From a phage: a stretch of DNA of 64,000 bases. Every line of letters begins with the position of its first letter. The first letter of the stretch is position 1. The notes beneath the pieces are model-generated. The model saw only the letters and a program-made list of their open reading frames with translations. It had not been told where the DNA came from and did no database searches. The stretch is from assembly GCA_038450185.1 (NCBI GenBank), contig GCA_038450185.1_4765.1; one strand, given 5' to 3'. Of this stretch, positions 1-64,000 are shown piece after piece. The translations under genes were made by a program, and so were the position numbers.

Positions 1-83
1 GTTCCATCTTCCAGTAATGCAGTACCGATTTCGTTAATGCGGTCATAAGTTACGTCGGTAATGATGATTTCGATGTTAGCCAT
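1..83 (-). CDS. hypothetical protein, N-terminal part only (gene runs past window start)
   Basis: ATG at 83 on minus strand with AGGAG SD; begins MANIEIIITDV; lies downstream of promoter cassette 120-148. Confidence 0.4.
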   Translation of the reverse strand, partial: MANIEIIITDVTYDRINEIGTALLEDG

Positions 84-119
84 TTGATACTCCTTAGTAG
101 TTCGTTTCGGTATGTGTGC

Positions 120-148
120 ATTATAGGGGATCACCGATCCCCTGTCAA
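120..148 (-). promoter_or_regulatory. sigma70-type early promoter cassette (TTGACA-17-TATAAT), palindromic spacer
   Basis: Minus strand reads TTGACA GGGGATCGGTGATCCCC TATAAT; coordinates span the -10 to -35 hexamers. Confidence 0.6.
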
Positions 149-155
149 CAACTTT

Positions 156-674
156 TTAGTTATTTTTTAATTGTTCATCTTGCAATAATGCAATCACATG
201 CTGGCGATGTTCTTCCGATTGAGGTACACCGAAAAAGTTTGTTTTGTAGAAATACTCTAATCGGTCTTCTCGTGTGCTCTCTTCCATCATGATCGCGGGT
301 AGTCCGAGATTTCGGAAACGTCGCTTTTCTGCTGGCGTAAAATCACTGTAATACAACATAGAATCATCATTACAAGCAATGCTAAACTCATCCTTCATAA
401 AGGAGAATATTGCGTTTAAACGCTGTTTACCGTCCACGATTTCGATCTCATAGCGAGAGCCATCATCAATCTTAGCCATTGCGATAGCACCAACCGGAAA
501 ATCATTAATCAGGTTTTCGATAAACATACGTTTGTTTTCGGTGTCCCATACTAAAGGACGCTGATAATCTGGGTTCATGTTGATATAGCCATCTTCTAAC
601 CATGCTTCGTAAACAGAGATGACAAAGTTTTTAGTATTGGTATAGTAACGGCGTTTAGGCGTTAAACGGTTCAT
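156..674 (-). CDS. DUF262 / ParB-like (GmrS N-terminal type) domain protein
   Basis: ORF track 156..710 trimmed to ATG at 674 with AGGAG SD; motifs DYQRPLVWD, FIENLINDFPVGAI, IVDGKQRL. Confidence 0.5.
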   Translation of the reverse strand: MNRLTPKRRYYTNTKNFVISVYEAWLEDGYINMNPDYQRPLVWDTENKRMFIENLINDFPVGAIAMAKIDDGSRYEIEIVDGKQRLNAIFSFMKDEFSIACNDDSMLYYSDFTPAEKRRFRNLGLPAIMMEESTREDRLEYFYKTNFFGVPQSEEHRQHVIALLQDEQLKNN

Positions 675-675
675 G

Positions 676-1008
676 TTATAGTCTCCTGAATGGATCATCA
701 CGTAAATCAATATCTTTTAAGAACTCATCCCATGAATGGCGGATATTGTTCTTAATTCTCCAGATGAGCGCAGGGATTGAACGCTCTCCCATCTGGAAGT
801 ATGGATCATATGATCCGTATGCCCAATATGCTACTACAATTCCACAATCAGAGCAATAGTATTCTATTTCACTTGCTGGCGACCAAAGTCCATCAATATG
901 ATCGGTGATCTTGCTTTCGATGTTATGGCTATGGCAATCAGGGCAACGGATGCAATGACCTTGTTTGTCGTAATTTGACGTTAGAGAATACTTAAACAAT
1001 CTCATCAT
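676..1008 (-). CDS. small zinc-finger protein (CxxCPDCH ... CSDC)
   Basis: ORF track; ATG at 1008 with AAGGA SD; stop overlaps start of downstream DUF262 gene. Confidence 0.5.
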   Translation of the reverse strand: MMRLFKYSLTSNYDKQGHCIRCPDCHSHNIESKITDHIDGLWSPASEIEYYCSDCGIVVAYWAYGSYDPYFQMGERSIPALIWRIKNNIRHSWDEFLKDIDLRDDPFRRL

Positions 1009-1721
1009 AGATCCTTATTGGCTTCAAATACTGCCTTTGCGAATCCTCGCGGGGTAAGCGACCTGATAGTCTTTGTTCTGGTTCCTTTCCCGCCTAGCTT
1101 AGAATGCTGTTTACTGTACCCTTTATTAATCTGCAAAGGTTTCTTTTCTGGCATTATAAAGCCTTGTCCGGTCCATAAGCAAGTCTTTTTTGGGTACATA
1201 TCACGGGCGGCAATATACTCAGGAAACGTAGGATGCTTATCATCTTCCGGCAAATAACCGCCATATTCCCACGGATGGAACATATAATCAGGCTTACGCC
1301 ACATGCTAGAGATAACGCTTACAGGATTCTCTATCATGTAGGGAACTCCTAGCCATTCACCCAAATAAGCGGTTATTTTAGCTGCCCGTACATCATGAAC
1401 TTGAATCAATGGTCCTTGTCCTCGTTTCTTTCGTTCAAAGTGCGCAGCGCCACTAACAGCTAAATTGGTGCACGGTGGGAATGCAAAGATAATATCCGGT
1501 TTCCCCCATTCAAGGTCCATTGCTCTTTCCAGCCAATTCAAATCAATCCATGTGTTTACATAAGTAATGTTTGGATGTTCAAATCGGGTATTATACTTTT
1601 TGTATGTGCCGTGATCGCCATCGTCAGCATTAAAGCAGATCACCTTATGACCTTCTTTAGCCCATTCTAGCCCCATTATCCCCGATCCGTCAAAGTTGCA
1701 GAATATTAATTTTTGTTTCAT
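1005..1721 (-). CDS. putative compact DNA (cytosine-5)-methyltransferase-like protein
   Basis: ORF track; motif I-like FCNFDGSG, motif IV-like FAFPPCTNLAVSG (catalytic Cys), motif VI-like MIENPV; only about 238 aa, so target-recognition region is short. Confidence 0.4.
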   Translation of the reverse strand: MKQKLIFCNFDGSGIMGLEWAKEGHKVICFNADDGDHGTYKKYNTRFEHPNITYVNTWIDLNWLERAMDLEWGKPDIIFAFPPCTNLAVSGAAHFERKKRGQGPLIQVHDVRAAKITAYLGEWLGVPYMIENPVSVISSMWRKPDYMFHPWEYGGYLPEDDKHPTFPEYIAARDMYPKKTCLWTGQGFIMPEKKPLQINKGYSKQHSKLGGKGTRTKTIRSLTPRGFAKAVFEANKDL

Positions 1722-1963
1722 ATACGCCCCTTTAATCCAACACAGATTTTAGAAGGTTCTTTGCCGTGCCACATTAAGTAAAGTCCGTTAATGCGGCCTT
1801 GTTTTGTATATGATTCTTTTCTGATCTTCTTATAGTGTCGTGTTTCCTCAACTGATTGTTTAGAATACCAATCATAAAGGAAGAGGCACAAAGGCCAACC
1901 ATTAGCGGCCTTAATGCAGTTATTAAGAAATTCCTTATTGCGTTTAATTAATTTTCTTTTCAC
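1718..1963 (-). CDS. hypothetical basic protein
   Basis: ORF track; apparent GTG start at 1963 overlapping upstream stop (GTGA). Confidence 0.3.
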   Translation of the reverse strand: MKRKLIKRNKEFLNNCIKAANGWPLCLFLYDWYSKQSVEETRHYKKIRKESYTKQGRINGLYLMWHGKEPSKICVGLKGRI

Positions 1964-2211
1964 GCTGCCCCCATTGGTTTGATAGTAACAGAATCTAAAA
2001 GACCTTTGTTAGCCAGTTCGCGGCAAGTTTTCAGATCCGCAACTTCCCAGCCAGCCGCAATCAGGTTGTCAATGAGGCTGTTAGCAACTTCTTCGCTCAT
2101 GAAAGAGCACTGTTTGCCGATGGTGTAGCGTACACGCTGTAATTTCAGTTTACGGAAGCCTTTAACGTTCAGGTCTTTAGCGATTTTCTTTGCGGTTTCG
2201 ATGTTAGCCAT
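1960..2211 (-). CDS. hypothetical early protein
   Basis: ORF track; ATG at 2211, GGAGAATCAAA-type RBS, promoter cassette directly upstream. Confidence 0.5.
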   Translation of the reverse strand: MANIETAKKIAKDLNVKGFRKLKLQRVRYTIGKQCSFMSEEVANSLIDNLIAAGWEVADLKTCRELANKGLLDSVTIKPMGAA

Positions 2212-2251
2212 TGTTTGATTCTCCTAAGTGGTATCTCGTCTTGATGGTTGT

Positions 2252-2280
2252 ATTGTAGGGGAGTTATCCTCCCCTGTCAA
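2252..2280 (-). promoter_or_regulatory. early promoter cassette (TTGACA-17-TACAAT), palindromic spacer
   Basis: Spacer GGGGAGGATAACTCCCC on minus strand. Confidence 0.55.
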
Positions 2281-2294
2281 CACTTTTTATAAAA

Positions 2295-2462
2295 TTATTT
2301 GTTAATTTCTGGTGCGTTGCTCGGATAGTAACCTTCTTTAACACCCAGATATTTTGCAACCATCCCTACAATCTTCTGTGCTACTACAATGTCAAATTTC
2401 AGATAATCTTCGCCGTGGGTTTCAATGATATATGCTTCACATGCTGCTTTAGTCTCGAACAT
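2295..2462 (-). CDS. hypothetical small protein (paralogue of 6038..6205)
   Basis: ORF track 2295..2528 trimmed to ATG at 2462 (MFETKAACEAY); near-identical to 6038..6205. Confidence 0.5.
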   Translation of the reverse strand: MFETKAACEAYIIETHGEDYLKFDIVVAQKIVGMVAKYLGVKEGYYPSNAPEINK

Positions 2463-2495
2463 TTTGATTCTCCTATTTCGTTTCGTTATGTGTGT

Positions 2496-2525
2496 ATTAT
2501 AGGGGATCGGTGATCCCCTTGTCAA
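2496..2525 (-). promoter_or_regulatory. early promoter cassette (TTGACA-18-TATAAT), palindromic spacer
   Basis: Spacer contains GGGGATCACCGATCCCC. Confidence 0.55.
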
Positions 2526-2540
2526 CAACTTTTTTTAAAA

Positions 2541-2822
2541 TTATTCGTGATTAGTTTCGATGTTGTGCATTTTGCACCAGTTCAGCCAGTCGCCCAGATC
2601 TTGATAGTTGATGCTTTTATCTGCTGCCATCGTTTTTGTCTTGATACCCATATGTGCGTTATGAGTAAGCATTTTTACAGTGAACTCGATTTTATCGCCT
2701 TTAGCTTTAACATCAACCAGTTTGGTCCACTGGCTACCAGCGCCGCGAATGTTCATACCAACGATGTTTCCGATGTATGCTTCTTTGTTTTTCAGGATTT
2801 CGGTTGCTTTGATGAATTTCAT
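2541..2822 (-). CDS. hypothetical early protein
   Basis: ORF track; ATG at 2822 with GGAG RBS; promoter cassette upstream. Confidence 0.5.
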   Translation of the reverse strand: MKFIKATEILKNKEAYIGNIVGMNIRGAGSQWTKLVDVKAKGDKIEFTVKMLTHNAHMGIKTKTMAADKSINYQDLGDWLNWCKMHNIETNHE

Positions 2823-2855
2823 TTTTGGTTCTCCAGTTCGTTTCGGTATGGGTGT

Positions 2856-2884
2856 ATTATGCTATGTTCTTACTTTGGTGTCAA
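2856..2884 (-). promoter_or_regulatory. early promoter cassette (TTGACA-17-CATAAT)
   Basis: tgtcaa and attatg hexamers on plus strand at correct spacing upstream of gene starting 2822. Confidence 0.5.
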
Positions 2885-2892
2885 CAACTTTT

Positions 2893-3162
2893 TTAGATAT
2901 TTTCAGAAATAAATTTTAAAACTTGACGTAAATGTTTCTCATCTTTGATAGTCGCCGGAAGTTCTTCTTTTACTTCCTGTGCAAGATAGATATTTCCGTT
3001 CCAAGTGAAAGATCCGTCTTCGTTTACGCGATAGCTGAACATCCACTCGCAATCATTTTCGATTTCATATACACACAGAAGGGTGTAATCGTTAAAGCTA
3101 GTGATTTCAAGGTCGAAGCCGTGACGTTTTGCAAAGTTGGTAGTGGTTTTAGTCAGAGCCAT
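2893..3162 (-). CDS. hypothetical early protein
   Basis: ORF track; ATG at 3162; promoter cassette upstream. Confidence 0.5.
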   Translation of the reverse strand: MALTKTTTNFAKRHGFDLEITSFNDYTLLCVYEIENDCEWMFSYRVNEDGSFTWNGNIYLAQEVKEELPATIKDEKHLRQVLKFISENI

Positions 3163-3202
3163 TGTTTGATTCTCCTAAGTGGTATCTCGTTTCGATGTGT
3201 GT

Positions 3203-3231
3203 ATTATGCTATAGGCCGGATCTGGTGTCAA
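3203..3231 (-). promoter_or_regulatory. early promoter cassette (TTGACA-17-CATAAT)
   Basis: Same gtattatgctat...gtgtcaa module as 2856 and 3691. Confidence 0.5.
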
Positions 3232-3240
3232 TGCCTTTTT

Positions 3241-3266
3241 TAAAAAAGCCGACACTAAGGTCGGCA
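3241..3266 (-). terminator. intrinsic terminator
   Basis: GCCGAC-actaag-GTCGGC hairpin flanked by A-run (T-run on minus strand). Confidence 0.55.
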
Positions 3267-3270
3267 CATT

Positions 3271-3525
3271 TTAAAAATTCTTGCTATATATGCAAGCCTC
3301 ATAATCTAGAGGATGACCGCCAATCCTACCCGGCTTAATATTCCAACCGCATCGATATTTGCTGACCATGCTAACAGTTTCGGTTCTTAGAGCATTTCTT
3401 TGCAAATCATACCCCCTAAATTCTTGTCTATAAGGACAGTCCGCTTTGCAAGTTGGCGGTTCTACGTCATTTAGAGGGTCGGAAGCAGTTGGCTTTATTA
3501 TCAATTCTTTGTTTGCAATAATCAT
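3271..3525 (-). CDS. hypothetical protein (start uncertain)
   Basis: ORF track 3271..3588 starts on TTG; first in-frame ATG at 3525 overlaps 3467..3658 in another frame; a short 32-aa product from ATG 3369 is also possible. Confidence 0.25.
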   Translation of the reverse strand: MIIANKELIIKPTASDPLNDVEPPTCKADCPYRQEFRGYDLQRNALRTETVSMVSKYRCGWNIKPGRIGGHPLDYEACIYSKNF

Positions 3526-3658
3526 AAGCACATCCCATTGAAGACAATTTAACATCTTCGCAATAAGTGTTGAATCCGTCAAATACAATCACTTCGTATT
3601 TGACTCCATCAGCGATAGCTTTTACTTTATACCATCCATGCTTGTATAAAATCTTCAT
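3467..3658 (-). CDS. hypothetical small Cys-rich protein
   Basis: ORF track; ATG at 3658; promoter cassette upstream. Confidence 0.5.
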   Translation of the reverse strand: MKILYKHGWYKVKAIADGVKYEVIVFDGFNTYCEDVKLSSMGCAYDYCKQRIDNKANCFRPSK

Positions 3659-3690
3659 CTTTATTTCCTCAATCTCGTTTCGATGGGTGT

Positions 3691-3719
3691 ATTATGCTAT
3701 AGTCGTGATCTGGTGTCAA
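3691..3719 (-). promoter_or_regulatory. early promoter cassette (TTGACA-17-CATAAT)
   Basis: Hexamers at correct spacing upstream of gene starting 3658. Confidence 0.5.
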
Positions 3720-3743
3720 TGCCTTTTTTAAAATTTTATGCAA

Positions 3744-3768
3744 TAAAAAAGCCGACACTAAGGTCGGC
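3744..3768 (-). terminator. intrinsic terminator (second copy of the 3241 element)
   Basis: Same GCCGACACTAAGGTCGGC hairpin preceded by AAAAAA. Confidence 0.55.
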
Positions 3769-3776
3769 TAATGAAA

Positions 3777-4082
3777 TCATTTAGACAAATAATCATTCTG
3801 TGCAATCCGGTCAGCATGTTCCGGCGTTACGTCAATTGCAATCACTTTAACGCGCGCTTTCTTGACTGAATTTTCTCGTAGCCAGTGCGTGTGACCGTGC
3901 ACATTTTTATACTTTGATGCTTTTTCGAAAGTACGGATCGGACCTGGGTAATCAGCGTAAAGGATCTCTAGGTCTTCTGTGATGTAAAAATATACATCAT
4001 AATTACTGTTCTCTAGTTTAAGCAGAGACTTTCGGAACATTGGGAGATTTTCGCGGGTAAATTCAAAGATATTATCTTTCAT
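3777..4082 (-). CDS. hypothetical protein, HxHxHW family paralogue
   Basis: ORF track 3777..4229 trimmed to ATG 4082 with GAGGA SD; motifs YITEDLEILY, HGHTHW, VIAIDV. Confidence 0.5.
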   Translation of the reverse strand: MKDNIFEFTRENLPMFRKSLLKLENSNYDVYFYITEDLEILYADYPGPIRTFEKASKYKNVHGHTHWLRENSVKKARVKVIAIDVTPEHADRIAQNDYLSK

Positions 4083-4131
4083 AGTATTATCCTCAATAGT
4101 TGGATGAAAAGGGGGCTTAACGCCCCGTATA

Positions 4132-4419
4132 TTAAAACAGTCCTTCCTGTACACCGTAGTAGAGTTCATCGCTGATAATTTCATTAATGCGACGGTGTGC
4201 ATATTCCTGATTTGCGAAGTTGTCAGCAAGTTCTACTTTAGTTTCGCCGTCATGAGTCCATTTAGTGATAACTTTACCATCTGCAAATTTGAAGTTGAAC
4301 TCTTTAGCTACTGCATCGCGTACCAGACGTGCAAACTTATTGTTGCGGATTGCATTGTCGGTTTCGTGTGCAGCGTGAGCGAATTTGTTAACTTTCAGGG
4401 TGATAGTAATGTATGCCAT
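4132..4419 (-). CDS. hypothetical early protein
   Basis: ORF track; ATG at 4419; promoter cassette upstream. Confidence 0.5.
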   Translation of the reverse strand: MAYITITLKVNKFAHAAHETDNAIRNNKFARLVRDAVAKEFNFKFADGKVITKWTHDGETKVELADNFANQEYAHRRINEIISDELYYGVQEGLF

Positions 4420-4465
4420 AATTTGATTCTCCTAGTTAGAAAGTGTATCTCGTTTCGATGGGTGT

Positions 4466-4494
4466 ATTATGCTATACACCCAACCTCATGTCAA
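4466..4494 (-). promoter_or_regulatory. early promoter cassette (TTGACA-17-CATAAT)
   Basis: Hexamers at correct spacing upstream of gene starting 4419. Confidence 0.5.
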
Positions 4495-4500
4495 CACTTT

Positions 4501-4779
4501 TTATAAAATAATTTTTTGATATTTTTCTATGATGTTCGTGTAATTCACATCAACCGCTAGCACCGTTGCTTCGAATCCACCGTTTAGCCAATGGCTATGA
4601 TCGTGATCGTGAAAGAAACCTAGACCAGTACGAAGACCTTCTTTATATTCGGCGCGTACATTTAGATCATCATCGATAAACAGATAAAACCATGAATTTT
4701 TACTAGGATTGATGATACAACCTTTCAGATTCGGGAGAATATCACGACTAAGAATAAACTTATCACCTACTTTGAACAT
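4501..4779 (-). CDS. hypothetical protein, HxHxHW family paralogue
   Basis: ORF track 4501..4869 trimmed to ATG 4779 with GTGAGGA SD; motifs FIDDDLNV, HDHDHSHW, VLAVDV. Confidence 0.5.
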   Translation of the reverse strand: MFKVGDKFILSRDILPNLKGCIINPSKNSWFYLFIDDDLNVRAEYKEGLRTGLGFFHDHDHSHWLNGGFEATVLAVDVNYTNIIEKYQKIIL

Positions 4780-4793
4780 AATATTTTCCTCAC

Positions 4794-5102
4794 TTATAAA
4801 GTTTGACCGTTGTTTTTCGCGTAATGCTGAATGCGTGCTTGATCTGCTTCCGATGGTGATAGATTCCATGCAACCACTACAACTTCTGAAGCATCGTCAT
4901 CCGTTTCTGATACCCAATGATTGTGATTCATACAGTTATTTGCTATCGAGTGAGCAAATGATTTCATCACTGGAGACGTATAATCATAGTAACGGATTTT
5001 CAGATTTTCATCAACATACAAGTAGATCGTATACGGCTTATATTCAGTAACCAATAACAGACAGTTACGCAATTCTGGGAAAATCTTTTTAGTTAATTTC
5101 AT
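4794..5102 (-). CDS. hypothetical protein, HxHxHW family paralogue
   Basis: ORF track; motifs YVDENLKIRYYD, NHNHW, VVVAW. Confidence 0.5.
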   Translation of the reverse strand: MKLTKKIFPELRNCLLLVTEYKPYTIYLYVDENLKIRYYDYTSPVMKSFAHSIANNCMNHNHWVSETDDDASEVVVVAWNLSPSEADQARIQHYAKNNGQTL

Positions 5103-5304
5103 ATTCTAGTTCTCCGTAATACACGGTAATCCATTTTTCTTCATACTTTGTATCTTTCCAGCACACAATCCCGTTTACTGTGCAATCTTTGGAATTGACG
5201 AATGATTCATATTGTTCTGCATCTTCCATCATTTCATGAGCGGTCTTTTCATCGAATATATCGCAGATCGCTTTATATGCTCGATAATCTTTAAATTTGC
5301 TCAT
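5089..5304 (-). CDS. hypothetical small protein (tandem paralogue of 5307..5516)
   Basis: ORF track 5089..5316 trimmed to ATG 5304; shares MSKFKDY..AY N-terminus with neighbour. Confidence 0.4.
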   Translation of the reverse strand: MSKFKDYRAYKAICDIFDEKTAHEMMEDAEQYESFVNSKDCTVNGIVCWKDTKYEEKWITVYYGELEYEIN

Positions 5305-5306
5305 AA

Positions 5307-5516
5307 TTAACACCACTCAAGAGTTTTTGAAAACACATCTATCCATTGTTGAGTATATGCGGTTTCTTTCCATGACACAATACCAGTCGAATAATGGTTT
5401 TTGTTTCCAGAAAAGGACGGGCATTTTGATGCATCTTCCATCATCTTTTCGGCGAACTCTGGTGCGTATACTCGCAGGATCTGTTGATATGCTTTATAGT
5501 CTTTAAATTTGCTCAT
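5307..5516 (-). CDS. hypothetical small protein (tandem paralogue of 5089..5304)
   Basis: ORF track; ATG at 5516. Confidence 0.45.
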   Translation of the reverse strand: MSKFKDYKAYQQILRVYAPEFAEKMMEDASKCPSFSGNKNHYSTGIVSWKETAYTQQWIDVFSKTLEWC

Positions 5517-5781
5517 AATCGTTAACTACCTTATCAGCTTCTTTTATTGTTTTTACATCAACTGCGATAATCCGTAAAGGTTCGTCGAAGGTCCACCAAT
5601 GATCGTGAATATCAGCTTGTGATTTATCACCAAAGGAATCACGAATATCATTTTTACATTTATAGCTAATGTGACCGTCATAGTCAACATAAAGGTAATT
5701 ATCGAAAATCGGCGTTTTTAAGATCATACCGAAAAATCTTTCTTTGTGTGTCTTATCCAGTGTTGCAGTAATTCGCATCAT
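5503..5781 (-). CDS. hypothetical protein, HxHxHW family paralogue
   Basis: ORF track; ATG 5781 with AGAGGA SD; motifs YVDYDGHISY, HDHWW, IIAVDV. Confidence 0.5.
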   Translation of the reverse strand: MMRITATLDKTHKERFFGMILKTPIFDNYLYVDYDGHISYKCKNDIRDSFGDKSQADIHDHWWTFDEPLRIIAVDVKTIKEADKVVNDYEQI

Positions 5782-5793
5782 AATATATTCCTC

Positions 5794-5973
5794 TTAGAAA
5801 GGGATGGTCATTTCTTGAGCTTGTACATTCTCGTTAGGATTAAACTTCATCCAACCGATATTGTCTACCAGCATATGTACATTTTTATCATATCCTACGT
5901 GAGTAGTCAACACTAAATGTGCTTTACCTTCAACGATGATTTCCATGTACTTCTGAACTTCGATAGCTTTCAT
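5794..5973 (-). CDS. hypothetical 59-aa protein (below ORF-track size cutoff)
   Basis: Hand translation: ATG at 5973 after GGAGAATCAAA RBS, MKAIEVQKYMEIIVEG..., stop at 5794-5796; promoter cassette upstream. Confidence 0.4.
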   Translation of the reverse strand: MKAIEVQKYMEIIVEGKAHLVLTTHVGYDKNVHMLVDNIGWMKFNPNENVQAQEMTIPF

Positions 5974-6005
5974 TTTGATTCTCCGTTTGTTGTCTTGATG
6001 GGAGT

Positions 6006-6034
6006 ATATTACTACTCCCTTTAATCATTGTCAA
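6006..6034 (-). promoter_or_regulatory. early promoter cassette (TTGACA-17-TAATAT) with palindrome across -10
   Basis: GGGAGTATATTACTACTCCC palindrome overlaps the -10 box. Confidence 0.45.
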
Positions 6035-6037
6035 CTA

Positions 6038-6205
6038 TTATTTGTTAATTTCCGGTGCGTTGCTCGGATAGTAACCTTCTTTAACACCCAGATATTTCGC
6101 AACCATTCCGGTGATCTTCTGTGCTACTACGATATCGAATTTCAGGTAGTCTTCACCGTGGTTTGCTACAATGTATGCTTCGCATTCTGCTTTAGTCTGG
6201 AACAT
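6038..6205 (-). CDS. hypothetical small protein (paralogue of 2295..2462)
   Basis: ORF track 6038..6241 trimmed to ATG 6205 (MFQTKAECEAY). Confidence 0.5.
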   Translation of the reverse strand: MFQTKAECEAYIVANHGEDYLKFDIVVAQKITGMVAKYLGVKEGYYPSNAPEINK

Positions 6206-6239
6206 TTTTGATTCTCCTATATCTCGTTGGTATGTGTGC

Positions 6240-6268
6240 ATTATAGGGGATCACCGATCCCCTGTCAA
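6240..6268 (-). promoter_or_regulatory. early promoter cassette (TTGACA-17-TATAAT), palindromic spacer
   Basis: About 45 bp identical to the cassette at 111-155. Confidence 0.6.
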
Positions 6269-6276
6269 CAACTTTT

Positions 6277-6579
6277 TTATTCTTCGTCTTTATCTTTATA
6301 TGCGTATTTCATAAATTTGTCTGCTACTTCATCGGCATGTTCCGATTCTACGTCGGATTCGAGAACAATAGCAAGATCGGTTTCGTCGTTTCCGTCATAC
6401 CAATGATTATGAGTATCGTTTTCTTCGATATAGAATGAGTCATTTGGAGTTGGACGACAATATACATCTAAATTCTCATCGATGTAAAAGATCCAATCTT
6501 CGTAAAGAATAACCGTATTAGCCAGATTTTTATTGCCTTCAACGAAAGGTTCAGCTACAAATAGCTTAGTTTGTTCCAT
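6277..6579 (-). CDS. hypothetical protein, HxHxHW family paralogue
   Basis: ORF track 6277..6636 trimmed to ATG 6579 with GAGGAAAA SD; motifs YIDENLDVY, THNHW, LAIVLESDV. Confidence 0.5.
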   Translation of the reverse strand: MEQTKLFVAEPFVEGNKNLANTVILYEDWIFYIDENLDVYCRPTPNDSFYIEENDTHNHWYDGNDETDLAIVLESDVESEHADEVADKFMKYAYKDKDEE

Positions 6580-6595
6580 AATATTTTCCTCAAAA

Positions 6596-6787
6596 TTATA
6601 CAGCTTCGTAAACTTCCCAATGTTCAGCGCCAGCACGCTTAACGAAAAGGTTTTCTTTGATGTTATTCATAAACGTCTGGATGGATTTAATGCGGTTGGA
6701 AGGTTTCCAGTCTTCGTTAGCATTTCGGCGATACATTATAACATTACCAGATCGCTTATATTCAGCAACCATTTTAAGACCACACAT
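6596..6787 (-). CDS. hypothetical small protein
   Basis: ORF track; ATG at 6787 with GAGGA SD. Confidence 0.45.
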   Translation of the reverse strand: MCGLKMVAEYKRSGNVIMYRRNANEDWKPSNRIKSIQTFMNNIKENLFVKRAGAEHWEVYEAV

Positions 6788-6843
6788 AATATTATCCTCA
6801 ATTTGTGGGAGAGTATTACCCTCCAGATTATTGTTATACTACA

Positions 6844-7146
6844 TTACGCAAAATGGCGTGTCAATGCTTCTTTTGCTGTTCCGCTAAGATTCTCGATCTC
6901 TCCTGGCATAACATCAACCGCCAGAACTTCTACAACATCCTCTGATCCTAACCAGTGAGTATGACCTTTGTAGAACTTGATATCCCATTTATCGCTATCG
7001 CTAGCCCACCACACATCACCGTCGATAAAGTTGATGTAAAGCACACTACGACACATTGAATTAATTACTTTCAATACTGCGCCTTTCATATCTTCCACGG
7101 TATGGTCTTCCATTTTGAAGACCTCACCTACCTGAACTTTTGCCAT
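6844..7146 (-). CDS. hypothetical protein, HxHxHW family paralogue
   Basis: ORF track; motifs FIDGDVWW, KGHTHW, VLAVDV. Confidence 0.5.
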   Translation of the reverse strand: MAKVQVGEVFKMEDHTVEDMKGAVLKVINSMCRSVLYINFIDGDVWWASDSDKWDIKFYKGHTHWLGSEDVVEVLAVDVMPGEIENLSGTAKEALTRHFA

Positions 7147-7163
7147 TTAGTCACCTCTCTTTA

Positions 7164-7343
7164 TTACATAACAATCACGCCAGCCGTTGAAAGTTGATGT
7201 TTCAACTGAGCATTTTCTGCTACTGTCAAATCAATGATTTCTTGTGACGCTGCAATCATATAGCCATTGGTGATATTGTTTTTCATCAGTTCAATGGTTT
7301 CTTCGTTGTAGCGGATTTTAGCGATGATTTCGTTGAAGTTCAT
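7164..7343 (-). CDS. hypothetical small protein
   Basis: ORF track 7164..7445 trimmed to ATG 7343 (MNFNEIIAKI) with GGAGAATCAA RBS; promoter cassette upstream. Confidence 0.45.
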   Translation of the reverse strand: MNFNEIIAKIRYNEETIELMKNNITNGYMIAASQEIIDLTVAENAQLKHQLSTAGVIVM

Positions 7344-7377
7344 AATTGATTCTCCTAGTTCGTTTCGGTATGTGTGT

Positions 7378-7406
7378 AGTATAGGGGATCGGTGATCCCC
7401 TGTCAA
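7378..7406 (-). promoter_or_regulatory. early promoter cassette (TTGACA-17-TATACT), palindromic spacer
   Basis: Spacer GGGGATCACCGATCCCC on minus strand. Confidence 0.55.
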
Positions 7407-7419
7407 CAACTTTTTTGAA

Positions 7420-7896
7420 TTATTTTTCTTTATGCTCGCGCTCATACTTTTCGAAATAAAATTCTACTGGCTGGTCGTGGATTGACAGTAAGCCAAAGCG
7501 TTTAGCCGCTCGCAATCCCATATTGCGCTGAATGTACTTCTGGAAGTTCTCGCGTATACACTTACGCCAGTATTCTAAGCCCATACAGCTTTTATAAAGA
7601 TTGCATTGCACACATGCCGGATTCATGTTATCAAGTATATCATGCTCCGGTTTATGCATTCCTACAACCTTATACTTCCACGATCCATCATCATTACGGG
7701 CAATTCGTCCATTTTCATCATAGACTACCTTTGAGCGTCGCAATACTGGTTTGATGTGGTCTGCGTGCCAGCGATCCCCTAGTTCCTCGCCACAATAGGC
7801 ACAACGTCCACCATATTTCATTTTCAGGATCTGGCGTTGCTCTTTCTTTGACAATTTTTTAGGTTTAGGGGCTTTCGCCCCTTCATTATCACACAT
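7420..7896 (-). CDS. HNH endonuclease domain protein
   Basis: ORF track; CAYCGEEL...HADHIKP...CVQCNLYKS zinc-binding HNH signature; overlaps ligase gene by a few nt. Confidence 0.55.
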   Translation of the reverse strand: MCDNEGAKAPKPKKLSKKEQRQILKMKYGGRCAYCGEELGDRWHADHIKPVLRRSKVVYDENGRIARNDDGSWKYKVVGMHKPEHDILDNMNPACVQCNLYKSCMGLEYWRKCIRENFQKYIQRNMGLRAAKRFGLLSIHDQPVEFYFEKYEREHKEK

Positions 7897-9382
7897 CGAA
7901 TACCTCTTTTACTGTATTTGCAGTGGTCTTGTCGTAGCGAATACGTTTGATGATCGGGAGAAATAAAGAGAACTCCGGTTCATCTTCTTTACGTGATTTG
8001 CTGCGGATATACCCGTTGCATGTCATCTCAATGACTTTTCCAATCAGGTTATGACGGTCAGCCCATAACATTTCTCGGTCAAGTTCATTTCTACGATCGA
8101 ACGGAATCACACGTTCAATACCATCATCTTTTTCGGTTGTAGTGTCGGTCAATCCCGATCCGGTGTTGGTCATCATTCGTCCGCACGCACTACGGACAGT
8201 AAAACCGCCTACCTTATTAGGATCTTTACTATGCGGATATACATCAACAATTTCCGCGTCGAAGTCAATCACTTCTTTAAATTTAACCTGATCTTTACTG
8301 CGACGATCTTCAAATACACCATGCAGATTTTTAAGGATAATACCTTCTAATCCCATGTTTACATATCGATGATATACTTCGCGAGCTTCATCGATATTGT
8401 TAACTACAGTATTTTCGATTATCTGCACACGAGGATCGTTAAGTTCTTCAACAATCTGTTTTAGTTCTTCGAATCGATCTTTATATTGCTTCGTTGCTTT
8501 CTCGTTTCCGTAATACACATCACGGTTGATAACATCCCAGACAGTGTAAACAATACATTGGGCTTCTTCTTTTGGAATAGTTCCTTTCAGTGATTTGTTG
8601 AGGATACCATTTCCGGTCTGACGATCTGCAACAACGGATTCTTTTACTGCTTCCGCTACTGGCGTTAATGGCATTTCCTCTTCTTCAAATATCCATGACA
8701 GAGTACCATCATAAACGCTTTCAACGAAGTTCTGCGCTGGTGTTTGCGAAAGGGTAGGCATATATACCAATTCGCCATCTAGAACAATTCCACGGCCTCG
8801 TAGACGCTCTAAAACAGCAAACAAATCATCCAGCCCCTGATAGGTATTACCTGAACGGGTATATATTGCTAGTGTTTCCCCGTCAATATCAGCCATACCA
8901 CGAGCGCCATCACTTTTAAGTTGTGCATATGCCGGATATTTGATATTAGCAATAGCCTTATCAGAATATGACGATGCAAGGTGGCATGGTTGCTGTGGGA
9001 TCAGTTTCTTCCATACCTTGTTTGCAGTGGTAGCGGAACAACCGCATTCCAGATCACGATTCAGGACCATCATTGCAACTTTAGCATCATCTTCTGACAA
9101 GCAAGTCAGAGTATCGGTAACTAGTTGTAATGCAGCATTACCAGTTACTTGACGCGTGGCAAGTTTATTTTTAAAGACCTGTAATGCACCGGATAAAGAC
9201 AATACAGACGAATAACGCGATGGTTTATCGTATTTCTTTACGCCAAACGTAACCTGTTTGCAATATGCCAGATAAAAGCATTCTTTCAGCGTTTCATTGC
9301 TTGCAGATTCTTTCAGGATCTTTTCTTTCAGCGATGTTTTGTCTGTCGCTGCAAGCTGATTAATGATATTAAGAATTGACAT
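7889..9382 (-). CDS. 30: ATP-dependent DNA ligase (T4 gp30-like)
   Basis: ORF track 7889..9388, ATG at 9382 with GAGGTG SD; strong similarity to my recollection of T4 ligase (DLECG, AYAQLKSDGAR, GNGILNKSLKG, GLEGIILKN). Confidence 0.9.
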   Translation of the reverse strand: MSILNIINQLAATDKTSLKEKILKESASNETLKECFYLAYCKQVTFGVKKYDKPSRYSSVLSLSGALQVFKNKLATRQVTGNAALQLVTDTLTCLSEDDAKVAMMVLNRDLECGCSATTANKVWKKLIPQQPCHLASSYSDKAIANIKYPAYAQLKSDGARGMADIDGETLAIYTRSGNTYQGLDDLFAVLERLRGRGIVLDGELVYMPTLSQTPAQNFVESVYDGTLSWIFEEEEMPLTPVAEAVKESVVADRQTGNGILNKSLKGTIPKEEAQCIVYTVWDVINRDVYYGNEKATKQYKDRFEELKQIVEELNDPRVQIIENTVVNNIDEAREVYHRYVNMGLEGIILKNLHGVFEDRRSKDQVKFKEVIDFDAEIVDVYPHSKDPNKVGGFTVRSACGRMMTNTGSGLTDTTTEKDDGIERVIPFDRRNELDREMLWADRHNLIGKVIEMTCNGYIRSKSRKEDEPEFSLFLPIIKRIRYDKTTANTVKEVFDV

Positions 9383-9848
9383 TTTCACCTCGTTTTGTTA
9401 AACGTTCACGAATATCATTGAGGATACTACAAAATTCCGATTCGGTCAATATGGTCTTTAACGGATCAGTTCCACCTATACTATGACGTAATTTCTTATT
9501 TCCTGTAGCAAGTAATGCTTTACAAAATTCTGGGTTATTCCGTGCCATCGTAACAAATGCCAGATGTACCAGTCTGTAATAATGCTCACTCATTCGATGA
9601 ATCTGGCGACCCTGAAAATATAACATGTGATTCTCAATCTTTTCAGTTCTTCCGGTTCTTTTTGCTTTGCCACCGTGCATCAAAAAGATTTCTCTTTGTC
9701 TCTGAGGGTTCTTAAATCTTAGCCCCTGTAAAAATCCTTCTGTGCTGTTAATATCGCAACCAAATAGACGGAATGGTCTTTTATTGAAATTACTCAATTC
9801 ACCCGATGGATAAGGTCCACCCGCATAGATATCAATTTCAGAAGTCAT
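9369..9848 (-). CDS. putative NADAR / YbiA-like (DUF1768) protein
   Basis: ORF track; by-eye resemblance to YbiA-type pattern (ELSNFNKRPF, SEHYY, ALLATGNKKL, ILNDIRERL); not verified by search. Confidence 0.35.
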   Translation of the reverse strand: MTSEIDIYAGGPYPSGELSNFNKRPFRLFGCDINSTEGFLQGLRFKNPQRQREIFLMHGGKAKRTGRTEKIENHMLYFQGRQIHRMSEHYYRLVHLAFVTMARNNPEFCKALLATGNKKLRHSIGGTDPLKTILTESEFCSILNDIRERLTKRGENVNS

Positions 9849-10002
9849 TGAAACTAATCTCGCTAATCAGAGAGAACGGATCATAATCGTCATTAGGAAT
9901 ATCGATAGTAATCGAATGAGGATTTACCCATACACCAAACTGGTCTTCTTCGGTGAATACTTCGGTATGGATTTCGTGGATGTTTACATTCATAGTTTTC
10001 AT
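9838..10002 (-). CDS. hypothetical 54-aa protein (below ORF-track size cutoff)
   Basis: Hand translation: ATG 10002 with AAGGA SD, MKTMNVNIHEIHTEV..., stop 9838-9840. Confidence 0.3.
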   Translation of the reverse strand: MKTMNVNIHEIHTEVFTEEDQFGVWVNPHSITIDIPNDDYDPFSLISEISFNDF

Positions 10003-10047
10003 AATAAAATTCCTTAATAATCAATAACTTACAAAATCATATAGCCA

Positions 10048-10073
10048 AAATATAGGCGGGATTATTTCCCGCC
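10048..10073 (-). terminator. intrinsic terminator after gene 31
   Basis: GGCGGGA-ttatt-TCCCGCC hairpin, U-rich tail on minus strand. Confidence 0.5.
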
Positions 10074-10084
10074 GTTTAAAATCA

Positions 10085-10408
10085 TTAACCGTAAACTACC
10101 ACAATATTCTGTTTGTGCGTTACAGTCCATTTCAGGTCGATCTCTTCTTCCTTCTTAACGCCGTTAATAACGTCTGGATGAGGAACTTTATTCATCTTTC
10201 CATGTGGCAGTAGAACAGTTTTACCCAGCAACTCTTTATCTACCGTTTCACCAATATCAATAATCTTACCTACCAGCGGAATCTCGCCCATAGTGCGCTT
10301 TTGCTCAATAATGATCCCCATAGAGCTTTTTACTTCGGTCCCTGCGCTTTCTGCTTTAGCTTCGATAATTACATAATCACCAAGTGCTTTAGGAGTTTTA
10401 ACGGTCAT
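10085..10408 (-). CDS. 31: co-chaperonin GroES-like (T4 gp31-like)
   Basis: ORF track; about 107 aa at the position between ligase and cd as in T4; pattern loosely matches gp31. Confidence 0.55.
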   Translation of the reverse strand: MTVKTPKALGDYVIIEAKAESAGTEVKSSMGIIIEQKRTMGEIPLVGKIIDIGETVDKELLGKTVLLPHGKMNKVPHPDVINGVKKEEEIDLKWTVTHKQNIVVVYG

Positions 10409-10449
10409 AATTTTATTACCTCTTCAAATCAATACAGTTTAATGATGAA

Positions 10450-10764
10450 TTATTTATAAATTTCGACGATCTGCGCTGGAGTCAGCCCGTCTACATTAAT
10501 CAGACTATCAAGCCCAAAACTACGGAAACCTTCAACTGCAATTTCATATACTGGCAAAGATGTTTCTGATTCTTTATGCGGTTTTTCAACATTCGGAACT
10601 AACCACTTTTCGTATGTTTCAAACGGCATCAGTGCCGGATCTCGCGTGGCGATCATCTCACGGACAGTACCATCTTTCTTAGTAAACTGTAAAGAGTGAG
10701 TACCTACAGCAAGCATTTTCTTTAGTGCTTCACGAAGTGCGATATTATCAATTTGTTCAGTCAT
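10450..10764 (-). CDS. hypothetical protein
   Basis: ORF track 10450..10770 (TTG); ATG at 10764. Confidence 0.4.
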   Translation of the reverse strand: MTEQIDNIALREALKKMLAVGTHSLQFTKKDGTVREMIATRDPALMPFETYEKWLVPNVEKPHKESETSLPVYEIAVEGFRSFGLDSLINVDGLTPAQIVEIYK

Positions 10765-11263
10765 TATCAATACCCTTCAAATCAGTCAATAATGCTTTTG
10801 GAATACGCGTAACCGTAATGTCGGCTTTATCCAAAATATCAGCCCAATCACGCCCACCATTTCGGTCGTATGTATCGCAATAGTATAGATGTTTAATACC
10901 ACTGTTTGCAATTGCTTTAGCGCAATCTGGACACGGTGAAGCAGTACACCACATACTAGCGCCTTCAATCGATACACCGCTACGGGCAGCAAACAAAATA
11001 GCATTTAATTCAGCGTGGATCTCGTTTTTCTGTGACCATGCACTATGTTCTGGTCGTTTTTCTGGGATCATTTTACCGTCACCATCCAGCCAACCGCTTT
11101 TATGTGCATGACAGCTACAATTTACTTGCCCTGCTGGAGTGCCATTAAATCCAGTAGAAATGATTCGCCCGTCTTTTTCAATTAGTGCGCCTACCTTCCA
11201 CGAAACACATTTAGAGTTCTTTGCGATTAGATAGGCGATCTGCATGTAAGTTTGTGACAACAT
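10757..11263 (-). CDS. cd: dCMP deaminase
   Basis: ORF track; zinc-binding deaminase motifs HAELNAILFAA and PCPDCAKAI. Confidence 0.85.
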   Translation of the reverse strand: MLSQTYMQIAYLIAKNSKCVSWKVGALIEKDGRIISTGFNGTPAGQVNCSCHAHKSGWLDGDGKMIPEKRPEHSAWSQKNEIHAELNAILFAARSGVSIEGASMWCTASPCPDCAKAIANSGIKHLYYCDTYDRNGGRDWADILDKADITVTRIPKALLTDLKGIDND

Positions 11264-11284
11264 AATATAATCCTCACATATTAA

Positions 11285-11488
11285 TTAACCGTATACGCGA
11301 AAGTATTCTACTGATCCGTCGCTATATTGTTTTACATTGAATGTATTCACGCCATGATCATTGCTCATAATGACATACACACTGCGACGCTCATCACTAA
11401 ACGGGTTAACTGGTGCTGGTTCAATTTCAACATTAAAACCACGTTTAGCAAGTGCTTCGCCTAATTTCTTGAGTTTATCGGTAAACAT
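11285..11488 (-). CDS. hypothetical protein
   Basis: ORF track; ATG 11488. Confidence 0.4.
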   Translation of the reverse strand: MFTDKLKKLGEALAKRGFNVEIEPAPVNPFSDERRSVYVIMSNDHGVNTFNVKQYSDGSVEYFRVYG

Positions 11489-12366
11489 TAAAAGTCTCCG
11501 TAGTTAACCTGAAAACATTCTACACCAATTGAGCGGTACATGTCAACCACTTGATCACGGTCATCTACTGCCAAAACAACATGATATCGCGGTGCAATTT
11601 CAGAGAAGAAAATCTCTTTCTTTACTTCATGATCAGGACGACGATCATTAGTTTCACGTTGAAAGTGATCACTAGGTTCAATACCCTGTTCACGCAACCA
11701 TTGCAGAGTATCTTCTTCGCAAACATCCTCACGCCCTGAGCATGTAATGATACGATAGCCATTATCACGATACAGTTTAAGCATTTCGACCACTTGCTGA
11801 CGTGGTTTATCTTCTTTGACCTTTGTCCAGTCAAACGGATGACGACCGCCCTTATCCGCTAATGTTCCATCAATATCAAAGATCACTGCCTTTGGCAGCA
11901 TAGTATTCGGTTTGTATACTTCTTGACCCATATATTCCTGCATCAGATAAAATTGGTTGCGCAAATGAGAAAGTGGAATTGCTTTCTCGCCGCGATAGAA
12001 ATTACGTTTCTTTAGTGTCTCAAATGATTCATTGAACACTTGTTCAGTATACACCGCGTTAAATTCTTTTGCAAGTTCTTTGTAGAATACACGATGTTTT
12101 TCTTTCAGGTTAGTATCAGAGATAATGATACTTAATCCGCGTGATAGAGTCTCACGAGCAATCATTCTCTGAATAGACTCTACCAGCTTTTCCTTTTCCT
12201 TAGTATATTTGTATTTCAAAAGTGAGTCAACACCAAACAACATAAGACGAAGGTCATCACGATTCACATTACGATAATTACTAAACCTTTTACATGTTTC
12301 CATAGCCCATGTAGTTTTACCGGACCCAGAACAACCAACGGTTAAAATCACTTCACATTTCGGCAT
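11488..12366 (-). CDS. pseT: polynucleotide 5'-kinase / 3'-phosphatase
   Basis: ORF track 11488..12387, ATG 12366 with AGGAG SD; P-loop GCSGSGKTTWA plus HAD motif FDIDGTLAD. Confidence 0.85.
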   Translation of the reverse strand: MPKCEVILTVGCSGSGKTTWAMETCKRFSNYRNVNRDDLRLMLFGVDSLLKYKYTKEKEKLVESIQRMIARETLSRGLSIIISDTNLKEKHRVFYKELAKEFNAVYTEQVFNESFETLKKRNFYRGEKAIPLSHLRNQFYLMQEYMGQEVYKPNTMLPKAVIFDIDGTLADKGGRHPFDWTKVKEDKPRQQVVEMLKLYRDNGYRIITCSGREDVCEEDTLQWLREQGIEPSDHFQRETNDRRPDHEVKKEIFFSEIAPRYHVVLAVDDRDQVVDMYRSIGVECFQVNYGDF

Positions 12367-12821
12367 TATTTCTCCTTCGGTTTGCACCGTTCCTCATTAA
12401 GTTCTTTTCGATAATAACACATGATCAACTTACTTTCAAGTGTATATCTCTTAATATCCGCAAGCCAGACTCTGAATTTTTGGGAGTCCTCCCACGACAT
12501 AGAAACTCTAGGTTTACCGTCTATTGTATCCACTTTCAGGTCAATGTCAACTTTTTCTATTGGTGCTGGTAGTGGAGGATGTAATTTCGGTTCCTGTGAA
12601 TAATGGTCCATTGTACACGAAGAAAGAGCAAATACAATAGGTACAGCGCAGACATGGATTATGGCGGTCTGAAAATTCTTATGTGCTTTCTTAAACATCC
12701 AGTGTATCACGAAAATTGAAAACACCATCAGGATAATAATAATGCTTGCACCTATCCCCAGATAATCAACAAGATTAAAATTGTTTATCTGCTCTTGCGT
12801 AGACAATATTTCTATGCTCAT
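12366..12821 (-). CDS. membrane protein, possible o-spanin-like lipoprotein
   Basis: ORF track; ATG 12821 with AAGGAGG SD; N-terminal TM segment and internal lipobox-like FALSSC; position matches T4 pseT.2. Confidence 0.3.
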   Translation of the reverse strand: MSIEILSTQEQINNFNLVDYLGIGASIIIILMVFSIFVIHWMFKKAHKNFQTAIIHVCAVPIVFALSSCTMDHYSQEPKLHPPLPAPIEKVDIDLKVDTIDGKPRVSMSWEDSQKFRVWLADIKRYTLESKLIMCYYRKELNEERCKPKEK

Positions 12822-13141
12822 TTAGTCGCCTCCTTTAATTCTTCGGTAAACTCCTTAAATGAATCATTAAGCTGTTTCTCTACCAACTTGGGTTTTTGTG
12901 CTACTACATAGCCTCGTGTAGCGTCTTTCATTGCTTTGTTTTGTTCTTCTGCAAACTTAGTTCTTATTCCGTACATCTCCTTTTGTAGTGAGTCTACGAC
13001 CTTCATCTTTTCATCTGTCTTTTTCTTATATTCTGTAAATTCCTGATTCAGTCGATCTACCTCTTTTTTATTTTCCCACCACATATTGCCACCCACCCCC
13101 AGCAATACAGATATGATAACAATGTATATCAGCTTTGACAT
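12818..13141 (-). CDS. i-spanin-like protein (N-terminal TM, periplasmic coiled coil)
   Basis: ORF track 12818..13192 trimmed to ATG 13141 (MSKLIYIVIISVLLGVGG...); charged helical C-terminus; position matches T4 pseT.3. Confidence 0.4.
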   Translation of the reverse strand: MSKLIYIVIISVLLGVGGNMWWENKKEVDRLNQEFTEYKKKTDEKMKVVDSLQKEMYGIRTKFAEEQNKAMKDATRGYVVAQKPKLVEKQLNDSFKEFTEELKEATK

Positions 13142-13156
13142 ATTACCCCCAACGAC

Positions 13157-13180
13157 AAAAGGCGGGGAACTAGCCCCGCT
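13157..13180 (-). terminator. hairpin after rnlA
   Basis: GCGGGG-aacta-CCCCGC with short U-run on minus strand. Confidence 0.4.
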
Positions 13181-13185
13181 TATTA

Positions 13186-14355
13186 TTACCAATCAATCTT
13201 ATCAGCCGGAATAAGTTTCTTATAATTCCGTAGATAGTAAGTTTTCATTGAATCCATAATACGGTCATAATCAAGACCATCAAATGCAATCATCAGACAC
13301 ATGAAAATATATGCTTGTGCATCACCGTGTTTACGTGATTCGATAGTCGCATTTGATGCATATGTCTTTCTGTCTTCTCCCGCGTGTGCGTTATAAAATT
13401 CTGTTGCTGTCGTGAAGGCATTGCGAAGAATAGACCTGAATGCTTCCTCGAATAGCTCGATTCGTTCCATTGCTTCCGGTTCGCCTTCATATGCAGCACG
13501 CAAATCATCGGTTTCGCTTTCTACGACATAGTAGATCAGGTTATTAGGAAACATCGATGTGTTTTTAATGTTGTGCACACCAATATACCATTCACTCTTC
13601 ACTTTGAACATTTGACCGTCTTTAGTGCGGGCAACAATTCCTTCGATACCTTCTGCGATCCTAACTTCATCAAGAATATTGCTAAAACGCGCTGAATCAA
13701 CCTGTAACGCATTTACCAGATGAGGACGTAGGATTGCGTCAGCAAATAGCATTTGATGCGGTACGTACTCTCCTGTGACGTTATGGCGTACATTCAGAAG
13801 TGTTAGCGACGGTTCAGAATATTCTACAACAATTCGGTTGCTGGGTGCTGTATATTCAAAGTTGAAAGTATAATCAGACCCAATATCAGCAATCTTAGCG
13901 CGTAGATCCGCATACTTCTCTGAATACAGAAGACCGTTTGCTCTCTCTGCCTGGCTTGAGTACAAGGCCGCTTTAGACTTCAACTGAACATAGCCGTTAT
14001 CAATGTATGTGCTTACTAGACTACCGTCCATTTTGTCCATGACCATTTCCACATCTTCCGGCTTAAAGCGAGCGCGATCATTCTCGCCCAAATTAAAAAA
14101 CTTCTCCATAGGACGAGATGCAATGCGGATCGGACGACCTTTATCGTCAATTTCAAACATGATCCCGCGACACTCTAACGCATCTGGTTTATTCCACATT
14201 TCAGGTTTGCTCAAGTACAGATAACTAAAAATGCGCATACGGGTTTGCATCGCCGTAATTTCATCTTTGTAATAGAACGTATCAGATCCGTCACATAGTG
14301 CCATCAGATTTTTGAACAATGCTAAAACTTTTTTGTTGTTTTCTTTTGTTGACAT
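13186..14355 (-). CDS. rnlA: RNA ligase 1
   Basis: ORF track; similarity to recalled T4 Rnl1 (LECRGIMFE, RIASRPMEKFFNL, DGSLVSTY, FEYTAPSNRIV). Confidence 0.8.
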   Translation of the reverse strand: MSTKENNKKVLALFKNLMALCDGSDTFYYKDEITAMQTRMRIFSYLYLSKPEMWNKPDALECRGIMFEIDDKGRPIRIASRPMEKFFNLGENDRARFKPEDVEMVMDKMDGSLVSTYIDNGYVQLKSKAALYSSQAERANGLLYSEKYADLRAKIADIGSDYTFNFEYTAPSNRIVVEYSEPSLTLLNVRHNVTGEYVPHQMLFADAILRPHLVNALQVDSARFSNILDEVRIAEGIEGIVARTKDGQMFKVKSEWYIGVHNIKNTSMFPNNLIYYVVESETDDLRAAYEGEPEAMERIELFEEAFRSILRNAFTTATEFYNAHAGEDRKTYASNATIESRKHGDAQAYIFMCLMIAFDGLDYDRIMDSMKTYYLRNYKKLIPADKIDW

Positions 14356-14752
14356 AATTTGTGTTCCATTCTGGTTTAAATTTGGTGATCAAAACAGGTT
14401 CTTCGATATCGGCAGTGCTTATAATATCCTTACCCGTTGGATTCTCGATGTACAACTCAAAGCACTGTCGGTAATAGAATGTTACTGTCTTACCTTCCTC
14501 TAGCGCCTTATGAATATTCTTACTCTTGCGAGTATCCGCTGTTGGTGTTTGTCTGTTAATGCTAGTCCGGTAATAATTGATCCTCTTTCTGAGATTGACA
14601 GTCTGACCAATGTATACCAGTTCATCATCAACCGCAATAGCGTAAAGAACATTTAAACGGTTCTTCTGAGGCGGCAGAATCACATCACCATCTTTACACT
14701 CTAAACATGAATATTTAACGAATCCATAGTTTTCTATTAGCTCATTAATCAT
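14291..14752 (-). CDS. denA: endonuclease II (GIY-YIG)
   Basis: ORF track; YAIAVDDELVYIGQTVNLRKRINYYR matches T4 EndoII GIY-YIG core. Confidence 0.75.
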   Translation of the reverse strand: MINELIENYGFVKYSCLECKDGDVILPPQKNRLNVLYAIAVDDELVYIGQTVNLRKRINYYRTSINRQTPTADTRKSKNIHKALEEGKTVTFYYRQCFELYIENPTGKDIISTADIEEPVLITKFKPEWNTNYVNKRKQQKSFSIVQKSDGTM

Positions 14753-14770
14753 TATCCTTTCCTCACGTCA

Positions 14771-14795
14771 CAACAAAGGCGGGATTTCTCCCGCC
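14771..14795 (-). terminator. hairpin after gene 14803..15201
   Basis: GGCGGGA-tttc-TCCCGCC with UUUGUUG on minus strand. Confidence 0.4.
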
Positions 14796-14802
14796 CACCT
14801 TA

Positions 14803-15201
14803 TTAACTTTCCAGAATATCGCGAGCTTCGTTACGCTCCTTGATGATTTTCAGGACAAATTCCAGTTTTTCTTTGTTTAGTGTTCCGTTTTCCATTGCTT
14901 CTTTGACGGTAAACACTCCTCCACCTTGCCCGTATACAGTGACAGTGATTTCACCTAACATCGTGGTGTGAAAACCGCCAATTTTCGGTGATTCGAAAGA
15001 AACAATTACCTCGCGGACAGTATTGCCGTCGTTGATTTCTGAGAGGGTAATGTCGTTTTTGTAGGCGGTTGCTTTAACCATACGGATCAGCATAGTCTGA
15101 TCTGGGGAGATGGTCATTTTGTCCATTGCATGTTGCAATGCAGCGTAACCGAAAACTTTAACGAAGTCCAGAACGTCTTTGCGAGTTTGAAAATTAATCA
15201 T
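14803..15201 (-). CDS. hypothetical protein
   Basis: ORF track; ATG 15201 with AAGGAG SD; promoter cassette upstream. Confidence 0.45.
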   Translation of the reverse strand: MINFQTRKDVLDFVKVFGYAALQHAMDKMTISPDQTMLIRMVKATAYKNDITLSEINDGNTVREVIVSFESPKIGGFHTTMLGEITVTVYGQGGGVFTVKEAMENGTLNKEKLEFVLKIIKERNEARDILES

Positions 15202-15234
15202 CTTGATACTCCTTAGTTGTTTTGGTATGGGAGT

Positions 15235-15263
15235 ATCTTACTACTCCCGTGATATGCTGTCAA
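15235..15263 (-). promoter_or_regulatory. early promoter cassette (TTGACA-17-TAAGAT) with palindrome across -10
   Basis: GGGAGTATCTTACTACTCCC palindrome. Confidence 0.45.
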
Positions 15264-15271
15264 CTGCTTTT

Positions 15272-15421
15272 TTATGCAACCGCAAACATCAACATTTGAA
15301 CATTCTTGGCTGTCTGGCTTTCAAAGTTCTGACATTCTTTGATAATGTCCTCTACTTTCTCGCCGGAGATCTCCGCGTAAGTTTCGATTGCCATTTTCAG
15401 TACCGCGTCAAAGTTGTTCAT
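15272..15421 (-). CDS. hypothetical 49-aa protein (below ORF-track size cutoff)
   Basis: Hand translation: ATG 15421 after GGAGAATCAAA RBS, MNNFDAVLKMAIETYAEISGEKV..., stop 15272-15274. Confidence 0.35.
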   Translation of the reverse strand: MNNFDAVLKMAIETYAEISGEKVEDIIKECQNFESQTAKNVQMLMFAVA

Positions 15422-15459
15422 TTGATTCTCCTTAAAGTGTATTTCGTTTCGATGGGGGT

Positions 15460-15488
15460 ATATTACTACCCCCGTTTCATGCTGTCAA
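15460..15488 (-). promoter_or_regulatory. early promoter cassette (TTGACA-17-TAATAT) with palindrome across -10
   Basis: GGGGGTATATTACTACCCCC palindrome. Confidence 0.45.
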
Positions 15489-15707
15489 CTACTTTTTAAT
15501 GACAAGTTCGAATTTTGCTACCTTGCGTCCTCGTTTATTGAAAGCAACCCACGGACGGTTTTCAATGTAGAACAATTCTTCGCCAATAATGAATACTGGC
15601 TGATTGTAAAGGCGACCCATCAGGTCACGCTGGCGAATGGTAGTAGATTCGTATACTTCTCCCACTACAAAGTGTTTGCTGATAGAGTCGGTGCAAGTAA
15701 ATTTCAT
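15489..15707 (-). CDS. hypothetical protein
   Basis: ORF track; ATG 15707; promoter cassette upstream. Confidence 0.45.
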   Translation of the reverse strand: MKFTCTDSISKHFVVGEVYESTTIRQRDLMGRLYNQPVFIIGEELFYIENRPWVAFNKRGRKVAKFELVIKK

Positions 15708-15740
15708 TTTGATTCTCCTTTGTTTCGTTTCGATGGGGGT

Positions 15741-15769
15741 ATATTACTACCCCCGTTATTCAGTGTCAA
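15741..15769 (-). promoter_or_regulatory. early promoter cassette (TTGACA-17-TAATAT) with palindrome across -10
   Basis: Identical core to cassette at 15460. Confidence 0.45.
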
Positions 15770-15776
15770 CTACTTT

Positions 15777-15995
15777 TTACTTGTTGTATTCATTCCACCA
15801 TTGGGTTAGCTTATCAATTATTTTTGTGTTTCTATCCAACTTCTCCCACCGTTTTCTAGGGTTTATCAACCGGAATAGGTAAGGTGTACTTGTTAAGTGA
15901 ACTCGGTCAATGTAGTGATTGATGTACTGCTTTTCGATTCTAAGTTTCATCTTTTTACGATGAAAATATGCAATGACTTGTTCTTCTGTTTCCAT
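15777..15995 (-). CDS. hypothetical protein
   Basis: ORF track; ATG 15995; promoter cassette upstream. Confidence 0.45.
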   Translation of the reverse strand: METEEQVIAYFHRKKMKLRIEKQYINHYIDRVHLTSTPYLFRLINPRKRWEKLDRNTKIIDKLTQWWNEYNK

Positions 15996-16019
15996 ATGTT
16001 CCTCCGTTTCGATGTGCGT

Positions 16020-16048
16020 ATTATGCTATGGCAAGATCTGATTGTCAA
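16020..16048 (-). promoter_or_regulatory. early promoter cassette (TTGACA-17-CATAAT)
   Basis: Hexamers at correct spacing upstream of gene starting 15995. Confidence 0.5.
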
Positions 16049-16057
16049 CACCCAATA

Positions 16058-16083
16058 ACAAAAAAGTCGCCACTATGGGCGAC
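16058..16083 (-). terminator. intrinsic terminator
   Basis: GTCGCC-actatg-GGCGAC hairpin flanked by AAAAAA (T-run on minus). Confidence 0.55.
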
Positions 16084-16095
16084 TTTGAACAAACA

Positions 16096-16572
16096 TTAAT
16101 CATGACCGTGATTTGCAATATCCGCTCGTGTCGTGTCTTTGTGATTTCCTACGTCAAAGACACGATAGCCGTTTTCTCTGAGAACTTTAATCACTTCTGG
16201 GTTATCTTCGAATACTCCCACCACTTCATCTTTATCAAATGATTTAATTACCTCTAATTTGATGTGATAGTCTTTACGGGAATCGGTACGTCCTCTCATA
16301 AAGATTTTATCAAAACACACCCCGTTAGAAATTAACCAATCAATTGTTTCCATGTAAGCATGTGAACTTCGTCCTGTGAGGATGTAAATCAAATGCCCGT
16401 TGTCGGAAAGAGCATTGATAACACGGATTACATCGTAAATGGGGGAATCTCCCCCACATGCCTTGTTATATTCGATCCATGACTCGACTTTATCAAGATT
16501 TTCGGTTGGCATCTTTGCTAGTCGATGCGTTGGATCTGTGATCGTAAAATCTAAATCGACAAAATATATCAT
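16096..16572 (-). CDS. HAD-superfamily phosphatase-like protein
   Basis: ORF track; DxD motif DLDFTIT, ILTGRS, FEDNPEV; function inferred from motifs only. Confidence 0.45.
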   Translation of the reverse strand: MIYFVDLDFTITDPTHRLAKMPTENLDKVESWIEYNKACGGDSPIYDVIRVINALSDNGHLIYILTGRSSHAYMETIDWLISNGVCFDKIFMRGRTDSRKDYHIKLEVIKSFDKDEVVGVFEDNPEVIKVLRENGYRVFDVGNHKDTTRADIANHGHD

Positions 16573-17756
16573 AGATATTTCCCGAATCGGTTGTAGTCGT
16601 CGTCTGTTAAATCGGTATTAACCTGAGATACCAGATACATGATCTCTACTTCTTGCGCCGCGTTTTGAACTTCGTCAGAGTTTAACCACTTACGCATCCA
16701 CGGTAAAGGATGACGACGAACACTAAACGGGCTTTTCAGTCCGGCAGCACGCATACGGGAATCTGCCAGGTATTCTACATAGGTTTTCAGAATTTCCGGT
16801 GACAGGTTAGGAATTGCCCCCATTGCGAATAGGTGGTCTACCCATTCTTTTTCTTGCTCGACAACATCCAGAAAGATTTTCGTTGCTTCGCCTTCAAGTT
16901 CTTCCGCAATCTGTTTCCACTCATCACCATCAACCCCCGTTTGCCATTGACGAATAATGTATTGTGTGCCTTTTAAATGAAGTTGTTCATCACGCGCAAT
17001 AAATTTCATGATCTTCGCGTTACCTTCCAGTAAACCACGTTCGGCAAAGCTGAAAGTACATGCAAAGGACACATAAAAACGGATTGCTTCCAGTGCATTG
17101 ACGCAGTGTGCACACAGATAAATCGAAGCCATCAGATCTCGTTTTGTATCTTCAAAAAATCTTCTTGCATCATCTAATTCTGTCTGATCGTCTCGTTCTT
17201 CCCAATAGTGGTGGAGAACTTCTTCTTCCCAATAGCGGAGATCTTCTTTTGCATTCTCATACTTACGAATCCAATAAAGAACATCATCATAATATTTCCC
17301 GATAGATTCCGCTCGCTTCATGATAGCAGGGTTATCGATGATCTGGTCGAACTCACTAGCCGGATCAATGAAACAGTTACGCATAATGTGTGTATAGCTT
17401 CGGCTATGAATCGTTTCGCTGAATGTCCATGTTTGCAACCATGTATCGAGAGTTGGATCAGATACAATTGGACCAAATGCTGCGGACGGTGCGCGACCTT
17501 GAATAGAATCAAGTAATGTCTGATACTTCAAGTTTTCAGTAAAGAAACGCTTTTCAACGTCACCCATATTAAGATATTGAATGCGGTCGGTTGCAAGTGA
17601 AATTTCTTCTGGACGCCAGAAAAATGACAATTGCTTTTCGATCAGTTCTTCAAATACTTGATGACGCTGAATATCATAGCGAGCGATACCCAACCCACTA
17701 CCCAGAAACATTGGTTCGTTCATAATATCAACATGTTCGCGGTTAAATACGCTCAT
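16569..17756 (-). CDS. nrdB: ribonucleotide reductase small subunit
   Basis: ORF track; 395 aa immediately upstream of nrdA as in T4; continuous ORF (no intron). Confidence 0.85.
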   Translation of the reverse strand: MSVFNREHVDIMNEPMFLGSGLGIARYDIQRHQVFEELIEKQLSFFWRPEEISLATDRIQYLNMGDVEKRFFTENLKYQTLLDSIQGRAPSAAFGPIVSDPTLDTWLQTWTFSETIHSRSYTHIMRNCFIDPASEFDQIIDNPAIMKRAESIGKYYDDVLYWIRKYENAKEDLRYWEEEVLHHYWEERDDQTELDDARRFFEDTKRDLMASIYLCAHCVNALEAIRFYVSFACTFSFAERGLLEGNAKIMKFIARDEQLHLKGTQYIIRQWQTGVDGDEWKQIAEELEGEATKIFLDVVEQEKEWVDHLFAMGAIPNLSPEILKTYVEYLADSRMRAAGLKSPFSVRRHPLPWMRKWLNSDEVQNAAQEVEIMYLVSQVNTDLTDDDYNRFGKYL

Positions 17757-17938
17757 TAATTCACCTCACTATCACTTTTTAACACAAAAGAACTTAGTAT
17801 TTCTGTTTATTTCGTTATCCTGTTGCAATTCCTGCACGGCTTCAAAACAGCTTTGATGTGATGAAAACTCCACGCTGGTAACAGTTCCTTTATTATATGA
17901 TCCTACGCTAACGGAAAGCAATAACCATACAGTAGCCA

Positions 17939-18106
17939 TTATCCTACAACCTCAAAACATTTATCATCGGGAAGAATAACCCATTCTACGCCGTATTCAT
18001 CCTCAACGTAGTAGCAAGTCCCATCATATCGAGCCTCATATACATTACCGACAACAAAGCTATCAGCTAGCTCAAAATCTACAGCAACACATTTTAATTT
18101 GGTCAT
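17939..18106 (-). CDS. hypothetical small protein
   Basis: ORF track 17939..18169 trimmed to ATG 18106 (MTKLKCVAV); promoter cassette upstream. Confidence 0.4.
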   Translation of the reverse strand: MTKLKCVAVDFELADSFVVGNVYEARYDGTCYYVEDEYGVEWVILPDDKCFEVVG

Positions 18107-18137
18107 AATAAAATCCTCACTTGTTTTTGATGGTTGT

Positions 18138-18166
18138 ATTATAGCGGGGATTTCTCCCCGCGTCAA
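18138..18166 (-). promoter_or_regulatory. early promoter cassette (TTGACG-17-TATAAT), palindromic spacer
   Basis: Spacer GCGGGGAGAAATCCCCGC. Confidence 0.5.
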
Positions 18167-18174
18167 CACTTATT

Positions 18175-20418
18175 TTACAGCTTGCAAGATGAGCACTCGC
18201 TAGCGTCTTCCGTACCATCTGCACCGTCGCGAACGTTCGCATAATACAGGGTTTTCAGACCGTAATATTGAGCAAACAACATATCATCTAACACATCAGC
18301 AATATCGACTTTACCAGTCTTATAAGTGCTTGGATCATAGGATGTATTGGAACTAATCGCCTGATCTACAAACTTCTGCATGATCGCTGCCAGTGTCAGA
18401 TAGGGCTTGTTACCTTTCTTGATCAGTGTCCAAAGCAGGTCAATAACATCAGCATTATTCTCTACGTTCGGAATAACCTGATTAAATTGCCCTTCTTTCG
18501 ATCCTTTAACCGATACAATCCCGCGAGGCGGTTCAATACCGTTTGTGCTGTTAGATACCTGAGAAGACGACTCACAAGGCATCAGAGCCGAAAGCGTACT
18601 ATTACGAATGCCATATTTTTTCAGGTCTTCGCGCAGTTCTTCCCAATCCATCTCATACACAGGATCAACCAGTTCATCTACTGTCTTTTTGTACCAGTCG
18701 ATAGGCAGTTCACCGCGTCCATAACGTGTTTCGTGCATCAGTTCGCAAGCACCCTTCTCTTTAGCCAGTTGCACACTAGCCTTAATCAGAGCATATTGCA
18801 AGCGTTCAAACGTTTTATGCGTAAACTCGTTAGCGTCTTCATATGTGAAGAAATTATCCGCTAGATATGACGCAAAGTTAGTAACACCAACACCCAGAGA
18901 GCGACGTTTTTTGGCTGTCAGAGCTTGTTCTACAGGATAATCCTGATAATCTAACAGGTTGTCAAGTGCACGCACCATAACCATAGCAATGCGTTCTACT
19001 TCTTCCATGTTTTCGATATCGAAATTACCTAAAACATATGCTGCCAAAGTACATAGGCTGATCTCTGAATCATCACGCCCCATCGGTTTAGTAGGCAGAG
19101 CAATTTCACAACACAGGTTAGATTGTTTAATTGGTGCTACATTACGAATAAACGCCCCGTGATTGTTCATGTTGTCTGTGAATGTTGGGTAGATTCGACC
19201 AGTGTTAAAACGTTCAATTGCCACCGCTAAAAACAGGTCTTCGGCTTTAACACGAGTTTTACGAACACTCGGATCTTTTTCCAGTTTTTCGTAAAGCTGG
19301 CGGAAACCTTCCTCATCTCGGAAGTACAGATCCCACAACAAGCCACCTGCAACATCTGGACTAAACAGAGTAATGTAATCCCGTTTAAGGAATCGCTCTA
19401 CCATCAGGTTATTAATCTGTACGCCGTAGTCAAGATGGCGAATGCGGTTATCTTCCACGCCCTTATTGTTCTTTAACACAATCAGACTTTCAAACTCTAA
19501 ATGCCACATTGGGTAATAGAGAGTCGCCGCCCCGCCACGAATACCGCCTTGTGAGCATGACTTAACGGCAGTCTGAAAATGTTTCCAGAATGGGATAACG
19601 CCAGTATGACGAACTTCACCATGCCCGATCTTAGATCCTTCCGCGCGAATCATGCCAGCGTTGATACCGATACCAGCACGCTTGCTAATATACTTGATGA
19701 TTGCATTTGCTGTTTCGTTGATGCCCTGCAATGAGTCATCACTTTCAATCACCACACACGAACTAAATTGTCGTGTTGGAGTACGCACACCCGCCATAAT
19801 CGGAGTAGGCAGAGAGATTTGCTTATTCGCAACAGCATTATAAAAATCAATCACATGTTCAAGTCGATTTTCTGTCTCTTCTTGATGCAAACACATACCA
19901 ATCAGCATATACGCAAATTGCGGTGTTTCGATGATTTTCTTAGTGCTGCGATCCTGAACAAGATATTTCTCTTTTAACTGCATCGCACCAGCATAGGTCA
20001 TTTTAAAATCAAGTTTATGGTCGATGAATTTCTCCAGATATTCCACTTCTTCACGGGAATATTTTTGCAGAATTTCGCGATCATATTTTCCGGTTGCAAT
20101 ATTACGCTCAATATGGCTATAAAAATCAATAGGTTGGAATTGACCGTATACTGATTTACGAAGCGCGAACATTGCAAGGTTACTTGCTACATATTGATAA
20201 TCAGGCGTTTCTACAGTAATGTTATCTGCGGCGACCTTAATCAATACTTTCTGGATATCATTGGTAGACATACCTTCTGTCAGAAGTGGTTCAACCATAT
20301 CAAACAATTCATATGGATCAACGTTATGACCTTCGGCTGCCGCTTCCAGAATTTTCATTACTTTTTCTTTTTCAAACGGAACAGTCAGACCGGAAGACTT
20401 AACAACATTTTTAATCAT
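18175..20418 (-). CDS. nrdA: ribonucleotide reductase large subunit
   Basis: ORF track; 747 aa with ATP-cone N-terminus and C-terminal CSSCKL-type tail typical of class Ia NrdA. Confidence 0.9.
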   Translation of the reverse strand: MIKNVVKSSGLTVPFEKEKVMKILEAAAEGHNVDPYELFDMVEPLLTEGMSTNDIQKVLIKVAADNITVETPDYQYVASNLAMFALRKSVYGQFQPIDFYSHIERNIATGKYDREILQKYSREEVEYLEKFIDHKLDFKMTYAGAMQLKEKYLVQDRSTKKIIETPQFAYMLIGMCLHQEETENRLEHVIDFYNAVANKQISLPTPIMAGVRTPTRQFSSCVVIESDDSLQGINETANAIIKYISKRAGIGINAGMIRAEGSKIGHGEVRHTGVIPFWKHFQTAVKSCSQGGIRGGAATLYYPMWHLEFESLIVLKNNKGVEDNRIRHLDYGVQINNLMVERFLKRDYITLFSPDVAGGLLWDLYFRDEEGFRQLYEKLEKDPSVRKTRVKAEDLFLAVAIERFNTGRIYPTFTDNMNNHGAFIRNVAPIKQSNLCCEIALPTKPMGRDDSEISLCTLAAYVLGNFDIENMEEVERIAMVMVRALDNLLDYQDYPVEQALTAKKRRSLGVGVTNFASYLADNFFTYEDANEFTHKTFERLQYALIKASVQLAKEKGACELMHETRYGRGELPIDWYKKTVDELVDPVYEMDWEELREDLKKYGIRNSTLSALMPCESSSQVSNSTNGIEPPRGIVSVKGSKEGQFNQVIPNVENNADVIDLLWTLIKKGNKPYLTLAAIMQKFVDQAISSNTSYDPSTYKTGKVDIADVLDDMLFAQYYGLKTLYYANVRDGADGTEDASECSSCKL

Positions 20419-20466
20419 ATTACCTCACTTCATATTTTAGCAGGAACAAGTTTTATCCTCCATATT

Positions 20467-20482
20467 GGGGGCTTTCGCCCCC
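20467..20482 (-). other. GGGGGCGAAAGCCCCC hairpin directly after td stop
   Basis: Reads as GAAA-loop hairpin on the mRNA-sense (minus) strand. Confidence 0.4.
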
Positions 20483-20487
20483 TTTGT

Positions 20488-21723
20488 TTATACTGCCATT
20501 TGAGCGGTGATCGCTGGATGGCTTTGATAGTTGTGAATTTTAAAGTCTTTCGGAGTCTTTGTCAATACCTCATCTAAAGACTTAAATTCCGGCAACTCAA
20601 TTGTTGGTTTATCAAACGGAACACGGCTTAACTGTTCCATAACTTGATCAAAATGGTTTTTGTAAATGTGGCAATCCCCACACTGATAAACCAGTTCGCC
20701 AACTTCTAACCCGCAAATCTTCGCGATGATATGCGTTAACAGTGCATAGCTCGCTACGTTGAACGGATTCCCTAAAAAGAGATCATTCGAACGCATGAAA
20801 AATAAACAACTCAATTTGTTGTCGTTGGAAACATAAAACTGTACCATCGGATGACATACACCTAACACAGCATTATGCGTTTCCTGTACGTTCCATGAAT
20901 CAATGATAATACGACGACTATACGGATCATTCTTGATCATGTCAATAACTTTTTGTAACTGGTCTTCCCAAATCTTCGGGCGATAGACATATTCTTCATC
21001 GTCTTTAGTGCTTGATGTGTCTACGTCCATACTAGCAAAGATCGTGGTATCTGGTGCTAAAATATCCCCACCCAGATAATCACTATCAAGCAGATAACCG
21101 AAATAACCATCATCTACCCATTCCTGGAATCCCCACAAGCAATATGCATCATTAACAAAATTAGATTGAGTCTTCCAGTGATCGGCTACTAAGAATTGAT
21201 TATATTCAGAATCAAACTCTTCATAACGCATACCACGCCAGATAGCACATAAACGGTCTTCTGTTTCATTGGTTGGCGTAAAGTCTTCTACCCACGGGTG
21301 CTTAAATGTATGTGCATATTTGCTCTTAACTCGCTTAATTTTGATTTCACCGTGTGGATGAATCGGTTTGCGTCGCCACGCCATACCATACATATTGCCG
21401 ACATTATAACCATTGAATCGCAAGGGATTCTTTTCTTTCATATCAAGACAGTTGCCGCGCCAAATATCAAAGGCTTCCTCGTCAAACTTGCCGCGTGTAA
21501 TTTCCTGTAAGCGACGGCGGTCAAGTGATCCCTCCATAAACCATAGCAATTCGCCAATTACAGAGGCTGTAGCCATCTTTTTAGTGGTCAGTAAGGGGAA
21601 ACCCTTGCTTAAGTCAATTCGCATTTCTGCACCGAATTTAGAGAGCGTACCTACCCCCGTGCGGTCTTCACGAGGCCAGCCATTATCAAGAACATCACGC
21701 AACAGTTTCAAATATTCTTTCAT
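20488..21723 (-). CDS. td: thymidylate synthase with large internal insertion
   Basis: ORF track; N-terminal DRTGVGT and C-terminal SRRIIIDSWN, LGVCHPMVQFYV, NPFNVASYAL motifs flank an extra ~110-130 aa segment; continuous ORF. Confidence 0.8.
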   Translation of the reverse strand: MKEYLKLLRDVLDNGWPREDRTGVGTLSKFGAEMRIDLSKGFPLLTTKKMATASVIGELLWFMEGSLDRRRLQEITRGKFDEEAFDIWRGNCLDMKEKNPLRFNGYNVGNMYGMAWRRKPIHPHGEIKIKRVKSKYAHTFKHPWVEDFTPTNETEDRLCAIWRGMRYEEFDSEYNQFLVADHWKTQSNFVNDAYCLWGFQEWVDDGYFGYLLDSDYLGGDILAPDTTIFASMDVDTSSTKDDEEYVYRPKIWEDQLQKVIDMIKNDPYSRRIIIDSWNVQETHNAVLGVCHPMVQFYVSNDNKLSCLFFMRSNDLFLGNPFNVASYALLTHIIAKICGLEVGELVYQCGDCHIYKNHFDQVMEQLSRVPFDKPTIELPEFKSLDEVLTKTPKDFKIHNYQSHPAITAQMAV

Positions 21724-21958
21724 CCCACTTCCCCTTTTTCTTTGCTTTCTTACGCAGTTTTGCTACTGTCTCGCTAATGTTAATAAAAATATCGTCTGGA
21801 CCGAATACAGTAACAGGTCTTGATATATCGCTATTTTCTTGTACAGGAAACCATGACGCTTTCGATTCATCATAGAGATATTGCAACCCGTAAAGATCTT
21901 CTGCTACTGCGTAGTTTTCATGGGTTGCCGACCATAATCGAATAATACTGATTTTCAT
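21695..21958 (-). CDS. hypothetical protein
   Basis: ORF track 21695..21985 (GTG); first ATG at 21958 overlaps stop of upstream mini-ORF (TAATG). Confidence 0.35.
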   Translation of the reverse strand: MKISIIRLWSATHENYAVAEDLYGLQYLYDESKASWFPVQENSDISRPVTVFGPDDIFINISETVAKLRKKAKKKGKWDERIFETVA

Positions 21959-22050
21959 TATTGTTCCCGTCCGCAGTGTAAACACCGACTACCAGCAAAC
22001 ATCAAAGATTCACCACAATGTTTGCATTCATAATCTGTCAGAATTTTCAT
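21958..22050 (-). CDS. hypothetical 30-aa zinc-ribbon peptide (CxxC-x13-CxxC)
   Basis: Hand translation MKILTDYECKHCGESLMFAGSRCLHCGREQ; sits between frd stop and next ORF. Confidence 0.3.
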   Translation of the reverse strand: MKILTDYECKHCGESLMFAGSRCLHCGREQ

Positions 22051-22051
22051 G

Positions 22052-22621
22052 TTACGCCTTCTTACGTTCTAAAATTTGTTCGCTGATCAGGTAATCATCA
22101 AGGAAGTAATTATGTTCTTCTTTTGTTGCAAAGTCAAAATATAATTCCTGAATCATTTCCTTAGAGATACCAACATCATATTCGAACGGATCATTAATTC
22201 CTGCTCGTTGAACATACGTTAACACAATACGGTCCGCAAAGTCAACCGCTTTTTCAATCAGGGAAGGTCCGCCGATAACACTTACCAAACCTTGCGTTTT
22301 CTCTAGGGCTTTTAACAGATCCTTCAATTCAATTCCAGTATACACATCAGGTTGGTCGCCGTTTTTAGCTTTCGGTTCTGGCTTGTTGGTATCGGTGCTA
22401 ACAACCACATTCAAACGTCCCCAAAGTGCTTTAGGCAGACTTTCAAAGGTATTGCGTCCCATTACTACCGCAGAAAAATCAACCTCGCCAATAGTGCGGA
22501 TTTGAAAGTTTTCCATATCTTTTTTGATTGGACGACCCCACGGTAAACCGCCTTTAAAACCAAAAGCCCAATTTTCATCCGACATTTTAGTGTCACCAAT
22601 AGCAAATACACATTGAATCAT
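22052..22621 (-). CDS. frd: dihydrofolate reductase
   Basis: ORF track; GLPWGRPIKKDM and VIGGPSL motifs; adjacent to td as in T4. Confidence 0.75.
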   Translation of the reverse strand: MIQCVFAIGDTKMSDENWAFGFKGGLPWGRPIKKDMENFQIRTIGEVDFSAVVMGRNTFESLPKALWGRLNVVVSTDTNKPEPKAKNGDQPDVYTGIELKDLLKALEKTQGLVSVIGGPSLIEKAVDFADRIVLTYVQRAGINDPFEYDVGISKEMIQELYFDFATKEEHNYFLDDYLISEQILERKKA

Positions 22622-22636
22622 AATATAAATCTCCCA

Positions 22637-22966
22637 TCAAATCAGTTTGAAATAGTTTTCGTTTACATTTTCTTCTGTGATTGCTGTCTTAAATTCTTGA
22701 CCGTTATCCGGTGTGATGAAATAACGGTCAGAATAATCACGAAAACGTTTTAAGTGAGATACACCAACATTAACACCATTTTCCCAAAAACGAAAGGTAA
22801 TCATTTTTGGTTCATATCGATAGTCGCTGGTTAACACAGTACCATCACCGCGACGGGCTTCATAAACCGTAATACATTCACGATTGGCGGCTTTTAAGCA
22901 TTCTTCAATAGTGCCGCACGAGATAATACTTACTTTTTCATCTACGATTTGTTCTACAGTCCACAT
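22637..22966 (-). CDS. hypothetical protein
   Basis: ORF track 22637..22999 trimmed to ATG 22966 with AGAGGA SD. Confidence 0.4.
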   Translation of the reverse strand: MWTVEQIVDEKVSIISCGTIEECLKAANRECITVYEARRGDGTVLTSDYRYEPKMITFRFWENGVNVGVSHLKRFRDYSDRYFITPDNGQEFKTAITEENVNENYFKLI

Positions 22967-22997
22967 AATATAATCCTCTCTTTGTTTCGATATGTGC

Positions 22998-23025
22998 ATT
23001 ATACACTATTGCGTTACGCTGTCAA
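22998..23025 (-). promoter_or_regulatory. early promoter (TTGACA-16-TATAAT)
   Basis: Hexamers upstream of gene starting 22966. Confidence 0.5.
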
Positions 23026-24030
23026 CTCTTTTTCAAAAGTTTTTACGATATACATGATAGTGCTCAATTCAGACGGCGCGACTGTTTCTGTGTAGCCATC
23101 CGGCATATCTTCTTTTGAGATATAGGAAGTTTTACCTTTCATCGCTTCCTTGATCTTGTTCTCTAATTCTAAGATCTTTTGACCGTCTTGTAAAGTCAAT
23201 TCATAAAAGATCTCGTGGTCGAATTTAGATTTCGCTGATTGGTTTCTCATTCGTTCTTGTGTTGTTAAATTGGTTATTCCAAATTTGATTCCATAAAAAC
23301 ATGATTTTTTAATTAGTTTTTGAATGTATAGTGTTCCGTGTTTTAAAGTGTTGTATCCAAATCTAGCACAACTTGAACATCTATTTCCTGATAGAAACCC
23401 GTTAATTGTTGGTGTAAATGTATGACCATTACAACATTGCAATTTTAATTTTGTTGTATTTCCTTTCCATTCACCTATAAATCCATTGAATAGTATGTTT
23501 TCTTTATCAAAGATTGGTTTAATTCTAATAATATAGTCATCTTTGGGTATTGATTTTAATTCTTTCAGTTTTAACCGGTAGCATTCTTGGCAGCGTCTTC
23601 CATTTTTGAAATTGTTAATTGTTGGTGTAAATGTATGTCCATTACAACATTGTAGATTTAATTTTGTCGATGACCTTTTCCATTCACCTATAAATCCATT
23701 GAATAGTATGTTTTCTTTATCAAAGATTGGAGTTAACTTATGTAGATGTTCATCTTCCGAAAAAGATTTCATCCTTCCATTCTTTATGTCTGCACATTTA
23801 TGACAGCGATTTCCAGCGTTGAAATTGTTAATTGTTATTGTAAATGTATGACCATTACAACATTGCAATTTTAATTTTGTTGTATTTCCTTTCCATTCAC
23901 CTATAAATCCAATAAACTTTATATTTTCTTTAAAGAATGTTGGTTTTAATTCTTCGTAGTAATTCACTGGAGATTTTGAATTGTGAGCTTTTCTAACCCA
24001 TTCAATCTCATGTGCTTGACGTACTAACAT
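23014..24030 (-). CDS. triple zinc-finger repeat protein with C-terminal T5orf172 / GIY-YIG-like domain
   Basis: ORF track 23014..24075 trimmed to ATG 24030 with GGAGG SD; three ~70-aa repeats each carrying QCCNGHTFT...C..C; C-terminal FYGIKFGITNLTTQERMRNQ. Confidence 0.5.
   Translation of the reverse strand: MLVRQAHEIEWVRKAHNSKSPVNYYEELKPTFFKENIKFIGFIGEWKGNTTKLKLQCCNGHTFTITINNFNAGNRCHKCADIKNGRMKSFSEDEHLHKLTPIFDKENILFNGFIGEWKRSSTKLNLQCCNGHTFTPTINNFKNGRRCQECYRLKLKELKSIPKDDYIIRIKPIFDKENILFNGFIGEWKGNTTKLKLQCCNGHTFTPTINGFLSGNRCSSCARFGYNTLKHGTLYIQKLIKKSCFYGIKFGITNLTTQERMRNQSAKSKFDHEIFYELTLQDGQKILELENKIKEAMKGKTSYISKEDMPDGYTETVAPSELSTIMYIVKTFEKELTA
23370..23935 (-). repeat. three in-frame tandem repeats of ~210 bp inside CDS 23014..24030
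   Basis: Near-identical nucleotide blocks visible three times in this span, encoding the zinc-finger units. Confidence 0.6.
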
Positions 24031-24060
24031 AATTTTATCCTCCGTTGTTTCTATGGGTGC

Positions 24061-24089
24061 ATTATACATTACCACATCAGCATGTCAAT
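24061..24089 (-). promoter_or_regulatory. early promoter (TTGACA-17-TATAAT)
   Basis: Hexamers upstream of gene starting 24030. Confidence 0.5.
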
Positions 24090-24114
24090 ACATTTTCATA
24101 AAATTTTATGCAAT

Positions 24115-24138
24115 AAAAAAGCCTCCCCGAAGGAAGGC
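24115..24138 (-). terminator. intrinsic terminator after gene 32
   Basis: GCCTCCC-cgaa-GGAAGGC hairpin preceded by AAAAAA. Confidence 0.55.
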
Positions 24139-24149
24139 TTTAAAATTCA

Positions 24150-25124
24150 TTACATCCCTAACAGAGCGTCAAGATCATCCAGATCAGAAGCGGAGGAAGT
24201 ACCGCCACCCAGGTCCAGAGATGCCATCAGGTCATCAGCGGAAGAATCTAACGCCGTGCTAGCTGCGTTAATACCAACTACAGTGCTAGCTGCGGTCATA
24301 CCAGAATCGAATGCATTCATCTGTGCGTCAAAATCGTCAAGCTGGCTGTTAATCGCTGCCGCAGCACTGGAAGCCGCAGCACCAGCTACCATAGAAACGC
24401 CCATAGTTTTCTTAAATTTGGTTTCCAGTTCATCGAACGGTTTAAACTGGCTAGGCGCTACAATCTCACTCAGATCAACCATGTTTTCCATCAGATATTT
24501 CTGATATGCTTCGTCTTCAATTTTCGGAAGCTGTGATTGCTGCATGAAACGAGAATCATCATAGTTCTGGTGTTTATCAACCTTCTTAGCTTTCAGGAGG
24601 AAGTTAGCACCGGAGAACACACAAGTTACATCGACCGGAACTTCGCCCATGTCGGTATTCACGTTCACCATTGCAACGATCTTATCATAAATTTTCTGAC
24701 CGAAGCGGAATTTGAATACCTTACCTTCATTTTCTGGTGCTTGAGGATCTTTCAGTACCAGAATATTTGCGTAGTAAGACGCTTTACGCTTAATCAGTTG
24801 CCATTCGGTTTTATCGGTATTGTACAAGTCTTTTTCGTTAATATATTTGCACACAGGGCAAGAATCAAAATCACCGTGGGTGCTAGAGCAGTTTTCCCAA
24901 TACCATTTGCCATTAACTTTGAAGGAATGGTTTACCAGTTTCACAATCGGCAGACCGTCTTCTGTCTTAGACGGCAGGAAGCGAATCAGGGCTTCACCGT
25001 TACCTGCTGCATCAGTCTTAATCTTCCACTCTTTCGGATCTTCTTTGGAGAAACCGTTGCCACCTTTCAGTGCGGCCAGTTGAGCTTGCAATTTGGAGCT
25101 ATCTTGACGACGAAACATGTTCAT
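24150..25124 (-). CDS. 32: single-stranded DNA-binding protein
   Basis: ORF track; strong similarity to recalled T4 gp32 ([36 protein letters not shown], acidic Ser/Asp-rich tail). Confidence 0.9.
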
Positions 25125-25170
25125 AATTATACCTCTTTATACATTAACTATTGATTAATTTACGTTTTAT

Positions 25171-25199
25171 ACTATATCAGATACTTAATTGCTTGTCAA
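25171..25199 (-). promoter_or_regulatory. possible promoter for gene 32 (TTGACA-17-TATAGT)
   Basis: Hexamers about 45 nt upstream of gene 32 start; overlaps 3' end of HNH gene. Confidence 0.35.
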
Positions 25200-25781
25200 T
25201 ACTTTATCAATTATATCTAACAGTTTTGGCTTTCTATTTTCAAATTCTAACATCTCTTCGGGAGAAATGTCAACTACTTCTGTTTTGTTGAAAAAGTTTG
25301 GGTCTATAGCATCAGCAACAAAGTTTCTCGCAAGTGCTGCCGCTTTCTCATGAACATATATTCCCAAATATATCAACTTCTTTCTTTCGACCTGAATATT
25401 GGCAACATATTTACCATCTCGTTTATAAAGACTAACACCGATATATTCAGACGATCGACCTTTCTGTTTACCCATATTTCTTGAGTTTTGTTGCTCGTTC
25501 GCATCTCTCAAGTTTTCAATCCGATTATCTGTTATAATTCGGTTAACATGGTCAACGTATTTTGGCATGTATCCATGATGCATAAAGAAAATTATTCTAT
25601 GCTCTTTATGATGTTTACCATCGATACACACCAATCTGTATCCATGACTAGGATTAACTCCACCAGCTCTAGATCCGACTTTATGCTTTCGGTTTGTCGA
25701 TATCTTGCAAATCAGCTTACCGTTATCATATTTAAAGAGTTCATGACAACGAGCATACAATTCAGGATCATATGTTTTCAC
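25185..25781 (-). CDS. HNH homing-endonuclease-like protein with AP2-type DNA-binding domain
   Basis: ORF track; HNH core HGYRLVCIDGKHHKEHRII...VDHVNRIITDNRIENLR and AP2-like SEYIGVSLYKRDGKYVA; apparent GTG start with GAGGT SD; inserted between 32 and 59. Confidence 0.55.
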   Translation of the reverse strand: MKTYDPELYARCHELFKYDNGKLICKISTNRKHKVGSRAGGVNPSHGYRLVCIDGKHHKEHRIIFFMHHGYMPKYVDHVNRIITDNRIENLRDANEQQNSRNMGKQKGRSSEYIGVSLYKRDGKYVANIQVERKKLIYLGIYVHEKAAALARNFVADAIDPNFFNKTEVVDISPEEMLEFENRKPKLLDIIDKVLTSN

Positions 25782-26445
25782 CTTTTAACCTCGATATTTC
25801 TTTACACTCTTTAACTACTTTAACAAATAATGCTCTTGCTTTTGCGGCGTCAATAACAAGTAGTTTCTTGTACGCCTTCATTTTAACACTATAAGTTTGC
25901 CAAATCAAGTCTTTGGCTACCTTGTCGTGTTCGTCGATTATATTTAGAAAGCTATCTAACAACATAAACGACTCAAACGATATAATCCGATTTTGCAGTA
26001 GTTTAAAAATACCGCTTGTTTCGGTTGCGGGATTATATGTAATTAGCTCTTTAAGAGTAACCCCGCGTTTCTCGGAGAAGTATACCAGACTTTTAATGTC
26101 ATCGTCAAATCTTGTTGCTGCATCGGTTATCTTTCCTATGTATTCCATATAAAAGCCGTATGCGTCAACATCAGTGATTTCACCTACCCATGCATCGGTA
26201 TTAGCTACCAGATTGCTTAGGAATAGGAAGTATAATTCTCTTAGATTGTATTTTTCCGCTAATTTCGCGAAATAATACTTATCTCTGCGTTTATTGAATG
26301 CGGCATCAGATAACCGCATCCTCCAATTATATTTTACGCAATCATAACGCCCGTTCATATGAGCTTTCATCATGCAATATAACATATACACAGATTTAGC
26401 ATTAATTCGCATATCTGGATCTGGAGGAAGACGGTTTCTGATCAT
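25768..26445 (-). CDS. 59: helicase loader
   Basis: ORF track; similarity to recalled T4 gp59 (KSVYMLYCMMKAHMNGRYD, RRDKYYFAKL, FLSNLVAN, FMLLDSFLNIID). Confidence 0.85.
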   Translation of the reverse strand: MIRNRLPPDPDMRINAKSVYMLYCMMKAHMNGRYDCVKYNWRMRLSDAAFNKRRDKYYFAKLAEKYNLRELYFLFLSNLVANTDAWVGEITDVDAYGFYMEYIGKITDAATRFDDDIKSLVYFSEKRGVTLKELITYNPATETSGIFKLLQNRIISFESFMLLDSFLNIIDEHDKVAKDLIWQTYSVKMKAYKKLLVIDAAKARALFVKVVKECKEISRLKGENI

Positions 26446-26454
26446 ACATACCCC

Positions 26455-26724
26455 TTAAATATCGAGAGTGTTGGTCGGTTCGTCGATCACTCCCTTCCTG
26501 AGTGTTCTATTTACTATACATTCTTGTGTGATCTTGTCAATAATGGACACCGGAATATACTTCTGATAGTGACCATATTCTATAGAGTTTTCCTCTACAA
26601 ACTGAGTGGTCGCTTCAAGATAAGTCAATCCCTCTTCAACAACCAGTTTTTCGATTGCAAGACCGTTTGCTGTTTTGTTCGCGGCTTTTACCGCATGTTC
26701 ATTAAGCATTGAACACCCGATCAT
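26455..26724 (-). CDS. 33: possible late-transcription accessory protein (gp33-like by position)
   Basis: ORF track; assignment by synteny between 59 and dsbA only; start uncertain (ATG 26724 or 26709). Confidence 0.3.
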   Translation of the reverse strand: MIGCSMLNEHAVKAANKTANGLAIEKLVVEEGLTYLEATTQFVEENSIEYGHYQKYIPVSIIDKITQECIVNRTLRKGVIDEPTNTLDI

Positions 26725-26977
26725 AGAGTTCTACCGCTTCGTCGCGTTCTGCTTCGAAGGTTTCGCGCTGTTGCTGGTGATACAGTTTAAACAGAATGCC
26801 CCACATTTTACCATCTACGCCTAATTCTTCTTTAGCACGCTGTTTGATCTCTTTGATCTTATCGCCATATGCTTCTTGAATTGTTTTCTGATCGCTGGCT
26901 TCTTTAATCAGTTGTGCCAGGGTATTTCCGTGTACATTTTCATCGAATACTACTTTTTCTTTTTTCTGTTCAGTCAT
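26702..26977 (-). CDS. dsbA: possible dsDNA-binding protein DsbA-like (by position)
   Basis: ORF track; ~91 aa between 33-like gene and rnh as in T4. Confidence 0.4.
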   Translation of the reverse strand: MTEQKKEKVVFDENVHGNTLAQLIKEASDQKTIQEAYGDKIKEIKQRAKEELGVDGKMWGILFKLYHQQQRETFEAERDEAVELYDRVFNA

Positions 26978-26982
26978 AATAT

Positions 26983-27585
26983 TTAACCCTCTTTCGTCAT
27001 TAATTGAAAACCACGTTCAGCTTTTGAAATTTCGCTAGGACTTAAATCGTCACCAACATATTCTAGCATCATTTCTCGGATAATGTCAAGTGCTTTTTCA
27101 TCACCTGATTTTAACTCGAACTCAAGTTCATAATTTGCGCTTGTGTTGATAGTATATCTACCTATTCCTGCATAATTAAATGCATCTGTGCATATTTCAA
27201 CTAAGCCTACACCAGTATCAATTGTTCTAGCTACTCTCGCTGTCATCACATAAAATTGCGGTCTAAGTTGTGTTAAATTGACACCCAGACAATCAACAAA
27301 TTCAGAAAAATCTTGATAATTACATAACACTATTTCTTCTCGGTTAAATAAACCGCTTTCGTGACTTCCATGTTTTATTAGAAATTTATTTGTCTTTTTG
27401 TCAAGACGTGCATACACTCCCTGTTTATGTAAAATATATTCTTCGTCATCATAATACGATTCTAGCTTATTATAGATTTTTCTGTCTACAATACTATAAC
27501 AATCATATAACTTAGAACATGCGTCAAAAATAGACTTAAGCCCTTTGTTTGACCTTGCATAGTATTTTAATTCAAGTTCTTTCAT
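26983..27585 (-). CDS. CYTH-like (triphosphate tunnel metalloenzyme / class IV adenylate cyclase fold) protein
   Basis: ORF track; N-terminal ELELKY (ExExK) and C-terminal YELEFELK acidic strand pattern typical of CYTH; ATG 27585 with AAGGA SD. Confidence 0.45.
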   Translation of the reverse strand: MKELELKYYARSNKGLKSIFDACSKLYDCYSIVDRKIYNKLESYYDDEEYILHKQGVYARLDKKTNKFLIKHGSHESGLFNREEIVLCNYQDFSEFVDCLGVNLTQLRPQFYVMTARVARTIDTGVGLVEICTDAFNYAGIGRYTINTSANYELEFELKSGDEKALDIIREMMLEYVGDDLSPSEISKAERGFQLMTKEG

Positions 27586-27595
27586 ATGTCAATCC

Positions 27596-28543
27596 TTAGA
27601 ACTCACCAATTTTCTGCAACATTTTAACTAACGCATTTGTTACAAAATAGTTATAAATCTTACCGCGTGGTGCTGGTTTAGATTTCTCCCATGACTCCAG
27701 GATCTGATTCTGGATATTGTCTGGGATCTCGTCAAAGTCAATCAACTGACGGTTTTCATCAAAGCGTCGTGCTTCTTCCTCTGTCATCAAAGACTTTGGA
27801 TCTTCGGCATCGAAAATTTGCTCTAACCATTTGGTTGCAATTGGTTTAGCTCGTTCTCCTTCCAGTCGTGAGATAATGAAATCACTACGGCACTTGATCG
27901 AAGCTACACCGTCTTTTGCGTCACCCTTAACACATTTTACCATAAGGTCTTTGTAAGGGCTACCATATTTGCATTTCTTCCATGCTTTCTGTACTGGCGC
28001 CCACTGTTTCACGTTTTTGTATTTGTGCAACTGTGTGTAGTCACCATCGCCGGAGTTGATTAGCACCTGGCGACCTTCTACAGAAAACTTTTTAGTTAAC
28101 ACAGCGATTATATCATCCGCTTCAACTTTGTCAACCTTAATAACGTGATAAGGCATGTTCTCTTTAAACTCTTCGGTGATCTTATTGATCGCAGCAAAGA
28201 TCATCTCCCAATCACGCGGATCTGCGTCTCGTTTTTCCTTACGGTTGCGTTTATAGTAAGGGGCGATATCACGTCGCCAGTAACCTTTGCTTGAATCAAA
28301 GGCAAGTACCGTAATTGGGTATTGCTCTTTGAATTTTGTCATATTATAACGCATGGTGTCAAGAATAAGATGACGGATCATGCCTTCACTAATAGGGTCT
28401 TCCGGTTTAAAGGTATGCGAGATAGTAGCAATCATAAGCTGCGACATATCAATCAAATGCACACCTTCCGGCAGTTTATCTTCTGGATCATCGAAGAAAT
28501 CATTAAGTGTAGCGGTAGTTTTTGTAAACGGGTTATACGTCAT
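27596..28543 (-). CDS. rnh: RNase H / 5'-3' exonuclease
   Basis: ORF track; similarity to recalled T4 RNase H (GYWRRDIAPYYKRNR, INSGDGDYTQLHKY, PPRGKIYNYF). Confidence 0.85.
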   Translation of the reverse strand: MTYNPFTKTTATLNDFFDDPEDKLPEGVHLIDMSQLMIATISHTFKPEDPISEGMIRHLILDTMRYNMTKFKEQYPITVLAFDSSKGYWRRDIAPYYKRNRKEKRDADPRDWEMIFAAINKITEEFKENMPYHVIKVDKVEADDIIAVLTKKFSVEGRQVLINSGDGDYTQLHKYKNVKQWAPVQKAWKKCKYGSPYKDLMVKCVKGDAKDGVASIKCRSDFIISRLEGERAKPIATKWLEQIFDAEDPKSLMTEEEARRFDENRQLIDFDEIPDNIQNQILESWEKSKPAPRGKIYNYFVTNALVKMLQKIGEF

Positions 28544-28545
28544 AA

Positions 28546-28731
28546 TTAAGTTCTCTCCACTCTCACAACAACATATTCGCCAAACGAGTTAGATACTTCA
28601 CGATCATACCCGTATTTCTCCATAACTCGCAGAATTGCATTGTTTAATTCGGCACGGAAATAATTATAATCCTTATCAGGGATTCTGTCAACTACCCATT
28701 TTGCACCTTCTGACAAATCAACTTTAACCAT
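28546..28731 (-). CDS. hypothetical small protein
   Basis: ORF track; ATG 28731 with AAGAGGA SD. Confidence 0.45.
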   Translation of the reverse strand: MVKVDLSEGAKWVVDRIPDKDYNYFRAELNNAILRVMEKYGYDREVSNSFGEYVVVRVERT

Positions 28732-28769
28732 AATATATCATCCTCTTTTGTTTCTATCAAGCCTCATTT

Positions 28770-28777
28770 TATAAATA
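28770..28777 (+). promoter_or_regulatory. T4-type late promoter box TATAAATA upstream of gene 34
   Basis: TATAAATA about 28 nt before the ATG at 28806, followed by AAGGAG RBS. Confidence 0.65.
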
Positions 28778-28805
28778 TGAACATACTATAAAAGGAGACC
28801 CAATA

Positions 28806-31800
28806 ATGGCAGATTTTTCTCAACATTTCAAGGCCACATTTGGCTTTGACGCTGGTAATGAAAAGGTCGTCAATGTAGCATTGGCTGATAAGAATGTCAA
28901 CACCGATGCGGTCAACGTTGAATTTTTCAATTACCATAATGGTATTACTCAGTATGACACAACTCGCGGTTATGATCAATACGGAACTACAATCTATCAA
29001 AACCGTCCGTATTATGCAAAAGAAGATATCACAAAACCAGCAGGTGACTTTGACCCGACTAAATGGCAAGCACTGCGCACGGACCCACGTTGGGATTATG
29101 TTGCAGCAACTTCCGGCGATACTCCTTTAAAGTCCGGTGATTATATCGCAGCGGACTGTCAGTTTGCAAACTTGACATTCTCAATGCCTACTAATCCGGC
29201 AGAGGGCGACACTATAACAGTAAAAGATATCGGTGGCAAGTGCGGTGTTAATGAGTTATCGTTCCTTGCGGCTGGTCATGAGTTCTATCATAACGGTGTG
29301 GTAAACAACCGCAAATGGTATTGTACTACCCCTTATGCAATGAACTACTTCATTTTTGCTCGCAATCGCTGGCACGTTTACCAGACGGGAACAGAGCCGC
29401 GCGGGGTATATGCACAACCATCTATCGACCCGATTCAGATGCAAAACGGTGATCAGGTATTCCGCCGTAGTTCTTTGGGTAACATTGTTTTGATGCTTCC
29501 TAAGTTTGCTAATAACGGTGATATAATCCAGACTACCGATCTTGACGGATTGACTGCAACCAACCATGTTACGGTAAAAGTGCATGAAGGTGCGCAAGAA
29601 CAATCGATCGGTACTTTCGGGGTAAAAGAAATTGTTGGTAAGCGTAGCGGTCATGGTGTATTCATATTTGACAAACCGGAAAACTTATGGCGTTTGTGGG
29701 ATGGTGATCAGTCTGTTCGCTTGAATCCTATCATTAGTGATACTCGCTTATCCCCCAATAGCTATGTTGCAGTATTTGGTGATCGTGATGTTACCTTGAC
29801 TTTACCGACCAATGTCGAGCCGGGTGATCGTATTCAAGTTTCTATGCAGTATATGCACGGAAACCAGACTTGCCGAATCATTACCTCAGAAGAGGATACA
29901 AAAATCCTTATGCAGAAAAACATGGTTCAGTTTCCTAAGCGTAGCGAGTACCCATTCAATGGGGCCGATACATGGACGGGAGTGTCTGAATTGTCTTTCA
30001 ACGCTGCAAATGATTATGTACCTTATCTGGAGTTCTCTTATTCAGAAGGTGATGATGGTAAGAAATACTGGTTGGTGGCACATGCTCACCCGATTGTAGA
30101 ACGAGTAGATCCGACTCGTAAAGATCGTGTTGGTGTAATTGCACTGGCTACCCAGGATGAAACAAACAAAAACCATGAAGATAATCCTAGCGACGAAGTT
30201 GCGGTGACTCCAAAGGTTCTGGCTAATAAAACAGCCAACGAAACTCGACGCGGTATTGCTCGCATTGCAACTCAAGCGGAAACTCATCAAGATACTGGTT
30301 CCAGCTTCCTGGATGATGTTATCGTTACACCTAAAAAGTTAAATGACTGTGTTGCTACCGAAGCCCGTCGTGGTGTGATGGAAATTGCAACTCAACATGA
30401 AACCAACGAAGGTTTAGACGATACCCGCGCAATCACTCCTAAGAAGTTAGAAGAGCGTCGAGCGTCAGAGGATCTTGCTGGTATCGCTGAAATTGTTCAG
30501 GTAGGCGGTAATGCTGCCGCTCTAAGGGGTGAAGCTGGTACAGGGATCTATAACATCAATGACCATGCTAAAATTGTTACACCGCAAAACATCAACGAAG
30601 TTAAGGCGACCGAAACTTCCCGTGGTGTTGGGTATCTGGCGACGGATGAGGAAGTTCAAGGGGCTACTGAATCAACCCCGCAAGATGCATTGCTGATCAC
30701 TACTCGCACGTTAACCAAGCGCACTGCTACCGAATCCCGTACTGGTATCGCTGAAATTGCAACTCAAGAAGAAACAAACTTAGGCCAAAGTGATGACCAT
30801 ATCATCACACCTAAAAAACTGCATACTCGCCGCGCAACGGAAACTTTACATGGTTTAGCAGAAATTGCAACTCAAGAAGAGTTTGACGCAGGTCTTGACG
30901 ATGCTCGCATTTCTACCCCATTGAAGATTAAAACCTTCTTTGAGAATGCACAGCGTTTGAAAGTAGACCCGACTCAGGGGCTTAACCTTACTGGTGATTT
31001 GTGGCAAGGTATCATGATCAGCGGTCTGGACGCAACCGAAGACACAAAAGGTGTCGCTAAAGTTGCTACTACTCAGCTTACGGATGCTGGTCAAGATGAT
31101 ACTACAATCATCACGCCTAAAAAGCTGCAAGGCAAAAAAGCCACCGAAGGTAAAGAAGGTATTATCCGCGTTGGTACTCAAGCCGAAACCGTGGCTGGTA
31201 CACTGGCTAATGTAGCAATTTCTCCGAAGAACTTCAAATATGTTGTTCAGACAGAGGATACATGGAAAGCAACCGAAGCGCGTCGTGGATTCTTGAAAGT
31301 TGCTACTCAGGAAAACTGTTTTGTTGGTGATAATCTGCAAGGTTCTACTCAAGAACTAGGAAACTACCAGCATGACGGAATTGCTGTTACCCCGAAAGGA
31401 TTAAACTACGCACTTGCTAATTTCTTACCTAAGATGGCAACTGCTCAGAATAGTTTGAAATTGGGTAACGTAGAGGCCGCTAAATGGGCGCGTAGAGACA
31501 TTGACCAGACCATAGAGAGCAATTACACGTTTAATAAAAACGTTAACGTGAAGGGCGATTTAGAGTGCTTAAAATCAGGTTCCTTTGAAACTCTATCTGT
31601 GACTAAGAACTCGACCGATGTTCCGAGTAATGGTCATCTGGTGTTGGGTGAGCGTGGAGTTGACGGTCACACCGGAATTACTCTGCATGGCACAACCGCA
31701 TCGGAAGGCATGAAAAACTCTTGGTCTATTATCGTTGGTGGCACTGGAACAGCGCAAGTTGTTGATAGTGATGCTATCGCTTTCGGTAAAATCAATGATG

Positions 31801-32546
31801 GTGGAGTCGTTGAGCATTACGCCTTTGCTATGAAACACAATGGCGACGCGACAGCATATAGAGACTTTATTGCAGGTCGTAACCTGTATGCGAAACAAGG
31901 CGGTTTATACATTGTTGACCAGTCTAATCCGGCAATGACTCGTTCCCCAGATGGTATGCTGAATATCGGTCACGGTGGAAGTGTTAACATCAAGGCAGGT
32001 CATCAAACGTTAACTACAGAGATCGCCGGACAGAAATATCAGATCGTACACGCAGGAAACGCTGACGAAGTTCTTAACCGTCAGTTTGTTAAGAATGCTG
32101 GCGATACAATGGTCGGTAAGCTGACTATGGATAATGCGCCTATTGTTTCTGTTAAGCATGAAGCTAGCGCGGCAACCGCTCCGGCAATCGGTAACATCGG
32201 TTTCTGGAATATGCGAGTTACTACCCAGAACATCAAAGAAACTTATCCAGAGAAGAAAAACGGTACTCTGATGCAATGGGGTACTGACGCGGACGGGCTT
32301 ACCCAGCTTTGGTCCCCCGATGGTACTCATAAACATTATATCCGTTCCGGTACTGGTGGTCAATGGACCGCATGGGGTGAAATTTACACCAAACAGAATA
32401 AGCCTACCGCTCAGGAAATCGGGGCAGTAGTTGCAGAAGGTGGTTTAATGAACTCTATGACGGTTCGTGATTGGATCAAAGTTGGTAATGTTAAAATCAT
32501 CGCCAATAATCTGACTCGTACCGTAGACTTTATCTGGGAAGACTAA
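28806..32546 (+). CDS. 34: long tail fibre proximal subunit
   Basis: ORF track; 1246 aa; repeated ATETRRGIARIATQ-type motifs and C-terminus as in recalled T4 gp34. Confidence 0.9.
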   Translation: MADFSQHFKATFGFDAGNEKVVNVALADKNVNTDAVNVEFFNYHNGITQYDTTRGYDQYGTTIYQNRPYYAKEDITKPAGDFDPTKWQALRTDPRWDYVAATSGDTPLKSGDYIAADCQFANLTFSMPTNPAEGDTITVKDIGGKCGVNELSFLAAGHEFYHNGVVNNRKWYCTTPYAMNYFIFARNRWHVYQTGTEPRGVYAQPSIDPIQMQNGDQVFRRSSLGNIVLMLPKFANNGDIIQTTDLDGLTATNHVTVKVHEGAQEQSIGTFGVKEIVGKRSGHGVFIFDKPENLWRLWDGDQSVRLNPIISDTRLSPNSYVAVFGDRDVTLTLPTNVEPGDRIQVSMQYMHGNQTCRIITSEEDTKILMQKNMVQFPKRSEYPFNGADTWTGVSELSFNAANDYVPYLEFSYSEGDDGKKYWLVAHAHPIVERVDPTRKDRVGVIALATQDETNKNHEDNPSDEVAVTPKVLANKTANETRRGIARIATQAETHQDTGSSFLDDVIVTPKKLNDCVATEARRGVMEIATQHETNEGLDDTRAITPKKLEERRASEDLAGIAEIVQVGGNAAALRGEAGTGIYNINDHAKIVTPQNINEVKATETSRGVGYLATDEEVQGATESTPQDALLITTRTLTKRTATESRTGIAEIATQEETNLGQSDDHIITPKKLHTRRATETLHGLAEIATQEEFDAGLDDARISTPLKIKTFFENAQRLKVDPTQGLNLTGDLWQGIMISGLDATEDTKGVAKVATTQLTDAGQDDTTIITPKKLQGKKATEGKEGIIRVGTQAETVAGTLANVAISPKNFKYVVQTEDTWKATEARRGFLKVATQENCFVGDNLQGSTQELGNYQHDGIAVTPKGLNYALANFLPKMATAQNSLKLGNVEAAKWARRDIDQTIESNYTFNKNVNVKGDLECLKSGSFETLSVTKNSTDVPSNGHLVLGERGVDGHTGITLHGTTASEGMKNSWSIIVGGTGTAQVVDSDAIAFGKINDGGVVEHYAFAMKHNGDATAYRDFIAGRNLYAKQGGLYIVDQSNPAMTRSPDGMLNIGHGGSVNIKAGHQTLTTEIAGQKYQIVHAGNADEVLNRQFVKNAGDTMVGKLTMDNAPIVSVKHEASAATAPAIGNIGFWNMRVTTQNIKETYPEKKNGTLMQWGTDADGLTQLWSPDGTHKHYIRSGTGGQWTAWGEIYTKQNKPTAQEIGAVVAEGGLMNSMTVRDWIKVGNVKIIANNLTRTVDFIWED

Positions 32547-32551
32547 TTAAA

Positions 32552-32567
32552 GGGGGCGAAAGCCCCC
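32552..32567 (+). other. GGGGGCGAAAGCCCCC hairpin (GAAA tetraloop) between genes 34 and 35
   Basis: Perfect 6-bp GC stem with GAAA loop, no U-run; same element occurs at 20467-20482 and 7867-7882 on the minus strand. Confidence 0.45.
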
Positions 32568-32579
32568 TATGGGGTTATT

Positions 32580-33719
32580 ATGACACAAGAGATAGAATTA
32601 CGCAACACTGGAATTACGTTTGCGCATTTCGACGAAGACTCTGCGACATTTACAAGCATTTCAGAAAACAACTCTGTAATGTATAAGCTGGAAGTGCGCG
32701 GATCTAATGCAGATTCTACCAAACCAGCAAGGATTAGATTTAATGGAGTGGAGATCGTTGGTACTGGCTATGAAAATGGCCTAAATTTTAAAGTTCTTAC
32801 TCCAACTGGACAACTACACGAAGAAAAGGTATTCTATGGTCGCGGTGCTGTTTTGGCAATGCGTGATTATCTTTCTTTGCTGAAAGGTGACTATATCATT
32901 GCGATGGCAACTCATGGAGAATTGTTTGCAGATCCGATAAGTGATGTTGTATTTTCTAAGATGGGATCTGTATCATTCCCGAATCACATTTTGTTACAGC
33001 AAATGCCTCGTGTATCCTATGCAGCAATTTATTCTACTAAAATGGGTAAAATTGTGTGCGAAGGGATGCAAGCAACTAACGGGGAAGGACAAAATTCATC
33101 TATACAAATTGAGAAAGTCTATGATACTATAGATGATCTTGCTATAACAGGAACACCACAACGATTTTTAGATTATCCGGTTGAGTATGTTAGCGAAGAT
33201 GCCGAACATTTCGAGCTAATACAATGGCCTCATGATGAGACCAGCGCCCCACTTGAGGATTTTAACATAAAGGCAGGTGACAAACTATCAATATCCTTTG
33301 AATTGTTCCGTGATAGTGCCGCAGCCGCAGCCAACGTAACAGCGCGTTTCTATCACAACTACTTCACCGATGGACAATATAAAACTGGTGTTCGATACAA
33401 TGCCAGCAAAAAAGACCAGTGGGAAAAGTTTGAAGCAGTCTATACCGTACCGGAAGGTGTCGATAGTGTAGTAACTGGTTGTATCAGATATCCAACCAAC
33501 TCAAATGAAGGTATTGTTAAAATTAGAAACATACTAATAACGCCGATCAGTGGAGTCGTCAAAACTACTGGTCCGACTTCATTTGGTGTTAATGGTGTTA
33601 GAACAACTCATATTCAGGATAACGGTGATTTTACTAACCCTGTAATGAGTCTTCTTAAACTTCCTAGAGACAATAAACATATCACATCCAACAACTTTAA
33701 AGAGTTCGATGTTGATTAA
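32580..33719 (+). CDS. 35: long tail fibre hinge/connector protein
   Basis: ORF track; 379 aa directly after gene 34. Confidence 0.7.
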   Translation: MTQEIELRNTGITFAHFDEDSATFTSISENNSVMYKLEVRGSNADSTKPARIRFNGVEIVGTGYENGLNFKVLTPTGQLHEEKVFYGRGAVLAMRDYLSLLKGDYIIAMATHGELFADPISDVVFSKMGSVSFPNHILLQQMPRVSYAAIYSTKMGKIVCEGMQATNGEGQNSSIQIEKVYDTIDDLAITGTPQRFLDYPVEYVSEDAEHFELIQWPHDETSAPLEDFNIKAGDKLSISFELFRDSAAAAANVTARFYHNYFTDGQYKTGVRYNASKKDQWEKFEAVYTVPEGVDSVVTGCIRYPTNSNEGIVKIRNILITPISGVVKTTGPTSFGVNGVRTTHIQDNGDFTNPVMSLLKLPRDNKHITSNNFKEFDVD

Positions 33720-33730
33720 CATTTTTAACA

Positions 33731-33760
33731 AGCCGATCCTCGTGGTCGGCTTTATTTTTA
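33731..33760 (+). terminator. intrinsic terminator after gene 35
   Basis: Hairpin AGCCGATC...GGTCGGCT followed by TTTATTTTTA. Confidence 0.55.
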
Positions 33761-33879
33761 TACAGTTGGTTAAATTGTAACCAAAACGAAGAAAGATCTT
33801 TAGAATAATAAAAATTTGTTTCGGTTAAAAAGTAGTCAGTGCCTACGGCACGTCGCGAAGCGATATTTTGTTAACATTC

Positions 33880-33887
33880 TATAAATA
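33880..33887 (+). promoter_or_regulatory. T4-type late promoter box TATAAATA upstream of gene 36
   Basis: TATAAATA 33 nt before ATG 33921. Confidence 0.65.
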
Positions 33888-33920
33888 CTCGGAACTATAA
33901 CTAATTTTTGAGGTTACTTT

Positions 33921-35411
33921 ATGGCAGATTTGAAATATGGATCTACTGTAGGTGGATCTCCCATTTGGACGCAAGGAAACTTGACGATCCAGCCAGCGGG
34001 GGATCAGCTTTTCTACAAAGGTCATAAAATCTATACCGCTTTTGATAGACCTTCGGCTACCGATTTTGATGCTGTTAGTGCATCTGAAGGTGGCACATTT
34101 CAAAAGCAAGTTCATTTCGAGGAAGGTTTAAGCGTAGGTAGCGCATCGGCTGGAGAAACCAAAAAGAATGGTATCTTTAAAGGTCAGAGTGACGCTGCTA
34201 ATTTTGACGGCGTAAGCTGGGGTTTGCATTCATGGAAGTCAATCGGCTTTGTTAATGCCCGTGATGGCGTTATTATGGCGTATATTGACACCACAACGGG
34301 CGAATTTAAGTCTAAAGGGACTATCGAAGGGACAACCATTAAAGACACAGGTCAACGCGTCTATAGCCCTGTTAATAAACCAACGAATAATGATTTAGAT
34401 TTGGTGTCTCGTCGCGGTGATACTCTCACAGGAACATATAATTTAAACACTGTCACTGTTAAACTATCGGTTGATTCGAAATTAATTGCAAGGGAACGTG
34501 ATTTAATTAATTTTGATGCGACTAAGATCTATTATGGTAACGTTCTTGATACGTTGGTCTTCCGAAGTAAAGATGAGCCTACCATTTTTGTTAATGGCAT
34601 AGAAGGTCGTTTTTATCACACCAACAATAAACCAACTAAAGCCGATGTTGGACTAGGCAATGTCACCAATGATGCACAGGTTAAACGTGCTGGTGATATT
34701 ATGGAAGGTAACTTGCAAGCGCCTAGAATGTTGGCGACAAACGATCCTGCTGGTCCTAATGAATTGGTTCGTTTGAGCTACTTTGAGAGAAAATCAATGG
34801 TAGCAAATCCAACCATCATAGGAAACGTTGATTGGAACACTCTTATTAATCGCGGTATCTATCGTGTGGAAAATGCTGGGTCGGGTACTAATAAACCGTC
34901 TGATAGCTATTATAACGGCGTTTTGATGGTATATCGCCCAGAAGATGCGGTCGGTACTCGTCGAATTGTTCAGGTGTATTATCCTGAATCTATTGACCAT
35001 CCGATGTGCTGGCGTTCGTGTTCTAATGAATCATGGACTGCATGGAACTATGTAGATCACCGTAAATTGGCTGATATTCGCTATGTTAACGTCACTGGCG
35101 ATACCATGACAGGACCGTTAACTGTTCCTGCTGCAAATGGCGTTAGAACGGCTAGAGGTGCATATAATGGTGATAACTACTATGCTGGGTTAAATAGTGC
35201 TGATGGCACTGCTATGATTCACCGTATCAGCGATATTAAAGCCACCGAAAAATTGGGTATTACTCACGATTCTAAAGCTGTTTTCATTAAAGCGCGTGGA
35301 AATACTCAAGACACAGACCGCTATGAACTTTACCACGAAGGCCATAAACCGACACCCGCAGAGGTTGGCGCGGTTCCACTTAATGCGGTGATTGATTTTG
35401 GTACTTTCTAA
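33921..35411 (+). CDS. 36: long tail fibre distal-half small subunit (gp36-like, enlarged)
   Basis: ORF track; position between 35 and 37; 496 aa, much longer than T4 gp36 as I recall it. Confidence 0.65.
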   Translation: MADLKYGSTVGGSPIWTQGNLTIQPAGDQLFYKGHKIYTAFDRPSATDFDAVSASEGGTFQKQVHFEEGLSVGSASAGETKKNGIFKGQSDAANFDGVSWGLHSWKSIGFVNARDGVIMAYIDTTTGEFKSKGTIEGTTIKDTGQRVYSPVNKPTNNDLDLVSRRGDTLTGTYNLNTVTVKLSVDSKLIARERDLINFDATKIYYGNVLDTLVFRSKDEPTIFVNGIEGRFYHTNNKPTKADVGLGNVTNDAQVKRAGDIMEGNLQAPRMLATNDPAGPNELVRLSYFERKSMVANPTIIGNVDWNTLINRGIYRVENAGSGTNKPSDSYYNGVLMVYRPEDAVGTRRIVQVYYPESIDHPMCWRSCSNESWTAWNYVDHRKLADIRYVNVTGDTMTGPLTVPAANGVRTARGAYNGDNYYAGLNSADGTAMIHRISDIKATEKLGITHDSKAVFIKARGNTQDTDRYELYHEGHKPTPAEVGAVPLNAVIDFGTF

Positions 35412-35416
35412 TTTTA

Positions 35417-35440
35417 GCGGGGAGATAATCCCCGCTTTTC
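35417..35440 (+). terminator. hairpin plus T-run between genes 36 and 37
   Basis: GCGGGGA-gataa-TCCCCGC followed by TTTTC. Confidence 0.4.
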
Positions 35441-35481
35441 TAAATAATATTATTCTAATAACCGTTTAAGGATTTTATAAA

Positions 35482-38397
35482 ATGGCAGATTTAAGCAGAA
35501 TCCAATTTAAACGTACTAGCACTAAAGGCCGTCGACCTGATGCTGGTACGATGAATCCGGGGGAATTGGCAATCAACCTTGCGGATCAATATCTTCTTAC
35601 TAAAAATGATTCCGGTGCTATTATCAATTTAAGTTGTCCTCCGGTTTATGACAGCGATGTTACAATGGCGGGTAAGGTTAAAGGAAATAATTATATTTTA
35701 AGTAAAACCGCTAATTATTTTGAAGACCAAACCGCGCGAGATCTTAATTATTTTGGTGCGTTTCGACCGAATAATGCTGATGGTTGGTCTAACTTGATTC
35801 TGAACATTCCTCATCCCAGCGGTAAAGCACACGGTCGCGGGTTTGAATTTGAATATGGTTCTAGTTCCTCTCAGGTTAAAACCTATGGCTTTGATAAGGA
35901 TGGTAACAAGAGATTCAGCTTTCGCATGTATCACGAAGGTGATAAACCTACTCCCTCAGAATTGAACGTCTATAGCAAACAAGAAATTGACCGTATGTTT
36001 GTTAAGAACGTTAAAATGGTTGTTCCTTCTGGTGGTGCAACCCGTGGTTATTTTAAAATTGCATCCGCAATGATCCCGCAGAGTGGTCGGATGGCGTTTC
36101 TGCGAATCTATGGTGGTAATGGATATAATGTAAACTCATATGATCAAGTTGATTTTCTTGAAATTGTTATTCGTAGTGGTAATAATAACCCTAAAGGCGT
36201 TAGTATTGCTGCATATCGTCGAAATTCTTTGAACGTCCATGAAGTATTTGCAATTAATACTTCCGGTGATAACTATGACATTTATGTTAACTATGGTCGC
36301 TTCACCGATAACGTTATTGTAGAGTTTGGAAAAACTGTTGATGTTGCATTGACTGTTCACGATGTTCCTGAATTTTCGGCGACTAAACCAGAAACCGGAA
36401 CTAAATTTGATGCTCGTGTTATTACTATGTTCAACACCGAAAACAAAGCCGGAACGTTGATGTTTGATAATAACTCACAAACAACCTATGATATTGTTAG
36501 CCTTAATAACGTACCAGACAACAATAAAAAATATATGCGTAAATTCCGCAGTCGTGCGGCGGAAACAATATGGCATGAAACTGTTCAAGGTGATGTTTAT
36601 CGCCTAGCGACAGGGGCTACCGATCAGAAAGAAGTGTTAAAGATTGTAGGTAGTGATGGTTTATTTGTCAATAGACTTCATCTGCAAGGCAATAACGCGA
36701 TTCGTATGTGGCGTCCTACTGGTTGTAGTAACTATTTTGAATATATGGATCAGCGAGACGGGGCTAATAAACGTCAAGGCTGGTTTGGTTTTGGTTCTAC
36801 AGAAACCAACGATTTTCAATGGTATAGTGACGAAGGTAAAAACTTTGTTAAGCTAGAAGCAAGTGGTCAAGTATCTTTAAGCGCAGGTGCAACCAAAATT
36901 GTATACACTAATGGTCAATATGTAGCTGCCAATTCTGATGCATACCGTATGATCTTTGGTAATTATGGTGCATTCTGGCGTAATGACGGCACTAAAGTTT
37001 ATCTTATGTCTACTGCCGAAAATGATAGATTTGGTGGCTGGAATGCCTATCGTCCATTCATTTATGATTTAACTTCCGGTAACGTTCAATTAGGCGGTGA
37101 TGGTAACGAAGATGCATTAACGTTAGAAAGTGCTTCTCGTGCCGCTCGCTTTAGTAATGACGTTTACATTAAGAAAGGGCTTTTGACTTTCGACGCTGGG
37201 CGATTAAATTCCCGCGATTACTTCCGGTTTAACCATTGGGGCGATAGCAATAACGGTCGCGATAACATTTTACAGCTTGACGATAGCATAGGTCCACACT
37301 TCACCACTGAACGTACTTTAGCAACTGGTTCAATTAAAACTAAATTCTTCGGTAATTTGGAATCTGCTGGTCAAATTAAATGGGGTAAAGGGACCGCCAC
37401 ATCTACGTTTACTCTACGTGTATGGGGTAGCGATAGCCGTAAACAAATATTTGAATGCGGCGATGAAAGCGGGTGGCATTGGTATACCCAACGCGCGGGC
37501 GGTCCTGATACTTCTGCAATTGATTTTGCCATCAATGGTACTGTTAGGCCTCAAGCAATTCACACTGGCGGTAATATCACTATCAACGGTGCTGATATTG
37601 AGTTTAAACGCACTGGCAATAAGCACATCTGGTTTAGAGATCCAAACGGCTTAGAGTTAGGTCTGTTGTACTGCGATGATGCTGGCGTTATGCGTATGCG
37701 CGGTAAGAAACAAACCGAAGTCTGGAAATTCGGCGGTAAGATGATTCAACTTGAAACTGGTACTGTAACCGGTGGCGGTAGTGGTCTGATTCGTGGTAGC
37801 GTTGCTGGTGGTAGTTGGACTAGCTGGCGCGATCGTGCTTCCGGTTTACAGGTCGACTGTCAACAATCAACCGTTTCCGCTCATAACGTATGGAAAGCAA
37901 CCCATCAAGGTAAATATCATATAGCAGCAATGGGTGTACACGTTCCTAGTGGTACTATCGGAAATGCTATGGTGCGTATGCACGTACACGATGCAACTTT
38001 TGACTTTGGTGCGAGCGGTGACTTCCAGGCAAGCCGTAATGGTAATTTTAACGATGTTTATATTCGTTCTGATGCTCGCCTTAAAATCAATAAGGAAGAG
38101 TATAAGGAGAATGCCACCGATAAAGTTAATCGCTTGACGGTATACACCTATGACAAGGTTAAATCTTTAACCGACCGTACTGTCATTGCTCATGAAGTTG
38201 GTATTATTGCTCAGGATCTTGAAAAAGAATTGCCGGAAGCCGTAACAACTTCTAAGATCGGCGATCCAGATAATCCAGAAGAGATCTTAACAATTTCTAA
38301 CTCCGCTGTCAACGCTCTTTTAATTAAGGCGTTTCAGGAAATGAGCGAAGAACTTAAAGCCGTTAAAGCTGAACTAGCGGAACTTAAAAAGAATTAA
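35482..38397 (+). CDS. 37: long tail fibre distal subunit with C-terminal intramolecular chaperone domain
   Basis: ORF track; 971 aa; C-terminal SDARLK ... IAHEVGIIAQDLEKELPEAV ... ISNSAVNALLIKAFQE resembles the self-cleaving S74 chaperone domain. Confidence 0.8.
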   Translation: MADLSRIQFKRTSTKGRRPDAGTMNPGELAINLADQYLLTKNDSGAIINLSCPPVYDSDVTMAGKVKGNNYILSKTANYFEDQTARDLNYFGAFRPNNADGWSNLILNIPHPSGKAHGRGFEFEYGSSSSQVKTYGFDKDGNKRFSFRMYHEGDKPTPSELNVYSKQEIDRMFVKNVKMVVPSGGATRGYFKIASAMIPQSGRMAFLRIYGGNGYNVNSYDQVDFLEIVIRSGNNNPKGVSIAAYRRNSLNVHEVFAINTSGDNYDIYVNYGRFTDNVIVEFGKTVDVALTVHDVPEFSATKPETGTKFDARVITMFNTENKAGTLMFDNNSQTTYDIVSLNNVPDNNKKYMRKFRSRAAETIWHETVQGDVYRLATGATDQKEVLKIVGSDGLFVNRLHLQGNNAIRMWRPTGCSNYFEYMDQRDGANKRQGWFGFGSTETNDFQWYSDEGKNFVKLEASGQVSLSAGATKIVYTNGQYVAANSDAYRMIFGNYGAFWRNDGTKVYLMSTAENDRFGGWNAYRPFIYDLTSGNVQLGGDGNEDALTLESASRAARFSNDVYIKKGLLTFDAGRLNSRDYFRFNHWGDSNNGRDNILQLDDSIGPHFTTERTLATGSIKTKFFGNLESAGQIKWGKGTATSTFTLRVWGSDSRKQIFECGDESGWHWYTQRAGGPDTSAIDFAINGTVRPQAIHTGGNITINGADIEFKRTGNKHIWFRDPNGLELGLLYCDDAGVMRMRGKKQTEVWKFGGKMIQLETGTVTGGGSGLIRGSVAGGSWTSWRDRASGLQVDCQQSTVSAHNVWKATHQGKYHIAAMGVHVPSGTIGNAMVRMHVHDATFDFGASGDFQASRNGNFNDVYIRSDARLKINKEEYKENATDKVNRLTVYTYDKVKSLTDRTVIAHEVGIIAQDLEKELPEAVTTSKIGDPDNPEEILTISNSAVNALLIKAFQEMSEELKAVKAELAELKKN

Positions 38398-38439
38398 GGA
38401 AAAATCCCAGGGAAGGGAAACTATTAAGGAGAAACGGCT

Positions 38440-38679
38440 ATGGTCTATAATATCGTCATTGGTGCTTTGTCTAGTTTCGGAATGAAACTATTATCAAAGT
38501 TAATTAGTGAAAAGATGCTCACTAAAATTTTCTTCTATTGCGCTCGTCGTCTTGCGGCTTATACCAATACGCCAATTGATGATCGTTTTGTGGAAGAACT
38601 TTATAAGGAGTTTAATAAAGATCAGTCAGAAGATAGTAACGAGCAAGATAAACCTAGTGATAGTCAACTACCTAAATAA
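38440..38679 (+). CDS. hypothetical small protein between 37 and holin
   Basis: ORF track; ATG 38440 with AAGGAG SD; occupies the slot where T4 has gp38. Confidence 0.5.
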   Translation: MVYNIVIGALSSFGMKLLSKLISEKMLTKIFFYCARRLAAYTNTPIDDRFVEELYKEFNKDQSEDSNEQDKPSDSQLPK

Positions 38680-38712
38680 GAATACACTGTCATAGTTATC
38701 TTAGGGCATTAT

Positions 38713-39369
38713 ATGCAAGTTTCTGAAAAAGGGAAAGACTTTGCTATCTCAAATGTCCTGCGCGCTATTTTCACAACTAAAAGCACGGAGTTGCTCGTAC
38801 TTCGTGTTTTTGCTGCCGTCGTGTTGTCCGTATTGGCATTTGTCGTTTATAGTAAAAACGAGTTATTTGCGCTTTATAAAGAGACTCGTTATGAGACTTA
38901 TGCTCACATTCTCCAGGTAGAGAAAGACCGCAATTTTGATAATGCAGCACAGGAGCAGTTACAGATAGTTCATGTGTCGGCTGATGCCGATTTTTCTGCT
39001 GTTTTTAGCTTTCGTCCGAAAAACCTAAACTATTTTGTTGATTTGGTGGCATATGAAGGAAAGCTACCGCATACGATCGATGAAAAGAATTTAGGCGGAT
39101 TCCCTATCAATAAAACGAGTGAAGAATATCGTAGGCATCTTTTAGGTAAATCATATTTTACCGATAAAGATTTCCAGTATATTCCATCGAGGGAGAAAAA
39201 ATTAGAGAATATCGATATAGGGTTTATGTATTCTTGTCCTATATTCAATCTCGATAATGTCTATTCTGGTAGTATCGCCATTGCATGGAAGAATAAACCG
39301 GATATTGACATTGAGAATTTGGATACTCTTTGCAATCAATCTGCCAGAATCCTCGGAAGGATTAGATAA
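38713..39369 (+). CDS. t: holin
   Basis: ORF track; 218 aa; similarity to recalled T4 holin T (LEQLQIVHVS, FSAVFSFRPKNLNYFVDL, YEGKLP, CNQSARILGRIR). Confidence 0.85.
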   Translation: MQVSEKGKDFAISNVLRAIFTTKSTELLVLRVFAAVVLSVLAFVVYSKNELFALYKETRYETYAHILQVEKDRNFDNAAQEQLQIVHVSADADFSAVFSFRPKNLNYFVDLVAYEGKLPHTIDEKNLGGFPINKTSEEYRRHLLGKSYFTDKDFQYIPSREKKLENIDIGFMYSCPIFNLDNVYSGSIAIAWKNKPDIDIENLDTLCNQSARILGRIR

Positions 39370-39375
39370 CTTAAA

Positions 39376-39409
39376 GGGGAAGCCTTTCGGCCTCCCCTTC
39401 TTTTTTATT
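39376..39409 (+). terminator. intrinsic terminator after holin gene, possibly bidirectional
   Basis: GGGGAAGCC-tttc-GGCCTCCCC hairpin followed by TTCTTTTTTATT. Confidence 0.6.
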
Positions 39410-39653
39410 GGCGCATAGAAGCCCCTGAATCACATTTTGACGCTGTATGATGAAAACAGGTAGCGTACCAGTCATCGGCTTGTTTGTCTTCGTCAGAAAA
39501 CGCGTAATTTCGTTGTATGCCGTTTTCTACTTTGACCAGCGCAATAGCTGTTTCTGGAAGATCAATCAATCGGACAAAATCGCCATCTTCCCATTCTACA
39601 CGAGCAATATCATAACCCATCTCAAAGTATACAATCGCTTGTCCTAATTTCAT
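39405..39653 (-). CDS. hypothetical protein
   Basis: ORF track; ATG 39653. Confidence 0.4.
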   Translation of the reverse strand: MKLGQAIVYFEMGYDIARVEWEDGDFVRLIDLPETAIALVKVENGIQRNYAFSDEDKQADDWYATCFHHTASKCDSGASMRQ

Positions 39654-39961
39654 TCTGGAAACTTCCCGTAAATGTTCTCTGCCAACATACGCGCATCGCT
39701 AATGATATCTTTCATGCTATGACCGTAGTGTTCAGCCATTGAGTTGACACAATCAACAAAGAAATTATAACGGCGACGGTTTAAGATTTCTTCTCTGCTA
39801 TAGTTTTCATATTTGACGGTCGAGTGTGCTTTCTCGATTGCCTTGATCGCTATATTGACTTCATTGATAATGGTTTTAGCATTGTATGCGCCACGACGGA
39901 TCAGGATATTTGTCAATTCTCTTGCAATATCTTGCAATTCTTCATATTCATGTTCAAACAT
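39650..39961 (-). CDS. hypothetical protein
   Basis: ORF track 39650..39982 (TTG); ATG 39961 with GAGAGGT SD. Confidence 0.4.
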   Translation of the reverse strand: MFEHEYEELQDIARELTNILIRRGAYNAKTIINEVNIAIKAIEKAHSTVKYENYSREEILNRRRYNFFVDCVNSMAEHYGHSMKDIISDARMLAENIYGKFPE

Positions 39962-39985
39962 AATCAACCTCTCAAAATACAATCC

Positions 39986-40318
39986 TTACAGATGAAAACC
40001 TGTTACGATCACCGCATCGATCTTACCGCTAGGAATAAACGGTTCGCCCTCTTTTATTTCAACTTTGAATTGATGCCATTTCGCTAATACTTCTTCCGGT
40101 ACACCCAGCGATTCGGCGTCTGCTTTAGTTTCATCCATAATCCAACTAGGCTGCATGAGAGCATAGTTTACATAGTCCATTTCTGGGGTCATGTCATCAA
40201 TGTTAATATATTTGCAGTTGACGCGTTTCAGAATTTCAAATTCTTTATTATCAACCTGTACCATGTATAATTCAGTAGTTTCTGGAATCAGTTCCCACAC
40301 AATCAGTACATTTTTCAT
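39986..40318 (-). CDS. hypothetical protein
   Basis: ORF track; ATG 40318 with GAGGTG SD. Confidence 0.45.
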   Translation of the reverse strand: MKNVLIVWELIPETTELYMVQVDNKEFEILKRVNCKYINIDDMTPEMDYVNYALMQPSWIMDETKADAESLGVPEEVLAKWHQFKVEIKEGEPFIPSGKIDAVIVTGFHL

Positions 40319-40326
40319 AGTTCACC

Positions 40327-40695
40327 TCACTTAACAAAGATTTTCTTTAATGCTTTCAGGATCGTTGCTTCCGGCGCTTCTTCCGGTGGAGGAAGCAATT
40401 CTACCACTTCCTCTTCCAACTCGATATAGTCTACCAGATATTCTACATAGAATGCAAGTGCTTCCATGAAATTAGATGCTACATCCGATTCACCACAAGC
40501 GCCTACATGCATTGTATAAACATCACTGCGATCAAGTTTGTGGATGCTTCCCAGATAGTTTCGGTTATACCAGACTTCCCACACTTTCAGCTTTCCGGTT
40601 TTGGTTGCTGTTTTATAATCGGTTTCGTAATGATGCAATTGACGTTGCAAATCATTGATAATAACACATTTTTCGTAATTGTTTTGAATTTCCAT
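40327..40695 (-). CDS. hypothetical protein
   Basis: ORF track; ATG 40695 with GAGGA SD. Confidence 0.45.
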   Translation of the reverse strand: MEIQNNYEKCVIINDLQRQLHHYETDYKTATKTGKLKVWEVWYNRNYLGSIHKLDRSDVYTMHVGACGESDVASNFMEALAFYVEYLVDYIELEEEVVELLPPPEEAPEATILKALKKIFVK

Positions 40696-40705
40696 GATGT
40701 AATCC

Positions 40706-40897
40706 TCACTTATCGTTAAGAAGTTCTAAAACTTTCTGTCGTACTTTGTCAATATTAGTTGATTCAAAAACTGTACGGTATCCCCAGCTTTGACCGTATG
40801 AGCGGTTGCAATCTCCATATCCCCATTGTTCAACCTGATAGTATTCAAGGAATGGGTGCTGCCGAACTATGATACCATCGCGATTAAAAATTACCAT
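40706..40897 (-). CDS. hypothetical protein
   Basis: ORF track; ATG 40897 with GTGAGGA SD. Confidence 0.45.
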   Translation of the reverse strand: MVIFNRDGIIVRQHPFLEYYQVEQWGYGDCNRSYGQSWGYRTVFESTNIDKVRQKVLELLNDK

Positions 40898-40920
40898 AAT
40901 ATAATCCTCACGTCAACAAC

Positions 40921-41208
40921 TTATTTTCGGTTGTGGTCACGATATGTTTTAAAATATCCCTCGTACCACGGTAAAACATCTGGATTTTTACCACTATACA
41001 GACCTTTAACCATCATGTCAATAAGACCGTCCGGTGTTTGATAATTACCAGCTTTTATAAGCTCTCTGATTAAAATTTCCCTGTATATGTCTTTCGGATC
41101 TTCGTAATCAACTTGTATCGTGGTTGTTGTCTCGCTTAATTTGGTTTCTGGAGTATCTTGCATCGCCTTCCACCAATCTTTTGTGATCTTCATGTTATTG
41201 AATTGCAT
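40921..41208 (-). CDS. hypothetical protein
   Basis: ORF track; ATG 41208. Confidence 0.4.
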   Translation of the reverse strand: MQFNNMKITKDWWKAMQDTPETKLSETTTTIQVDYEDPKDIYREILIRELIKAGNYQTPDGLIDMMVKGLYSGKNPDVLPWYEGYFKTYRDHNRK

Positions 41209-41219
41209 AATTTAACCTA

Positions 41220-41978
41220 TTACTTGCAAACGTATTGATCTACATCAATTGCGCCACCGAATGTAGGATGACGTTTTTCGAATCGAATAGTTCCGTCGTT
41301 TGGTTCGAAAACGGAGTATTCATATAGATCTTTCTTGCCAACATTCTTATAAAACCCGCCTTTAGTCATAACGGTTTCTTGTACGTTTGCTTTGTGTACG
41401 TTGTATTCATCAATGTATACAAAATCAACCATCTTCCCATTTTTAATTGTTACTTTAAGATCTCCTGGTTGGTTTCCATATTTGGCATACAGTGGCGCTT
41501 CTTTAATTTTTGTGGAAATTCCATCTTTCATACTCCACTCATAACGAACGGTGCATTGATAGGTAAAAGTTTCGACCTTCGGTTCTTCTACCACTTTTTC
41601 TTCCTGTTTCGGTTGTTCTTCTTCAACCTTCACAGAAGTCTCTGAATCGCTTTCTGACGCGGTTTCTTCTTTAGGTAATACATTCATCAAGTTTTGGATT
41701 TGAGCGTTGTATACAGCCTCCAGTGGCTGAATCTGCCCGATATTGATCATTGTATCACGAACAGTTTTATTCCAGTTGCGTTGCTCTTGTTTCAGAGACG
41801 GATCAATCTTAACAGCTTTAACATATACTTCATGAAGTTTCGAATCCAGTGCGGAGATTGACTCATTAACACAAATAAACTTCTCTGATTTGGTAGTAGC
41901 CTTAGTGCAATCAAAGGACGCAGCATTAGCACCTAAAGCAGTAGCAGAAAGAACGATAGCAGCGATAATGTTTTTCAT
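41220..41978 (-). CDS. secreted protein with DUF1311 / LprI-like N-terminal domain
   Basis: ORF track; signal peptide MKNIIAAIVLSATALGANA; SFDCTKATTKSEKFICVNESISALDSKLHEVY pattern; promoter cassette upstream. Confidence 0.45.
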   Translation of the reverse strand: MKNIIAAIVLSATALGANAASFDCTKATTKSEKFICVNESISALDSKLHEVYVKAVKIDPSLKQEQRNWNKTVRDTMINIGQIQPLEAVYNAQIQNLMNVLPKEETASESDSETSVKVEEEQPKQEEKVVEEPKVETFTYQCTVRYEWSMKDGISTKIKEAPLYAKYGNQPGDLKVTIKNGKMVDFVYIDEYNVHKANVQETVMTKGGFYKNVGKKDLYEYSVFEPNDGTIRFEKRHPTFGGAIDVDQYVCK

Positions 41979-42012
41979 AATATATTCCTCAATGTTTTGT
42001 CTTGATGGGAGT

Positions 42013-42041
42013 ATCTTACTACTCCCTTAATCCGGTGTCAA
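42013..42041 (-). promoter_or_regulatory. early promoter cassette (TTGACA-17-TAAGAT) with palindrome across -10
   Basis: GGGAGTATCTTACTACTCCC palindrome. Confidence 0.45.
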
Positions 42042-42048
42042 CTACTTT

Positions 42049-42204
42049 TTAAATTTCTTCTACAGTAAAGTCTTCAATGTTGTTGTGCTCGGCGAACGTT
42101 GCCAGACCAGCATTCCATGCATCATCCTCAGAGAAGAATACACCGTAACGTTCATATCCTTTAGCGCCTTCAAATTTAACCATTAATTTGTGAGTATGTT
42201 TCAT
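42049..42204 (-). CDS. hypothetical small protein
   Basis: ORF track 42049..42264 trimmed to ATG 42204 (MKHTHKLMV) after GGAGAATCAAA RBS. Confidence 0.4.
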   Translation of the reverse strand: MKHTHKLMVKFEGAKGYERYGVFFSEDDAWNAGLATFAEHNNIEDFTVEEI

Positions 42205-42235
42205 TTTGATTCTCCTTCGTTGTCTTGATGAGTTC

Positions 42236-42264
42236 ATTATAGGGGATCGCAGATCCCCTGTCAA
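42236..42264 (-). promoter_or_regulatory. early promoter cassette (TTGACA-17-TATAAT), palindromic spacer
   Basis: Spacer GGGGATCTGCGATCCCC. Confidence 0.55.
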
Positions 42265-42276
42265 CTATTTTTTAAA

Positions 42277-42537
42277 TTATTTTCGCCATTCACCGGAAAC
42301 AATGAAGTTTGTAAAGTGATTGTGGTCCGTGATAATGTCATTAAGTACCATATGCGGATATGCTTTAGTGTAATCACGTTTACGATCAGTCATCCAACCA
42401 ACGAAAGTCGGTGCAAAGTACGGCACACCGTCAGATGATGCCATATTAAACCCTTTATCAGCCATAAATGCAGCCGCCCTAAGATTTTTAATTGAAGTAG
42501 TGCGACTAATTTCAAAAACTTTATCGGTAAAATTCAT
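42277..42537 (-). CDS. hypothetical protein
   Basis: ORF track 42277..42558; ATG 42537 with GGGGG SD adjacent to upstream stop. Confidence 0.35.
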   Translation of the reverse strand: MNFTDKVFEISRTTSIKNLRAAAFMADKGFNMASSDGVPYFAPTFVGWMTDRKRDYTKAYPHMVLNDIITDHNHFTNFIVSGEWRK

Positions 42538-42538
42538 T

Positions 42539-42748
42539 TTAAACCCCCACTCGTGCATTAATACGCATTTTCTGCATAGCCATGATCTGGCTTACTGCTT
42601 CTTCTTTACGTTCTTGCGTGATAACGTGACCAGATTCCGCAAACTCTCCCGTAACTTCTTCTATGATCTCGCGAACTTGAGAACGTCCAAAGATGCGGTT
42701 TCCTTCGTAGCTCATAAATTCAGTCACTACTTGCTCAATAGATTTCAT
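42539..42748 (-). CDS. hypothetical protein
   Basis: ORF track; ATG 42748; promoter cassette upstream. Confidence 0.45.
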   Translation of the reverse strand: MKSIEQVVTEFMSYEGNRIFGRSQVREIIEEVTGEFAESGHVITQERKEEAVSQIMAMQKMRINARVGV

Positions 42749-42777
42749 GTGATTCTCCTTTCGTTTGGTATGGGAGT

Positions 42778-42806
42778 ATCTTACTACTCCCTTATCTTTA
42801 CGTCAA
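42778..42806 (-). promoter_or_regulatory. early promoter cassette (TTGACG-17-TAAGAT) with palindrome across -10
   Basis: GGGAGTATCTTACTACTCCC palindrome. Confidence 0.4.
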
Positions 42807-42813
42807 CCAGTTT

Positions 42814-43056
42814 TTAGAAATTTTTCGCTTCTTCTTCGGTCATCATCACCGCGCATTCGTGCATAACTTTGAAAACCGGGTCAATCATATCGAATGCTTC
42901 GCGGGACAGTTTACGAGAAGCGATTTTGATTGCTTCAACGTCTTCTACTACAGGAACAAAAACAGTTTTCAGTTCGTCGAGCACGGCAGCTTCTTTTTCA
43001 TTCAGGAAGATTCCAGCGTCGTACAATGCAACTTCGATAACATTAACTTTAACCAT
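42814..43056 (-). CDS. hypothetical acidic protein
   Basis: ORF track 42814..43119 trimmed to ATG 43056 (MVKVNVIEV). Confidence 0.4.
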   Translation of the reverse strand: MVKVNVIEVALYDAGIFLNEKEAAVLDELKTVFVPVVEDVEAIKIASRKLSREAFDMIDPVFKVMHECAVMMTEEEAKNF

Positions 43057-43090
43057 TTTTATTTCCTCCAGTTCGTTTCGGTATGGGAGT

Positions 43091-43119
43091 ATAATACTAC
43101 CGATGACCTTTGGCGTCAA
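43091..43119 (-). promoter_or_regulatory. early promoter cassette (TTGACG-17-TATTAT)
   Basis: Hexamers upstream of gene starting 43056. Confidence 0.4.
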
Positions 43120-43320
43120 CTAGTTTTTGTTATTTTCGTGAAAATTTTTCGTCGCCTCATGTGCTTTTCGCTGGGCTTCTTGTTGTGCTTGCTGGCGTGC
43201 TGCCTCTTGCGATGCCATAACAGACGCATTTGCAGCAGTTACAGCCGCGACCATCGCTGCGGTATTAGCATTTACCGTACATGCACTAGCCAGCAAAGCA
43301 ATTGCAATCATTTTCTTCAT
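43120..43320 (-). CDS. small secreted or lipoprotein-like protein
   Basis: ORF track; signal peptide MKKMIAIALLASACTVNA, Ala/Gln-rich mature part; ATG 43320 with AAAGGGGA SD. Confidence 0.45.
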   Translation of the reverse strand: MKKMIAIALLASACTVNANTAAMVAAVTAANASVMASQEAARQQAQQEAQRKAHEATKNFHENNKN

Positions 43321-43487
43321 AGTTTCCCCTTTAGGTTATCTTCGACCTTCACCCATTCCGCGTATTCTTGCGCGGCTACTTTCGGATTTAAGCCGTCTTC
43401 GTACATTGCTTCAAGTAATTCTTCGTCGGTTGGCTTATACCCTAGATAAGCCTCCACCTGATTTTTCCAAATTTTATACCAGTTCAT
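43317..43487 (-). CDS. hypothetical small protein
   Basis: ORF track 43317..43556; first ATG not overlapping the upstream gene is 43487. Confidence 0.3.
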   Translation of the reverse strand: MNWYKIWKNQVEAYLGYKPTDEELLEAMYEDGLNPKVAAQEYAEWVKVEDNLKGKL

Positions 43488-43491
43488 ATTA

Positions 43492-43764
43492 TCACCAGTC
43501 AAGAGCGCGTGTCTCTGCGTCTTCCCATGCTTGATCCATAACAGCCTTGAAAACATATTCTAGAGTATCATCTTTAGAGAATCCGAAGACTTTAGACGGA
43601 ATATCTTCGATTGCTACTCCCGCAACTTCTGCATTACGCGCTTGGCAATAATGCAACTCTAAGTTATCGAGATAGCGACCGCCTAATTTCTCCATATCAT
43701 CCCAGCATTTCCAGTAACCTACTTTATCTGCAATTGCCAACACTTTGCTGTTTTCGTTGTTCAT
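43492..43764 (-). CDS. hypothetical protein
   Basis: ORF track 43492..43827 trimmed to ATG 43764 (MNNENSKV) after GGAGAATCAAA RBS. Confidence 0.4.
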   Translation of the reverse strand: MNNENSKVLAIADKVGYWKCWDDMEKLGGRYLDNLELHYCQARNAEVAGVAIEDIPSKVFGFSKDDTLEYVFKAVMDQAWEDAETRALDW

Positions 43765-43795
43765 CTTTGATTCTCCTTTTGTTTGGTATGTGTGT

Positions 43796-43824
43796 ATTAT
43801 GCAATGATGGATTATGGAAGTCAA
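43796..43824 (-). promoter_or_regulatory. early promoter cassette (TTGACT-17-CATAAT)
   Basis: Hexamers upstream of gene starting 43764. Confidence 0.45.
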
Positions 43825-43835
43825 CAACTTTTAAA

Positions 43836-43863
43836 ATAAAAAAGCCGACCACAAGGATCGGCT
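43836..43863 (-). terminator. intrinsic terminator
   Basis: AGCCGA...TCGGCT hairpin preceded by A-run. Confidence 0.5.
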
Positions 43864-43873
43864 TAATAATCAG

Positions 43874-44269
43874 TTACTTACTAAATTTCTTTTTGGCTTC
43901 GTCTACTGCATGAGATGCTAGTACCGCTGCCGCATGTGCACTTTTATCTGTGTTGCAGAGAACACCCAGATAAACATCACGCCAAAGTTTAATCATCTCA
44001 TAGATCATATCAATATCATTTTCTTGTTTGTTGGCGATGCTATTCGTCGTTATCTGGTAAGGTAACGGCTTGATCTGTACTGGTTCCGCCATCGGGCTAA
44101 TCGGTTTCGGATCAGTCATAATAGGTGCTGTTGTGGGTGGTGTTTTCCATACATCATTATTCCACGGTTTAATCGTTGTGTCGTAAAGTTTATAAGGATT
44201 TTTGTCTGGGTCAACCATCCATGCATGATGAGTACCCAAACCATTTGAAGTGATGCGTCGTTCAGTCAT
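43874..44269 (-). CDS. hypothetical protein
   Basis: ORF track; ATG 44269 with GGAGGG SD. Confidence 0.45.
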   Translation of the reverse strand: MTERRITSNGLGTHHAWMVDPDKNPYKLYDTTIKPWNNDVWKTPPTTAPIMTDPKPISPMAEPVQIKPLPYQITTNSIANKQENDIDMIYEMIKLWRDVYLGVLCNTDKSAHAAAVLASHAVDEAKKKFSK

Positions 44270-44465
44270 ACTTTCCCTCCAAAAATTCTTTCATCAAATA
44301 GTCTATCGTTACTCTGTGTTCTGGTGTGTTTGTTATCTCTGCTAACTTATTCAGAGATTCAATAGTGATCCGGTTGGCTTCTTCCATAGTCTCAACGACC
44401 ATCGGTACAATCTTTTTATTGTTGTACACGAAAGCCACATAACCGCCTTCTGGATATTCTTTCAT
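44262..44465 (-). CDS. hypothetical protein
   Basis: ORF track 44262..44471 (TTG); ATG 44465. Confidence 0.4.
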   Translation of the reverse strand: MKEYPEGGYVAFVYNNKKIVPMVVETMEEANRITIESLNKLAEITNTPEHRVTIDYLMKEFLEGKYD

Positions 44466-44467
44466 AA

Positions 44468-45832
44468 TCAACCCTTCTTAAGTTCTTTAAGATCTTTCTT
44501 ATATTCCTTCATTGCGGTCGTCTTTGTCCAATACTCATATTCACTATGATGTTTATCGGCATCTTTGACCAGTCGATCATACTCTTCTTGAGTAACGCTA
44601 TACAATGGCATAGAAACTAGCTTATCGGCGTATGGACGCAGTTTTTCATGTCCATTGATGGATTGCATTACCTCGGCCTTTTTCTTTCCCTGTAGCTCGA
44701 TTTCGCCCTTAATTACAAGGTCGATAAATTCAGCTTTAGCCATTGCATAATTGTATGCTTCCAGTGTTTCCGCTTGCATCAATTCAATGCGTTTATCTAC
44801 ATAGCCTAATCGGATTTCGACGAATCGACGGATCAGATCGCTCGCTTTTTCGAATACTTCTACTAAACCACGTTCGTTAACTACTACGATATTCTGGGCT
44901 ACTAACTGCGTTAGTTTAAAATCCTTCATGATTTGCTCATGTCGAGCGGATTCATCTTCGCTTTTGAAATAATCACGTTTCAGTGTTACTTCAAATCTGA
45001 ATCCGTCCTTAGAGCAACGGTCATTATACGATACAATCAGATCTTTTTCTTCCAGTGCATCCAGTACCGCTACATATTCTTCACGGTCGAACTTATAAGG
45101 AACTTCTGATATTGTCAGTTTAGTCTTGCCGTTTAGTTCATATGTACCCTCAAGAATCACACCATCGCGATCATCTCGCGGGATAACTTTACCCGTGAAT
45201 TTCGGGAATTGAACACTAGGTTCTTTATCCAGTTTTCCGGCAAGTGCTAGCTCTGTGCATTCAATAAGGCTTTCCAGTGAATGCGGTAAAATGTCAGTTT
45301 TATACCCTGTAGCAATACCACTAATACCGTTAGCCAATACCATTGGAACAACTGGCAAGTAGAACGCTGGCGGGATGTGTTCCAGATCTTCGTGCTTAGG
45401 TGCGCAATTCATATCTTTATAGATTTTAAAGAAGTTTTCATGAACACGAGCAAAGATATAACGTGCCGCACCTGCTTTCTGGACTAAACGCGATCCGAAG
45501 TTACCTTGACCGTCAAGCAGTGGAGTATTATTGCTCCATGTATTCGCCATGAGTGATCCGGCTTCTACGGCATTAGTTTCCCCGTGGTGATAACCCAACT
45601 CAGCAACACCAGATCCAATATCTGCCATCTTACGGAATTTCTTACGGTCGCCTTTACTCTTTTGAAGTGCGCACTCCATAACAAAGCGTTGCACTGGTTT
45701 AAGCCCATCCACTAATTGAGGAATCCCGCGTTCCTCGGCAGAATAGATCGCATATTCCTTAGCTTCATTATGTACAATGCTTTCAAGGCTGCGGTAAGTA
45801 AATGTGTTTACAATTTGACTAATTTTATCCAT
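44468..45832 (-). CDS. 52: DNA topoisomerase II medium subunit
   Basis: ORF track 44468..45847; ATG 45832 with GAGGTG SD; similarity to recalled T4 gp52 (GLKPVQRF, LGYHHGE, PLLDGQGNFGSR, ARYIFAR). Confidence 0.85.
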   Translation of the reverse strand: MDKISQIVNTFTYRSLESIVHNEAKEYAIYSAEERGIPQLVDGLKPVQRFVMECALQKSKGDRKKFRKMADIGSGVAELGYHHGETNAVEAGSLMANTWSNNTPLLDGQGNFGSRLVQKAGAARYIFARVHENFFKIYKDMNCAPKHEDLEHIPPAFYLPVVPMVLANGISGIATGYKTDILPHSLESLIECTELALAGKLDKEPSVQFPKFTGKVIPRDDRDGVILEGTYELNGKTKLTISEVPYKFDREEYVAVLDALEEKDLIVSYNDRCSKDGFRFEVTLKRDYFKSEDESARHEQIMKDFKLTQLVAQNIVVVNERGLVEVFEKASDLIRRFVEIRLGYVDKRIELMQAETLEAYNYAMAKAEFIDLVIKGEIELQGKKKAEVMQSINGHEKLRPYADKLVSMPLYSVTQEEYDRLVKDADKHHSEYEYWTKTTAMKEYKKDLKELKKG

Positions 45833-45839
45833 CTTCACC

Positions 45840-46202
45840 TCATACACGCTTACAAATCACATTCTTTACTTTATCAGATTTATCAGCCCAATCCAATAGC
45901 CATTTTAACGGAAGGATTGAAACAATAAACGGGGCAGCAATCAAAGCAAACATGATACCCCTGATAATCAGGAAAGCGCAAGTGACAAAACTGGCGATAG
46001 TGATCCCGACAAAACAAAATACCATAGAAAACAGAGTAATGATATAGAAAGGCCAGAATACCCACTCCCGCATCTTAACTCCTTTGTATTCTCTGAATTG
46101 CTTAAAATCTACAAACAACTCTCGGATAGACGCGTACAGGACCGAAAAATCATCTTTCATTGCTCTGAATGAGCAATCTTCTATTTTAGAATGACCTAGC
46201 AT
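45840..46202 (-). CDS. integral membrane protein
   Basis: ORF track; two or three hydrophobic helices. Confidence 0.45.
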   Translation of the reverse strand: MLGHSKIEDCSFRAMKDDFSVLYASIRELFVDFKQFREYKGVKMREWVFWPFYIITLFSMVFCFVGITIASFVTCAFLIIRGIMFALIAAPFIVSILPLKWLLDWADKSDKVKNVICKRV

Positions 46203-46204
46203 TA

Positions 46205-46498
46205 TTAACCGCCTTTAACCATTGATACAGGAATTGTTTTCTGATTTGTGTATAAGTGGCCTACTTCAATTTTTTCTTGAATCACCACGACGTTACAATA
46301 TCCACTGTCTTTAAGTTTTCTGATAATGACTCGCTTTTGTTCGTCGGTGATAGGATTGACTGTTCTCACCAATTCACCACAAATAATAGCACCATCTTTA
46401 CAATTACCAGTAACTTTCATGCTACGACCGTGAACAACAACCACGTCACCGTAAATCACATTTTCGTCGTCGTATTTGGTAATAACCGTGACCGTCAT
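46205..46498 (-). CDS. hypothetical protein
   Basis: ORF track; ATG 46498 with AGAGGG SD. Confidence 0.45.
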   Translation of the reverse strand: MTVTVITKYDDENVIYGDVVVVHGRSMKVTGNCKDGAIICGELVRTVNPITDEQKRVIIRKLKDSGYCNVVVIQEKIEVGHLYTNQKTIPVSMVKGG

Positions 46499-46513
46499 AA
46501 TGTATACCCTCTA

Positions 46514-46536
46514 AGAAAGGCCGCTTTGCGCGGCCT
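46514..46536 (-). terminator. hairpin after gene 46544..46861
   Basis: GGCCGC-tttg-GCGGCC with UUUCUU on minus strand. Confidence 0.4.
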
Positions 46537-46543
46537 ATGTTTA

Positions 46544-46861
46544 TTATTGTTCTACAGTATAACCGTTGTTTTCAAGCCATGCAATAACAATCTTTTCGCC
46601 AATTTCATCGAGCATTTCATCAGCGCCATATTCTTTAATGAAAGTCGATGGATCATTATTGCTTACTACGTGCTGGATCACAACATGTTCAGGGATTGCA
46701 TCTAACAGTTCATCATGGTCATACTCGTTAGCAATATCTTCAACGGTAACATTATTAGCCAGATCCACATCGTCTAAAGTCACCGTAACGCGTCGAGATG
46801 GATATAATACCTGTTCTACTTCAACATGTGCACTTTCGCAAGTAACCTTCATATCAATCAT
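46544..46861 (-). CDS. hypothetical acidic protein
   Basis: ORF track; ATG 46861 with AGAGGA SD. Confidence 0.45.
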   Translation of the reverse strand: MIDMKVTCESAHVEVEQVLYPSRRVTVTLDDVDLANNVTVEDIANEYDHDELLDAIPEHVVIQHVVSNNDPSTFIKEYGADEMLDEIGEKIVIAWLENNGYTVEQ

Positions 46862-46875
46862 AATTAATTCCTCTA

Positions 46876-47877
46876 TTAGTAATGGCTAAAACCTTCGGTT
46901 ACATCTTCAACCACATAGTAACGATGACAGCGCATTTTGGCATTCGCATAATCTTTCGGGATACTTACAACGTGACGCGGATCAACTTTGCATTTAATGA
47001 TTCGGCCTCGCCCACCGCCATAGTGCGGAATATAGTGTTTCGCTGCAACGTGGAGGCCATTAGAGCAAGTGCGATCATCATCTGGGTCCACGTCTTTACG
47101 CTTCATTTTAACCGTGCGCCCTGGGCTATTATCAAACGTATGCGTAAAGAAATCTTTATAATCAACATCAACACGTTTCCATGCATAGAAACAACCATCT
47201 TCCCCGATCTCAATGTCGTTGTGCTCTAAGAAGTCAAACAGACGATCTACGGCCTTACGGCTAGGGTTTTTCTTGCACTTCTCAAAGAAGTTCAGATAGT
47301 GCGTATATGGCTTATTCTCTTTAATCGACTCCACCACTCGACGAGTCAGATTATTATCAAGAACAATATTATGATAATACACAATACCATTTTCGATACG
47401 GAAAGCACCGTGATAATATACTTCAACCGCTTTCTTAATGTCAATCAGCGTAATAGCTTTGATGAAATCATTATGTTTAATCGCTTCCAGTGCTTCATTA
47501 AAGTTAACATGTGATGGGTCAGCAGTATAAACAATGTCACCACATGTAATAGTAATAAATTTAGATGAGGCTATTGCTACGATTTTTGAGGAAGTAGTCA
47601 CGGGCTTTTTTGCGCGTTCACCGCCTTTTCCTTTACTGGTTTTACGGCGTGCTTTACGGTTTTCCAGTGCCTTGCGACCTTCCGCTACTGCGTCTTTCTG
47701 AATCAGTAATACACGAGAGGCAGTGCGACGAGATACACCGAATGCTGCCGCAAGTGCTTCGCGGGTAGTAAACTTACCTTCGCCCCACTGTTTAGCCAGT
47801 TTGATTTGTTTTGCGGAGTCCAGACATTGAACGTTACGGTCAGAGACGGTGATTTTTGCTTTAGTCATATTATTCAT
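46876..47877 (-). CDS. rIIB: rIIB protein
   Basis: ORF track; similarity to recalled T4 rIIB (PSRKAVDRLFDFLEHNDIEI, FDNSPGRTVKM, RYYVVEDVTEGF). Confidence 0.8.
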   Translation of the reverse strand: MNNMTKAKITVSDRNVQCLDSAKQIKLAKQWGEGKFTTREALAAAFGVSRRTASRVLLIQKDAVAEGRKALENRKARRKTSKGKGGERAKKPVTTSSKIVAIASSKFITITCGDIVYTADPSHVNFNEALEAIKHNDFIKAITLIDIKKAVEVYYHGAFRIENGIVYYHNIVLDNNLTRRVVESIKENKPYTHYLNFFEKCKKNPSRKAVDRLFDFLEHNDIEIGEDGCFYAWKRVDVDYKDFFTHTFDNSPGRTVKMKRKDVDPDDDRTCSNGLHVAAKHYIPHYGGGRGRIIKCKVDPRHVVSIPKDYANAKMRCHRYYVVEDVTEGFSHY

Positions 47878-47930
47878 TCCTCTATTAGTTGGGCGACTCT
47901 CGCCGCCCGATTCACATCATTATACCAGAA

Positions 47931-48062
47931 TTATTTTGCTTCTACAACCTTGCGGATTGTGCGGTCTGATACATTATAGATTCGTGCCAGTTCGCCTTTA
48001 GTCAAGCCGCGAGCGTATTGTTTACGGATGGTTTCTTTCTGGATAGCGGTCAGTTTAGTCAT
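47931..48062 (-). CDS. hypothetical 43-aa helix-turn-helix-like protein (below ORF-track size cutoff)
   Basis: Hand translation MTKLTAIQKETIRKQYARGLTKGELARIYNVSDRTIRKVVEAK; ATG 48062 with AAGAGGTGA SD. Confidence 0.4.
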   Translation of the reverse strand: MTKLTAIQKETIRKQYARGLTKGELARIYNVSDRTIRKVVEAK

Positions 48063-48073
48063 AATATCACCTC

Positions 48074-50179
48074 TTAAAATTTAACATTCTTAACCAGTTT
48101 CATAAAGTCTTGTGCGCGTTTGTCGTTATGCAGAATACGATACCAGTTATCTACAATATCATACAGTAACGGGCTATTCTCTTTAAACTTCGCACAAACT
48201 GCTTTAATTCGTTCGTTTGCTGCCGTGAATTTTTCATCACAAATCTTTTTAGTTTCTTCGTCCATAATCCAACGAGTACGAAGGAGTAACTTGGAAACCT
48301 CTTTATTATAATGACGACCGTACAGTCTGTCAATAAATTCTGGAATACAGCGTTCTAGTTCATCGTCATGAAACAACATAGTGATCACACCCAGATATTC
48401 GCCATACCCCAGATGATTGGTCTTAACCTTCTTAGCCAGACCAGCCAGCTTACCGCGAACAAATTCTAGCGCACATTCCAATTGTTCGTCAACGAGATAT
48501 TTTTGTGTCTCGTTTCTAGTAATAATATACTTTGTTACCCCGAAGTAGTCAAGCGCCGTGTGTAATGTATTTTCACTATAGATCGATTTACGACTACGGC
48601 TTTCGAATGCATCACCTACGCGGAACATGTGCAAGCCTGATAACTCGCGAATCTCTGCCGCTTTCATGTGATGGCTGGTTTTATGCCAACTGTCACCAAT
48701 CTTTTCCATGATATACACGTTAGGCAGCTTGGGAGTCGCTTCACGTTGTGTGCTCGGTCTTTCCGGTTTAACTGCTTTAGCACGCAGATCATCGGCCTCT
48801 GATACCTTAATCACGGTCATTTCAGAATCATCATAATACTGTTTGATGTACTCGAAAGTCTCCATATGTTTTTCGTTGTTCTGACGGAACACCAGTACCT
48901 TTTTATTGATGCCGTATTCTTGGACCATGCCGTTAAGAGTCAGTGCACGCAGTTTCGGTTTATCAGTATCATCAATAAGACACGTAATATCTTCTTTATG
49001 CATCCATACAAAATGCGTAATGTTGTATTGACTGCTAACGAAAGCAGGGCGCAATTTGCTGATTGTGTGACGAGTACGATACAGAGTATACACCTGACCT
49101 TCTACGTCATTTGGCGAATCTTTACCCGCATTCACAAACTTATTATAGGTTGCTACCGGATCATCCCACTGCCCGATCTTACCCATCTTGCTAATAATAT
49201 TGCGTTGAGTCGATGAATACTCGCTCATAAATTGCGCAAGTTTACGCTCTGTTTTAATGTTGGCGATCTTTTCTTTAACCTTTTCCAACATCATTTCATT
49301 GATTTCTGCAATGCGTTTTTCGATGTTCGCTTTAGTCTCAATTGACAAGTGAACTTCTTCACGCGATGGCATCAGGTCCAGATCACCCAACTCAAAACTA
49401 ATGTAAATGGTCTGGTGCTGGCGGTTTACAGCTTCTAACCATGTTCCGCGAACATATTCATACGGGATCGGATACTGGATCTTACCCATGATTGCATATA
49501 CTACATAGGAATCGTTATCACGCCCATTACAAACATAATAATTATCAAAGCTAGGGAAATAATTAATTTCGATTGCATTGATATTCGGTTTGTGTTCCCC
49601 AAAATGACGCAGTACAAATTGCGCTTCTCGATGCCATGTCTGAATGTCTTTTTCTTTCACCGGAATAGTGATTTTCAGACCGTTGTCTTCATAGGTCGGT
49701 TCGTCGAAAATCTGCACCATTTTCGGAATAGAGTTTTGCACAAATGCAGTAAAGCCATAAGCGCGACCATTGTAGTAGTTTACGATTGTAAAGGTGTCAG
49801 TATAGCTATAAGCAGACTTCGCACCTAAACCAAAAGATCCGATATAATCATTAGTCTGGTCTTTGGTTGATTCAAAGTAAACAGTAAACAGTTGTTCTAA
49901 TTCTTTCTTAGACGGAATACCCGTACCATAATCACGCACAGAGAAATAAGGTTCAATTGCGGTAGGCAAATGAATATCAAACGGACGATCTAAGGTTCCG
50001 GCTTCTTTGTGGGTGTCGGTAGCATTACATGAATACTCACGGACACAAGCACGTTCACAATATTGATAAGTGTTCTTAGAAAGCACCATAAAAGCCTTGC
50101 TACTTGCTTTCAGAGAAAAATCAACCGCACCGCTCAAGTCACTGCCAAATACTTCTTCATTATCAATATGCATTTTCAT
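48074..50179 (-). CDS. rIIA: rIIA protein (GHKL-type ATPase-like)
   Basis: ORF track; 701 aa; IGSFGLGAKSAYSYTDTFTI matches recalled T4 rIIA; adjacent to rIIB. Confidence 0.75.
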   Translation of the reverse strand: MKMHIDNEEVFGSDLSGAVDFSLKASSKAFMVLSKNTYQYCERACVREYSCNATDTHKEAGTLDRPFDIHLPTAIEPYFSVRDYGTGIPSKKELEQLFTVYFESTKDQTNDYIGSFGLGAKSAYSYTDTFTIVNYYNGRAYGFTAFVQNSIPKMVQIFDEPTYEDNGLKITIPVKEKDIQTWHREAQFVLRHFGEHKPNINAIEINYFPSFDNYYVCNGRDNDSYVVYAIMGKIQYPIPYEYVRGTWLEAVNRQHQTIYISFELGDLDLMPSREEVHLSIETKANIEKRIAEINEMMLEKVKEKIANIKTERKLAQFMSEYSSTQRNIISKMGKIGQWDDPVATYNKFVNAGKDSPNDVEGQVYTLYRTRHTISKLRPAFVSSQYNITHFVWMHKEDITCLIDDTDKPKLRALTLNGMVQEYGINKKVLVFRQNNEKHMETFEYIKQYYDDSEMTVIKVSEADDLRAKAVKPERPSTQREATPKLPNVYIMEKIGDSWHKTSHHMKAAEIRELSGLHMFRVGDAFESRSRKSIYSENTLHTALDYFGVTKYIITRNETQKYLVDEQLECALEFVRGKLAGLAKKVKTNHLGYGEYLGVITMLFHDDELERCIPEFIDRLYGRHYNKEVSKLLLRTRWIMDEETKKICDEKFTAANERIKAVCAKFKENSPLLYDIVDNWYRILHNDKRAQDFMKLVKNVKF

Positions 50180-50193
50180 AATATAATCCTCAC

Positions 50194-50451
50194 TTAATTA
50201 AAATCTTCTTTGTCCATCTCTGCGTAGATTACATCCCACGCCCATAAATCAATAAACGCATTATATGTCACGGTGCAATCGTTGTCAATCACTTCTTTCG
50301 CATATTTCTTGATGTTTTCGTAGGAAACTTGCGGATCAATTTTGTGTTTACGAAGGTGTGCATATTCATACCTCAAACATTTCATAAACAGGTCCATCGA
50401 TTTCTTTTCTCGATGGTACTTGGCGAACATAAAATCAAAACTTCTATTCAT
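50194..50451 (-). CDS. hypothetical protein
   Basis: ORF track; ATG 50451 with AAGGAG SD. Confidence 0.45.
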   Translation of the reverse strand: MNRSFDFMFAKYHREKKSMDLFMKCLRYEYAHLRKHKIDPQVSYENIKKYAKEVIDNDCTVTYNAFIDLWAWDVIYAEMDKEDFN

Positions 50452-50461
50452 TTTCTACTCC

Positions 50462-50656
50462 TTATACATTTTCAATCACCCATTGCAGATGGGCTTCTGC
50501 GTCAACCAGTTCAGCGCGGCTTTTCTCTAAGCACTTGCTGTATTCTTTACGTTCCCAATCAGCAATTTCGTTTTTCAGGACTTCTTCATAGTAAGCAATT
50601 ACGCCTTTCAGATCGGAAACTTTACGGCTTGCCAGTTCGATGTAATGGTTACGCAT
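50462..50656 (-). CDS. hypothetical protein
   Basis: ORF track; ATG 50656 with GGAGAATCAAA RBS. Confidence 0.45.
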   Translation of the reverse strand: MRNHYIELASRKVSDLKGVIAYYEEVLKNEIADWERKEYSKCLEKSRAELVDAEAHLQWVIENV

Positions 50657-50843
50657 TTTGATTCTCCTTTGTTACTAGATAACGAATTTGGTCTTGCATT
50701 GCAATCAGTTCCCAGCGTGCTACTTTCATCATAGAAACCGACTCTTTGAACATAATATTAGCTTTTTCCTTATCCCCTGTCAAGTAGATTTCTGCAATTT
50801 TTTCACAAAATTTTTGAGTTTCTTCATTCTTAAACGGTTTCAT
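50649..50843 (-). CDS. hypothetical protein
   Basis: ORF track 50649..50852 (TTG); ATG 50843; promoter cassette upstream. Confidence 0.4.
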   Translation of the reverse strand: MKPFKNEETQKFCEKIAEIYLTGDKEKANIMFKESVSMMKVARWELIAMQDQIRYLVTKENQNA

Positions 50844-50873
50844 ATAAGTCAACCTTTTGTTTTCGATGGGGAT

Positions 50874-50902
50874 ATTATGATATATCCCCGATCCAGTGTC
50901 AA
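50874..50902 (-). promoter_or_regulatory. early promoter cassette (TTGACA-17-CATAAT) with palindrome
   Basis: GGGGATATTATGATATATCCCC palindrome across the -10 box. Confidence 0.45.
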
Positions 50903-50909
50903 CAGATTT

Positions 50910-51209
50910 TTAATCTTTTTTCAGTGCATCCATTACTCGCTCTGCGATCAGTTCTCTTAAGCACTGATAACCATGATATTTGATGGCAATGTCACGCAGA
51001 TCATTAACCAGTTCCCGTACTTCATGGTCTTTCAGATCGTCTCTGTATTTCGATTTAATCGTATCTTTAGGTGGATTGCGGATAACCTGAAAACCTTGTT
51101 CTGCAATCACTGCGGCTTCTCGCTGGCGTTCATGCTGTACGGTATTTTTGATCAGGTCTGCTTCCATGAACTTTGCCATACTCATCATCATGTTATTCTT
51201 TTTGCTCAT
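50910..51209 (-). CDS. hypothetical protein
   Basis: ORF track 50910..51290 trimmed to ATG 51209 (MSKKNNMMM) with GAGGAT SD; consensus promoter just upstream. Confidence 0.4.
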   Translation of the reverse strand: MSKKNNMMMSMAKFMEADLIKNTVQHERQREAAVIAEQGFQVIRNPPKDTIKSKYRDDLKDHEVRELVNDLRDIAIKYHGYQCLRELIAERVMDALKKD

Positions 51210-51243
51210 CGTTAAATCCTCATAAAAGAAAAGGGAGACTCCC

Positions 51244-51271
51244 ATTATAGAGAATCTCCCTTGTATGTCAA
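51244..51271 (-). promoter_or_regulatory. consensus sigma70 promoter (TTGACA-16-TATAAT)
   Basis: Immediately after gene 39 stop, upstream of gene starting 51209. Confidence 0.55.
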
Positions 51272-51274
51272 GTG

Positions 51275-53098
51275 TTATGATTGCATCCAAATTTTGCGCT
51301 GATCTGCATCTTCACTATAGAGCAAATCGAATAGCTCTTTATAGTTTTCCGGTAACGTGATGATCTCCATGACAGGATCGTTGATCACGCGATGATAGTC
51401 GGATTCTGTGAGCGATGCTAAACCTTTGATATATCGAATGTTGTAACCTTTGATATTATCTCGGTCGTTCTCGAAATCTTCTAGGTCATAATACCATCGA
51501 ACATCATCACCTTTCTTTGGTTCAGCAATGATAATAGGTGTTTTGATAAACCGGATTCGTCCATCTTCAAACAATTCAGGCCAACGTGCAAAGAAAGAGA
51601 TCAGACTAGGTTTAATAGACCCGATCCCGTCAGTATCAGCGTCGGTCATAATCGCAATATTTTTGTATTGCATAACTTCCAATGCATCAACACCAAATTG
51701 CAAACCAGTGATCGCCATGATGTTAAAAATTTCGGCGTTCTTAACGATCTTTGCCTCTGGTTGTTCCCACGTTGTAAGAGTTTTACCTCGCAACGGGAAA
51801 CCGCCATGTAAATCTTGATCACGTACAGAGATCAGATAGTTGATCGCGGAATCACCTTCCGTCAAAAACAGGGTAGTTTCTGCGTCAGTTCCAATAAGGT
51901 TAGCTTTAACGTGTTTTGCTACCTTAGCCCGTTTCGCTGCTTTTGCTGCCTTAGTCGCTGCCGCTTTATCTGCTGCCTCTTTGCGTGCCAGGACTACAGC
52001 AATAATAGGCATGATAATGTTTTCTTTCTTCGCAATGACTTTAGCCAGCTTTTTAAAATCAAGAACAATATGACGCTTGATATCACCAGTTGGGTTAGTC
52101 AAGCGTTCTTTTGTCTGTGAATCAAAGCGCAAGTTAGGCAATTCACGAACAATAAGAATACAGGTCAATCCAGACTTAACCGCAGCTTTAGTAACATCAA
52201 CCTTATATTCTTTCTTGATTCGTTTTACAATCTCTTCACAAAGATCATCTGTCACATAATCAACGTGTGTTCCCCCGTTTTTGGTAAACAGACCATTAGC
52301 AAAGGATACTGATTTAAAACCTTCTCCCTCGACCGCCGGAACTAGAGCAAGTGAAAAGTTTTTATCTTCAATGACAAACGGATCATCATTGTATAGTTTA
52401 GCATAATCCTTGAACTTACTAACAATGCGTTTACCATTAAACTTAAACGTGATCTTAGGAAAGATTACGCTCAATGATTGCAGACGATCATGAACAATAT
52501 CTAAAACAGAGTTGTCCATCATATAACCTTCGAAGTGGTCGAAGTCTGGGCAAAATGTAACCTTTGTTCCCTTCAATTTTGATGGTTTTGATGACCATGT
52601 GATATTTTCAGCACCGTTTGTGCATTGAACGGTCATTTCTGTTTCGCCGTCACAGGTCACACCAGTAAACCAATCGCTAAAGAAATTTGACAACGACGAC
52701 CCCACACCGTTCATCCCTTGCGTTAATCGATTGGTATCATCAAAGTTAGACCCTGCTTTTGTTCGTGTCCATGCGGCTACAGGTTGCGGAATCTGCGTAC
52801 CCTCTGGGGTAGTAACCATATGTTGAGGAATACCGCGACCATTGTCTGTTACCGTAACAATATTGTTTTGGATATCGACGCTAATCACATTGGCAAATTC
52901 AAAATTAGTGCGGATCGCCTCGTCTACAGAGTTGTCGATGATCTCATCAATGATTTTAACCAGTCCAGGAACGTATGAAATTTTTGTCCATTTACCGAAC
53001 AGGAAACGTTGATGTTCTTCGTAAGTTGTTGATCCTATATACATTCCTGCACGCTTAAGGACATGTTCACGATCAGATAAAATGCGAAACTCACTCAT
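51275..53098 (-). CDS. 39: DNA topoisomerase II large subunit, unsplit (39 plus 60 equivalent)
   Basis: ORF track; 607 aa; GyrB-type ATPase N-terminus and Toprim region in one continuous ORF. Confidence 0.85.
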   Translation of the reverse strand: MSEFRILSDREHVLKRAGMYIGSTTYEEHQRFLFGKWTKISYVPGLVKIIDEIIDNSVDEAIRTNFEFANVISVDIQNNIVTVTDNGRGIPQHMVTTPEGTQIPQPVAAWTRTKAGSNFDDTNRLTQGMNGVGSSLSNFFSDWFTGVTCDGETEMTVQCTNGAENITWSSKPSKLKGTKVTFCPDFDHFEGYMMDNSVLDIVHDRLQSLSVIFPKITFKFNGKRIVSKFKDYAKLYNDDPFVIEDKNFSLALVPAVEGEGFKSVSFANGLFTKNGGTHVDYVTDDLCEEIVKRIKKEYKVDVTKAAVKSGLTCILIVRELPNLRFDSQTKERLTNPTGDIKRHIVLDFKKLAKVIAKKENIIMPIIAVVLARKEAADKAAATKAAKAAKRAKVAKHVKANLIGTDAETTLFLTEGDSAINYLISVRDQDLHGGFPLRGKTLTTWEQPEAKIVKNAEIFNIMAITGLQFGVDALEVMQYKNIAIMTDADTDGIGSIKPSLISFFARWPELFEDGRIRFIKTPIIIAEPKKGDDVRWYYDLEDFENDRDNIKGYNIRYIKGLASLTESDYHRVINDPVMEIITLPENYKELFDLLYSEDADQRKIWMQS

Positions 53099-53201
53099 TA
53101 TTAAACCTCTTCATAACATAACCATAACTTACTGCAACCGCCACAAAGACGGCTGCAACAATCATATTAAAAATTGAGTGATTGTCAAGTATATGACTCA
53201 T
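53091..53201 (-). CDS. hypothetical 36-aa hydrophobic peptide
   Basis: Hand translation MSHILDNHSIFNMIVAAVFVAVAVSYGYVMKRFNNE; start overlaps upstream stop (ATGA), stop overlaps gene 39 start. Confidence 0.25.
   Translation of the reverse strand: MSHILDNHSIFNMIVAAVFVAVAVSYGYVMKRFNNE
53161..53188 (-). promoter_or_regulatory. possible promoter upstream of gene 39 (TTGACA-16-TATGAT)
   Basis: Hexamers about 60 nt upstream of gene 39 start; lies inside a proposed mini-ORF. Confidence 0.3.
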
Positions 53202-53371
53202 GACACGCGCACATTTTTATCATAGTACCCGCCATTAATCCCGCGCGGGGCAGTTAATCCCTGTTTGCATTCTTTACCACATTCAGGGCATTCTGCCTTT
53301 TCACGCTCGGAAATTTTGCGGATTTTCTGAAATTGACCGTGTTCTTCACAAGAATAATCGTATAATGGCAT
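53198..53371 (-). CDS. FmdB-type zinc-ribbon protein
   Basis: ORF track 53198..53452 trimmed to ATG 53371 (MPLYDYSCEEHGQFQ ... CPECG) with AAGGGGA SD. Confidence 0.45.
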   Translation of the reverse strand: MPLYDYSCEEHGQFQKIRKISEREKAECPECGKECKQGLTAPRGINGGYYDKNVRVS

Positions 53372-53372
53372 A

Positions 53373-54041
53373 TTATCCCCTTTGTTTCTTAACTGAATTT
53401 GGATCTGGATTTTCTGGTAGGTCTTCCAGACCCATAGCATAACGTTGTGCATAGATTAGCATAAGAATATCGCGAGCGCAATCATGAATTGCATCATGTG
53501 CGATAAAACCATCTAGCGTACCCATTGGTAACGGACACTCACACATCCCGCGATGCATCAATGTACGCTCAATGGCGGTGCGAACATCTCGGATGTTCCA
53601 GAATCGCACAGGTTCAAGATTGAACGTCTCTCGTGTATTGTGTGCACAGCGGATCATATCAACTAGTAACGGAATATCAAACGCATTACCGCGTGACCAC
53701 ATTACGGATTTAACCGGATCTACCCCTACGGCTTCACAGAATGCGTTAAAACGCGCTAAACCTTCTTTAGTTGATACTTCCGTACCATTTGTGATTAATT
53801 GCTTTCTCATACCTTCTGAGGCGGTATTCTTCCACCATTCAACCACACCATGATCAAACACCCTTACACCTTTCTGGGAAGGAATATCAAATTTTACCAG
53901 AAAGGAATTGTCGACCAGTTCTTTAAATGTAGGTGGATTGTGCGGATCTTCTTTAAATCCGATTGCCGCCATATTGATAACCGCCCCATCGGGCGGATAA
54001 CCTAAACTTTCAAAGTCAATCATTAAATCCACTGGAAGCAT
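53373..54041 (-). CDS. dexA: exonuclease A
   Basis: ORF track 53373..54113 trimmed to ATG 54041 (MLPVDLMIDFESLG); similarity to recalled T4 DexA (VEWWKN, FNLEPVRFWNIRDVRT, CPLPMGTLDGF, YAMGLED). Confidence 0.75.
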   Translation of the reverse strand: MLPVDLMIDFESLGYPPDGAVINMAAIGFKEDPHNPPTFKELVDNSFLVKFDIPSQKGVRVFDHGVVEWWKNTASEGMRKQLITNGTEVSTKEGLARFNAFCEAVGVDPVKSVMWSRGNAFDIPLLVDMIRCAHNTRETFNLEPVRFWNIRDVRTAIERTLMHRGMCECPLPMGTLDGFIAHDAIHDCARDILMLIYAQRYAMGLEDLPENPDPNSVKKQRG

Positions 54042-54042
54042 T

Positions 54043-54285
54043 TTAAATATCCTCCGCGATATGCCGGAACAACTCCAGATCGTTTTTATCCAGAATGAAA
54101 CCGCTACAATCAATAATCCCGTTACCGTAATTATCGGTTAACAGTCGTTCCGTTGCCATGTATGCGCGTACTTTGTTGTTAAAATTCATTACATGTTGTG
54201 CATAGTCACAATGAATCTTTTGACGGTTCCACGCGACAATTGATTGTAGATGTATTACATTAGCCACATTATTAATAACAACCAT
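54043..54285 (-). CDS. hypothetical protein
   Basis: ORF track 54043..54348 trimmed to ATG 54285. Confidence 0.35.
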   Translation of the reverse strand: MVVINNVANVIHLQSIVAWNRQKIHCDYAQHVMNFNNKVRAYMATERLLTDNYGNGIIDCSGFILDKNDLELFRHIAEDI

Positions 54286-54286
54286 A

Positions 54287-54463
54287 TCAAAACCCTCGCT
54301 TAGTGGAATGTTCTGGCATTTTATTGATACATTCAGCTTGGTCGTCACGAGATTTTTTTGACGAATTAAGAGCTACAGCCAAAAAATCCTGTAACTGTTC
54401 GTTTGTCATTTTTGGCTTACACCGCGTATCTAAACCCTTCGTTCTTCTAGCTTCATTAGCCAT
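54287..54463 (-). CDS. hypothetical 58-aa protein sharing C-terminal tail with 54465..54632
   Basis: Hand translation MANEARRTKGLDTRCKPKMTNEQ ... AECINKMPEHSTKRGF. Confidence 0.35.
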   Translation of the reverse strand: MANEARRTKGLDTRCKPKMTNEQLQDFLAVALNSSKKSRDDQAECINKMPEHSTKRGF

Positions 54464-54464
54464 A

Positions 54465-54632
54465 TCAAAACCCTCGCTTAGTGAAATGCTCGATCATTTT
54501 ATTGATACATGCAGCTTCACTATCGCCGGACACGTTCCAGCCGTATAGACCCCATCTAAAGCACATGGTAACAGTTCCATTGTGACGGCTTACCGTCACA
54601 TCATTAAATTCTGGGATACTTCGCATAATCAT
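54465..54632 (-). CDS. hypothetical 55-aa protein sharing C-terminal tail with 54287..54463
   Basis: Hand translation MIMRSIPEFNDVTVSRHNG ... AACINKMIEHFTKRGF; GAGGA SD. Confidence 0.35.
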   Translation of the reverse strand: MIMRSIPEFNDVTVSRHNGTVTMCFRWGLYGWNVSGDSEAACINKMIEHFTKRGF

Positions 54633-54642
54633 AATAATTTCC

Positions 54643-56034
54643 TCAAATATAGTCTACTCGATACCGCGCACGGGTAACACCCACATATAATAACTGCATT
54701 GCCAATTCAAAGTCAACATTGTCTGTACACATGCAAGGAGTATACAGGAACACGCGGTCTACGCTGATCCCTTGTGACTTATGAATGGTGCAAGCTGGTA
54801 ATGCTTTTACATTCAAGAACATACGCTTCATCGTCCAGAAGGAATCCCAATCTGGTTTAAATTTTGGATTCTCTTTCTTCATTTCGCGATATTGTCCGGC
54901 GACCGTATTCAGATAGATAGAGAAAATGTTCTTCTGACGTTGTTCTGTCAGAATGTTGATTTCTACTAAATCTGGTTTATCTGTAGTGATTCCGACTGCA
55001 TCTAAACCGACTTTCTGATTTAGGATTTCTTTGTCTTCGTCATCATCGACGCTTTCCACTTTCAGAGTATAGCCTAAAACTGGTTGCGGATCTACCCCCG
55101 TGCAACGTAATGTAAATTCGCGCGGGATGACCTCTTTAACTCGGATCATCTCACCATTGTTAAAAATAACATTGGGAATCTTCTTCCCGCGTTCATCTCG
55201 CAGATATTCGATCAATGGTTCCTGAGTAACCAGAATTTCATCTACAATCACTGGTTCATCGGTGTTATAAACGCGCTTACGCACAATTTCATTGAGTTTT
55301 TCGACGCTCTTGTTAGTGTAGGCCAGAATACGGTTTTCTAGCAGGTCTTCCGGCGTTTTAACGGTTTCGAAATAATGCTTCATAAACTCCGGCAGAGTTG
55401 AGCTATGGAATACACCCTCGTTGCCGCACTGCTTTTCGAATACCCATTTACCATTACGGACAGCGGTCGCCACATCAATGATCGGTGCATTAGATCGTTT
55501 AATTTCTGTCAACTCCACGTTTTGAAAATTTTCATCCGTGAAGAAAGGAGAGATCGACGTTGCACCGCTCGGATCAACTGGTCGTAACTGGTGCGGATCG
55601 CCAACTGCAATAACAACAATTCGACCGTTGATACTCTTCATGAGAATATCAAATAGTTTCTTATCGACCATACTCGCTTCATCAACAATGATGATCTGAA
55701 CATCATCTAGCTTAGGAGTATCTTTTTGTTCAAATACTTGAGTATCTTCATAGTTGGTTGGATTTAGTCGCAGTAGTGCATGTAAAGTAAATGCTTGACG
55801 ACCTACCGCCTTACTCAAAACTTTTTTAGCCTGGTGGGTAGGCGTTGCCAAAACCACACCAGTTACACCACGGCGGACCATTTCCTGAACAATGAATTTC
55901 ATCATTGCGGTTTTACCAGTACCCGCCGCACCACGGACAGTTGTATGCTTCTTTTGTTCAATACGTTTCATTAGAACATCAAAAGCATGTTTTTGCCCGT
56001 CTGTTAACATATCGAAAGTTAATACTCTGCTCAT
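54643..56034 (-). CDS. dda: SF1 DNA helicase
   Basis: ORF track; Walker A GAAGTGKT, similarity across length to recalled T4 Dda (IKRSNAPIIDVAT, LLYVGVTRARY). Confidence 0.85.
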   Translation of the reverse strand: MSRVLTFDMLTDGQKHAFDVLMKRIEQKKHTTVRGAAGTGKTAMMKFIVQEMVRRGVTGVVLATPTHQAKKVLSKAVGRQAFTLHALLRLNPTNYEDTQVFEQKDTPKLDDVQIIIVDEASMVDKKLFDILMKSINGRIVVIAVGDPHQLRPVDPSGATSISPFFTDENFQNVELTEIKRSNAPIIDVATAVRNGKWVFEKQCGNEGVFHSSTLPEFMKHYFETVKTPEDLLENRILAYTNKSVEKLNEIVRKRVYNTDEPVIVDEILVTQEPLIEYLRDERGKKIPNVIFNNGEMIRVKEVIPREFTLRCTGVDPQPVLGYTLKVESVDDDEDKEILNQKVGLDAVGITTDKPDLVEINILTEQRQKNIFSIYLNTVAGQYREMKKENPKFKPDWDSFWTMKRMFLNVKALPACTIHKSQGISVDRVFLYTPCMCTDNVDFELAMQLLYVGVTRARYRVDYI

Positions 56035-56348
56035 TATCCTAAAATCCTCACCTTGCGAACACAGATAGTATTGAGTTCTCGCCGTACCCGTTCTTTTTCA
56101 TATTCAGGAATTTTATATTCGATACCATCCCGAACAATTTCAGAAGACCGGATTATGCCAAATTTTCGTTTAGGTACAACCTTGTATTTCGGTTCACCCG
56201 CCAATAGACTCTCACAATAATCTATCTGATCACACATTGACGCTAACGCAGCATCATGTGTTTCGCAAGTTAGGACGCGACCCTTCGCGTCCACTGAGTA
56301 TTGAAAGAATCCGTCTTTATCACGATAACATACAGCAAATACATGCAT
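56034..56348 (-). CDS. hypothetical protein
   Basis: ORF track 56034..56384 trimmed to ATG 56348 overlapping upstream stop (TAATG). Confidence 0.4.
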   Translation of the reverse strand: MHVFAVCYRDKDGFFQYSVDAKGRVLTCETHDAALASMCDQIDYCESLLAGEPKYKVVPKRKFGIIRSSEIVRDGIEYKIPEYEKERVRRELNTICVRKVRILG

Positions 56349-57103
56349 TATAAACCTACCTTCGCTTTCATCAATTCGATCCACGACGCATCAATCGGAA
56401 GCCCGTATTTCACGCGTTCTTTTTGTGCTGGCGTTAAGTTCTCATACTTAGAAAGAGATTCAATCAAAACGCTGGTATATTTTAGCACGATTTCGGTATT
56501 GTTTGCAATAGCCTTAAGTTTTTCTTCTTTCTTGTTGATTTCGCTAAGGGCTTGCTTGAGATCTGCAATTTTCTGATAACGTTCTTCCATACGTAAGAGA
56601 GTATTTTTAATCGCTCGCTCGGCTGCCTCTGCTTTCTCCGGTTCGTTGTGCTTTTTGTGGCGCTCTATTGCTAATTTCTTTTCTTCGATTGCCATTTCCT
56701 GATTTTTGATGCGATTCTCGTTAAGTTCGATCCACTCGATGTACTTCGCACGTAGGGCAATTTCATCATCAGAAAGTTTACCGTTAGTTCCTAGTTCCTG
56801 GATCTCTTTAAGAGATTCGATAGTGTGATTGCCACGGAAAGAATTGTATTTCAGTTTAACCGGAATTACATTGCCATCAACATATCCCAGATTGCAATCA
56901 ATGCGCTCTAAGGAGAGTCCGTCATCACCTTCACCGAAAGCCTCACCTGAATAGGCACAATGAGTCTGGCGGTAAATGTTACGCACAGTGACTAAGCTCA
57001 TAGAGAAGTCTTTGTTGCGACGTGAAGCACCAGCCATGATAGAGTTCAGCCGGAAAACAACCAGCGCCAATTCTTCGTTAGATTTAAAAGCAAACAGTTT
57101 CAT
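56348..57103 (-). CDS. hypothetical protein with coiled-coil C-terminal half
   Basis: ORF track; ATG 57103 with AAGGAG SD; promoter cassette upstream; position corresponds to srd/mod region of T4 but identity unverified. Confidence 0.45.
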   Translation of the reverse strand: MKLFAFKSNEELALVVFRLNSIMAGASRRNKDFSMSLVTVRNIYRQTHCAYSGEAFGEGDDGLSLERIDCNLGYVDGNVIPVKLKYNSFRGNHTIESLKEIQELGTNGKLSDDEIALRAKYIEWIELNENRIKNQEMAIEEKKLAIERHKKHNEPEKAEAAERAIKNTLLRMEERYQKIADLKQALSEINKKEEKLKAIANNTEIVLKYTSVLIESLSKYENLTPAQKERVKYGLPIDASWIELMKAKVGL

Positions 57104-57131
57104 AATTGATTCTCCTTAGTTGGTATGTGTG

Positions 57132-57161
57132 TATTATTGTCTATCTGGTTTGTGCTGTCAA
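57132..57161 (-). promoter_or_regulatory. early promoter cassette (TTGACA, weak AT-rich -10)
   Basis: tgtcaa plus gtattatt upstream of gene starting 57103. Confidence 0.4.
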
Positions 57162-57164
57162 CAC

Positions 57165-57668
57165 TTAAATTAAAGAAAATTTGTAAATCTCTATCAGATC
57201 GCCATTACACGCGTAAACTTCCTCGATCTCATCAAGGATCATGGTCGTCCCTGTCTTGTATATGCACTCGCGCTCATCTGCCAACATAGCATACAAAGAC
57301 AGTCGAGTAGTCGGATTGTCATACTCTTTAGACACCACTCGGTCAATAGCATGTTCGTAATAATTCATGCAAGGCTTGGTAGGTTTTATTGCAATAATCT
57401 TTCCTGTTGCATAAACATCGGTTGCAAAGTCCTCTGCTGTTGATTGCAGTGGCGTAAAGCTCATAGGACGCTCTACAACGAAAGAATCGCCTACAATTAA
57501 GGTATCCAGCTTACGGCCTTCTCTTTTGCTCACACCGCGATACAAGGCTTCATGATGCACTAACCGCTCAGTCTTTTCAATCAATCCATTAAGGATCGAC
57601 ATATCGATATTTTCTTTAGAGTTCATCACCTCATCAATGATGTTAAGTTCTTCTGGTGTAAATTGCAT
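57165..57668 (-). CDS. putative ADP-ribosyltransferase (Mod-like)
   Basis: ORF track; R (ALYRGV), S-T (FTPLQST) and E-x-E (ADERECI) spacing consistent with ART fold; synteny with T4 modA/modB. Confidence 0.4.
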   Translation of the reverse strand: MQFTPEELNIIDEVMNSKENIDMSILNGLIEKTERLVHHEALYRGVSKREGRKLDTLIVGDSFVVERPMSFTPLQSTAEDFATDVYATGKIIAIKPTKPCMNYYEHAIDRVVSKEYDNPTTRLSLYAMLADERECIYKTGTTMILDEIEEVYACNGDLIEIYKFSLI

Positions 57669-57670
57669 AA

Positions 57671-57701
57671 TAAAAAAGCCTCCAATCTTTCGACGGGAGG
57701 C
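57671..57701 (-). terminator. terminator-like hairpin whose 3' arm is the SD of the mod-like gene
   Basis: GCCTCC...GGAGGC hairpin followed by TTTTTTA then ATG 57668. Confidence 0.45.
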
Positions 57702-57730
57702 ATAATAAAACCATTATAGAGTAGTGTCAA
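57702..57730 (-). promoter_or_regulatory. possible promoter (TTGACA-17-TATTAT) abutting a terminator hairpin
   Basis: Hexamers between gene 56 stop and the hairpin at 57678-57701. Confidence 0.3.
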
Positions 57731-57737
57731 CTAATTT

Positions 57738-58256
57738 TTAGTAGCCGCGTTCTTGACGGGCGAAGTTTTCAGCATTTTTCAGATAGTACAGAATAAAGAG
57801 TTCTTGAGCGTCAATACCCAGCGGGATCATCTTTGACAGAATGAAGTGGATCGCGTCCACAAATTCAAATTTCACTTCAAGCTGATCTTCCGGTGACAGT
57901 TCAGAGAATTTACGCGCTCGCGCTTCCCCGTGGTTCTTTTTCCACATTTTCCAGATTGCACTTGCATCTTTACCATTGGACATTCCACCCAGAGATGTGT
58001 AAAGCTCTCGTGTTTCGTCTGCGATAGCGTCATCCATCCGTTGCATCCAATCCAGCATTTCACCGCAAGTCTCTAGCTTAGTTGGATTTGGGACCCAATC
58101 AAATTTTTCGGATAATGCAACCTGCAAACCAGTTTGCATTTCGAGCATCACCTGAAACGGATCTTTACCTTCTGCAATCGCGTGATGATATGCGGCGATA
58201 GCCGCGTTAATATCTTTTTCGTTAACCAGACCAGCACAAGAATTAAATTCTGACAT
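57738..58256 (-). CDS. 56: dCTP pyrophosphatase (MazG-like)
   Basis: ORF track 57738..58262 (GTG); ATG 58256; similarity to recalled T4 gp56 (KDPFQVMLEMQ, ASAIWKMWKK, LSPEDQLEVKFE, YYLKNAENFARQERGY). Confidence 0.75.
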   Translation of the reverse strand: MSEFNSCAGLVNEKDINAAIAAYHHAIAEGKDPFQVMLEMQTGLQVALSEKFDWVPNPTKLETCGEMLDWMQRMDDAIADETRELYTSLGGMSNGKDASAIWKMWKKNHGEARARKFSELSPEDQLEVKFEFVDAIHFILSKMIPLGIDAQELFILYYLKNAENFARQERGY

Positions 58257-58270
58257 ATTCACCTCATTAA

Positions 58271-59299
58271 TTAAAATTTACAATATTTCATAAACCGCAT
58301 TTTAGCCATCAGACCTTGTACGGTGTTCTCTTTGATATATTCCATGATCTGGTCGCGTGTAGCGCCCTCGTCCTGAATCATGGCGTTAACGTCTTTAGAA
58401 TGCCACGGGCAGCGATCCCACAAAACAATCTTTTCCCCTGCATTGATAAACTTTTCCAGTCGGTGCATTGTATCGGCAGACCGTGGTTCCGCATCAAGTA
58501 CAAACACTCGCTGATCAGGGAAAGGAATTTCATCTAATCCCAAAGTACCGCCAGTAATTGCACACCCGTTATCAATAAACAATGAATCGATCGGACCTTC
58601 TAAGAAATACACAGGTTTACTCGGATCGGCGCGTTCAAGACCATAGACCTTACTCGCTAACTCATGAGTTTTAATCGTCATATATTTGGTCTTTCCGTAA
58701 TCCTTTCTCAATGCTCGCCCCTGAATGGATTCTATCTTGTTCTCGCGGTTAAAGATAGGAATCACTAAACGCGGTTCAGGTTGTGGATTCTTGAAAGTAT
58801 CAGCCTTAATGTGATTTGCTACCTTTTGCCATTCTCTCGTGAAATACAGAAGATCCCATTTATCGTGAGGAATACAGCGATCACTGACATACTTTATTAT
58901 AGGATGATTAGCCGGAAGAGTATCTAATCTCTCGCAGAAAGGCAATGTTTGCACTTTCTTAATCTCCGGCTTTTCTACCTTTTTCAGTGGCTTGAACGTG
59001 GTGTTCTTGTGGTCGCCTTGTTCCTTCCGTCTCTCCATAAGCCATTCCCTGAATAGGTCCGGCTTATACTGTTTGAGAAATTCACCTAACGGCTGATTGT
59101 AGTTACAGTTGAAACAACCACAACGCAAACTATCTTTATAGGTATAGATACGGAATCGCGCTTGAGTATGATTTTTCTTTGAGTCACCGCAGATCGGACA
59201 ACTACAGACCAGCGTAAATGAGCTAGTATGCAACCGTTTAAAATTTCGTTCGCCGTATATGGCTTTTTCCGCTATTTCATAATCTGCGTAGTAAATCAT
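58271..59299 (-). CDS. 61: DNA primase
   Basis: ORF track; 342 aa; N-terminal zinc ribbon CSCPICGD...CFNC plus Toprim-like core. Confidence 0.8.
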   Translation of the reverse strand: MIYYADYEIAEKAIYGERNFKRLHTSSFTLVCSCPICGDSKKNHTQARFRIYTYKDSLRCGCFNCNYNQPLGEFLKQYKPDLFREWLMERRKEQGDHKNTTFKPLKKVEKPEIKKVQTLPFCERLDTLPANHPIIKYVSDRCIPHDKWDLLYFTREWQKVANHIKADTFKNPQPEPRLVIPIFNRENKIESIQGRALRKDYGKTKYMTIKTHELASKVYGLERADPSKPVYFLEGPIDSLFIDNGCAITGGTLGLDEIPFPDQRVFVLDAEPRSADTMHRLEKFINAGEKIVLWDRCPWHSKDVNAMIQDEGATRDQIMEYIKENTVQGLMAKMRFMKYCKF

Positions 59300-59308
59300 A
59301 ATAACCTC

Positions 59309-59512
59309 TTATAGCTCAAATTTCATGAAAGTTCCTACACTTTCATTTTCATTCTCTCCGTTTTCATCTAAGCCAAATTTGTAGACACTACCATCTGGCG
59401 ATGTGTAAGAGAATACACGAAAACGGCCTACCGAATCAAGTTCTGTAAATTCATATTCTTTTCCGGCTTCAAAAAGTGCATATGTGCTTTTAAGACATTT
59501 CATCGTAATCAT
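59309..59512 (-). CDS. hypothetical protein
   Basis: ORF track; ATG 59512 overlapping upstream stop. Confidence 0.4.
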   Translation of the reverse strand: MITMKCLKSTYALFEAGKEYEFTELDSVGRFRVFSYTSPDGSVYKFGLDENGENENESVGTFMKFEL

Positions 59513-59652
59513 TTAAGCGCCACCGACAACAGAATGAGAACTACACCAACATACATTGTGATCTCGGATAACTTTTCTGTTTTTGTTTTGTGTCCAGATA
59601 ATCCGAAAACAACAACACCGATAATAGCGGACAGCAAGCCAACGATAAACAT
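59509..59652 (-). CDS. hypothetical 47-aa two-helix membrane peptide
   Basis: Hand translation MFIVGLLSAIIGVVVFGLSGHKTKTEKLSEITMYVGVVLILLSVALK. Confidence 0.3.
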   Translation of the reverse strand: MFIVGLLSAIIGVVVFGLSGHKTKTEKLSEITMYVGVVLILLSVALK

Positions 59653-59659
59653 GATGATA

Positions 59660-59836
59660 CTAAGCACCGTCTTTCTCCTTTTTGCGTTTTTCTTTACCCG
59701 CTACACTAGGTCCACGATTGGTAATAGATCCGCTCGTTTCACCTGCTGCGATCTTCTCAGGATTGCCGCCAGCATCGCCAGCGGTCATATCTTCTTTGAG
59801 TTTATTTTCTTCAACAAACTGTTTAAAGCCAATCAT
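59660..59836 (-). CDS. hypothetical 58-aa protein
   Basis: Hand translation MIGFKQFVEENKLKEDMTAGDAGGNPEK...; ATG overlaps upstream stop (ATGA). Confidence 0.3.
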   Translation of the reverse strand: MIGFKQFVEENKLKEDMTAGDAGGNPEKIAAGETSGSITNRGPSVAGKEKRKKEKDGA

Positions 59837-60210
59837 AGAATAATCTCTTTCAGTAAGTCAACAATCTGGTCTTTCGTCAGTTTATCCTGATTCTCTACAA
59901 TCTTGATAACACAAGCGTTAACATCTTTTCGAGTAACGCGGGAGATCGTTTTAATACGATGAAACGGTTCGTAGAAATATACTGCTTCATTATAGAGCGC
60001 AGCAATTTTTCGACGCATTTGATCTTTATCCGACAAGAAAACAAGTGCTGTTTTATGACCTTCTACACCCGCCACGTTATATAGTTCAGCAACACCCCAG
60101 CGACCTTCCGGTTCAATCATTCCGGCGTGTTTACCGTCGATAAAAATAAGAATATCTCCGTTGAATGCGGTTTTGAATGCTACATCTTCCGGCGTAATCA
60201 TATTTTTCAT
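59833..60210 (-). CDS. hypothetical protein
   Basis: ORF track; ATG 60210 with AAGGAG SD. Confidence 0.45.
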   Translation of the reverse strand: MKNMITPEDVAFKTAFNGDILIFIDGKHAGMIEPEGRWGVAELYNVAGVEGHKTALVFLSDKDQMRRKIAALYNEAVYFYEPFHRIKTISRVTRKDVNACVIKIVENQDKLTKDQIVDLLKEIIL

Positions 60211-60240
60211 AATATAGTCTCCTTAGAGTTTCATTATAGA

Positions 60241-60876
60241 TCAATCGAATGTAGAAAGCAAATGTTTTGTTTCTTTCAGTTGTCGTTCAAGATCTTTGCG
60301 TTTCTCTTTAAGTTGCATTTTAGCATTATTTCGCTGTTTTTCAACATCTTTATCAATGCTCTTATTCCAGTTATCAATATCAGAATAAGTTGGCATACCC
60401 AATTCTAGACCTAATGCGGTTGGATACAGGGTAACAGTCCATAAACCGCTAATCTTCTTAAATAGGTCGGGGTGTAGTGTACTATCTACATCTTCCGGTG
60501 TCAACTCTTTTTCTTCTTTCAGTGGTGGGATCTCGTCATATGGTTCCAGTGCATTTACTTTAATATCAGATACCTCATCAAAGAATCCGCGTACATCCGC
60601 AGGAAATACACAAGCAATTTCCCAACCGTGATCACGCAGAGAAGTAATATTTTTCACTCCCCCACCATGTGTGATGATTGATGTGACATTGCCATCAAGG
60701 TCCACCGAATTTACGAGAAATGGCTTATCGTCTGTCAGATCATTATAAAACTGTGCTTCGGCTGTAGTCATCTCCAGAAACAGATCTCGGATCGGACGAC
60801 CATCAGGTGCGTTACCTTCCTTGAGAGTATAAAAGCGACTTACGATCCATTTTGGCGGTAAAGCATTAGCGATCAT
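60241..60876 (-). CDS. hypothetical protein
   Basis: ORF track; ATG 60876 with AGGAG SD. Confidence 0.45.
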   Translation of the reverse strand: MIANALPPKWIVSRFYTLKEGNAPDGRPIRDLFLEMTTAEAQFYNDLTDDKPFLVNSVDLDGNVTSIITHGGGVKNITSLRDHGWEIACVFPADVRGFFDEVSDIKVNALEPYDEIPPLKEEKELTPEDVDSTLHPDLFKKISGLWTVTLYPTALGLELGMPTYSDIDNWNKSIDKDVEKQRNNAKMQLKEKRKDLERQLKETKHLLSTFD

Positions 60877-60926
60877 GTTATATCTCCTATCAAATCATTC
60901 ACCAGCGCCCCGCAGGGCGCATTTTA

Positions 60927-62339
60927 TTAGAAAGTCATGTTATTTGCTAGCTCGTCGAGTTTTTCTCGTTTCTCGGCTTGCTGTGCGCTTTGTGGTTTAA
61001 CTTGTGCATTCTCCTGATCTGCGATCTGGTTTGGTACTTCATACCAACGCTGATTGCCTTTCTTCACACCAACGTTAAACCGTGAATAATAGTTCTTGTC
61101 ACCGTAACGAGACTTGATCTGCTTCATGAGTTGGACGCCCATTTTAGCCAGGTCTTCGGTTTCGATAACACCCAACATAAAGTCGGCAGTAGCCGGAAGA
61201 CCTGCTGATTCAGCGGTATCACTCATGTTAAGGTCGGAAGCATCCCAACCCGCGCGGGTAGTCTGTGCCGCAGTCCAACCAACAACATCCCACTTAACAA
61301 AAAATCCTCGCAGTTCTTCCGCAATCGCCTTAACTAGTGTGTAACTATTTTCAGAGTATACACGCAAGCGAGACGATGCGCAAATCCCAAGATAGTCAAC
61401 AATCACAACATCAGGTTTAAACTGTTTCTTGAGTCGCAATTCATTCATTAACGCCTCAAAGTGATTGGAGTTTGCGCCACCAGTCGGATACTGCTTGATC
61501 ATCAATTTTCCAACCGGACGATCTCCGATCTTCTTATTCTTAACACGCTTCATGCGTGCGGAATATTCCGCAAAAGAAACATTACCATTATCCAATTCAT
61601 CTAATGTAATGTCAAGCAAGTTTGCGTCGATACGTTTTGCTACTACATGCTCTGCCATCTCCATTGAGATATACAATACATCATAACCACATTCCATATA
61701 ATCCGCAGCAAGAGAACACAATCCAAGCGATTTGCCAACGTTTACACCAGCAAGCAACACATTTAGCGTTTTTCTTTCCGCCCCTCCTTTCGTGATTTTA
61801 TTCAACATCGGCAGCTTAAATGGGATCTTATTCGCCTTAGTCTGATATAGCAAGAATCGTTTTTCAAAGTCATTAAACCAGTCATGACCTACATCAGAAT
61901 CAAACGTAATGGATAGTGCTTCCTGCATGATCTCAGGAATAGCACCCTCACTCGGCAATTTCTTATTCTGTTTCTCTTTTGGTAGTTGTGCGTTCGCCTG
62001 AATCTCTAGCGCCCGTGACATTGCATTGTACATAGCACGGTCACGAATAAATTTTTCGGTTTCCTTCATTAACCAATCAAGGTCTTCCGGTGTATTCTCC
62101 AGCGAATCGAGAAGAGTTTTAGCCCCTTCATATGTTGTCTGACTGCCTCTCTCCTTGTCTAAAGCAATCTGTAATGCAGTTGGCGTAGGAATATTGGAAT
62201 ATTCGTCTACGTGCTTTTTAATCAGCTTATAAATCAGTTTTTCTTCGTCTTCGGTGAAGTAGTCCGCTTTAAGGTGAGGCCATACATTCGTAAAGAATGC
62301 GCCATTGTAAATCAACTGTGAAAAGATAGTTTTAATCAT
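60927..62339 (-). CDS. 41: replicative DNA helicase (DnaB-like)
   Basis: ORF track; Walker A GVNVGKS, RecA-like core, 470 aa. Confidence 0.9.
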   Translation of the reverse strand: MIKTIFSQLIYNGAFFTNVWPHLKADYFTEDEEKLIYKLIKKHVDEYSNIPTPTALQIALDKERGSQTTYEGAKTLLDSLENTPEDLDWLMKETEKFIRDRAMYNAMSRALEIQANAQLPKEKQNKKLPSEGAIPEIMQEALSITFDSDVGHDWFNDFEKRFLLYQTKANKIPFKLPMLNKITKGGAERKTLNVLLAGVNVGKSLGLCSLAADYMECGYDVLYISMEMAEHVVAKRIDANLLDITLDELDNGNVSFAEYSARMKRVKNKKIGDRPVGKLMIKQYPTGGANSNHFEALMNELRLKKQFKPDVVIVDYLGICASSRLRVYSENSYTLVKAIAEELRGFFVKWDVVGWTAAQTTRAGWDASDLNMSDTAESAGLPATADFMLGVIETEDLAKMGVQLMKQIKSRYGDKNYYSRFNVGVKKGNQRWYEVPNQIADQENAQVKPQSAQQAEKREKLDELANNMTF

Positions 62340-62653
62340 ACATAGCCCCCAACTACACGCATAACAAAGGTCTTGAGTTTATACCAGAAAGTTTCTTTTT
62401 TCAACTTTTCTTCTGCTTCTTTGATCTGCGCGGTTAACGCCTTAATGACGTGTGGATATACCACATCACGATCTGACGGCGTGGAGTAGTCGACCACAAT
62501 ACCTTTAGTGTCTGGATCGTATTCAACATTATGAATATAGACAATATGATGTTCTCCCTCTTCATCAACAATTATCAGTTCCTGGATAACTGTCTTCATT
62601 GCTTCTTGAATCAAGCTGTGTGCTTCTTCTAAACTTGTTGGTTTCTTATCCAT
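62336..62653 (-). CDS. 40: hypothetical protein, gp40-like by position
   Basis: ORF track 62336..62707 trimmed to ATG 62653 with GAGAGGA SD located after the uvsX terminator; stop overlaps gene 41 start. Confidence 0.4.
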   Translation of the reverse strand: MDKKPTSLEEAHSLIQEAMKTVIQELIIVDEEGEHHIVYIHNVEYDPDTKGIVVDYSTPSDRDVVYPHVIKALTAQIKEAEEKLKKETFWYKLKTFVMRVVGGYV

Positions 62654-62676
62654 AATATAATCCTCTCTAGATATGA

Positions 62677-62699
62677 AAAAAGGGGCACGTAGCCCCTTT
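62677..62699 (-). terminator. intrinsic terminator after uvsX
   Basis: AGGGGC-tacgt-GCCCCT hairpin followed by TTTTTT on minus strand. Confidence 0.55.
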
Positions 62700-62709
62700 A
62701 CTACCATTG

Positions 62710-63780
62710 TTATGCTAACATATCTTCGATTTCTTTGTCAACTGCTTCGTCGCTGATCACTTGCCCCAGCTTATAATGATCGTTGATTGCTTCGTTAAAC
62801 TTATCGTTTGTCAGAAGTGGTTTCCAGAACTCAATGCTATTGGTTTCTTTAGCACGGAACTTGCGTTCTTCGGTTTCCATCTCTCCGGTCTCGGTATTTA
62901 GGATTGAACGAGAATACCAGCCGTTTGACGGTTTCACTACCCAGCCTAACTCTACAGCCAATTCCAGCAAGCCGGAATAAGGATCGATGCCACCGCTAAA
63001 TGTTACGCTAATCGGGAACTTCGATTTTTCTTTAACTGTTCGTGATTTTTCCGCATTCAGGATAAAATCATAACCAGTAATTTCGGTTCCTTCTTTCTGC
63101 TGACGACGACCAATAATGAAAACTTCATTGGCTGAATACATCGCGCCCGTACCGCCGGACATAACGGTCTTACTAAACATTTCTTGCGTTTCGTAAGTGT
63201 GGTTAATAGCGATGCACGGGATATCATTCATAGTCAGATATGGCGTCACCATACGGAACAAGCCTTTAAGTGCTTTAGCTCGCGTCATATCCTGTGCGGA
63301 TTTCTCATTAATCGCGTCTTCAACTTCTTTTTTACTTGCTAAGTTACCGATTGAGTCAATAAAGATGATCACTTTATCTTCACGGGTAATTTGCTCAAGC
63401 TGGTTCATGATTTCAAATTTAAGTTCTTCGATGTTCTTGATTGGAACATGCACCACGCGATCAGGATCTACACCCATAGATTCCAGATATGCGGAAGTAA
63501 TACCGAACTCAGAATCAAAGAACAAACAAGCCGCATCGGGATTCTGTTTCATGTATGCACTAACACAAGTTAATCCCATGTTTGATTTAAAGTGCTTAGA
63601 CGGACCAGCAAAGAAAATCAGACCAGATTGAAAGCCTTTTTTAAGATCACCAGAAAACGCAATATTCAGCATCGGTATCTTAGTGCGAGTATTTGTTTTT
63701 TCGTTAAAGAAGCTGGATTTAGACAGTACCGCAGTAGTTTTCAGGGTAGAGTTCTTTTTCAGTTTTTCCAGTACAGACAT
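62710..63780 (-). CDS. uvsX: RecA-like recombinase
   Basis: ORF track; similarity to recalled T4 UvsX (KIPMLNIAFSG, LIFFAGPSKHFKSN, IAINHTYETQEMFSKTVMSGGTG). Confidence 0.9.
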   Translation of the reverse strand: MSVLEKLKKNSTLKTTAVLSKSSFFNEKTNTRTKIPMLNIAFSGDLKKGFQSGLIFFAGPSKHFKSNMGLTCVSAYMKQNPDAACLFFDSEFGITSAYLESMGVDPDRVVHVPIKNIEELKFEIMNQLEQITREDKVIIFIDSIGNLASKKEVEDAINEKSAQDMTRAKALKGLFRMVTPYLTMNDIPCIAINHTYETQEMFSKTVMSGGTGAMYSANEVFIIGRRQQKEGTEITGYDFILNAEKSRTVKEKSKFPISVTFSGGIDPYSGLLELAVELGWVVKPSNGWYSRSILNTETGEMETEERKFRAKETNSIEFWKPLLTNDKFNEAINDHYKLGQVISDEAVDKEIEDMLA

Positions 63781-63791
63781 TATTAATACCT

Positions 63792-63980
63792 CTATTCAGT
63801 TAATCCGTAATACTTTAATTGCTTCATTGTTATTCGATCTTTGTAGTGCTCTTGAATTAACTTTTTCATCGCATCAACATCGATCGTCACAAATACTTCG
63901 TTGCTGTGATTTCCGTGAACTTTCTTGAAATGCTCTATGCCTTCCTCACGTTCACGTTTAATCTTTTCAATGTCTCTCAT
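63792..63980 (-). CDS. hypothetical protein
   Basis: ORF track; ATG 63980. Confidence 0.35.
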   Translation of the reverse strand: MRDIEKIKREREEGIEHFKKVHGNHSNEVFVTIDVDAMKKLIQEHYKDRITMKQLKYYGLTE

Positions 63981-64000
63981 AATATATTTCTCACATCGGC

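Follow-up and report, generated by a model that had tools for sequence, protein, structure and literature searches.

The locus raises the question whether a small HNH endonuclease gene, which lies behind the DNA ligase gene of a T4-type phage, is a free-standing homing endonuclease gene that still moves or a domesticated nuclease gene. The window, i.e., the whole stretch of 64,000 nucleotides that was analysed, was assigned to Krischvirus (RB49/Phi1-like T4-type coliphages). The 4 kb around the HNH gene are 95-99% identical to 59 complete Krischvirus genomes, among them RB49, Phi1, JSE, GEC-3S and ECD7, and the best match of this stretch is vB_EcoM_Skers (98.8%).

According to the RefSeq annotation and the literature on RB49 and Phi1, the gene itself is already known. 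It is ORF212 of both phages, labeled “HNH endonuclease” in RefSeq (NP_891783.1, YP_001469556.1). Nolan et al. (2006) filed RB49ORF212c under putative mobile DNA elements, with the label “HNH endonuclease” (Pfam, 9.2e-7; PMC1524935), and Table 5 of Petrov et al. (2010), a count of putative homing endonuclease genes, enters one “other HNH” for RB49 and Phi1 (PMC2993671). The ORF212 proteins are 98-99% identical to that of the window on amino acid level, the genes agree in their position and in their overlap with gene 30, and there is no structural difference between them. The literature calls ORF212 putatively mobile, whereas the population data presented here argue for a fixed and vertically inherited gene. 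Hence, the discovery value of the gene is small and the new point is modest: the ligase-linked HNH gene is fixed and constrained, not mobile. For the published tables, this means a correction, as an ORF counted as a putative homing endonuclease gene behaves as fixed, strongly constrained and co-diverged with the ligase. No functional study was found in literature searches on Krischvirus and HNH. The gene is a clean candidate for studying the role of a domesticated or retained homing-type nuclease. In the history which we regard as probable, the HNH gene closes the early gp30.3-ligase unit as its last cistron, stems from a single ancestral insertion and was subsequently fixed as a functional nuclease gene with a fitness benefit.

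The gene and its junction with gene 30

The HNH gene is located on the minus strand at 7420..7896, starts with ATG and encodes a stand-alone Zn-finger HNH protein of 158 AA. Its upstream cistron is gene 30 for the ATP-dependent DNA ligase (7889..9388, minus strand), which starts either with GTG at 9388 or with ATG at 9382 and matches Pfam DNA_ligase_A_M (3e-22) and phrog_114 (9e-143). Gene 30 is preceded by gp30.3 (Pfam Phage_30_3, 6.5e-38), and the neighborhood of the HNH gene thus consists of gp30.3, the ligase and ORFans. The first-pass annotation had placed the ORF directly downstream of the ligase gene with a slight overlap. This is correct, and it can be added that all of these genes are on the minus strand. 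The overlap of 8 nt (ATGTGTGA, 7889..7896, minus strand) comprises the start codon of the HNH gene (7896-7894) and the stop codon of the ligase gene (7891-7889). The last codons of the ligase gene contain a Shine-Dalgarno sequence (AAGAGG, 7903..7908, minus strand) 6 nt ahead of the ATG, and at the equivalent place a ribosome_binding_site is annotated in Makalu_002. The overlap is annotated identically in Phi1, RB49, JSE, SSG23, Makalu_002, Cognac and Skers. Since the HNH start overlaps the ligase stop and the ribosome binding site lies inside the ligase CDS, the HNH gene should be co-transcribed with the ligase gene and is probably translationally coupled to it. Both genes would be expressed together early.

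A hairpin GGGGC-GAAA-GCCCC (7868..7881, minus strand) starts 8 nt after the ligase stop codon, inside HNH codons 6-10. When the RNA of 7840-7935 (minus strand) was folded, the hairpin was present in both the MFE and the centroid structure (z = -3.0). It sits within an insertion of 8 AA (DNEGAKAP), which the sister lineage described below does not have. The hairpin may be a remnant terminator or attenuator after the ligase gene, or a brake on HNH translation.

Motif, fold and family of the protein

The ORF had attracted attention by its zinc-binding HNH signature, and the complete Zn-finger HNH motif was indeed found. The protein scores 27 bits against the Pfam superfamily profile HNH (PF01844, cutoff 21.4) and matches phrog_2118 (“HNH endonuclease”) with 1e-54. 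The latter match covers the full length of the profile including its C-terminal motif. The catalytic and zinc core is encoded at 7600..7803 (minus strand), with C32 at 7803-7801, C35 at 7794-7792, D46-H47 at 7761-7756, N90 at 7629-7627, C95 at 7614-7612 and C98-N99 at 7605-7600. Thereby, the protein contains both the D-H...N...N/H catalytic residues and the CxxC...CxxC zinc site. In an alignment of 53 homologous sequences, C32xxC35, D46-H47, N90, C95xxC98-N99 and K102 are invariant. The same alignment contains a C-terminal motif (AKRFGL...FYFEK), in which R129, A131, G135 and L136 are nearly invariant and F146, F148 and E149 invariant. The AlphaFold model (pLDDT 92.3, pTM 0.80) has the beta-beta-alpha fold and matches Cas9-type HNH domains. 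By analogy to D839/H840/N863 of the Cas9 HNH domain, H47 would act as general base and D46/N99 as metal ligands, while the four cysteines would bind Zn. Thus, the gene probably encodes a small stand-alone, Zn-stabilised HNH (beta-beta-alpha-metal) DNA nuclease, for which metal-dependent nicking or cleavage of double-stranded DNA is predicted.

The nearest known domains and small nickases are the Cas9-type and McrA-type Zn-finger HNH domains, Gme HNH (4H9D) and GVE2 HNH (5H0O). The protein of the window differs from these in that it is stand-alone, carries a family-specific C-terminal helical extension (R129-A131-G135-L136...F146-x-F148-E149) and has no guide-RNA, reader or terminase partner. 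A solved structure related by sequence was not found, and the fold search of BFVD with the HNH model returned uncharacterised HNH proteins only. PADLOC and NCBIfam, searched for defence proteins and type IV restriction relatives, gave only sub-threshold HNH-motif matches to PtuB, Cas9 and retron HNH. Domain and fold searches detected no recognisable extra DNA-recognition domain.

Members of phrog_2118 and the plasmid-borne proteins named “HNH endonuclease signature motif containing protein” match over the full length, including the C-terminal motif, with 38-50% identity. The Krischvirus protein differs from them by a Lys-rich N-terminal extension and by its longer beta-hairpin insert, and it is the only member of this family seen coupled to a DNA ligase gene. 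At E ≤ 1e-30, the exhaustive profile search yielded 158 cluster representatives, and at E ≤ 1e-10 it yielded 1,548; nearly all of these are stand-alone proteins of 120-200 AA. The nearest phage homologs outside Krischvirus are at most 50% identical and occupy differing positions: between DNA polymerase and helicase in eiAU, in the nin region of HK225, upstream of the terminase in Bas79, and in early or recombination regions of Sasha, Bcep176 and c341. In the Morganella phage vB_Mm5, another member of the Straboviridae, the homolog does not adjoin the ligase gene. Any family member is present in at most 158 of the 1,424 phage records with a gp30-type ligase, and 59 of these are Krischviruses. 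This small HNH family is also common on the conjugative plasmids of enterobacteria. It was found in 2,684 PLSDB plasmid records (2,435 conjugative), mostly of Klebsiella, Escherichia and Salmonella. Plasmid copies were located at 1980-2402 of L044 (CP142585.1) and at 4878-5411 of L045 (NZ_KY019258.1); one lies between trbC and traN in an IncF tra operon and one in an IncHI2 accessory region. Literature searches retrieved no functional study of the HNH gene between trbC and traN.

Given the sporadic occurrence of the family in other phages and its high frequency in conjugative plasmids, a mobile, homing-type ancestry of the HNH gene is plausible. The GC3 of the HNH gene (43% compared to 34% for the ligase gene) hints at a foreign origin, but gives no indication of the function.

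Two further genes of vB_Mm5 (L002) were inspected. The gene just upstream of the HNH homolog (7327-7980) encodes 217 AA with a C-terminal Gly_radical motif (Pfam, 1e-17). A split nrdD was considered and dropped, since this neighbor has the Gly_radical C-terminus but is not nrdD-like. The ORF of 171 AA downstream of the homolog (8488-9003) lacks a terminase domain; its annotation as “terminase large subunit” is probably wrong.

Distribution, divergence and selection

The HNH gene was found in full length, as a single copy and at the same ligase junction in all 59 complete Krischvirus genomes, although fixation within one genus (~96-98% nucleotide identity) is also expected of a homing gene after a sweep. 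The copies are 96.4-99.6% identical on nucleotide level, like the genomic background. The Krischvirus-type ligase gene is full length in exactly 59 records. A 60th ligase match, a partial RB49 record of 1.5 kb, was left out because it ends before the HNH site. An empty site, i.e., the ligase gene without the HNH gene, was not found among the 59 complete genomes.

Selection was determined for nine genomes. The pN/pS values are 0.032 for the HNH gene, 0.042 for the ligase gene and 0.025 for gp30.3, with pS of about 0.12-0.14. The HNH gene has 41 variable nucleotide columns and only six variable amino acid columns, four of which fall within the first nine or the last four residues. No pseudogene copy was seen in this comparison. 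A decayed relic was rejected, since the gene has kept all of its catalytic residues and its pN/pS is 0.03. Nucleotide diversity is 0.030 for the HNH gene and 0.026-0.035 for its flanks, without sign of a recent sweep. The distance matrices of the HNH gene and of ligase segments correlate poorly (r from -0.19 to 0.40), but correlations are equally low among the ligase segments themselves; due to mosaic recombination, this measure is uninformative.

A sister lineage was detected in the Logan metagenome contigs L021 and L022, in which ligase and HNH genes occur in the same order with a TAATG overlap. This lineage is represented by two short contigs only (1.3 and 1.0 kb), whose HNH sequences are identical. 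Compared to the window, the C-terminus of the ligase is 70% identical and the HNH protein likewise 70%, with pN of 0.195 and 0.207, respectively. Since a sister lineage diverged by about 30% keeps the ligase-HNH pair, the pair has co-diverged since before the radiation of the genus. Scans of metagenomes and IMG/VR for further diverged ligase-HNH lineages found none, but only Krischvirus-like contigs and unrelated family members. One metagenome contig (L025, MAVA01000210.1, 1029 bp) contains a Krischvirus ligase-HNH junction with a frameshifted HNH gene. Its differences are three single-base deletions, two of which lie in short same-base runs; the 3' end of this low-quality contig is unalignable and possibly chimeric. 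A natural pseudogene was therefore rejected, and the single-base deletions together with the unalignable 3' end were judged to be sequencing or assembly errors.

The window contains an internal control. Gene 32 (ssb) and gene 59 (helicase loader) flank a free-standing AP2-HNH homing endonuclease gene (25185-25781, minus strand, 198 AA; Pfam HNH_3 and AP2). Only 12 of the 59 Krischvirus records carry this gene at full length, and nine of these 12 copies are at least 99% identical, above the genome background. The gene looks genuinely mobile, and its distribution is what active spread of a homing gene would produce. A paper of 2024 also notes that HNH homing genes vary among Krischviruses (PMC11611945). 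The ligase-linked gene shares with the T4-type free-standing HNH homing endonucleases (mobA-E of T4, AP2-HNH of RB49 and RB43) the HNH core and the organization as a stand-alone ORF behind a conserved gene, and like them it probably arrived by horizontal transfer. It differs from them by the absence of presence/absence polymorphism, by the absence of an AP2 or NUMOD DNA-binding module and by its smaller size (158 AA).

Upstream of gene 32, another highly variable locus was observed (23014-24075, minus strand). It contains an ORF of 353 AA with three CapR-homology/treble-clef zinc-ribbon repeats (“QCCNGHTF...”), whose counterpart in Skers is annotated as GIY-YIG family nuclease. The ORF is full length in only four phage records, and partial or diverged copies occur in about 30 others.

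The first-pass annotation had left a choice between a homing endonuclease and a domesticated nuclease, and it had named universal presence in a conserved, non-mobile context as the outcome of a comparison across related phages that would speak against homing. Exactly this outcome was obtained. Like an active free-standing homing gene, the HNH gene is a stand-alone ORF behind a conserved gene, in this case gene 30, but neither sporadic presence with empty sites nor a signature of recent spread was found. A currently mobile homing endonuclease is at odds with the presence at one site in 59 of 59 genomes, with the junction in the sister lineage and with a pN/pS as low as that of the ligase gene. 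The domesticated or fixed nuclease is supported by universal presence, the kept junction and strong purifying selection. Accordingly, the HNH gene is best read as an anciently fixed gene for a functional nuclease, co-expressed with the ligase. As a fixed single-copy gene under purifying selection of ligase strength, it most likely benefits the fitness of the phage and no longer moves. Marker exclusion directed at HNH-less phages, instead of a “housekeeping” role, could also explain the purifying selection.

Competing histories and the variable region downstream

A promoter scan found, with 11 of 12 matches, an early promoter of the PeSL type whose spacer contains a stem-loop (TTGACA-GGGGATCACCGATCCCC-TATACT, 7378..7406, minus strand). 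It begins 14 nt past the HNH stop codon (7406-7378) and marks the start of a hyperplastic ORFan region. The window contains four near-identical cassettes of the form TTGACA-GGGGATCNNNGATCCCC-TATAMT, located by motif match at 120-148, 6240-6268, 7378-7406 and 42236-42264 (all minus strand), whereas none would be expected by chance. PeSLs are promoter-early-stem-loop elements, known as recombination cassettes of the hyperplastic regions of RB49 and Phi1 (PMC2839356). In about 20 related genomes (e.g., RB49, JSE and Cognac), continuous alignment stops at about 7346-7359, just downstream of the promoter. The first variable ORFan cassette downstream (7164..7343, minus strand, 59 AA, phrog_14803) is replaced in relatives, and the gene next after the HNH gene is ORF211 in RB49, JSE and Cognac, ORF210 in Phi1 and this ORFan in the window. 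From the alignment break and the turnover of the next gene it follows that the conserved ligase block ends with the HNH gene, which borders on the variable region.

In the history we favor, a homing-type mobile gene would have been inserted once behind gene 30, before Krischvirus and the ~30% diverged sister lineage separated, and would have become translationally coupled to the ligase gene after its capture. As the presumed last cistron of the early gp30.3-ligase transcription unit, it would since have been inherited vertically, as a fixed single copy under purifying selection as strong as that on the ligase gene. The benefit may lie in the exclusion of HNH-less competitors, in an attack on host DNA or in phage DNA transactions. 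As a best guess, the substrate would be the DNA of co-infecting relatives or of the host, and nicks in the phage DNA would be resealed by the co-expressed ligase.

The T4 seg and mob genes are examples of intronless homing, and T4 segG, mobE and similar genes are positioned behind conserved essential genes, which the place directly behind gene 30 resembles. The HNH gene could, hence, still be a selfish free-standing homing gene, which cuts the gene 30 region of HNH-less relatives, is copied in by repair and reached 100% of the sampled genus by chance. Such a history would agree with a family that is scattered over unrelated phages in varied positions and also enters plasmid tra operons, and with the roughly 1,265 or more of the 1,424 phage records with a gp30-type ligase that hold no family member. 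We nevertheless consider it unlikely, since no empty site exists in 59 genomes, diversity equals that of the flanks without a sweep (the AP2-HNH control, in 12 of 59 records and mostly at ≥ 99% identity, behaves otherwise), the gene has co-diverged with the ligase gene to 70% identity in the sister lineage, and no recognisable extra DNA-recognition domain was found. Fixed homing genes are also expected to decay, but pN/pS is 0.03 and there are no pseudogenes. The literature, which counts ORF212 as a putative homing endonuclease gene (PMC1524935, PMC2993671), is on the side of the selfish gene.

Three further functions were weighed against the favored history of an ancient insertion that became fixed. 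The fixed HNH protein might be no retired selfish element but a co-opted nickase working together with the co-translated ligase on phage DNA, for instance as helper nuclease on the GGGG...CCCC stem-loops of PeSLs, where it would start modular shuffling or the formation of mini-circles; we give this very little weight. Acting on the phage's own DNA at this locus, it would either nick PeSL stem-loops, with the modular shuffling and mini-circles of RB49 and Phi1 as a consequence, or form a nick-and-seal pair with the ligase. The first PeSL of the hyperplastic region follows 14 nt after the end of the HNH gene, conservation breaks just past this PeSL in many relatives, and Arbiol et al. speculated about a specific protein targeting GGGG...CCCC stem-loops (PMC2839356). 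The start codon and ribosome binding site probably couple the gene translationally to the ligase gene, and the related small HNH enzymes Gme and GVE2 are nickases according to their database descriptions. However, this helper role is derived from position alone, PeSL-like motifs are reported from Aeh1, RB43, JS98 and 44RR (PMC2839356), where no family member was seen, and family members of other phages and plasmids have neither PeSLs nor a ligase gene nearby, which makes it very doubtful. A packaging-associated HNH protein of the HK97 gp74 type, which assists terminase cleavage, is extremely improbable. The probability of an hhalign match between the family and HK97 gp74 is 0.7%, the gene lies on the early strand beside the ligase gene without a terminase or portal neighbor, and most family members are found in replication or early regions. 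Furthermore, the T4-type terminase gp17 already carries its own nuclease. This candidate was rejected based on the hhalign result and the gene context. An endonuclease VII-like junction resolvase or a replacement of gp49 was suggested by weak matches to PHROGs named “endonuclease VII” (phrog_1035, 1e-9; phrog_2914, 6e-7) and by the similar size (158 AA compared to 157 AA). We attach practically no credence to it and rejected it, since Phi1 has its own gene 49 and profile and fold similarity are weak: hhalign against the Phi1 gene 49 product gave a probability of 31% over 34 residues only, and orthology was not found.

The hyperplastic region downstream of the HNH gene contains six paralogous ORFans of 92-102 AA within 3777-7146 (minus strand), namely at 3777-4082, 4501-4779, 4794-5102, 5503-5781, 6277-6579 and 6844-7146. 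A Pfam search of one of them gave no match. The six proteins are 25-31% identical and share an invariant H-x-H-W motif as well as “YLYIDEDL”-like and “AVDV”-like blocks.

Follow-up and report, generated by a model that had tools for sequence, protein, structure and literature searches.

What does the 159-amino acid protein encoded beside the DNA ligase gene of an RB49-like phage do? The stretch of DNA analyzed here, 64,000 nucleotides long and referred to below as the window, belongs to a Krischvirus, an RB49-like T4-type coliphage. In a preliminary description of this sequence, the open reading frame at 9369-9848 was thought by eye to resemble YbiA/NADAR proteins and was proposed to counteract DNA ADP-ribosylating toxins such as DarT. 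Its coordinates were exact. The strand, which had been left unspecified, is the minus strand, and the frame runs from an ATG to a stop codon (9848..9369). The DNA ligase gene that had been placed next to it is indeed there, with our gene directly upstream. The locus contains the following elements:

10055..10073, minus strand: G+C-rich hairpin followed by a T-run, between gene 31 and 31.-1 (consensus scan only)
9838..10002, minus strand: small ORF 31.-1, 54 aa, upstream of 30.3 (annotated gp31.-1 in RB49 record AJ550428)
9369..9848, minus strand: gene 30.3 ortholog (adfN-like), 159-aa single-domain phage NADAR (stop codon 9369..9371 included)
7889..9382, minus strand: gene 30, ATP-dependent DNA ligase (Pfam DNA_ligase_A_M, E = 3.2e-22; RB49 annotation; sequence)

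The gene order, 31 > 31.-1 > 30.3 > 30, is identical in RB49 and in the relative L005. The stop of 31.-1 and the start of 30.3 overlap by 11 nt. With the start taken from the RB49 annotation, the ligase ATG lies at 9382, which makes a 14-nt overlap with 30.3, and the GAGG ribosome-binding site of gene 30 is also located inside 30.3 (RB49 annotation, sequence). In T4, the order is 31 ... 30.4 > 30.3 > 30.2 > 30.1 > 30 (AF158101). In both phages, the gene thus lies in the same slot, with gene 31 on one side and ligase gene 30 on the other. However, the window gene abuts the ligase gene, whereas in T4 30.2 and 30.1 lie in between, and it is preceded by the unrelated small ORF 31.-1, whereas T4 has 30.4 there. 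Homologs of T4 gp30.1, gp30.2 and gp30.4 were absent from the 64-kb window in a tblastn search (E ≤ 0.1). The 31.-1 product had no Pfam match, and the idea that it corresponds to T4 gp30.4 was abandoned when a direct comparison showed no similarity. Its L005 counterpart is 41% identical, is equally long and overlaps 30.3 to the same extent; 31.-1 belongs to the same transcription unit as 30.3. A scan of positions 7500-11500 for promoters and terminators gave no enrichment over shuffled sequences (2 terminator-like sites versus 2.7 expected), and therefore no statement on transcription units is based on it. The hairpin, which precedes the 31.-1/30.3/30 block, might possibly serve as an attenuating terminator or act on RNA stability, as its resemblance to a consensus faintly hints. 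We dismissed a 52-aa plus-strand ORF within 30.3 (9557..9715), which had no independent support, as an antisense shadow. The whole window contains no tRNAs and no Rfam families at the gathering score.

That 30.3 is a real and conserved gene under purifying selection, far beyond what chance could produce, is confirmed by several lines of evidence. Homologs of the protein were found by tblastn in 1510 phage records, and an intact full-length copy free of indels and frameshifts is present in 60 out of 60 Krischvirus records. The dN/dS ratio is about 0.05 to 0.12, and the value of 0.12, obtained at a dS of about 1.8, reflects selection along the entire length of the gene. Of the 33 family columns with a conservation of 85% or more, the window protein retains 30, E37 and H122 among them. 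The gene is already labeled 30.3 in the records of RB49, JSE and Phi1. Among the Krischvirus records listed, nearly all say 'hypothetical protein' and a few give gp30.3 only.

By sequence, the protein belongs to the 'phage NADAR' family of gp30.3, which Pfam models as PF08010 (Phage_30_3; E = 6.5e-38). It scores 130.1 bits, where 36 are needed, and covers positions 2-138 of the 138 in the profile. It also matches PHROG 652 (E = 2.5e-45) and is 38% identical end to end to T4 gp30.3, for which we confirmed that the sequence used is that of gene 30.3 in AF158101. This clade has carried the classification phage NADAR since 2012 (de Souza and Aravind, as cited in PMC11125620). The profile test suggested in the preliminary description, a direct match to Pfam NADAR (PF08719), fell narrowly below the gathering threshold (16.7 versus 35.1 bits, E = 0.0089), because Pfam has a family of its own for the phage clade. 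PF08719 is nevertheless matched individually by 6 of 12 gp30.3-family members at E ≤ 0.01 (best E = 1.1e-6), and an hhalign comparison of the family profile with E. coli YbiA gave a probability of 89% and E = 2e-6 over 126 columns. The NCBIfam model 'NADAR family anti-phage protein' was uninformative (14.5 bits against 240, sub-threshold).

Searches of PDB sequences told less. The family profile picked YbiA weakly (E = 0.054), and phmmer with the single protein returned no NADAR match; its hit to a DltA ligase (E = 3.7e-4, 107 residues) was judged to be due to chance or composition. Unlike phmmer, the fold searches were decisive for the assignment. The AlphaFold2 model (pLDDT 93.6, pTM 0.88) adopts the YbiA/NADAR fold, and a structure search of a viral library retrieved gp30.3-like models with TM values of 0.87-0.93, followed by dozens of models annotated as NADAR. 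The SNF motif, the E-x3-Q-x2-[K/R] motif and the His of the last strand all align with YbiA, and the pattern noticed by eye is therefore real. The predicted structure and the profile-profile comparison with YbiA place the protein firmly in the NADAR superfamily, and it is at this level that the initial family assignment was correct.

The function of the T4 ortholog is known. T4 gp30.3 is AdfN (anti-DarT factor NADAR), which is necessary and sufficient against DarTG1; it takes ADP-ribose off DNA and is impaired by the E36A and K43A mutations, although K43A reduces function only in part (PMC11825919). In vitro, T4 AdfN hydrolyses G-ADPr and leaves T-ADPr and C-ADPr untouched (PMC11125620, PMC12945103), so that the proposed action against "DarT" applies to DarT1, which modifies guanine, but not to DarT2, which modifies thymine. 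The anti-DarT role is thus demonstrated for T4 AdfN, and we infer it for the Krischvirus protein. Activity and protection from DarTG1 have been shown only for the T4 and T2 alleles (PMC11825919, PMC11125620, PMC12945103), and the phages of the AdfN study were T2, T4, T6, RB69 and Bas35-47 only (PMC11825919). In our literature search, no paper mentioned Krischvirus or RB49 together with DarTG or DarT1. AdfA (T4 gp61.2), the other factor known to act against DarT, is absent from these 64 kb (tblastn, E ≤ 0.1), the part of the genome that was within the scope of this analysis.

A closer look at the residues involved in catalysis and at the C-terminal helix was taken using a census of 168 gp30.3-family domain rows. 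The relevant positions are:

9738..9740, minus strand: codon of Glu37, which aligns with T4 AdfN E36, E. coli C7 DarG1 E88, PnNADAR E43 and YbiA 'SEH'
9717..9719, minus strand: codon of Arg44 (AGA), the site of Lys in T4 (K43), EcC7 (K95) and PnNADAR (K50)
9483..9485, minus strand: codon of His122, where the last beta-strand ends; counterparts in alignments are T4 H123 and the Glu in YbiA 'LVEH'
9378..9443, minus strand: C-terminal alpha-helix, residues 136-157 (DSSP H136-157, AF2 model; alignment reaches the end of T4 gp30.3)

The position of Glu37 is occupied by Glu in 160 of the 168 rows and in all 149 full-length domains outside the clade; the equivalent residue contacts the distal ribose in EcC7 (E88) and PnNADAR (E43) (PMC11543638, PMC11825919). 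His122, found as His in 156 of 168 rows, directly follows strand 119-121 in the AF2 model. A His at this point of the last strand sets the phage (gp30.3) subfamily of NADARs apart: YbiA-type proteins have Glu and DarG1-type proteins have Asp (PMC11125620, PMC11543638, PMC11825919). The C-terminal helix is predicted to be intact, with high confidence save for its last residues. In RB69 AdfN, a frameshift cuts the counterpart of this helix short; RB69 is sensitive to DarTG1, and the helix is needed for full AdfN activity (PMC11825919).

The exception is residue 44. The Lys at this site coordinates the ADP-ribose diphosphate (EcC7 K95, PnNADAR K50, T4 K43) and is conserved across the NADAR superfamily, but the window protein has Arg, a conservative basic substitution. 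Lys is present in 157 of the 168 rows and Arg in six. The AGA codon is shared by all three clade sequences examined: the window itself, kaaroe and L005, a relative with 69% identity. The replacement is clade-specific. Arg is also found, together with intact Glu and His, in an unrelated lineage, P0146. Two other changes from the family consensus are W78F and M36T. In E. coli C7 DarG1, the K95R mutant keeps its activity in vitro but no longer rescues cells from DarT1 in vivo (PMC11543638).

Taken together, the most probable explanation, to which we assign a probability of roughly 78%, is that the ORF codes for the T4 gp30.3/AdfN ortholog of a Krischvirus (RB49-type), a NADAR of the phage branch that consists of one minimal domain and counters DarT1. 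By analogy with the T4 enzyme, it would remove ADP-ribose from guanine and protect against DarTG1. During infection, DarT1 of a host DarTG1 system would ADP-ribosylate guanine in replicating phage DNA, thus stalling replication. The phage enzyme would bind the ADP-ribosyl-guanine adduct, with the distal ribose held by Glu37, the diphosphate by Arg44 (Lys in nearly all relatives) and His122 of the last strand substituting for the Glu or Asp of other NADARs. Hydrolysis of the N-glycosidic bond between ribose and guanine would then release ADP-ribose and leave the DNA unmodified again. Since 30.3 is read together with DNA-metabolism genes through a series of overlapping stops and starts, the enzyme should already be available at the onset of replication.

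The resemblance to T4 AdfN extends beyond the genomic slot. Both proteins are single domains of similar size (159 versus 152 aa) that lack an N-terminal extension and align over their full length, and the catalytic Glu, the subfamily His and the C-terminal helix are intact. They differ in R44 for K43, in Phe for the family Trp at position 78, in Thr for Met at position 36 and in a C-terminus that is seven residues longer in the window protein. Several observations count against the T4-like function: the identity to the characterized enzyme is only 38%, T4 neighbors 30.1, 30.2 and 30.4 are undetected in the window, the direct Pfam NADAR score is sub-threshold, and Arg44 might be damaging if the in vivo failure of DarG1 K95R carries over to this protein. 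Furthermore, T4 AdfN is fully functional only in a Tevenvirinae infection, possibly because it needs a phage co-factor, whereas Krischvirus is placed outside Tevenvirinae.

The window protein would work like DarG1, the NADAR that serves as antitoxin in DarTG1 systems (E. coli C7; Geobacter/Trichlorobacter lovleyi, PDB 8BAT), but it is not a DarG1-type member. DarG1 has an N-terminal extension, Asp in place of His122 and Lys in place of Arg44, lies beside its toxin gene and works in uninfected cells. The window protein is the bare 159-aa core encoded by an orphan phage gene, whose neighbors are 31.-1 and DNA ligase and not an ART. Depending on how they are aligned, E. coli YbiA (PDB 2B3W) and other YbiA-type NADARs (PF08719) are only 18-25% identical to it. 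In its last strand, YbiA carries Glu instead of His; it is encoded on the chromosome in a LexA-controlled operon with dinG and, unlike the T4 phage NADAR, also removes C-ADPr. Independently acquired phage NADARs such as AdfN(Bas32) and AdfN(Bas60) would be functional parallels: they are orphan phage proteins that counter DarTG1 through guanine de-ADP-ribosylation. However, they belong to archaeal-like and stand-alone bacterial-like branches and not to the gp30.3 family, and they function without phage infection (PMC11825919).

Could the substitution at residue 44 mean a shifted or weakened role? The fold and chemistry would be the same, but K44R, with W78F and M36T, would make the protein a poor antagonist of DarT1 in vivo or direct it to another ADP-ribosylated substrate or toxin. 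The targets might be guanine-ADPr in RNA, the product of another DarT-like, YarT-like or pierisin-like transferase, or another sequence or structure context. The rarity of Arg in the family and the loss of in vivo protection by K95R speak for this, as do reports that NADARs of equal in vitro activity perform very differently in vivo (PMC11125620) and that NADARs of all families strip G-ADPr from RNA too (PMC12945103). In addition, Arg is kept under purifying selection in all three clade sequences, down to 69% identity, which suggests that it is functional and not a sign of decay. On the other hand, Arg is chemically capable of binding a diphosphate, K95R is catalytically active, even T4 K43A loses only part of its function, and all the remaining catalytic and structural hallmarks are kept. 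As P0146 combines Arg with intact Glu and His, the residue may be a tolerated neutral variant, and nothing in the data points to another substrate. We consider such a shift unlikely, though it is to be taken seriously.

Two further explanations fare much worse. A metabolic N-glycosidase of the YbiA type, which clears reactive riboflavin-pathway intermediates or some other small-molecule ribosyl compound instead of acting on nucleic acids, is very improbable: the protein is in the His-type phage subfamily and not in the Glu-type YbiA subfamily, its neighbors are DNA-metabolism genes with no riboflavin genes nearby, the T4 ortholog acts on ADP-ribosylated DNA with a clear anti-defense phenotype, and YbiA itself hydrolyses G-ADPr in vitro (PMC11125620). 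We give even less credence to a decaying remnant or pseudo-enzyme, retained only through its overlap with the translation-initiation region of the ligase gene. The catalytic Lys is replaced, natural loss-of-function alleles exist, as in RB69, and at its 3' end 30.3 carries the ribosome-binding site and start codon of an essential gene, which could restrict changes in part of the sequence. However, that overlap is just 14 nt, whereas selection extends over the full length of the gene (dN/dS 0.12 at dS about 1.8), 30 of 33 conserved columns are kept and not one of 60 relatives has a frameshift.

In summary, the interpretation as an AdfN ortholog is supported, and the finding is already known: work of 2024-2025 identified the T4 ortholog as a guanine-specific DNA ADP-ribosylglycohydrolase that neutralizes DarTG1. 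Its value as a discovery is small, and the practical gain is one of annotation, as what is a 'hypothetical protein' in Krischvirus records can be given a name. In RB49-type phages, which are phage-therapy candidates, its presence predicts that DarTG1-type defense will be resisted. The sole new detail is the natural Lys-to-Arg replacement at the diphosphate-binding residue. It is conceivable, if rather doubtful, that R44 and W78F, being selectively maintained, mark a functional retuning of Krischvirus AdfN. This could be a preference for another substrate or toxin, such as RNA G-ADPr or a transferase other than DarT1, independence of a Tevenvirinae co-factor, or a weak allele that leaves RB49-type phages sensitive to DarTG1. 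The natural R44 variant is a probe for the large in vivo differences between NADARs whose in vitro activities are equal. If retuning has indeed occurred, a comparison of Arg and Lys at this site could expose determinants of in vivo NADAR potency that in vitro assays leave unexplained.

The preliminary description placed its candidate at 9369-9848, next to a DNA ligase gene; a genuine 159-codon ORF, gene 30.3, indeed lies there on the minus strand, and the adjoining gene carries a Pfam ligase domain. The first 11 nt of gene 30.3 overlap the end of a 54-aa ORF, and its final 14 nt the beginning of the ligase gene.

7420..7896, minus strand: HNH endonuclease, 158 aa (Pfam HNH, E = 5e-6)
7889..9388, minus strand: ATP-dependent DNA ligase as a mechanical ORF (GTG 9388; ATG 9382 in RB49, AJ550428; Pfam E = 3.2e-22)
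9848..9369, minus strand: gene 30.3, ATG to stop, 480 nt
10002..9838, minus strand: 54-aa ORF, named 31.-1 in RB49
10055..10073, minus strand: candidate hairpin and T-run (consensus scan only)
10450..10770, minus strand: WYL_2 (Sm-like SH3 barrel) protein, 106 aa (E = 4.7e-10)
11488..12387, minus strand: polynucleotide kinase, mechanical ORF (GTG 12387), 299 aa

The kinase is annotated as 292 aa in two relatives, kaaroe and L005, which would fit an ATG 21 nt downstream of the GTG, and the true starts of both ligase and kinase are probably the ATGs. The block reads RNA ligase 1 (named from relatives only), polynucleotide kinase/phosphatase, dCMP deaminase, WYL_2 protein, gene 31 co-chaperonin, 31.-1, 30.3, ligase and HNH endonuclease. 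This gene content is typical T4-type DNA metabolism, and in L005 the gene order is the same throughout, with the 54-aa ORF and the two overlaps preserved. The WYL_2 protein, situated between dCMP deaminase and gene 31, is present in L005 too. A possible terminator or RNA-stability element, which might set the 30.3/ligase block further downstream apart or attenuate it, lies past gene 31 and ahead of 31.-1: a strong, G+C-rich hairpin, GGCGGGA-AATAA-TCCCGCC, with a T-run behind it. The 31.-1 product has no Pfam match; its length, position and overlap are the same in the divergent L005 (41% identity). It is not T4 gp30.4, the occupant of the equivalent slot in T4, to which it has no similarity. 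Within the 64-kb window, tblastn detected no homolog of T4 gp30.1, 30.2 or 30.4, nor of AdfA (T4 gp61.2), the other anti-DarT factor known, and the window is free of tRNA genes and of Rfam matches at gathering score.

Sixty phage records match 7000-12500 by megablast (97-99% identity), each of them an RB49-like coliphage. These phages belong to Krischvirus, a genus of the family Straboviridae that lies outside the subfamily Tevenvirinae. Every one of the 60 has a full-length, indel-free 480-nt copy of 30.3 (96-99.8% identity), which is already called 30.3 in the RB49 (since the early 2000s), JSE and Phi1 records and "hypothetical protein" in most others. In several of these relatives the match is broken into 2-3 pieces, with some 0.4-1.2 kb of additional DNA, and an HNH endonuclease gene sits directly downstream of the ligase, overlapping its stop by 8 nt; hence, mobile or variable insertions seem to concentrate in this region.

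The 159-aa protein matches Pfam PF08010 (Phage_30_3, "Bacteriophage protein GP30.3") over the whole profile (E = 6.5e-38) and PHROG 652 (E = 2.5e-45), and shares 38% identity over its full length with the T4 protein, whose gene is labelled 30.3 in AF158101. By tblastn, homologs occur in 1510 phage records, which include Escherichia, Klebsiella, Acinetobacter, Aeromonas, Vibrio and other T4-type phages, and an exhaustive profile search gave 1694 clusters (50% identity) at E ≤ 0.001. The preliminary description named the lack of a significant NADAR profile match, together with the lack of hydrolase activity, as what would refute its reading. Taken literally, the profile criterion gives a borderline outcome: PF08719 scores only 16.7 bits (E = 0.0089) against a gathering score of 35.1 bits. 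Nevertheless, membership in the NADAR superfamily is secure. AlphaFold2, run on an alignment of 12 sequences, gives a confident model (pLDDT 93.6, pTM 0.88), and the only three structures that Foldseek matches to it with E < 1 are those reported for T4 gp30.3, with similar Z, by Johannesman et al. (PMC11825919). The best hits in a search of viral models are gp30.3-like proteins (TM 0.87-0.93), followed by dozens annotated as NADAR domains. The family alignment aligns with a single YbiA sequence by hhalign (89% probability, E = 2e-6, 126 columns), and 6 of 12 family members match PF08719 individually (best E = 1.1e-6). The resemblance to YbiA/NADAR proteins, originally recognized by eye, was correct.

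The T4 ortholog is well characterized. The gp30.3 proteins form a "phage NADAR" family, a classification traced to de Souza and Aravind 2012 (cited in PMC11125620), with His where the YbiA type has Glu and the DarG1 type Asp (PMC11125620, PMC11543638). T4 gp30.3 hydrolyses guanosine-ADPr in vitro and not thymidine-ADPr (PMC11125620) or cytidine-ADPr (PMC12945103). Johannesman et al., working with T2, T4, T6, RB69 and Bas35-47, renamed it AdfN and reported it to be necessary and sufficient for T2/T4 resistance to DarTG1 (PMC11825919). According to the same study, E36A and K43A mutants are impaired, K43A only partially; a natural frameshift that deletes the C-terminal helix leaves RB69 DarTG1-sensitive; and T4 AdfN functions fully only during Tevenvirinae infection and may need a further phage factor. 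That a small co-translated neighbor like 31.-1 is tied to this factor is pure speculation. Our literature search found no paper linking DarTG or DarT1 with Krischvirus or RB49.

In the alignment, T4 E36 corresponds to E37 and H123 to H122, which immediately follows the last strand of the model (119-121). The protein also has an intact C-terminal helix (136-157), slightly longer than that of T4 gp30.3. In 149 full-length family domains from outside its clade, 33 alignment columns are conserved to 85% or more; the protein keeps 30 of them, the exceptions being M36T, W78F and K44R. The last of these puts Arg44 in place of the catalytic K43 of T4 AdfN, the diphosphate-coordinating Lys (K95 in EcC7, K50 in PnNADAR). 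Position 44 is Lys in 157 of 168 domain rows and Arg in six. This clade accounts for three of them: the window protein, cluster P0001 (98% identical to it) and the metagenomic relative P0002/L005 (69%). A fourth, P0146, represents an independent lineage in which both Glu and His are intact, and the remaining two come from tandem proteins, where they form degenerate second domains. Tandem or triple gp30.3-type repeats occur in the metagenomic members P0013, P0021, P0031, P0055 and P0094, with the catalytic Glu of the extra domains changed to Q, N or A, or the His lost; many other members (200-560 aa) have N- or C-terminal extensions. We found no mention of such fused or degenerate architectures in the available text of the phage NADAR literature.

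The Arg raises the question of whether the enzyme is retuned or attenuated, which we consider unlikely. The E. coli C7 DarG1 K95R variant hydrolyses guanine-ADPr in vitro and fails to rescue cells from DarT1 (Schuller et al., PMC11543638). Between the window and kaaroe, 30.3 differs by five synonymous changes and one non-synonymous change (dN/dS about 0.05), and the comparison with L005 gives about 0.12, an approximate value as dS (about 1.8) is near saturation. By these comparisons the gene is under purifying selection, and since Arg44 occurs in all three clade sequences examined, down to 69% identity, with the AGA codon kept in the window, kaaroe and L005, it appears to be an old, maintained feature rather than decay. 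The same selection makes a non-functional remnant the least credible explanation of all. A YbiA-like metabolite N-glycosidase is scarcely more credible, being at odds with the His-type subfamily, with the surrounding genes and with the results for T4.

The most probable reading, to which we assign a probability of about 0.78, is that AdfN chemistry and its anti-DarTG1 role carry over to this ortholog; fold, residues, synteny and selection come from the present analysis, chemistry and phenotype from the T4 and T2 alleles only. In a DarTG1 host, infection would unleash DarT1, which would ADP-ribosylate guanine in phage DNA and block replication. The enzyme, expressed from the 31 > 31.-1 > 30.3 > 30 block together with proteins of replication and repair, would bind the adduct through Glu37 (distal ribose) and Arg44 (diphosphate), His122 completing the catalytic center, and would cleave the ribose–guanine bond, releasing ADP-ribose and restoring the base. 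Judging by the T4 ortholog, the anti-DarT role proposed in the preliminary description would hold, with the toxin narrowed to the guanine-specific DarT1. In summary, the family is already described and has an experimentally characterized ortholog, so this is not a new find; the only mildly new point is the clade-specific Lys-to-Arg change at the diphosphate-binding site.

What the first reader, a model, noticed from the sequence alone, without database searches (positions are those of the whole stretch)
20488..21723. Thymidylate synthase with ~110-130 aa internal insertion
The 411-aa ORF has intact TS motifs at both ends but roughly 110-130 extra residues between the conserved QWR-type region and the SRRII strand, compared with E. 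coli ThyA and T4 Td as I recall them. The ORF is continuous, so this is not a T4-style td intron, and the insert has no intein boundary signature. It sits at the position of the Lactobacillus-type small-domain insert but is about twice as long.
Basis: partly seen in the sequence, partly recalled or inferred. Interest (0 to 1): 0.5.

Follow-up and report, generated by a model that had tools for sequence, protein, structure and literature searches.

The report
Thymidylate synthase with endonuclease-derived insert
The thymidylate synthase of this RB49-like coliphage carries a folded 134-residue extra domain that is an eroded remnant of a homing-endonuclease-like gene module, inserted in frame into the enzyme with no intron or intein to remove it.

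Summary
ORF 20488-21723 (-) is a continuous 411-aa ThyA/Td-type thymidylate synthase (TS). All catalytic residues are present, and 134 extra residues (119-252) lie between the QWR motif and the DQ helix. The same insert is in 59-65 Krischvirus genomes.

The placement is wrong. The L. casei site holds only a ~17-aa, T4-Td-like segment. The large insert starts after QWR.

The insert is neither an intron nor an intein. It is homologous to a module that forms the N-terminal body of small phage genes, often followed by AP2 or NUMOD-like DNA-binding domains. Those genes sit where homing endonuclease genes typically sit (nrdA|nrdB, beside or inside DNA polymerase genes, terS|terL).

Other phage TSs carry longer versions (up to 282 aa) at the same hairpin, in several TS lineages, which suggests site-specific mobility.

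The window copy has lost both flanking submodules and the family's invariant R, K, Y, C and N residues. It is strongly acidic, yet it is predicted to fold confidently and is under purifying selection (omega ~0.2).

Best reading: a nuclease-dead, non-DNA-binding relic kept as a surface appendage of an active enzyme. No nuclease activity has been shown for any member of the family.

The parts
20488..21723 (-). td gene: 411-aa ThyA/Td-type thymidylate synthase (stop codon 20488-20490)
   Evidence: ORF list; PF00303 E 6.6e-84 end to end; annotated td / thymidylate synthase in RB49, JSE and Phi1
21370..21723 (-). N-terminal part of the TS core, residues 1-118, ending in GNMYGMAWRR (= LGPVYGKQWR)
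   Evidence: Aligns to T4 Td 1-114 and E. coli ThyA 1-103; omega about 0.04 among 7 Krischvirus genes
21406..21459 (-). Small ~17-aa extra segment (residues 89-106, RGNCLDMKEKNPLRFNGY) at the L. casei small-domain site; shared with T4 Td
   Evidence: Gap against E. coli ThyA; aligned with only a 2-residue gap to T4 Td 1tis_A
20968..21369 (-). The large insert, residues 119-252 (134 aa): nested relic of a homing-endonuclease-like module
   Evidence: No counterpart in PDB TSs. tblastn to longer inserts in Klebsiella phage KP13-7 ThyA, E 2e-12. hhalign against the free-standing family: 94.3% probability, E 9.5e-8. Foldseek hits to free-standing phage proteins named homing endonuclease or DNA-binding protein.
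21334..21369 (-). Stalk strand 1 (residues 119-130, KPIHPHGEIKIK), basic; conserved in all insert-bearing TSs (consensus xPxxPHGxxxIKR)
   Evidence: AF2 strand E119-130; consensus of alignment A5
21025..21267 (-). Head of the insert (residues 153-233): helices 153-170, 181-193 and 199-204 plus hairpin 210-213/228-231. Homologous to the central W..M..R / W..F.NF / LDKD / YSP.TC.F module. Net charge -13.
   Evidence: AF2 pLDDT above 90 except about 76 at residues 171-180; alignments A2 and A3; charge
21079..21090 (-). LDSD (residues 212-215): eroded form of the family's invariant LDKD motif
   Evidence: Motif table: LDKD is kept in 13 of 14 TS inserts of 199 aa or more and lost in all 10 of 178 aa or less; D-K-D is invariant in 9 free-standing proteins
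21199..21210 (-). SEYN (residues 172-175): 4-codon in-frame indel polymorphism among Krischvirus genomes, at the place where the R-C-Y segment of the module has been lost
   Evidence: Absent in JSE, Phi1 and G2248; lowest pLDDT of the insert
20965..20991 (-). Stalk strand 2 (residues 245-253, YVYRPKIWE), returning to the TS core before the DQLQ helix
   Evidence: AF2 strand E245-253; consensus VxRPxIx in all insert-bearing TSs
20491..20967 (-). C-terminal part of the TS core, residues 253-411, with the catalytic Cys290 (20854-20856)
   Evidence: Aligns to E. coli ThyA 110-264 and L. casei 162-316
20674..20967 (-). Mosaic tract (codons 253-350): one of two highly divergent alleles of the catalytic middle of td circulating in Krischvirus
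   Evidence: dN 0.21 and saturated dS between allele groups, while the flanks differ by a few per cent

Best explanation
The gene encodes a working ThyA/Td-type thymidylate synthase. The surface beta-hairpin just after the QWR motif is extended into a two-stranded stalk (residues 119-130 and 245-253), which carries a compact, mostly helical head (about residues 153-233). This 134-residue insert is a truncated, eroded descendant of a module that elsewhere forms the N-terminal body of small phage proteins of 160-390 aa. Those proteins often carry an AP2 or NUMOD-like DNA-binding tail, and their genes occupy the typical positions of homing endonuclease genes. An ancestor of this TS clade was invaded in frame by a full module of about 245 aa with three parts: an N-terminal beta submodule ending in GVGY.G, the central LDKD submodule, and a C-terminal DNA-binding submodule. 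No intron or intein is involved, so the module is simply translated as part of the enzyme and held away from the core on its own stalk. In the Krischvirus lineage both outer submodules were deleted. The residues that are invariant in free-standing members (R, K of LDKD, Y, C, N) were replaced, and the surface became strongly acidic. The copy in this window is therefore most likely neither a nuclease nor a DNA binder. It persists as a folded appendage because an exact in-frame deletion is rare and a misfolded insert would harm an essential enzyme; it may also have been co-opted as a protein-protein contact surface. SHOWN: the TS identity, the position of the insert, its homology to the free-standing family, the graded series of insert lengths, the loss of conserved residues, the acidity, the confident predicted fold, and purifying selection. 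INFERRED: that the ancestral module was a nuclease, that it spread by homing, and what the relic does now.
For: TS identity and intact catalytic residues.

Position after QWR.

Homology chain:
- Window insert to the KP13-7 ThyA insert by tblastn, E 2e-12.
- KP13-7 and D69 inserts to PHROG 2081, 953 and 374 'HNH endonuclease', E 1e-32 to 1e-13.
- KP13-7 insert to 1445 phage records.
- Direct profile-profile match of the six short inserts against nine free-standing proteins: probability 94.3%, E 9.5e-8.
- Foldseek of the insert model alone finds TSs with inserts and free-standing phage proteins named homing endonuclease or DNA-binding protein, E 4e-6 to 1e-2.

HEG-type contexts of free-standing members:
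- Between nrdA and nrdB.
- After DNA polymerase.
- Between two DNA polymerase CDS pieces.
- Between primase and polymerase.
- Between terS and terL.
- Two genes upstream of a TS.

Partner domains: PF00847 AP2 in many family members; I-HmuI NUMOD-like PF22083 in one TS insert, E 2.9e-7.

Graded series: insert lengths of 126-282 aa with stepwise loss of submodules and motifs.

Mobility or repeated gain:
- Clade A of insert-bearing TSs has 83/100 bootstrap support, but the other insert-bearing TSs are scattered among insert-less ones.
- All insert-bearing TSs were monophyletic in 0/100 bootstraps.
- P0045 (282-aa insert) is 82% identical in core to insert-less P0105, and the two lie in syntenic contigs.

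Erosion in the window copy: R, K, Y, C and N are lost. Net charge is -11 (head -13, pI 4.05), against pI 8-9.6 for most full-length and free-standing versions.

Still folded and constrained:
- AF2 pLDDT 95.5 and pTM 0.93 for the whole protein; pLDDT 92 for the insert alone.
- Omega about 0.21 in the insert against 0.04 in the N-core.
- 18 synonymous against 20 nonsynonymous state changes where 81% nonsynonymous is expected under neutrality, p = 8e-5.
Against: - No member of the free-standing family has a recognised nuclease domain (Pfam and NCBIfam give nothing except AP2 and NUMOD-like). I know of no member that has been tested. 'Homing endonuclease' therefore rests on database names, gene positions, partner domains and patchy distribution.
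- Omega of about 0.2 shows the insert is not junk. It may have a present function that I cannot identify.
- The trees are neighbour-joining on 271 columns. A scattered distribution could also arise from several exact losses, or from recombination between TS genes.
Confidence: 0.7

Rival explanations
1. The insert is now a functional, co-opted domain. The acidic head on its stalk could be a docking surface for partners of Td (for example the T4-type dNTP-synthesising complex or DHFR), or a regulatory or decoy surface. Its endonuclease ancestry would then be only history.
For: Purifying selection on the insert (omega about 0.2, p = 8e-5). 49-57% identity retained in relatives whose core is 61-72% identical. 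Confident, rigid predicted fold (pTM 0.93). A marked change of surface charge to -13, which looks like a new surface rather than random decay.
Against: Selection is about five times weaker than on the neighbouring TS core. A 4-codon indel is polymorphic inside the insert. Related clades have shrunk the insert in different ways. No partner or motif has been identified. Selection against misfolding alone could give omega of 0.2.
Confidence: 0.3
2. The insert is still an active site-specific endonuclease or DNA-binding domain that drives homing of this td allele, or protects it from related endonucleases.
For: It is homologous to a family found in HEG-type positions. Krischvirus td shows a gene-conversion-like mosaic tract just downstream of the insert.
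Against: Five residues invariant in nine free-standing members are replaced. Both flanking DNA-binding-type submodules are deleted. The head is strongly acidic, pI 4.05. The insert is fixed in all 59-65 Krischvirus genomes found, so there is no empty site left to home into.
Confidence: 0.05
3. The insert is an intein (mini-intein or HNH-containing intein), or an untranslated intron or bypass element, that is removed to give a normal-sized Td.
For: TS genes are known hosts of introns (T4 td), and phage ThyX genes host inteins (bioRxiv 10.1101/2025.01.02.630785). The insert is in frame and nested.
Against: No Hint, intein or LAGLIDADG Pfam hit in the window protein or in 26 relatives. No C/S/T ... 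HN-C/S/T junctions. The predicted fold is a stalk plus helical head continuous with the TS hairpin, not a Hint fold. No Rfam intron was found. Codon-level purifying selection shows that it is translated.
Confidence: 0.02
4. The insert is an enlarged version of the Lactobacillus-type small domain of TS.
For: Both are insertions in the first half of TS, near the folate-binding side.
Against: The site differs: the L. casei alignment breaks at query residue 88, while the large insert begins at residue 119, after the QWR motif. There is no sequence similarity to any PDB chain, L. casei TS included. There is clear homology to a non-TS gene family.
Confidence: 0.02

Closest known systems
Phage T4 Td (PDB 1TIS) and E. 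coli ThyA
   Same: Same enzyme family and same catalytic residues. The gene order is as in T4 (gp32 ... frd - td - nrdA). The small segment at residues 89-106 is shared with T4 Td.
   Different: T4 Td (286 aa) and ThyA (264 aa) have a short loop where this protein has a 134-aa nested domain.
L. casei / S. aureus TS with the 50-aa 'small domain' insert
   Same: A TS that tolerates a sizeable surface insertion.
   Different: Different insertion site (before LGxVYG rather than after QWR), unrelated sequence, and no link to a mobile gene family.
T4 td group I intron carrying I-TevI
   Same: The same host gene is colonised by an endonuclease-type selfish element.
   Different: In T4 the element is removed at the RNA level and sits elsewhere in td. 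Here there is no intron and the element is translated into the enzyme.
Inteins with nested homing endonuclease domains (including HNH-type inteins of phages)
   Same: In-frame insertion of an endonuclease-type module into a conserved enzyme, with later decay of the endonuclease part (as in mini-inteins).
   Different: No protein-splicing (Hint) domain and no splice junctions. The module stays in the mature protein, on its own beta-stalk.
Free-standing phage proteins of PHROG 953 / 2081 / 374, annotated 'HNH endonuclease' and often carrying an AP2 (PF00847) or I-HmuI NUMOD-like tail
   Same: Homologous central module. The full-length TS inserts share all three submodules with them.
   Different: Those are separate genes of 160-390 aa, basic, with invariant R, DKD, Y, C and N. 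The window copy is nested, truncated, acidic and has lost those residues. Their own biochemical activity is untested as far as I know.
Aeromonas phage Aeh1 nrdA split by mobE; domesticated HEG domains such as PLE CapR and ICP1 Odn (from my own knowledge of the literature, not checked here)
   Same: Other ways in which free-standing endonuclease genes end up inside host genes or are co-opted by them.
   Different: In Aeh1 the host gene is split into two polypeptides. CapR and Odn are separate proteins. Here host and element form a single polypeptide.

Membership tests
ThyA/Td thymidylate synthase (PF00303) | Full-length match to the family profile | tested here: met
   PF00303 positions 1-266 of 266, E 6.6e-84; TIGR03284 277 bits against a cut-off of 108; PDB TS hits at E 1e-66
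ThyA/Td thymidylate synthase (PF00303) | Catalytic Cys (E. coli C146) and the phosphate- and dUMP-binding residues R21, R126/R127, R166, S167, D169, H207, Y209 | tested here: met
   R21, R270/R271, C290-H291, R311, S312, D314, H352 and Y354 all fall in invariant or nearly invariant columns of 74 TSs
ThyA/Td thymidylate synthase (PF00303) | Asn at the E. coli N177 position (dUMP specificity, as opposed to Asp in dCMP hydroxymethylases) | tested here: met
   N322 is in an invariant column. The specificity rule itself is established knowledge.
ThyA/Td thymidylate synthase (PF00303) | Enzymatic activity | not testable with these tools
   Needs a thyA complementation test or an enzyme assay
Intein | Hint splicing domain | tested here: not met
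Intein | C/S/T at the N-junction and HN followed by C/S/T at the C-junction | tested here: not met
   The junctions read WRR|KPIHP and RPKIW|EDQ; there is no HN[CST] in the protein
Group I intron (T4 td type) | Ribozyme structure interrupting the reading frame | tested here: not met
   Continuous ORF; no Rfam match at E up to 1 in 20300-22100
L. casei-type TS small domain | Insertion between the W80/W83 helix and the LGxVYG motif | tested here: not met
   Only about 17 aa lie at that site; the large insert begins after QWR
Phage free-standing 'LDKD' module family (PHROG 953/2081/374) | Detectable homology of the central module | tested here: met
   hhalign 94.3%, E 9.5e-8; tblastn chain; Foldseek BFVD; PHROG 2081 directly only at E 0.11
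Phage free-standing 'LDKD' module family (PHROG 953/2081/374) | Invariant residues W, M, R, Y, V, W, D-K-D, G, Y, C, N | tested here: not met
   The window copy keeps W162, M165, W183, D213, D215 and G218 but has lost R, K (LDSD), Y (ILAP), C (DTTIF) and N
Phage free-standing 'LDKD' module family (PHROG 953/2081/374) | Attached DNA-binding submodules (N-terminal GVGY.G beta module; C-terminal AP2 / NUMOD-like) | tested here: not met
   Both are absent from the window insert but present in TS inserts of 244 aa or more
HNH (beta-beta-alpha-metal) endonuclease | HNH profile match, with the catalytic His and the Asn/His metal ligands | tested here: not met
   No HNH-family Pfam hit for the insert, the full-length inserts or the free-standing members; there is no conserved His in the module
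HNH (beta-beta-alpha-metal) endonuclease | Beta-beta-alpha fold | tested here: inconclusive
Homing endonuclease gene (functional definition) | Site-specific cleavage of the empty allele and copying into it | not testable with these tools
   Only indirect support: HEG-type gene positions, and the same insertion site in non-sister TS lineages

The most novel reading that the evidence does not exclude
The full-length versions of this insert (244-282 aa, for example in Klebsiella jumbo phage KP13-7 ThyA and metagenomic TSs P0045, P0050 and P0054) would be active members of an undescribed lifestyle of selfish element. This would be a homing endonuclease that invades a conserved enzyme gene in frame and is neither spliced out as RNA nor as protein. 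It would ride as a stalk-mounted domain of the host enzyme and use a nuclease core (the W..M..R / LDKD / YSP.C / N module) that matches no curated nuclease family. The Krischvirus Td in this window would be the fossil end-stage of that life cycle.
Probability: 0.3. Interest if true: 0.85.

Novelty: new variant of a known kind. Interest (0 to 1): 0.6.

Why it matters
Homing endonuclease genes are thought to survive inside essential genes only by hiding in self-splicing introns or inteins, or by sitting between genes. This case suggests a third route: translation straight into the host enzyme as an extra domain at a tolerant surface hairpin.

The phage TS family preserves a graded series from apparently complete modules to the eroded stump seen in RB49-like phages. 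That makes the invasion, fixation and decay cycle directly observable and testable.

It also bears on three practical points:
- It flags a very widespread phage gene family (more than 1,400 phage genomes) whose 'HNH endonuclease' label has no detectable HNH motif behind it.
- It explains a length anomaly in the td gene of a well-studied phage group.
- It identifies a permissive site for domain insertion in thymidylate synthase.

Tried and rejected
- Word-indexed protein search with the insert alone found nothing. The exhaustive HMMER scan recovered only TSs with inserts, plus one low-complexity false positive, P0011.
- Pfam, NCBIfam and PDB sequence searches of the insert gave nothing.
- I tested whether the 313-aa gene between DHFR and TS in the insert-less contig L019 is a free-standing copy of the module. 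It is not (no similarity).
- Literature searches for a described TS insertion or an in-frame HEG in td found nothing relevant. The RB49 genome paper is not held.
- Intein, intron, artefact and L. casei-domain readings were rejected, as detailed under the rival explanations.
- I could not measure where the head sits relative to the active site or the dimer interface, because model coordinates are not exposed to the scripting tool.

Full report
**What the window is.** The region reads gp32 (24150-25124), a 353-aa ORF, a 120-aa ORF, frd/DHFR (22052-22621), a 96-aa ORF, the 411-aa ORF (20488-21723) and nrdA (18175-20418), all on the minus strand. That is the T4-type frd-td-nrdA arrangement. The 1236-bp ORF matches 59 phage genomes at 80-99% identity over its whole length. 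All are RB49-like coliphages and Shigella phages (Krischvirus), with vB_EcoM_Skers the best at 99.4%. The gene is annotated td or thymidylate synthase in them.

**Checking the observation.** The ORF is continuous and matches Pfam PF00303 from profile position 1 to 266 (E 6.6e-84). Solved TS structures align as two blocks, query 3-88 and query 254-411. With the N-terminal 131 residues alone, T4 Td (1tis_A) aligns from 1 to 114 against query 1-117. That stretch runs through the motif GNMYGMAWR = GPIYGKQWR.

There are therefore two extra pieces relative to E. coli ThyA. One is a ~17-aa segment (residues 89-106) at the site where L. casei TS has its small domain; T4 Td shares this segment. The other is a 134-aa insert (residues 119-252) after the QWR motif and before the DQLQ helix. 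Insert-less TSs have 10-33 residues at that second site.

All catalytic and substrate-binding residues fall in invariant columns of a 74-sequence TS alignment. The statement that the insert sits at the Lactobacillus position is not.

**Not an intron, intein or artefact.**
- The frame is open in every Krischvirus genome.
- Rfam finds nothing in 20300-22100.
- There is no Hint/intein domain in this protein or in 26 relatives, and no HN[CST] junction.
- Substitutions among seven Krischvirus td genes show codon-level purifying selection inside the insert, so it is translated.

**What the insert is related to.** On its own the insert hits no Pfam or PDB entry, and only weakly hits PHROG 2081 'HNH endonuclease' (E 0.11).

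tblastn against phage genomes finds the same region, in longer form, in two other TS genes. One is the thyA of the Klebsiella jumbo phage KP13-7 (517 aa, E 2e-12). The other is a TS-like gene of Vibrio phage D69 (477 aa, mis-annotated 'HNH endonuclease'). It also gives weak hits to small free-standing genes.

The KP13-7 and D69 inserts hit PHROGs 2081, 953 and 374 at E 1e-32 to 1e-13. The KP13-7 insert finds homologues in 1445 phage records.

A direct profile-profile comparison of the six short (Krischvirus-type) inserts against nine free-standing proteins gives 94.3% probability, E 9.5e-8, over 74 columns. The AF2 model of the insert alone retrieves, from predicted viral structures, TSs with inserts and free-standing proteins named HNH/HTH homing endonuclease or DNA-binding protein (E 4e-6 to 1e-2).

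**The free-standing family.** Its genes lie in these positions:
- between nrdA and nrdB (VEcB);
- directly after DNA polymerase (ICP1 gp59 and SD2);
- between two DNA polymerase CDS pieces (Lactobacillus phage Semele);
- between primase and polymerase;
- between terS and terL;
- two genes upstream of a TS.

These are the classical positions of homing endonuclease genes.

A profile search returns 282 proteins, mostly 180-260 aa. Their only precomputed Pfam domain is AP2 (PF00847). One Bacillus phage member and one TS insert carry an I-HmuI NUMOD-like domain.

The module sits where AP2- or NUMOD-linked endonucleases have their catalytic domain. That it is a nuclease is an inference, not a result.

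**A graded series inside thymidylate synthases.** An exhaustive HMMER scan of 1.84 billion representatives found 11 clusters of TS with this insert. A full-length search added more. Insert lengths run from 126 to 282 aa.

The long forms have three parts:
- an N-terminal beta submodule ending in GVGY.G;
- the central W..M..R(C)Y / VC..W..F.NF / LDKD / YSP.TC.F / N submodule;
- a C-terminal submodule.

All forms share the two stalk strands (xPxxPHGxxxIKR and VxRPxI), so the stalk came with the element.

LDKD is present in 13 of 14 inserts of 199 aa or more. It is absent from all 10 inserts of 178 aa or less, and the replacements differ between lineages: LDSD, LDCD, LTQK, LSCD/LSCK, LSLV, LDKN, LNKS and LDAE.

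**Gain or loss in several TS lineages.** On a core-only tree (271 columns with the insert removed), the Krischvirus TS belongs to a clade of 20 TSs that all carry the insert (83/100 bootstraps). Within that clade, shortening happened at least three separate times.

Seven further insert-bearing TSs are scattered among ordinary TSs. Monophyly of all insert-bearing TSs was recovered in 0 of 100 bootstraps.

P0045 (282-aa insert) is 82% identical in core to insert-less P0105. The two genes lie in collinear metagenomic phage contigs that share more than 11 orthologues.

The same hairpin has therefore gained, or exactly lost, the element more than once. This is the pattern expected of a site-specific mobile element.

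**State of the copy in this window.** It keeps only the stalk and the central submodule. It has replaced the invariant R, K, Y, C and N.

It carries a 4-codon indel polymorphism (SEYN, residues 172-175) where the R-C-Y segment used to be. This is also the only part of the insert predicted with lower confidence.

Its net charge is -11 (head -13, pI 4.05). Full-length TS inserts and free-standing proteins are mostly basic, pI 8-9.6.

It is nevertheless predicted with high confidence, both within the whole protein (pLDDT 95.5, pTM 0.93) and alone (pLDDT 92).

It evolves under purifying selection. Omega is about 0.21, against 0.04 for the adjacent core. There are 18 synonymous and 20 nonsynonymous state changes where 81% nonsynonymous is expected under neutrality (p = 8e-5).

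In relatives whose core is 61-72% identical, the insert is still 49-57% identical.

**Interpretation.** The enzyme is most likely a normal dTMP synthase. The insert is most likely a nuclease-dead, non-DNA-binding remnant of an in-frame invasion by a homing-endonuclease-like module. It is held on its own stalk at a tolerant hairpin.

It is retained because exact excision is improbable and because its folding matters to an essential enzyme. A secondary, co-opted role (for example as an acidic docking surface) is possible, and I rate it at about 0.3.

The more novel possibility concerns the long versions in other phages. They may be active endonucleases that spread without an intron or an intein and use an unrecognised catalytic core. 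My evidence does not exclude this, and I rate it at about 0.3.

I found no description of this insert or of this mode of insertion in the searchable literature. That is not proof that none exists.

**Verdict.** The feature is real. Novelty: a new variant of a known kind, namely a thymidylate synthase with a nested, decayed endonuclease-type module. Interest 0.6.

Noticed in passing
window 20674-20967 (- strand; td codons 253-350): The catalytic middle of td exists as two very divergent alleles among Krischvirus genomes: the window/JSE/KFS-EC type and the RB49/Phi1/G2248/SSG23 type. Between them there are about 42 nonsynonymous and 45 synonymous differences in 98 codons, with dS saturated, while the rest of the gene differs by a few per cent. 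It looks like a recombination or gene-conversion tract that begins right at the downstream edge of the insert.
   Followed up: partly
window 23014-24075 (- strand): A 353-aa ORF between gp32 and frd, lying in the lowest-GC kilobase of the window (GC 0.31 for 23001-24000). It contains three tandem CapR-homology / zinc-ribbon repeats (PF21817, E 1e-22). That DNA-binding repeat is known from endonuclease-derived proteins of ICP1 and PLE. It is probably a free-standing homing-endonuclease-like gene near td.
   Followed up: partly
L001 2641-4074 (Vibrio phage D69); also P0003, P0006, P0007, P0010: A second group of insert-bearing TS-like proteins (448-518 aa) has altered core motifs: TRSG instead of DRTGTGT, SRY instead of SRR, and a C-terminal LSVG. 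D69's copy is annotated 'HNH endonuclease' in GenBank. They keep the catalytic Cys and Asn, so they may be TS paralogues with a changed activity.
   Followed up: no
window 21695-21985 (- strand): A 96-aa ORF whose end overlaps the td start by 29 nt. It is conserved and annotated as a hypothetical protein (RB49ORF236c) in RB49, JSE, Phi1 and others. It has no Pfam match.
   Followed up: no
L014 1453-2424 (Lactobacillus phage Semele): A 323-aa member of the free-standing family lies between two CDSs that are both annotated DNA polymerase. It is therefore probably intron-encoded or splits the gene. It begins directly with the central module and has no other recognisable catalytic domain. This makes it a good candidate for testing whether the module is a nuclease.
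   Followed up: partly
L019 4051-4992 versus L018: In the insert-less relative, a 313-aa gene with a zinc-ribbon-like N-terminus and a C-terminal membrane anchor sits between DHFR and TS. It is absent from the contig whose TS carries the insert. It is unrelated to the insert.
   Followed up: yes
window 21199-21210 (- strand; td codons 172-175): In-frame 12-nt indel polymorphism (SEYN present or absent) within the insert among otherwise 91-99% identical Krischvirus td genes.
   Followed up: yes
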